Source: Promethearchaeota archaeon
Lineage (GTDB): Archaea; Asgardarchaeota; Lokiarchaeia; Sigyniarchaeales; SOKP01
Reading direction: 5' to 3'
Length of the DNA stretch: 19,420 bases
NCBI GenBank assembly: GCA_016839585.1
Contig: JAEOTZ010000009.1
Span: forward strand, 1-19,420
Shown: positions 1 to 19,420 of the stretch, in pieces
Layout: every line of letters begins with the position of its first letter
How positions within the stretch are numbered: position 1 is the stretch's first letter
The notes under the pieces: model-generated
Databases searched by the model: none
Told to the model about the DNA's origin: nothing
Seen by the model: the letters and a program-made list of their open reading frames with translations, nothing else
Position numbers and translations under genes: made by a program

Positions 1-342
1 ATCGATGATTCTGCTGTTAATTGTAATTTTAGAAATCCTTCATTTGAACATATAATTGGATATATAAATGCTGCTACTGGATTTAACTATAATAATAAAT
101 CTCTAATGCGTGTTGGAGAACGAATTAATAATATTAAAAGATTAATTAATTGTAACCTTGGTATAACTCGAGAAGATGATAAATTGCCAGGGCACTTCTA
201 TAAAGTCTTAAAAAAAGGGAAAATAGCGGGAGTAAAACTTGATTTAGAACAAAATTTAAAAAAGTATTATCAAATACGAGATTGGGATTGGGAAACTGGT
301 AGACCTAATGAAAAGAAATTAAAAGAACTTGGAATATTTTAA
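1..342 (+). CDS. aor: Aldehyde:ferredoxin oxidoreductase (W/Mo-pterin AOR family), C-terminal part; gene begins upstream of the window
   Basis: The frame is open from base 1 (IDDSAVNCNF...), so the ATG at 106 is internal. It shows the DSxxxCxF Fe-S Cys motif, GERI..R..N, DDxLP and the AOR C-terminal YYxxRxWD..GxP..KLxELG. Confidence 0.88.
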   Translation: MDDSAVNCNFRNPSFEHIIGYINAATGFNYNNKSLMRVGERINNIKRLINCNLGITREDDKLPGHFYKVLKKGKIAGVKLDLEQNLKKYYQIRDWDWETGRPNEKKLKELGIF

Positions 343-347
343 AATTT

Positions 348-1337
348 TTATATTAAATCAACAATTTCTTCAGGAAATTCTTCCCCTTTATTTTTCATGC
401 GATTCAACATATCTTTAACTTCTGAAATTGTATTTCCATATATATGAAGGGAATTACTAAAATCTAAATAATGTCCCATATCTACACCTAGTTGTTCTGC
501 TACTTTCTTTTGTATTCTTATCATTCCATTAACATTTGCTTCCCACGCTCGAAATAAATCTCGACTTCTCCAGGTTGTTTGCATTATTAATTTGCTATCT
601 TTAATCCGCATATAAATTCTTTGTAAACATGGAGGATCCACATGATATGGGTCAACTAGGGGTCTCCAAGTTATAGCTTGAGCCCTACGACTGTATGGTT
701 TATCTTTTAATTTTTGAATGATATACTCTATTTGGTTTATTCTTGGAAAGTTAAAGATACTAATAGGTAATTTGTCTATTCCAATCTGTTCTGAAATAGT
801 TTTATCTAAATCAAATTCTACTCCTTCTTTAAGCTTCCAAATATTTGATTCAGTAATTTTTTTAGCTTTTTTTAATTTTTGGTGGTTTTTTACAAATTCA
901 TTGTCAACAAACCTTAAATCATAATTCTTATGTATTGTATCTTCTAAAGAAAATGGACTATAATTAAAAATTCTGTCATGGTAAGAATAGGGAAAACTAA
1001 CACCTGATTCCCATAAATAATGATCATTAACTCCGTCCATGATTTCTTCGATATACCCACTTTGAATAGAGCCAATTAAATAAGTATCTGCCATACACCC
1101 AAAAACTTCATAGGAATTGTTATATTTAGACTTAATTTTCATAACTTTATCTTTTCGCATTATTGGATTGCTTAAAGGTTCCTTGATTTCAATTAATACA
1201 GTAGCATCCTTAGAGGGGGGGTCTTCAGGTTTGTCATATTCTGTTTTGATGTCATCACCATTATATAGAACTTGCCCTATAGCCGATAACCATGCATCTC
1301 TAACATTATTTTTTGAAATATAAAAAACTTTTGCCAT
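348..1337 (-). CDS. thyA: Thymidylate synthase, archaeal ThyA-type, with a long internal insertion
   Basis: Motifs YSYHDRI, NQI, SRRA, PPCL (catalytic Cys), RSRD, ANV (dUMP-specificity Asn) and SLHIY. Confidence 0.88.
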   Translation of the reverse strand: MAKVFYISKNNVRDAWLSAIGQVLYNGDDIKTEYDKPEDPPSKDATVLIEIKEPLSNPIMRKDKVMKIKSKYNNSYEVFGCMADTYLIGSIQSGYIEEIMDGVNDHYLWESGVSFPYSYHDRIFNYSPFSLEDTIHKNYDLRFVDNEFVKNHQKLKKAKKITESNIWKLKEGVEFDLDKTISEQIGIDKLPISIFNFPRINQIEYIIQKLKDKPYSRRAQAITWRPLVDPYHVDPPCLQRIYMRIKDSKLIMQTTWRSRDLFRAWEANVNGMIRIQKKVAEQLGVDMGHYLDFSNSLHIYGNTISEVKDMLNRMKNKGEEFPEEIVDLI

Positions 1338-1541
1338 TTTTAAACAATCTCATAAAAATTATTTTTATTATACTATTATGGAAAATTGTAATTATCTCCA
1401 TTATAATCTATTTGTTAAAAATTTAATAAAATTCCATTGAGTATAAGAAATTTTTAATTCAAGTCTTCAGATATTATCACAAGATTTAAAATAACTACCC
1501 CTACATTGTAATTATAAGAATATAACATTTAATCAACAACA

Positions 1542-1550
1542 TATATATAA
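1542..1550 (+). promoter_or_regulatory. Candidate TATA box for the small ORF at 1578
   Basis: TATATATAA about 30 nt upstream of the ATG. The background is very AT-rich, so this is weak. Confidence 0.3.
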
Positions 1551-1577
1551 AAAAATCAATTAAAAAAGTGTGAAGAT

Positions 1578-1751
1578 ATGGGTGGACTAGGCAAAAAGTT
1601 GAAAAAAGGATTTGCTAAGGTGGCAGGTGGAGTCGTGGAGAATGTAACTGGATCAGAGGCTGCCGGTAAAGGTGTGAAAAAGGGTATAAAGAAAGGAAGT
1701 GTAAAGAAGGGTTTCGAAAAGGCAGTAAAAGAAGCTAGTGACGACGATTAA
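1578..1751 (+). CDS. 57-aa Lys/Gly-rich small protein (not in ORF track): MGGLGKKLKKGFAKVAGGVVENVTGSEAAGKGVKKGIKKGSVKKGFEKAVKEASDDD
   Basis: Hand translation, ATG 1578 to TAA 1749-1751. It is a purine/G-rich island in an AT-rich gap, with an upstream TATA-like element and a downstream T-tract. Confidence 0.8.
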   Translation: MGGLGKKLKKGFAKVAGGVVENVTGSEAAGKGVKKGIKKGSVKKGFEKAVKEASDDD

Positions 1752-1768
1752 AAGTATTTTTAAATCTA

Positions 1769-1784
1769 TTTTTTTTTATTTTTT
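1769..1784 (+). terminator. Archaeal oligo-T terminator candidate
   Basis: TTTTTTTTTATTTTTT starting 18 nt after the stop of the 57-aa ORF. Confidence 0.55.
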
Positions 1785-1856
1785 ATTATCATCAAATTTT
1801 TAATACTAAATTACTTTAGAATTCTTAGGTTAAATAAATAGAAGATTTTTATAGAA

Positions 1857-2147
1857 ATGAAGCTGCACCTTGAATTTTCTCCTCCATTCAATGAAGTGAC
1901 TAAAGAAATTTATACAATATTTGAATTTGATAAAGAATTAAAATTAAAAGAACTATTAGAATTCTTTAAAAAGAAGTATGGAAAGGAATTCATTGATTTA
2001 GTCTGGGAAAAAGGAAAGGAGGGAGAATTTAACAAACTTCTATCTCTAATTATAAATGGACATAGTTATCGTCATGATAAATTTTTAGATACTATATTAA
2101 AAGATGGAGATCAGGTAGTATTTATTTACATCTATTTTGGCGGTTAA
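1857..2147 (+). CDS. MoaD/ThiS/SAMP-family beta-grasp (ubiquitin-like) protein
   Basis: 96 aa, with LIING, LKDGDxV and a C-terminal di-glycine (IYIYFGG). Confidence 0.85.
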   Translation: MKLHLEFSPPFNEVTKEIYTIFEFDKELKLKELLEFFKKKYGKEFIDLVWEKGKEGEFNKLLSLIINGHSYRHDKFLDTILKDGDQVVFIYIYFGG

Positions 2148-2149
2148 GC

Positions 2150-3193
2150 TCATATTATTAATATTAACCACATTCCAAATCCAGTTAAAAAAGGATTTAA
2201 AATATTATCTGAAATATTTTTCGCATATGCATCAACTAATAAAAATAATATTGTTGCCACAGTAGCCATTAAAAGAATTTTCACAATACTTACTGGCATC
2301 CAAACATGATATAAGATTGTAATTATAAAAACAATCAAAAATGTTGTGAAACCACCAGCAATAAAGCCTTCAATTGTTTTATTAGAATTTTTTCTAAGGG
2401 TATGCTTTCCATACTTTTTTCCTATTATGCAGGCTGCTGCATCTGCTCCAGTAGTTATTAAAGCTACAGAAGCAAATATGGGAAATGGAGTAAAAAGAAA
2501 AGGAATAAAAGACAAAACTAAAGGTGTTGAAGCTATAAATGTATGTAATTCATTTTGTTTCATATCTAAGTACCATCTCTTAGCCCAATTGGGAATCATA
2601 TAAAATCTATTTAATCGTGCTAGATCTGCAATCTGAAACATAATTATAAATCCATAACCAACGTTTATTATCAACCAATATGCAAAACTATAATTATCTA
2701 AACCGAATTTATTTAAGATTCCCAGATCTTCGAGTATGACTCCCAGTGTCCAAAAAAAGAAGATTATAAAAGTAGTAAATAAATGTAAAAATTTTCTTCC
2801 TAATTCGCTTTTCAAATCATCAACCCAATTTTTATTAAATTCTTCACAATATTTACTATAATCTCTTTCTTCCATAATCTCAGGATTTCTTTTTGAGATT
2901 ATAGTATTATAAATTAGAATAGCAAATAAAATTCCTATTTCTACTAGGAAAATGGTAGACGTAAAAAACCACATGAAATTTAACGACTCTGATGACAAAT
3001 CAGGGGAATGAAATTGAAACATAAAAGGAAATAAAATTCCTGCTATTAAAAGCAATGCTACTATTAGAAGTTCATTTATGAATAAGTGATTTTCAATCTT
3101 TTCTTTTTTGTTTCTGATAACATAAATAAATGTAATGATTGTATACCCAAAAAAGATTAAAGTAGTAGGTAAATACAACATGATGTTAACCAA
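2150..3193 (-). CDS. CTP-dependent polyprenol/diacylglycerol kinase family membrane protein (dolichol/phytol kinase-like), paralog 1
   Basis: Multi-TM protein with ExxRKxxH, DAAACIIGKKYGKH...KTIEG and SDNILNP. Confidence 0.8.
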   Translation of the reverse strand: MVNIMLYLPTTLIFFGYTIITFIYVIRNKKEKIENHLFINELLIVALLLIAGILFPFMFQFHSPDLSSESLNFMWFFTSTIFLVEIGILFAILIYNTIISKRNPEIMEERDYSKYCEEFNKNWVDDLKSELGRKFLHLFTTFIIFFFWTLGVILEDLGILNKFGLDNYSFAYWLIINVGYGFIIMFQIADLARLNRFYMIPNWAKRWYLDMKQNELHTFIASTPLVLSFIPFLFTPFPIFASVALITTGADAAACIIGKKYGKHTLRKNSNKTIEGFIAGGFTTFLIVFIITILYHVWMPVSIVKILLMATVATILFLLVDAYAKNISDNILNPFLTGFGMWLILII

Positions 3194-3249
3194 TAAAGTC
3201 GAATAATTTAAAAATTTTTATTAATCTCATACTTATTTATTCTTTTCTA

Positions 3250-4356
3250 TTAAATCCATGCCAAAATAATTGAGGAATAATTAAAACTAAAAATGAATCG
3301 TAATATCACGTATACAAGGCTAGATCCAATCGGGATTAATAAATTATCTGACAAATTTAGTGGTTTATTTGTTACTACATCAAAAACTAAAAAAACAAAC
3401 GAAAAAATTAATGACCAGTAAAATCCCATGAAAAAGCTACAAATTATAAATGATACAATTGTCCCAGCAATAGTTCCCTCCCACGTTTTGTTTTGATTCC
3501 ATGAAATATGTCTCTTACCATATCTAATTCCAATTTGACTGGTCATTAAATCACTAATTGAGCTCATTCCTAAGATTGCAAAAAAGACCATTGGAGGGCA
3601 CAGAAACGCAGCAAACATATGCCCTATCGTAAAATAAAGGTAAGTACCATAACTTTTTTTTTCCTCTTCAGTGAGATAAAATTTAGAAAAAATATTAAAT
3701 GGAAATGAGAGATTTTTAGATTTTCGCGTAAATTCATTTGCTAGTATAAACAAGCAAATCGTGTAAAAAAAGAAAAATAATGCGTAATAAAACCATCCAA
3801 AATTAAACAGAACCTGTTTAATTGAATTTGGTTTAATTAAAATTTTAAAATATAGCAATAATATATTATTTTCTTCAGGAATCATACCTTCTGTTGTCCC
3901 GGTATAGAATTTTACAATATACACGCCAAGACTCCAAACACTTAATAATACAACAAATATTAAAACATGGTTAATTTTTCGATAAACATCTTTCCTAACT
4001 TTACTCCTGTTTTTTATTTTTTTTTCAATTTTCTTTCCCATATCTGAAAGATCTTTTTTAGAAATCCTTTTATAAAAATAAGCGAATCCAGTGGATAGTA
4101 AAATTAAAATACTTATTAACAAAAAGGGTCCATTAAGAGTTAAAAGCATAATGGGAAGAATAATTTCATGAAGTTCTACTTCTAGACTCAATAAAAGGAG
4201 AAATAGGAGGATATGGATGAAAATAGAATACATAGCACTTAAACTAACAAAATTATTTAAAAAGTCAGGTTTATAAGAGAAATGTACGTATATATATAGA
4301 ATGTAAAAATAAGAAACTAGTAATGCAATAAACCAAGGAAAAAAATATTCCGTCAT
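3250..4356 (-). CDS. CTP-dependent polyprenol/diacylglycerol kinase family membrane protein, paralog 2
   Basis: Multi-TM protein with DxxRKxxH, SDLMTSQIGIRYGKR...KTWEG and SDNLLIP. Confidence 0.8.
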   Translation of the reverse strand: MTEYFFPWFIALLVSYFYILYIYVHFSYKPDFLNNFVSLSAMYSIFIHILLFLLLLSLEVELHEIILPIMLLTLNGPFLLISILILLSTGFAYFYKRISKKDLSDMGKKIEKKIKNRSKVRKDVYRKINHVLIFVVLLSVWSLGVYIVKFYTGTTEGMIPEENNILLLYFKILIKPNSIKQVLFNFGWFYYALFFFFYTICLFILANEFTRKSKNLSFPFNIFSKFYLTEEEKKSYGTYLYFTIGHMFAAFLCPPMVFFAILGMSSISDLMTSQIGIRYGKRHISWNQNKTWEGTIAGTIVSFIICSFFMGFYWSLIFSFVFLVFDVVTNKPLNLSDNLLIPIGSSLVYVILRFIFSFNYSSIILAWI

Positions 4357-4536
4357 GATTTTGAATTTGACACTAAATTCTCTCTAATAAATTATGTTGT
4401 TTAGCACCATTAATTAAATGTATGTGTTTTTCATTCAATTGTAATTATTAAGTTCAAAATAATCTTCTTAATAAAATTTACAAAAAATTGAATCTTATAA
4501 GAATATAGGTAAGAATTTAATAAATTAAGGCGATGA

Positions 4537-5151
4537 TTGTTGAAAAATATTATTTTAGCCTCAAAATCGATCGATCGAAGCAAACTGTTCAAGGATGCTA
4601 AAATTCCAATTGAAATTTTAGGTCCGGATATTGATGAGGAGGAATTTAAAAAAAAAATAGGGGATCCTATTAAACTTGTAAGGGAATTAGCCAAAGCTAA
4701 AGCTTTATACATAAAAAATATTATATTAGAAAGTAAAAGAGATGCATTTATAGTAGCAGCAGATACTATTATAGAATTCAATGGAGATATGATTGGGAAA
4801 GCAAAAGATGAGCAAACTGCTTTCCAAATCTTAAAAAGATTAACAGGTAATGTTCATAATTTATTAACAGGGATTGCTATCACAAGATCTATTGATTCTA
4901 AGATTGTTGTTGACTATGAAAGTACTGTTGTAAAATTTCTTGAATTGTCAGATAAAGAAATTAGGTGTTATCTCAAATCTGGGGATTGGAAGGGGAGAGC
5001 GGGAGCATATGCAATTACCGAAAAAGCAAGTCTATTTATAGAATATATTCAAGGATCTTTTTCAAATGTAATTGGGTTACCTATGCATAAGATCTTTCTG
5101 ATATTGAAAAATCAATTTAATTTGAATTTATTAGAAATTAAAGAAATTTAA
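4537..5151 (+). CDS. maf: Maf-family nucleoside triphosphate pyrophosphatase (TTG start at 4537 or 4540)
   Basis: Motifs IILASxS..R, IDEE, LAxxKA, AADT, GK, AGAY and NVIGLP. Confidence 0.9.
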   Translation: MLKNIILASKSIDRSKLFKDAKIPIEILGPDIDEEEFKKKIGDPIKLVRELAKAKALYIKNIILESKRDAFIVAADTIIEFNGDMIGKAKDEQTAFQILKRLTGNVHNLLTGIAITRSIDSKIVVDYESTVVKFLELSDKEIRCYLKSGDWKGRAGAYAITEKASLFIEYIQGSFSNVIGLPMHKIFLILKNQFNLNLLEIKEI

Positions 5152-5159
5152 GTTTAAAG

Positions 5160-5735
5160 ATGAGAAAGATTAAAATTTGTGTCGGATCCTTAAATCCTAC
5201 AAAAATTAATGCTGTAGAAATAGGTTTTGGGAAATATTTTAAAAAAATTGAAGTTTTTAAGATAAAAGGAAACTCAAAAGTCTCAAATCAACCTATTGGA
5301 ATGGAAAAAATCTTAAAAGGAGCCATTAATAGAGCTAAAGCCGCTTTAGATTATCTTTTGAATGAAACAAATGAAAAAAGTAATATTTTTGGAATAGGAA
5401 TTGAAGCAGGATTAGTTCCAGTTCCCCATACTAGAACTGGATATATGGACTTTCAATTTTGTGCTATAATTGATGAAAAACGTAAAATTTCCTTAGGTTC
5501 GGGTATCGCTTTTGAATATCCTCAGTTTGTTATCAATCGAATTCTAGAAAAAAATGATTTAGAAATTGGTCAAATTATAGGAGAACTTGCTGGTAATCTG
5601 AATTTAAAAAATGAATTAGGTGCTATTAGTTTCTTAAGCAAAAATAGGATAAAAAGGCCCGAAATTTTAACTCAAGCAGTAATTTGTGCATTGTTACCAT
5701 GGATTAATAAGAAATTGTATAAAGAATTAAATTAA
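5160..5735 (+). CDS. yjjX: Inosine/xanthosine triphosphatase (YjjX family)
   Basis: Motifs GSxNPxKxxAV, SxQP, GAxNRA, GIEAG, GAIxxLS and ALxP; 8 nt downstream of maf. Confidence 0.9.
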   Translation: MRKIKICVGSLNPTKINAVEIGFGKYFKKIEVFKIKGNSKVSNQPIGMEKILKGAINRAKAALDYLLNETNEKSNIFGIGIEAGLVPVPHTRTGYMDFQFCAIIDEKRKISLGSGIAFEYPQFVINRILEKNDLEIGQIIGELAGNLNLKNELGAISFLSKNRIKRPEILTQAVICALLPWINKKLYKELN

Positions 5736-5744
5736 GATTAAACG

Positions 5745-5915
5745 TTAATCCACAGTTATTTCTTTCCAAACCTTTAGATCTTCATAGAAGCTTAAAATCT
5801 TTTCTAGTTTGACTGCTAAATTCTCATAATGATTTTGATCTGCATATTTTTTCTTAGCTAAGGTTTTAGCAAGTTTTAATTCAGTTCTATATCTCATAAT
5901 TTTATCTTCAATCAC
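5745..5915 (-). CDS. 56-aa helical hypothetical protein (not in ORF track): MIEDKIMRYRTELKLAKTLAKKKYADQNHYENLAVKLEKILSFYEDLKVWKEITVD
   Basis: Hand translation, GTG 5915 (or ATG 5897) to TAA 5745-5747. It fills the yjjX-DUF1028 gap, has protein-like amphipathic helical composition and sits downstream of a palindrome cluster. Confidence 0.7.
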   Translation of the reverse strand: MIEDKIMRYRTELKLAKTLAKKKYADQNHYENLAVKLEKILSFYEDLKVWKEITVD

Positions 5916-5932
5916 ATAGGGTTTACAAAAAT

Positions 5933-5998
5933 TCGTGATAATATAATACTATATTATCGTGATAATATATCTTTAAATTAGAATAACACTATATTATC
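5933..5998. promoter_or_regulatory. Repeated GATAATATA/TATATTATC operator-like half-sites
   Basis: Half-sites at 5937-5945, 5950-5958, 5961-5969 and 5990-5998. Perfect 9-2-9 palindrome at 5950-5969. 13-bp direct repeat TCGTGATAATATA at 5933 and 5957. Confidence 0.55.
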
Positions 5999-6857
5999 CA
6001 CTCTTTCTTAAGTCTAAAATATATCTATATAAACTACCCCACATGAAATCATCATCTCTTTCTCTGACTTCAAAATTATTTGTCCCTAACCAATCCTTCA
6101 GTGCTTTTTTTGTTACATCGTCATATTTATCATCAATTGCTCCTTCATAAAATCCATCAAGCTTCAACCTTTCCTTAACGATTTTTACTTTATCGCCTTT
6201 TAACTTAACAAGATCTTTAGGATCATCTCTAAGAAGTAAACACATATCATAAATTTCAAACACTTTCTTTAACTCTTTAATTGGTGTCGGATGTTCATCT
6301 ACTCGAATATTTATATAGTTATCAGTGCCTCCATCATATGCCCCTTTTTCTTTTACTATAAGAATAGCTGCTGATTCCCTTCCTCTTCTATCTCCACCCG
6401 CTTCTTGTCCGGCGTCTAAGACAGCAAAGAATTTTTTTATTAAATCTCCTCGAGTGTTTTCGAAAGCTTTAGCCATCGCTTTAACTACCTCTTCCGATGC
6501 TAAAATATTCCCTTGACAAGAAAAATTTTTTCCTACAATATGACCAGCCCAATCAAAACACTCTGAACCTGTGAATGAGGCTGCATTTCCAAATGAATCA
6601 ACTATTCCCACTTGCCTTTCTTCTTTTTTCTCATCATCTTTTATCAATCTTTGAATAGTTTCTTCAGCTGTTAGACCCTTTTCTAATAATGCTAACCCAT
6701 TTGGGCCATAACTAGTATTAGCATAGGCTTGTGTGGCTATCGCTCCTATCCCTGCTTTAGCAAAAGGAACTATTGAGCCCACAGCTACGAATTTTGATTG
6801 GACAGCCACGCCCCATTCATTAGTTTTTGGATCGAAGGCAACAATTGAAAATGTCAT
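5994..6857 (-). CDS. DUF1028 family Ntn-hydrolase with C-terminal peptidoglycan-binding-like helical domain
   Basis: N-terminal MTFSIVA...GVAVQS...GAIATQA, QGNIL, AGGDRRG.SAA and RVDEH..PI.EL. Confidence 0.9.
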   Translation of the reverse strand: MTFSIVAFDPKTNEWGVAVQSKFVAVGSIVPFAKAGIGAIATQAYANTSYGPNGLALLEKGLTAEETIQRLIKDDEKKEERQVGIVDSFGNAASFTGSECFDWAGHIVGKNFSCQGNILASEEVVKAMAKAFENTRGDLIKKFFAVLDAGQEAGGDRRGRESAAILIVKEKGAYDGGTDNYINIRVDEHPTPIKELKKVFEIYDMCLLLRDDPKDLVKLKGDKVKIVKERLKLDGFYEGAIDDKYDDVTKKALKDWLGTNNFEVRERDDDFMWGSLYRYILDLRKSG

Positions 6858-7019
6858 ATTAATAACCTTATTCTCTTAATTTAATAATTTATAGATTTGA
6901 TTATAATAATAATTATTTCAAATAACTTAAGAGAAAAATAAGTCAATAAAAAAAATATTAAATGCTTATATAATTTAAAATCTTTATACAAATTATTACT
7001 TCTAAAAAGATGATATATT

Positions 7020-7364
7020 ATGGCAAGAAAACATTACAAAAACGAAGGTATAATGAAATTTTTGACTGTGATTGGAGGCCTAGTAGCTCTAGCAAGTCAA
7101 ATTATCATAATAGCAAATAAAATTGCTGATTTAGATGTATACTTTCCTAGATATGTAGGTTTTAATACAATAGTTTATGCAATTATTGGAATTGTTATTT
7201 CGATTATTACAATATATACCGCAATCAAACCTGATAATCCCTTTCCTTTTCACTGGTTATTCTTATTCGTATTGGGGATATTACTTGTCATTTTTGCTGG
7301 TGGTATAATAGCCTGTGTACTATTGATTATCGCTGCTCTAATTGGCTTAATTGAAGTTCTCTAA
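7020..7364 (+). CDS. Small membrane protein (about 4 TM), function unknown
   Basis: 114 aa with three to four hydrophobic segments; followed by a T-rich tract. Confidence 0.75.
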   Translation: MARKHYKNEGIMKFLTVIGGLVALASQIIIIANKIADLDVYFPRYVGFNTIVYAIIGIVISIITIYTAIKPDNPFPFHWLFLFVLGILLVIFAGGIIACVLLIIAALIGLIEVL

Positions 7365-7430
7365 TTTATTCTAAGTGAAAAGATCTTTTAGGTTCTATTA
7401 AAATTTTTTATCTTTTTTTAATTAAAGGCT

Positions 7431-8303
7431 CTAAATTTTTGCACTTTCTAGAAAATATGAAATAATTTCTTTGGCTATATTTACCTCTGTTACTTTCTGT
7501 AGCCCTATAAATCCTGGAATTGAATTCACTTCCAGAACAAGAAGTCCTTTTTCACTTTCTACTATATCTACGCCAGCAATTTCTGTTTTAACTGCTTTTG
7601 CTGCTTTTATAGCAAGGTTTTCTAGTTCATCAGTAATCTCTAATGGTTCTGGTTTAGCACCTGTATAAAGATTTGTTTTCCAACTATCACCAACCCTATA
7701 CATACCTGCAACCACTTTATCGCCTAAAACTAGGATTCTAATATCTCGATTATAGTGTTCAATGAACTCTTGTAAGTAAAAGACTTCATTGAGTTGACCA
7801 AGAGAATATATGACATTTTCTGCAAAACCTTTATCATTTAATCGTGTTATTCCTATTCCCTTAGACCCATAAAGAGGTTTTAGCACGCAATCATTCCCTA
7901 ATTCTTCATATGCCTCTAATGCCATATGAGGTTCTTCACAAATTATTGTCTTAGGTGTTGGGATTTTATGTTTTTCTAAAGACACTGAAGTTAGAAATTT
8001 ATCACTTGCTATCTCTAAAGATTCTCTTGAATTTATTAATTTAACATTGTGTTCTTCTATTGCTCTTAGTATATCAAGCCTAAAAAAGATCCTCTGAGTA
8101 GCTGCGGCTCCAAATCCTCTTACAAGGGCCGCTCTAGGAGTTAGACTTTCAAATCTTTTTTCAAATTTACTTTGGAATCCAATATTGACTTTAATTGTTG
8201 ATGGAATAAAATATTGGACATTGTATCCTTGGTTTTTAAACTCATTAGACAAAATCTTAACTTCAGGATCAGAAGGATTAGGAGTAATTATCATTGTTTG
8301 CAT
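7431..8303 (-). CDS. rimK: RimK-family ATP-grasp alpha-L-glutamate ligase (possibly MptN/CofF-like cofactor ligase; substrate not determinable)
   Basis: Motifs DKF, IPTPKT, VLKPLYGSKGIG, QEFI..RDIR, WKTN, GVDI and EVNSIPGF. Confidence 0.85.
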   Translation of the reverse strand: MQTMIITPNPSDPEVKILSNEFKNQGYNVQYFIPSTIKVNIGFQSKFEKRFESLTPRAALVRGFGAAATQRIFFRLDILRAIEEHNVKLINSRESLEIASDKFLTSVSLEKHKIPTPKTIICEEPHMALEAYEELGNDCVLKPLYGSKGIGITRLNDKGFAENVIYSLGQLNEVFYLQEFIEHYNRDIRILVLGDKVVAGMYRVGDSWKTNLYTGAKPEPLEITDELENLAIKAAKAVKTEIAGVDIVESEKGLLVLEVNSIPGFIGLQKVTEVNIAKEIISYFLESAKI

Positions 8304-8383
8304 TTTAATTTCACATTAAAAAAATTACTTAATTAAACAATAGGACTAATTTTTAAATAAATTTAATTTCTTATAAAATATAT

Positions 8384-9010
8384 ATGAATTCTATGGATCA
8401 TAGAAAAGAAGAAACTGATATCCAGAAATTATCGTCAATGCTCAGTAAAATTCAAGATCTATATTATAAAAAGAAAGAACAACTAGAAGAATTACAGTTA
8501 GAAATATCTGAATTGAGAGATATTATAAATTACTTAAATTCACTTATATCAAACAAGTCATTTTATAGTGCAGATGAGATTTATACACAAACACTAAATA
8601 AAAGAAAACAATTAAGTGAAGATGATTATTTTATAGAAGAAATTCCTGGGGAAAAAGTCAAGGGTACAAATATTAAGAGAAAAATATTCTCTAAAGAAGG
8701 TGAAAAAGAAACAAACCTGTTATGTATTTTAAATTTTTATGATTTTAATGAAGTGGAAATTAAATTTATCGAACCTGAGACAAGATTTATAAAAGAATCC
8801 TCAGAAGATTTTGTACGCATTTTCTTAAAAGGAGCATTAATCAAAATTAAAGAAAGCAACCCTAATTTAAGTGTGAGTTATAATTATTACAAAAATACTG
8901 ACATGATTGGAAGTATGAATATCTCTAATTTAAATTCGATTAAAGAATATGACTTAATTACCTCAAAAATAAGAGAATTAATGGCAACAGAGATTTCTTC
9001 TAATAAATGA
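8384..9010 (+). CDS. Hypothetical protein: N-terminal coiled coil plus alpha/beta C-terminal domain
   Basis: 208-aa ORF with a heptad pattern over about residues 10-57, ending in KSF; divergent from rimK. Confidence 0.7.
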   Translation: MNSMDHRKEETDIQKLSSMLSKIQDLYYKKKEQLEELQLEISELRDIINYLNSLISNKSFYSADEIYTQTLNKRKQLSEDDYFIEEIPGEKVKGTNIKRKIFSKEGEKETNLLCILNFYDFNEVEIKFIEPETRFIKESSEDFVRIFLKGALIKIKESNPNLSVSYNYYKNTDMIGSMNISNLNSIKEYDLITSKIRELMATEISSNK

Positions 9011-9153
9011 TTTGAAAAACTAATATCTTTTGTGAATGGCACTGTTTTTCCTTATTATCTCCAATATTAGTAAAAAGTTTTAAATAAAATAGTTGATTAA
9101 ATTATCTTTAAAGTTATTTATTAGAATCCAAGATAATAAAACTATATTTATTA

Positions 9154-9879
9154 GTGAAAAGTATTATGAAAAGAAAGTTTTATTTTATAACTATATTAAG
9201 CATTCTTCTATTTCTCTTAACATTTCAATCAATGGGAATAGTAACTGCTAGAACAGAATCTTTTACTGATCCTGAAGATGATGTATATCGCATTGATGTT
9301 CAGCAAATGGATATCAAGAAAGGGGATTACCATGATGAAATAGACATTACGAGTATAGCAATGGTTGATAACTATTTTAATGCCACATTTGCGGCAAATT
9401 TTGAGGGTCCTGATATTGAATGTACGTTTTATCTTTTTGAGCATTACGATCCTGATAACAAAACACATTTGGAATATGGGGTTTCTGCTGTAAATTCTTC
9501 AGCTGGATTTAGTGGTGTATATTTTGAGCATTATGTTCCTTCTGGAATAATATACTTTGTAGAAGTTTGGACTGGAACGGGCTGGACGTTTAATATTCCT
9601 GATGGTTTAAATATTGGAAGTATGACAGGTAATTTAGTTGAGGGAACTGTTCCCCCTGCGGCATGGACCGTTCCAGATAACGTCACATGGTATGTTCATA
9701 GTACAGCCGGTAATCCTTTGGTAGATGTAATCCTTTACGCGGATTATGCTCCTAATGAATTCGATCCATATCCTACAGGTGGCGATGATGCAATTCCGGG
9801 ATATGATTTGTTCATTTTTATAGGTGTTTTATTTGGAATTTCTATATATGTAGTAATAAAGAGAATAAAAAGAAAGTAG
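9154..9879 (+). CDS. Secreted surface protein with Loki-CTERM-type sorting signal, paralog 1 (start may be ATG at MKRKF)
   Basis: N-terminal basic plus hydrophobic signal peptide; acidic beta-rich body (DPEDDV, HDEIDI); C-terminal IPGYD + TM helix + KRIKRK. Confidence 0.8.
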   Translation: MKSIMKRKFYFITILSILLFLLTFQSMGIVTARTESFTDPEDDVYRIDVQQMDIKKGDYHDEIDITSIAMVDNYFNATFAANFEGPDIECTFYLFEHYDPDNKTHLEYGVSAVNSSAGFSGVYFEHYVPSGIIYFVEVWTGTGWTFNIPDGLNIGSMTGNLVEGTVPPAAWTVPDNVTWYVHSTAGNPLVDVILYADYAPNEFDPYPTGGDDAIPGYDLFIFIGVLFGISIYVVIKRIKRK

Positions 9880-9896
9880 AAGAACCCAAATTCCCC

Positions 9897-9907
9897 TTTT
9901 TTTTTTT
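9897..9907 (+). terminator. Oligo-T terminator candidate
   Basis: T11 run starting 18 nt after the stop. Confidence 0.55.
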
Positions 9908-10085
9908 AGTTATTTTATGCTCAATGAATAGCTCCTATTGCTCAAAATTAATTAAAATCTAAAAATTTGAGATAATAAAACAACTATAATTAGTTTTAAA
10001 TATAACATTGGAATAACTTTATTTATATTTTATAATATTGTTCTATTAATCTAATAAATAAAAATATATTAAGAAAGGAAGAAAA

Positions 10086-10853
10086 ATGTCCAAAAGAATT
10101 CATTATTTATTTGCTGTTTTAAGTATTCTTTTACTCTCTTTGACACTTCAGACTTTTACACCTGTAGTAGGCATTTATATGTCTGTAGATGACCCTGAGG
10201 ATGATGTTTATTATATACATATAACAAGCTCAGGTTATGATATGACAAAAGGAGATTTTCATGATGAAATTGATATTGTCAAATTAAACATAACTGGACA
10301 ATTTTTTAATTTAACATTTGCTGGTAATATGGCTGATTGGGTGGTGGGTACAGGACCTTATATGGTAGCTCTAATTATATTACATCCAGATTTTCAAGGA
10401 TTGGACCAAGAACCGACATATCCTTATTATAGCATTTTATACGAGAATCATAGTGTTACAGGGCAGTACGACGAGTATTTAGGCTATCATGTTTTTTTTA
10501 CTTATGTTATAGATGAGTACACTGAGCAATATTGGAATGCAACTACAGGATGGGTTTCAACTACTGCTTTAGCTTCAGACATTGGTTCCGCTTCTGATAA
10601 ATCAATTATAGCAGATGTGCCTACAAACGCTTATACTATACCAGATGATATCGACATTATCGCAACATCGGTTCATTCCGAACTTTTATTTTTTACAGAT
10701 GAAATATTTGAATATATAGACATCGCCCCCAATAAATATGATCCTTTTGCATCATCTGAAGATAAGATCCCGAGCTATAACTTATTCATAGTTGTGGGTC
10801 TCTTATTTGGAATTTCTCTGATTATAATAAAAAAGCAAATCGGGAAAAAATAA
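10086..10853 (+). CDS. Secreted surface protein with Loki-CTERM-type sorting signal, paralog 2
   Basis: Signal peptide; DPEDDVY, KGDFHDEIDI, FNxTFAxN and DxAPN shared with paralog 1; C-terminal IPSYN + TM + KKQIGKK. Confidence 0.8.
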   Translation: MSKRIHYLFAVLSILLLSLTLQTFTPVVGIYMSVDDPEDDVYYIHITSSGYDMTKGDFHDEIDIVKLNITGQFFNLTFAGNMADWVVGTGPYMVALIILHPDFQGLDQEPTYPYYSILYENHSVTGQYDEYLGYHVFFTYVIDEYTEQYWNATTGWVSTTALASDIGSASDKSIIADVPTNAYTIPDDIDIIATSVHSELLFFTDEIFEYIDIAPNKYDPFASSEDKIPSYNLFIVVGLLFGISLIIIKKQIGKK

Positions 10854-10877
10854 AAAAAAATTATTAACTTTTTTTTT
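10852..10877 (+). terminator. A9/T9 tract, terminator candidate
   Basis: A9 (10852-10860) and T9 (10869-10877) at and just after the stop. Confidence 0.45.
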
Positions 10878-11059
10878 CATTATTTTTAATTAAATAAGAG
10901 CTATTATTGAATTAAAGTACCTTAAATATTAAGATATAAAATTAAATTAACTAGTTCATAATAGTTAGAAAATATTATATTAAGATAATATATAGTTTAA
11001 TTAAAATACGAAAAATTAATTATTCAGTAATTTTTATTTATTTTAACTAAATTAATATT

Positions 11060-11066
11060 GGAGTGA
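11060..11066 (+). promoter_or_regulatory. Archaeal Shine-Dalgarno sequence
   Basis: GGAGTGA 7 nt before ATG 11074. Confidence 0.6.
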
Positions 11067-11073
11067 AAGAATT

Positions 11074-11889
11074 ATGGCAAAAAAGCAAAAATCATGGTTA
11101 CAAATGCCAATAGTTCATTCGAAATTTCATGATACAAAATTGGAAGATGTTTTACTTAATAAAGCCTTAGAATTATTAACTGGTGAAAAAGGAGATGCGC
11201 CGTCCTTCTTATTCCTTTCAGGGGCTTTTTTTGATGTGAAGTCTTTTGCATATTCAGGATTAAGAGCTTGGAAAGGTGCTGCAAAACCTTCTGAATCGAA
11301 TGGTGGTAGAAGACCTGTCTTAGAAGCTACTTTTGCATCTATATCTGTGTATTTAAGCTCCCTTTTAGCACTTCAATCAGATTTCTATTTTGCATATGAT
11401 GAGATAAAAGATATATTGCTAGAGAAAAAACGGGAAGATCTATGGACAATAGTATCAGAAAAGTTGCCATTTATTTCATTGCCACCAAGAGAAATGTATG
11501 GTTCTCAAGCTTCTCCAATCTCTCCATATTTTGTGATTAAACAAGATGAGGAAATAATCTTAGGAGAAATATATCCCTCAGCTTACTTAACTAAAGTCAT
11601 AACAAATATCAAGACAAGATTTTTTGTATTTTTCCAATATCAAGGTTATTCTGCTTTTGGATTTTTCAACTCATTACCCCAGCTCTCTAAATTTGGCTTT
11701 GAAGAAGAAGTAAAGGATTTTACTACTGAACCTACACCTGAAAACTTGATAAAATATATTAAAAATGCAAAAACAATAAAAGAAGTGTTAATAGCGCTTA
11801 TTTATGCTCATAACAATGCATACCTTGAACAATTTTTAATACCGGATTATGAATTATTATTAAACAAGTTATTGGAGGGAGAATCATAA
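11074..11889 (+). CDS. Hypothetical soluble protein translationally coupled to a small GTPase
   Basis: 271-aa ORF with SD; its stop overlaps the next start (TAATG at 11887-11891). No family recognised. Confidence 0.75.
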   Translation: MAKKQKSWLQMPIVHSKFHDTKLEDVLLNKALELLTGEKGDAPSFLFLSGAFFDVKSFAYSGLRAWKGAAKPSESNGGRRPVLEATFASISVYLSSLLALQSDFYFAYDEIKDILLEKKREDLWTIVSEKLPFISLPPREMYGSQASPISPYFVIKQDEEIILGEIYPSAYLTKVITNIKTRFFVFFQYQGYSAFGFFNSLPQLSKFGFEEEVKDFTTEPTPENLIKYIKNAKTIKEVLIALIYAHNNAYLEQFLIPDYELLLNKLLEGES

Positions 11890-12524
11890 TGGTAAATATA
11901 GGTTTATTAGGTGATGTAAGTGTTGGCAAAACTAGTATACTTAGGCTTTTTGTGAGATATATCAATAAAGGAGATATTGAAAAAGTTGAAGGTGGAGTAA
12001 AATGCTCTGTGGTGAAAACTGATTTTTCTGGAGAAGCAACTGTTCCTGGAGGTGAAAAAGAGGATGTACTTGATGAAAAGGCAACAAAAACGATTCATCC
12101 AAATAGAATTGTGTTTAGAGAAGATGCTACTAAGAAAGCTCATACGCTCTTCGGACCTGGTGGGGACCGGCGGCGAGCGGTAGTTCGTATGGGCATCATC
12201 ACAATCTCGCGTATATCGTCCCAAGTAATCACTGTCTTCTCATGTGATAGAGATTTGGATACTCAATTTGAATTCTTTAATGATGTCCGCTTTTTTCCAG
12301 AAAGGATTTCCGTGTGCATAAATAAAGTCGACTTACTTGAAGGTGACAGAGAAAAAAAGCTTGAGGATATGAAAAAGAAAATCAGCGAATTTTTTAAAAC
12401 CAGAAAAATTAATGTGACAGATACTTTTATAACTTGCGGAGAAACAGTAGAAGGTTTCGAAGAAATTGAGAAATACAATGATCAAGTAGCAGAAATGATC
12501 CTAAAAATTGCTATCCAACATTAA
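11889..12524 (+). CDS. Ras-superfamily-like small GTPase with atypical G3
   Basis: G1 GDVSVGKT, G2 Thr in ATKTI, G3 position LFGPGGD, G4 INKVD, G5-like TCG; GGAGGGA SD at 11874-11880. Confidence 0.85.
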   Translation: MVNIGLLGDVSVGKTSILRLFVRYINKGDIEKVEGGVKCSVVKTDFSGEATVPGGEKEDVLDEKATKTIHPNRIVFREDATKKAHTLFGPGGDRRRAVVRMGIITISRISSQVITVFSCDRDLDTQFEFFNDVRFFPERISVCINKVDLLEGDREKKLEDMKKKISEFFKTRKINVTDTFITCGETVEGFEEIEKYNDQVAEMILKIAIQH

Positions 12525-12528
12525 TAGG

Positions 12529-13056
12529 CTAATTTTTTAATTTTAAAGCTAATTTTAAGAAAAGTTTATTTATATCCAATTGATAAGCTATTAAAGATGT
12601 TAAACGTACCTCTCCAGTATCTTTTTGAATAATGATGTATCCTCGTTTTTCTAATTCCCTCAAATCATCCAGTATACCTTTTTTATTTCTCATTTTTTTA
12701 ATTTGTTCTACTTTTCCAACTCCAGAATTTTTGAGACAATTAACAAGAGTATAAAATAAACTCGCAGCTAACCTTGATTTCCCCTCAAAAGGATTTGCAG
12801 AAATAATATCTGAAGTGTCTATATCAAAGGAAATAAACCAGTGAGAATTTAAGGGATTATATCTGACTTGAAGTCCTAGCGGTTCTATATAATTCGATAA
12901 ATTGGTAATTAAATCTTGAAAATAAATTGATTTGTTTTTATTTTTCAAATTAAGGTTTTCAAGAATTTCTTTTTTAGTTGCCCCTATTTGAGATACAGTG
13001 GATTTTCTACTTAATAAATACATTAATAATGTAACTTCATTCAATTTTTTTATCAC
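12529..13056 (-). CDS. KITE-family tandem winged-helix subunit (Nse1/Nse3-MAGE/ScpB-like); true start may be TTG at 13044
   Basis: About 175 aa. First WH-like pattern (LMYLL...KKEIL...FQDLITNLSNYIEPLGLQV...HWFI) and second (LDDLRELEKRGYI...VRLT). Last gene after SMC and kleisin. AGGTGA SD lies upstream of TTG 13044. Confidence 0.7.
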   Translation of the reverse strand: MIKKLNEVTLLMYLLSRKSTVSQIGATKKEILENLNLKNKNKSIYFQDLITNLSNYIEPLGLQVRYNPLNSHWFISFDIDTSDIISANPFEGKSRLAASLFYTLVNCLKNSGVGKVEQIKKMRNKKGILDDLRELEKRGYIIIQKDTGEVRLTSLIAYQLDINKLFLKLALKLKN

Positions 13057-13060
13057 CTGA

Positions 13061-13711
13061 TTATAAATACAAAAAGTTTGTATCTTTTTGGTATTTGATT
13101 TTGCCTAATTGAAGAAGATGGAGTAAATATATAAAATTTTCATAAATTTTAATTTGATCTTGATCATCTTCAAATATTTCATCATAAGCACATGGGAGTT
13201 TCCTTTTAATGTTATTGAAGAATCTCATCATCTTTTCAGTAAATTTTTCTTTAGGTAATTCCAGATAAAATTCTTCATTAATTTTTTCTTTTTCTAAAGG
13301 TTCAAGAGAGAATACTGTCCCTTTTCTATTAAGCAGTTTATCCTTAGAGAATTCAAGAAAATTTAAGGAGAGATTATCAATATTAAATAGATTTCTCCAA
13401 CATCCTTCAAGTAATTTATAAATTTCTGTGTCTTTAGGATTTGATTCCAAATATTTTAAAATTTTATTTTCACTATCTAATGAACTAATCAAAATTTGCA
13501 ATTCTTGAAATTTTTGATTAAGTAATCTGCAAGCTTCAGAATATGTTTCAGAACCATCATAAATATTATCAATTGTAAGGAAATCTTTTATATCATTGAA
13601 GATTGGAACAAGTTCCAAATCTAATAAATTTATTTCACCTAAAAGAACTTTATTTTGTATATCTTCAATTTTTTTATTTAAAGCATTATATAGGTCTTTA
13701 TGTTCAACCAT
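13061..13711 (-). CDS. scpA: Kleisin (ScpA/Nse4-like)
   Basis: N-terminal GEINLLDLELVPIF resembles ScpA GEIDPWDIDI. C-terminal WH segment ENFIYLLHLLQLGKIKYQK. Start overlaps the SMC stop (TAATG). Confidence 0.75.
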   Translation of the reverse strand: MVEHKDLYNALNKKIEDIQNKVLLGEINLLDLELVPIFNDIKDFLTIDNIYDGSETYSEACRLLNQKFQELQILISSLDSENKILKYLESNPKDTEIYKLLEGCWRNLFNIDNLSLNFLEFSKDKLLNRKGTVFSLEPLEKEKINEEFYLELPKEKFTEKMMRFFNNIKRKLPCAYDEIFEDDQDQIKIYENFIYLLHLLQLGKIKYQKDTNFLYL

Positions 13712-16700
13712 TAGTTATTGTTCCTTTTTTTTTTAATAATTTTTGGTTTAAAAACTGATGATACTTCATTTTTGCCGACTCTAGCAATTCCTATTAACCT
13801 TTCAGCCAGATTAAATAAAGGAGTTGAAGATTTGGGTAGAAACATAAGCAACTGAATTGGATTTCCTTCTAAAGTAGACTTAATCAACTGGTAAGCAATT
13901 TCTGAATTTTTTTCATCTAAAAACATTCCTGCCTCATCAAACATACAAAGCGGAGATGGTTTAATTTCTTGAAGAGATAAAATTAAGCAAATTGATATCA
14001 TTGACATTTGACCTCCGCTTAATGCTGAAAATGATTTTAATTGTTCTTTAGAGGTTGCTGCTTTAATATTAACCCCTAAATTTTCAAAATCTCCTGTTAA
14101 TCCAAGAGAACAATAAGATTTAATTTGAGAAGATTCAAATTTTTGGTTGATTTTAGATTGTAGATCTTCAATTAATAATCCAAATTTGTTATAATATGTC
14201 TTTTCCATCTTGTTTTCAGTTTTAATTGCTGCTTTAATATCATTTTCTATATCTCTTTGGTTTTTAACGATTTCTTTAAGAGATGATATAATTTGATCTC
14301 TTTCAATCAGAATTGTGTCATCAATGTCTAAAAATTTAAGTAACTCTTTTTCTATTTTCAAGAGATCTTTTTCAATTTCCTCTATTGGTCGAATTTCTAT
14401 TTTTTCTTCTAAAATCAATGGAGCTATTTCAGAATTAATCCTTTTCAAATCTTTTTTCTTTAATTCAAATTCCTGTTTAAATGCATTTAATTTAATGTTT
14501 TCTTGTTCTAACTTGAGGGTATTTTGAATATTTCTTTTGTCTATTTCACTTTTCTCAAATTGATATTGTGATTTTAATCCATTTGATTTTAAAATTTTTT
14601 TTTCGATATCTTTAAGTTCTTCATCAATCTGCTCTAAATGATGATATATATTAAATGCTGATTTGTCTGCCTTTTGAAAATTTTCCTTTTTTGTTTTATA
14701 CTCCAGCCCTATAAGGCTAAGCGTATTATTATGTTTACTCATTTTTTCTTCGATTTCTTTTAGGAACTGTAAATTCTCATTTAATCTTACATCCCACTTT
14801 TTCTTTTCTTTATTTAGTAATGTCAATTCATTAGGAATTTCTTTAATTCTATCATTCCACTTAAAAAAATCTGGATCACTCTGAGTTTTTAATTCCTTAA
14901 TTTTTTTATCTAATTCTTGAACTTCAACTTGAATAGATACATTATTTTTCTCTAGATTATGCATTTTTTCGTATAACAGGTTCTTTTTTGTTGTAATTCT
15001 TTGTTTTTGATTAAAATTAAATAACAGATCATTGAATGCCTCTTTTTTTCTAAAAATATCTTTTTGAATCTCATCTAATTTAGATTGCTCTACCTTAAGC
15101 TCTGAAATATGGTCATTTGATAATTTAATTTCAGATTCTAAAATTTCTGATTGTTCTTTTTGTGTTCCAGCACTTAATAATCCTTTTAATCTCTTTAAAT
15201 AAGGTGTTTCATATACATATTTATAAGAAACAATTTGCTCTCCCTTTAAAGTAACGCATTTTCCCTTGAAATTATAATTGTTATAAAGTGCTATTCCTGA
15301 ACGATAATCTTTAACAACAAGGCAGTTTTTTACTTTTGAATAAATAACTTTTTTTATTTCAATATCATCATCAGTAATATCAATTAGTTCTGCTAAATAT
15401 CCAATAACCCCATTAGCAGAAATTTTAGGAAGAGGTGTGATATTGGTACTTTTAGCAATATAAATATTACAATATGCATTATATTTATTTTTTAAGCGTT
15501 TTAATAAGTTTAAGGTATCCCAATCATGTGCTACAAAGCTATATAATAATTTTTCCCCTAAAACCGATTCAATAGCATAGCTTAACTCATCTTTATATTT
15601 CAAATAATCAATAATAGGACCTTTTACATTTAAATCTCTTTTATATATCTCATCTTTGAGAACACTTATGTTTGAGGGAAGAATTACTCGACGTTCTCTA
15701 AGGGAGACTTGAAGAAGTTTTAATTTTCTCAACTTCTTTGATCTTTCAATCTCTAACTGCTTTACCTCTGATTCAATCTCATAAATTTTTAAAGATGTGT
15801 TTCTTAGTTCTTTATCAAGCTGTTGTAGAAGATTTTGTGTTGGATTTTCTAAAAACCACTTATTCTTTTCTAATTTGTGTTCTATATCCTTAAAGCTTTG
15901 AAATAACTGATTAATTTCATCTTTATTACTTTTATTTAGATTATCATTTTCGTGAAGCTGTTTTAATTTCTCCTTTTTCTCAGAGATTATTTGATTATAC
16001 TTATCTAAAAGAGTTTTATTTTGGTTTATTTTTCTTACTAATTGATTTTGCTCTTTTATTAAGCTATCAATGTTAAGTTCAATTTTCTTGGATTCTCTCT
16101 TAATTGTATTTAATTCAGTATCCAAACTTTCTTTCTGTTTCGTAAAATTATTTGCTATTTTTTCAATTTTCTCAATTTCTTCAGCCAAGGTATCTAATTC
16201 TTGTTTGACCATTAACTTCTCTTTTTGCCATTTTTGAATTTTAGTAATTAAATCTTGTTTTTGATAATTTAATTCACCAATTTTTTCTGAAAGTTTATTA
16301 ATATTTCGTTCTTCAACTGTAATCTTTCCTATTAATTCCTCTATTTCTTTATCATGCTTTTCTTTTTTATTTTTTATTCCATCAATAACTAATCCAAGGT
16401 TTTTAATCCTTTCTTTTAAGGAGTTTATTTCTTTTTGAAGTTTATCTCGATTTGCCCATAAAAGTTCGTCATTAATTTTTTTTTTAATTTGTAATAATTT
16501 ATTCTTTTGTTTTAAGCGTTCTAATTTGGGCTCTATTAATTCTAAGCTGATATTCAACGTATTTTTCTTGCTAATTAATGAATTAAGTTCTGTATTCAAA
16601 TTAAGTAAATTATTTTTTTGCTGTAAAATTTCATCCCTTAAACTTTTTAAACCAATTCCTTCTTCAAGAAAGGTGCACAACTCTGTTGGTTTTAAATTTT

Positions 16701-17196
16701 TTATGGCGTCGATTTTTCCTTGGCTCACAATAGCAAATTGGTTATCAGGATTAATATTCAAATCAGAAATTAATTTCTGAATTTCATGAGCTTGAACTTT
16801 TTTAAAATCATTGTCATTCTTTCTTTGAATTTTAAAAAATGGTGATTGCCCTCTGATTACAATTCTTCTTATTTTGATTACTTCTTCTTCTTTTTGAATA
16901 TGTATTTCAACCATAGCATGATTTTGGCCATTTCTTATAAAGTTTGACCATTTTTTATAACGCTCATCTCTCTCATTGCTTCCTAAAGCAAATTTTATCG
17001 CTTGAAATACAGATGTTTTACCACTCCAGTTAGGACCTACAATAATTACAAATTTAGCTTTTCCAAAATCTACTTCATCTTTTTGGAAAGATAAGAAATT
17101 CTCTAAAATGACCTTTCTAATGAATATTTCTTTTCTTTGAGATTTATTGGTATTTTCTTTAAGTTTTAATTGTGATTGAATAGTCATTTTTACCAT
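13711..17196 (-). CDS. smc: SMC-family ATPase, Smc5/6-like
   Basis: LENFLSF, Walker A GPNWSGKT, Q-loop SQGKI, two long coiled coils around a hinge (GPI...AIESVLG...CVTLKGE), signature LSGGQ, Walker B/D-loop MFDEAGMFLD and QLLMFLPK. Confidence 0.92.
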   Translation of the reverse strand: MVKMTIQSQLKLKENTNKSQRKEIFIRKVILENFLSFQKDEVDFGKAKFVIIVGPNWSGKTSVFQAIKFALGSNERDERYKKWSNFIRNGQNHAMVEIHIQKEEEVIKIRRIVIRGQSPFFKIQRKNDNDFKKVQAHEIQKLISDLNINPDNQFAIVSQGKIDAIKNLKPTELCTFLEEGIGLKSLRDEILQQKNNLLNLNTELNSLISKKNTLNISLELIEPKLERLKQKNKLLQIKKKINDELLWANRDKLQKEINSLKERIKNLGLVIDGIKNKKEKHDKEIEELIGKITVEERNINKLSEKIGELNYQKQDLITKIQKWQKEKLMVKQELDTLAEEIEKIEKIANNFTKQKESLDTELNTIKRESKKIELNIDSLIKEQNQLVRKINQNKTLLDKYNQIISEKKEKLKQLHENDNLNKSNKDEINQLFQSFKDIEHKLEKNKWFLENPTQNLLQQLDKELRNTSLKIYEIESEVKQLEIERSKKLRKLKLLQVSLRERRVILPSNISVLKDEIYKRDLNVKGPIIDYLKYKDELSYAIESVLGEKLLYSFVAHDWDTLNLLKRLKNKYNAYCNIYIAKSTNITPLPKISANGVIGYLAELIDITDDDIEIKKVIYSKVKNCLVVKDYRSGIALYNNYNFKGKCVTLKGEQIVSYKYVYETPYLKRLKGLLSAGTQKEQSEILESEIKLSNDHISELKVEQSKLDEIQKDIFRKKEAFNDLLFNFNQKQRITTKKNLLYEKMHNLEKNNVSIQVEVQELDKKIKELKTQSDPDFFKWNDRIKEIPNELTLLNKEKKKWDVRLNENLQFLKEIEEKMSKHNNTLSLIGLEYKTKKENFQKADKSAFNIYHHLEQIDEELKDIEKKILKSNGLKSQYQFEKSEIDKRNIQNTLKLEQENIKLNAFKQEFELKKKDLKRINSEIAPLILEEKIEIRPIEEIEKDLLKIEKELLKFLDIDDTILIERDQIISSLKEIVKNQRDIENDIKAAIKTENKMEKTYYNKFGLLIEDLQSKINQKFESSQIKSYCSLGLTGDFENLGVNIKAATSKEQLKSFSALSGGQMSMISICLILSLQEIKPSPLCMFDEAGMFLDEKNSEIAYQLIKSTLEGNPIQLLMFLPKSSTPLFNLAERLIGIARVGKNEVSSVFKPKIIKKKRNNN

Positions 17197-17209
17197 ATCT
17201 AATTAAATA

Positions 17210-18523
17210 CTATTTTCCAAAAGCTTGTTTAATCTGATCTATCCTTTTTTTTGCCTTTTCTAGATTGATTTGTGCTCTACTGGGGGAATCATTTAAAATA
17301 AATGCATACTTTCCCAATAATTTCCTATCATTATCTTCAAGAGGCTCATTTTTATTTAATTTATCAATTATTAATACAAGCTCATTATAATTTTTAGAAG
17401 CTGCATTTTCATATAATTGATTTAACATAAATTCGGAAATGCTTGATTGTCGGATATGATCAACAATCTCACTTACGTCCGCAATTGCAATTTGTTCATT
17501 TTTTTTCTGATTTGGCATTGTTGTAATATTAAGTATTTTGTCTTCTGTGGATTCAATATCTTCCGAAATCTCTGAAATTTTAAAATTGATTGATGGGATA
17601 TATTCGCCTGATTCAATTAAATCGATTAAAATGTCTGTTATTTCATTACTTGTTTCATTTAATTCTGAATTTAAATAGTGTTTAAAAATACCAACTCTTA
17701 ATAATTGATTTATGTCTAAAACCTCCCAGTTGGCTGTGTACTTGAGGATTTGATTAATATCAAAAACGATTTTAGGATTTCGTTCCAAAAAATGTCTAAG
17801 TATTGTCTCTCTTTCTATTTCATTTAAAAGAGGTATTTTAATAAAAAGGTCAAATATATTATATAATTGATTTGAATTCTCGGCTATCTCTTTTAGATCA
17901 TAATTAATCCAAACGATTAACAAATTTGAGTTAAGAAAGTTCAAATTAGTATCGCTATTTTCTTGGATATCTATAAACTTTTGTAATAAACTTACTCCTT
18001 GTAAATTTTTCATTAACTTCTTTTGTTGATTTATAATTATTAATTTCTTATTATCATTTTTTCCAAAATTGGTTTGGTCAGGTACATCTTTCTCTTGTTT
18101 ACTTATTTCTGATTCTTTTTCCGATTTTGATGCCATACCAAGACTTTTTATGATTGAATGAAAGCTGGTTAAAAATTTACTTTGAGATTTTATAATAGAA
18201 TTATAATCTAATTCAATAAGATCTAAATAATAATTGCTTGAAATTAATTTAATAAAATCAATTATATCTGTTCCTGGACTTATATTAATTAAAAGTGCCC
18301 CCTTTGGTTCAATATATTCCTGGATTACCATATCGTCATTATTAGTTAACATTACCTTTATATAATTAATAATATCATTATATTTATCCCGATAGAAGAT
18401 ATTTTCTTTATCAATGGTAACTTCTGATGGGGTTATTGTTCGAAAATACTTAGAAAATTCCGGAATCTTACTTAAATCAATCATAAAAATTTTTCTTATT
18501 TGTTTTAGCAAATTTATGAACAT
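17210..18523 (-). CDS. Degenerate (probably inactive) classic-clade AAA+ protein with C-terminal helical domain; start may be ATG 18484
   Basis: PKGALLINISPGTDII (cf. PKGVLLYGPPGTGKT), LIIINQ (cf. hhhhDE), LIVWIN (sensor 1) and FDLFIKIPLLNEIERETIL...DINQILKYTANWEVLDINQL (cf. FDRxIxIPLPDxxxRxxIL...DLxxLAxxTxGFSGADIxxL). Confidence 0.7.
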   Translation of the reverse strand: MFINLLKQIRKIFMIDLSKIPEFSKYFRTITPSEVTIDKENIFYRDKYNDIINYIKVMLTNNDDMVIQEYIEPKGALLINISPGTDIIDFIKLISSNYYLDLIELDYNSIIKSQSKFLTSFHSIIKSLGMASKSEKESEISKQEKDVPDQTNFGKNDNKKLIIINQQKKLMKNLQGVSLLQKFIDIQENSDTNLNFLNSNLLIVWINYDLKEIAENSNQLYNIFDLFIKIPLLNEIERETILRHFLERNPKIVFDINQILKYTANWEVLDINQLLRVGIFKHYLNSELNETSNEITDILIDLIESGEYIPSINFKISEISEDIESTEDKILNITTMPNQKKNEQIAIADVSEIVDHIRQSSISEFMLNQLYENAASKNYNELVLIIDKLNKNEPLEDNDRKLLGKYAFILNDSPSRAQINLEKAKKRIDQIKQAFGK

Positions 18524-18780
18524 TATTTACATGGCAATTTACACATATATATTTAGCGATGACTATATTTTCCGATAATTGGAACTCCGACAAAAACCAT
18601 AAGATTTAAATATTGATGTTTTTTGAAGAAGAGAATTACAAAAAGAGGTTAATTTTAATTTAGATTAATAAAATAAAATACTTTCCTTACCATACAGAAG
18701 AATTAATCAAAATCAAATTTATCACTTAATATACTTAAATATGAAGAATTATTTTTTACAATTGGAAGTCTCCCTTTTGG

Positions 18781-19182
18781 TTAGTTAAAATTAAATTTCT
18801 CAATTAGATTAGTTAATTGCTTATTAAATTCATTCTCCATGAGGGAATAATAAGTAAATTTACCTTTTTTCCATCCCTTTATTAAATTAGCTTTCTCTAA
18901 TTCTCTTAAATGATGAGAAATTGAAGGCTGAGATTTATCTAAAATTGTTTCTAATTCGCATACACACCGGTCTTTTTTTTTCAGTGCTAAAACTATTATT
19001 AGACGTTCTCTGCTTCCTAGTGCTGTAAGAAAATCTAAAATTTTTGTAAATTCTTCATTAAATTGTAGTTTTTCACCAAACTCTTGTAATGATTTAAAAA
19101 TAATTTCAGAATTATCACATTTTTCACAACTGCATAACATTTTCTTTATCGTTTCTTTCCGTTTAGCTTTCAAAATACTCAC
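18781..19182 (-). CDS. arsR: ArsR/SmtB-family metalloregulator
   Basis: ALGxxxRLxI, alpha3 CVCEL, SQPSISHHLxxL and KxGKxxYYSL; extra N-terminal CSCEKC. Confidence 0.88.
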   Translation of the reverse strand: MSILKAKRKETIKKMLCSCEKCDNSEIIFKSLQEFGEKLQFNEEFTKILDFLTALGSRERLIIVLALKKKDRCVCELETILDKSQPSISHHLRELEKANLIKGWKKGKFTYYSLMENEFNKQLTNLIEKFNFN

Positions 19183-19240
19183 AAATAGTAATTTTAATTC
19201 CTATAATTATATATATTTAATTGAATTTAAGATTTTTTAT

Positions 19241-19264
19241 TCAAATCGAAATATTTTTATTTGA
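19241..19264. promoter_or_regulatory. Imperfect palindrome, candidate ArsR operator
   Basis: TCAAATCGAAAT|ATTTTTATTTGA, 10 of 12 pairs match, between divergent arsR and acr3. Confidence 0.45.
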
Positions 19265-19326
19265 GCCACTATATTAATAACTCAAGCTTTAACAAAATAT
19301 TCAACAATTTTTTAAATCAGGTTAAA

Positions 19327-19420
19327 ATGAGTGAGTTACAAACCGAAAAAGTTATTGAAAGTGAAGTTGAAAAATCTAAGAAAATTAGTGTCTTCGAAAA
19401 ATTTCTTCCACTTTGGGTTG
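19327..19420 (+). CDS. acr3: Probable ACR3-family arsenite efflux transporter, N-terminal fragment (runs off window)
   Basis: MSELQTEKVIESEVEKSKKISVFEKFLPLWV matches the Acr3 N-terminal SxFE(K/R)xLxLWV pattern and is divergent from arsR. Only 31 codons are visible. Confidence 0.65.
   Translation, partial: MSELQTEKVIESEVEKSKKISVFEKFLPLWV

Follow-up and report, generated by a model that had tools for sequence, protein, structure and literature searches.

What does a protein built like an AAA ATPase, and devoid of the residues which such an enzyme would need, do at the head of an operon for an SMC complex? This question is raised by a gene, here called X, on a contig of a Promethearchaeota archaeon (JAEOTZ010000009.1, assembly GCA_016839585.1). 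The whole stretch of DNA that was analysed, hereafter the window, comprises 19,420 nucleotides. It is AT-rich (GC about 26-30%) and the labels of its close relatives are all Promethearchaeota or Lokiarchaeota.

The longest open reading frame of the locus occupies positions 17210-18523 on the minus strand and translates into 437 aa without internal stop. This agrees with an initial annotation of the DNA, made from the letters alone, and all the strings quoted there (ISPGTDII, LIIINQ, QLYNIFD and the tail SEFMLNQLYENAASKNY...AFGK) are present in the frame, but the start has to be moved. Database homologues are 408-427 aa long and all begin at the second methionine (MxDLxxIPEF), while the 13-codon extension (window 18485-18523) contains a stop in the closest relatives (L001, L002 and L004). 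The true start of X is therefore the ATG at 18484. With this start, placed by those of the homologues (MxDL..IPEF), the coding sequence of the AAA-fold pseudo-ATPase covers 17210..18484 (-) including the stop and encodes 424 aa; residue numbers refer to this form (P0006).

The AlphaFold2 model of X, built on an alignment of 73 sequences, is confident (mean pLDDT 80.9, pTM 0.63) except for residues 120-143 and 302-334. Foldseek matches it to the D2 module of p97 (3cf0_A, E 4.5e-9, probability 1.0, TM 0.58) and to PAN (3h4m_A, TM 0.61), and FtsH and Msp1 are also found. VIA-align superimposes residues 5-304 on SPATA5, Rpt subunits, Vps4, p97 and Drg1, with Z scores of 15.4-14.6 and rmsd values of 4.2-4.7 over 238-257 aligned residues (about 246). 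The earlier claim of a preserved AAA core and lid is thus borne out by the Foldseek E value for p97 D2 as well as by VIA-align scores of about 15. As far as the model goes, X is a classic-clade AAA module with its lid. It has the same α/β core, strand order and four-helix lid as p97/Cdc48 D2, PAN/Rpt, FtsH, Vps4, Msp1 and SPATA5/Drg1 (PF00004 and AAA_lid_3), and it lacks the N-domain or substrate-recognition domain of these proteins.

Sequence comparison alone does not reveal this relationship. X has no match in Pfam, NCBIfam or a phmmer search of the PDB, PF00004 being absent even at an E value of 1, and a profile search of the PDB with the orthologue profile A1 found no match either. Aligned with hhalign to the AAA modules of its own genome, X yields only a weak local match in the lid (E 0.034). 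Since direct searches are blind to the AAA module, the relation has to be established through the fold and through intermediate sequences. Unlike classic-clade proteins, the window protein stays under every profile threshold, though distant orthologues pass PF00004: against a cut-off of 21.2 bits, Thor-type orthologues (family f31) score 43, those of family f30 35.5, and P0181, a protein of Helarchaeales label named ‘AAA family ATPase’, 56.7. P0181 also matches FtsH, p97 and Rpt, and it combines an intact Walker A motif (GPLGTGKS) with the same tail as X. These intermediates lend transitive support to the AAA homology of X.

The N-terminal helix and the AAA α/β core with strands β1-β5 (residues 1-216; 17837..18484, (-)) are delimited by AlphaFold2, Foldseek, VIA-align and a MAFFT alignment with Cdc48 and PAN. 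Between α2 and the Walker B strand, the core is interrupted by a Loki-specific charged insert (residues 120-143; 18056..18127, (-)), predicted to be disordered (pLDDT <50), weakly conserved (consensus frequency 0.24) and missing in Thor-type orthologues. The lid (residues 217-300; 17585..17836, (-)), defined by the local hhalign match, the model and the alignment, keeps the P..R..I and T.GW..D motifs (P..R..I and T.G...D in the classic clade). It also carries an invariant Loki-specific loop, LNSELNETSNEIT, and has the lowest dN/dS of all regions of X (0.095). An acidic disordered linker follows (residues 301-336; 17477..17584, (-); pLDDT <50 for residues 302-334, consensus frequency 0.30). The two disordered inserts, together with the novel helical bundle at the C-terminus, set X apart from classic-clade AAA proteins.

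The register of the catalytic motifs was set by a MAFFT alignment with the Cdc48 D2, PAN and Vps4-like modules of the same genome and agrees with the predicted strands. It places Walker A, Walker B and the arginine fingers where the initial annotation had put them. In place of GPPGxGKT, the P-loop reads I68-S-P-G71-T72-D73-I74-I75 (18260..18283, (-)): lysine and threonine are both replaced by isoleucine, and the last glycine by an invariant aspartate. G71 and D73 are found in 80/80 orthologues and T72 in 77/80, the lysine in 0/80. The remnant of Walker B, L148-I-I-I-N152-Q153 (18026..18043, (-)), has NQ instead of DE; position 152 is asparagine in 60/80 and aspartate in 16/80 sequences, position 153 glutamine in 77/80. 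At the arginine-finger position, Q-L-Y-N-I-F211-D212 (17849..17869, (-)), LYNIFD aligns with R-PGRFD, both arginines are missing and the loop is three residues shorter than in Cdc48/PAN, with the F-D of RFD retained. In pore loop 1, IIKSQSKF aligns with LSKWVGES and no K[WYF]xG motif is present. X thus keeps the motif register of the classic clade and differs from it by the absence of the Walker A Lys/Thr, the Walker B Asp-Glu, the arginine fingers and the pore-loop aromatic residue.

The claim that every catalytic motif is degenerate holds for Walker A, Walker B and the arginine fingers. It is slightly overstated, since the sensor-1 asparagine is kept: N194, at the end of β4 (W192-I-N194; 17903..17905, (-)), aligns with the asparagine of ATN and is conserved in 77/80 sequences, W192 in 80/80. 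Judged from its sequence, X lacks the residues required for ATP binding or hydrolysis, and we infer from this the absence of nucleotide binding. The former catalytic positions are fixed across orthologues, so the pocket is a conserved, remodelled structure and is not drifting. The invariance of G71, T72, D73, N152/Q153 and N194 shows that the old nucleotide pocket is still under constraint, so that binding of a ligand, or a weak interaction with a nucleotide, cannot be ruled out. X could, for instance, be a switch in which the remodelled pocket (PGTD, NQ, N194) binds a nucleotide or another small molecule without hydrolysis and thereby gates the action of X. The pocket positions are indeed conserved as strongly as the hydrophobic core, and relatives at the same operon position combine an intact Walker A with the lack of the catalytic glutamate, which is the signature of non-hydrolysing binders. 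In the Loki proteins, however, the lysine and the threonine which would hold the β/γ phosphates and the Mg ion are both isoleucine, and by general P-loop chemistry an aspartate in the phosphate-binding loop should repel phosphates. We regard such a switch as unlikely for X.

Loss of catalytic residues could also signal a gene in decay, or an open reading frame without biological meaning. The missing Pfam and NCBIfam matches and the AT-rich genome (about 26% GC) would fit this, but the reading is refuted by conservation: the intact orthologues number in the hundreds and reach down to about 40% identity, the AlphaFold2 fold is confident and dN/dS is about 0.2. We consider it practically ruled out. 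At least 562 homologues of X were found, and a single-sequence scan of 1.84 billion representatives returned 95 relatives, the distant ones sharing lid and tail. The frame is open in 79/79 full-length orthologues. Against six orthologues, the dN/dS of X is 0.19-0.23, compared with 0.12-0.16 for the neighbouring SMC gene. Conservation is highest in lid and tail (mean consensus frequency 0.79) and lowest in the two disordered inserts (0.24 and 0.30). The initial annotation had inferred that X is no pseudogene but a maintained pseudo-ATPase, and the homologue count, the open frames and the dN/dS value support it. Close orthologues with intact Walker motifs would have refuted that inference; every Loki-order orthologue is equally degenerate. 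The orthologue alignment and dN/dS analysis which it had proposed were carried out and gave shared degeneracy and purifying selection.

One observation among close strains concerns the boundary between X and the SMC gene. When window 13711-18484 is compared with L001:8001-12774, the closest genome, the SMC gene has a dS of 0.057 and the adjoining X gene a dS of 0.33. The SMC gene is near-identical but X is far more diverged, which suggests a recombination breakpoint or a mosaic between the two.

The C-terminal part of X (residues 337-424; 17213..17476, (-)) is a helical bundle according to a separate AlphaFold2 model: the last 90 residues, modelled alone, form a compact bundle with a pLDDT of 91. 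An acidic linker leading into a helical tail, as initially described, is thus recovered in the predictions, residues 302-334 being disordered and 337-422 helical (pLDDT >90). The hallmark of the tail is QLYxxAAxxxYxxL...PFILxDxPxxAxxxLxKAKKRxDxIK. The separate search with this segment, also proposed at the outset, produced no match in Pfam and no significant match among PDB folds; the best Foldseek hit (E 2.4) and the best hit of a wide VIA search (Z 5.2) are helical-bundle noise. In several Asgard families, the tail profile occurs in one copy per genome, among them the family of X itself (f1), with 58/60 high-quality genomes, and f31, with 22/25. It has no match in families f5, f6 and f7, where a different, tail-less AAA occupies the same position. 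An interaction role of the tail, as conjectured in the initial annotation, is plausible, no interaction data being at hand. A reading of X as Orc/Cdc6-like (AAA+ and winged helix) was considered and dropped: the tail scores against Orc2/Cdc6 (Z about 4) are helical-bundle noise, and the core resembles the classic rather than the initiator clade.

The gene neighbourhood offers more guidance on function. The stop of X is followed after 13 nt by the start of a divergent second SMC of 1161 aa (13711..17196, (-)), recognised by Pfam SMC_N and SMC_hinge, whose TIGR02168/9 scores lie far under the cut-off. A kleisin-like protein of 216 aa (13061..13711, (-)), with an ATG overlapping the SMC stop, is assigned by the orthologue profile A5 and its conserved position. 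In the PDB, this profile matches the C-terminal WHD of Pyrococcus furiosus ScpA (4i99_C, E 0.0015) and ScpA 5xns_C (E 0.012). The last gene encodes a small protein of 175 aa in the kite position (12529..13056, (-)), identified by conserved position and not ScpB by Pfam. It has no sequence match in Pfam or the PDB, the search of the PDB with the kite profile included. The order X-SMC-kleisin-kite on one strand is found in 80/80 related genome loci as far as the contigs reach, with gaps of tens of bases within the Loki-order loci.

This is not the only SMC system of the organism. In the same genome, which is 99% complete, contig C63 encodes both a canonical SMC and a canonical ScpB, and the window operon is therefore a second SMC system. 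Pfam SMC_N gives 128 bits for the canonical SMC vs 62 for the window SMC. In phmmer searches of the PDB, the latter obtains weak scores with Smc1-4, bacterial Smc and Smc5/6 alike, so that its class is ambiguous; its placement in the SMC5/6-related class rests on the literature. The canonical SMC (G000:C63:48513-52877; L131:6436-10884) is unusually long, at about 1480 aa, and was missed by a first Pfam SMC_hinge search. The canonical ScpB lies on the same contig but about 15 kb off, not adjoining; in G128 and G129, ScpB precedes the canonical SMC.

Two further observations concern the surroundings and the spread of the locus. A gene for an ArsR/SmtB-family HTH protein (window 18781-19182, (-)) is located upstream of X on the same strand, and most of the 80 related loci have such a gene at a distance of about 0.2-4 kb upstream of X. 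It may be conserved as a regulator, or owe its place merely to synteny. A complete Loki-type ArsR-X-SMC-kleisin-kite locus is also present in L074 (DATKTW010000069.1), labelled ‘Candidatus Nanopelagicaceae bacterium’, and ESM Atlas clusters near X are likewise labelled Actinomycetota. The L074 locus is probably mis-binned Asgard DNA rather than the result of a transfer.

Strict operon linkage to the SMC complex is the strongest functional clue for X, one on which the initial annotation of this gene had not drawn. Gene order demonstrates co-regulation, not binding, and other contexts for such an operon have to be weighed. It might be a mobile defence system of the SMC type, akin to Lamassu or Wadjet, with X as the sensor or effector partner. 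In PADLOC, there are weak matches of the SMC head to the LmuB, JetC and mad3 models and of the relatives which bear a Walker A to IetA and TRIP13. These matches amount to generic ABC/SMC-head and AAA similarity, however, and X, kleisin and kite match no PADLOC model. Defence islands are patchy; this operon is instead single-copy, syntenic and near-universal in its family (58/60 high-quality genomes), and it is under steady purifying selection. A defence function appears very improbable to us.

The fold itself could also point to a different partner. Instead of being an SMC subunit, X might serve another, active AAA machine (e.g. Cdc48, PAN or Vps4) as a pseudo-subunit or an adaptor, either within or on top of a hetero-oligomeric ring or by recruiting that unfoldase, for instance to pull the SMC complex off DNA. 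The nearest folds are those of p97/Cdc48 D2, Rpt, Vps4 and Msp1 modules, and potential partners exist, as the genome encodes four Cdc48-like proteins, one PAN and one Vps4-like protein. Inactive partners of active rings are also established elsewhere: LAP1/LULL1 are inactive AAA partners of the active Torsin ring. X, unlike LAP1/LULL1, has no arginine finger to donate, and it is through this residue that LAP1/LULL1 act. Moreover, no active AAA gene is linked to X in any locus examined; the sole invariant neighbours are SMC, kleisin and kite. We consider the adaptor role unlikely and favour an association of X with the SMC complex.

The linkage extends beyond the Loki order. An AAA-type gene lies directly upstream of the second SMC, with kleisin and a kite other than ScpB in the same operon, in ten further Asgard families (f3, f4, f31, f30, f20, f10, f6, f7, f21 and f28). 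In f3, f4, f31 (Thor), f30, f20 and f10 it encodes a tail-bearing X; in f6, f7, f21 and f28 it encodes a tail-less AAA of 339-560 aa with an intact Walker A. The tail-less proteins of f6 and f7 have, in addition, a coiled coil at the N-terminus and an HTH-like C-terminus. The AAA stop overlaps the SMC start in L135 and L136. Neither the tail nor the operon kite was found in the genomes G016 and G067 that were searched.

Two of the tail-less proteins, P0335 (L132:5034-6653) and P0336 (L136:4912-6591), come from two other families of the Lokiarchaeia class. In these 540-560-aa AAAs upstream of the second SMC, the N-terminal coiled coil spans about 190 aa, Walker A is intact and Walker B ends in DN or EN; the place of the tail is taken by an HTH-like segment at the C-terminus. 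Such an architecture would fit a DNA-binding loader. The second SMC varies as well: it is about 825 aa long in f21 (L140:7100-9577) and about 930-970 aa in f20 and f10, and its arm length differs widely among Asgard lineages.

The operon-linked AAAs share a pattern of loss. Walker B is never DE in any of them, the variants being DN, EN, ED, DP, EQ, DQ, AQ and NQ, and all lack the arginine fingers and the pore-loop aromatic residue. An intact Walker A is found only in distant positional counterparts of X, which still lack the Walker B glutamate and the arginine fingers. Thor-type orthologues, of about 350 aa, have the P-loop G(P/T)(P/S/E)GTDF; their ESM Atlas cluster is Thorarchaeota, with 98% PF00004. 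Because the Walker B glutamate and the arginine fingers are missing in all operon AAAs, the loss of hydrolysis appears old and shared, and the loss of the P-loop later, in tail-bearing branches. From these alignments, the decay of the family looks ancient and stepwise. The first state would have been an operon-linked AAA able to bind ATP, already without catalytic glutamate and arginine fingers; it survives in several Asgard families and in the tail-bearing Helarchaeales-labelled protein P0181. Loss of the P-loop would have followed in those tail-bearing branches that comprise Thor and Loki.

Retention of an AAA fold after catalysis has been lost is not without precedent. NSF D2, Pex1/Pex6 D1, dynein AAA5/6, the clamp-loader subunits δ and δ′, and LAP1/LULL1 are inactive AAA/AAA+ scaffolds or regulators, and X resembles them in that the fold remains under selection. 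These known inactive modules belong to active AAA machines, as domains or as partners, whereas X is free-standing and linked to an SMC complex, i.e. an ABC-type ATPase and not an AAA motor. With respect to its proposed role, X is comparable to Nse5/Nse6 of Smc5/6, to ScpB and to MukE, as a non-SMC, non-kleisin partner of an SMC-kleisin-kite core. The resemblance ends there: none of these proteins is AAA-derived or related to X by sequence or fold. ScpB and MukE are winged-helix kites. Nse5/6 are α-solenoids, described as eukaryotic additions (bioRxiv 10.1101/2024.01.07.573240), and X differs from them by its AAA α/β fold and small helical bundle.

On the basis of the modelled fold, the motif loss, the purifying selection and the strict operon linkage demonstrated across the Asgard phylum, we find it fairly probable that X, AAA-derived but non-catalytic, serves the second SMC complex of Asgard archaea as an accessory subunit, a loader or a regulator. 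Its physical binding to this complex and the kind of regulation it exerts are inferred. X would descend from a classic-clade AAA ATPase and be catalytically dead, its α/β core and lid serving as a rigid scaffold. It would have lost the P-loop Lys/Thr, the Walker B Asp/Glu (now Asn/Gln), both arginine fingers and the substrate-threading pore loop, and acquired a C-terminal helical bundle that is specific to the family and carried by a flexible acidic linker. Presumably co-transcribed with SMC, kleisin and kite as the leading gene of the second SMC operon, it would act on the SMC complex non-enzymatically, as a docking, loading or regulatory factor, and its conserved tail and lid surfaces may grip the SMC complex and/or a partner.

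According to published work, TACK and Asgard archaea possess two SMC operons, one condensin/cohesin-related and one SMC5/6-related, each comprising SMC, kleisin and kite, i.e. three subunits, with no mention of an AAA gene. Searching the literature for archaeal SMC operons with an AAA gene, we retrieved nothing relevant. Pseudo-AAA modules are already known; for an AAA-derived family dedicated to an SMC operon, we found no report in the searchable literature. A more far-reaching proposal counts the AAA-derived protein among the genuine subunits of the SMC5/6-related complex of Asgard archaea, as an ancestral fourth one which evolved from an ATP-binding, non-hydrolysing switch to a nucleotide-independent form in Loki and Thor. 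This remains tentative, and we are inclined, if only slightly, to doubt it.

The operon AAAs form a clean natural inactivation series, from loss of the glutamate with Walker A kept to loss of the P-loop, which is useful for the study of pseudo-enzyme retention. X itself is a concrete candidate for how the second SMC complex is loaded or regulated and, if this is true, represents a previously unrecognised class of SMC cofactor. Eukaryotic condensin, cohesin and Smc5/6 are traced back to Asgard SMC complexes, and a fourth, phylum-wide protein heading the second SMC operon would alter the parts list of the ancestral machine. Should the proposal of an ancestral subunit hold, the archaeal forerunner of eukaryotic Smc5/6 would already have had a dedicated accessory factor, later replaced in eukaryotes.
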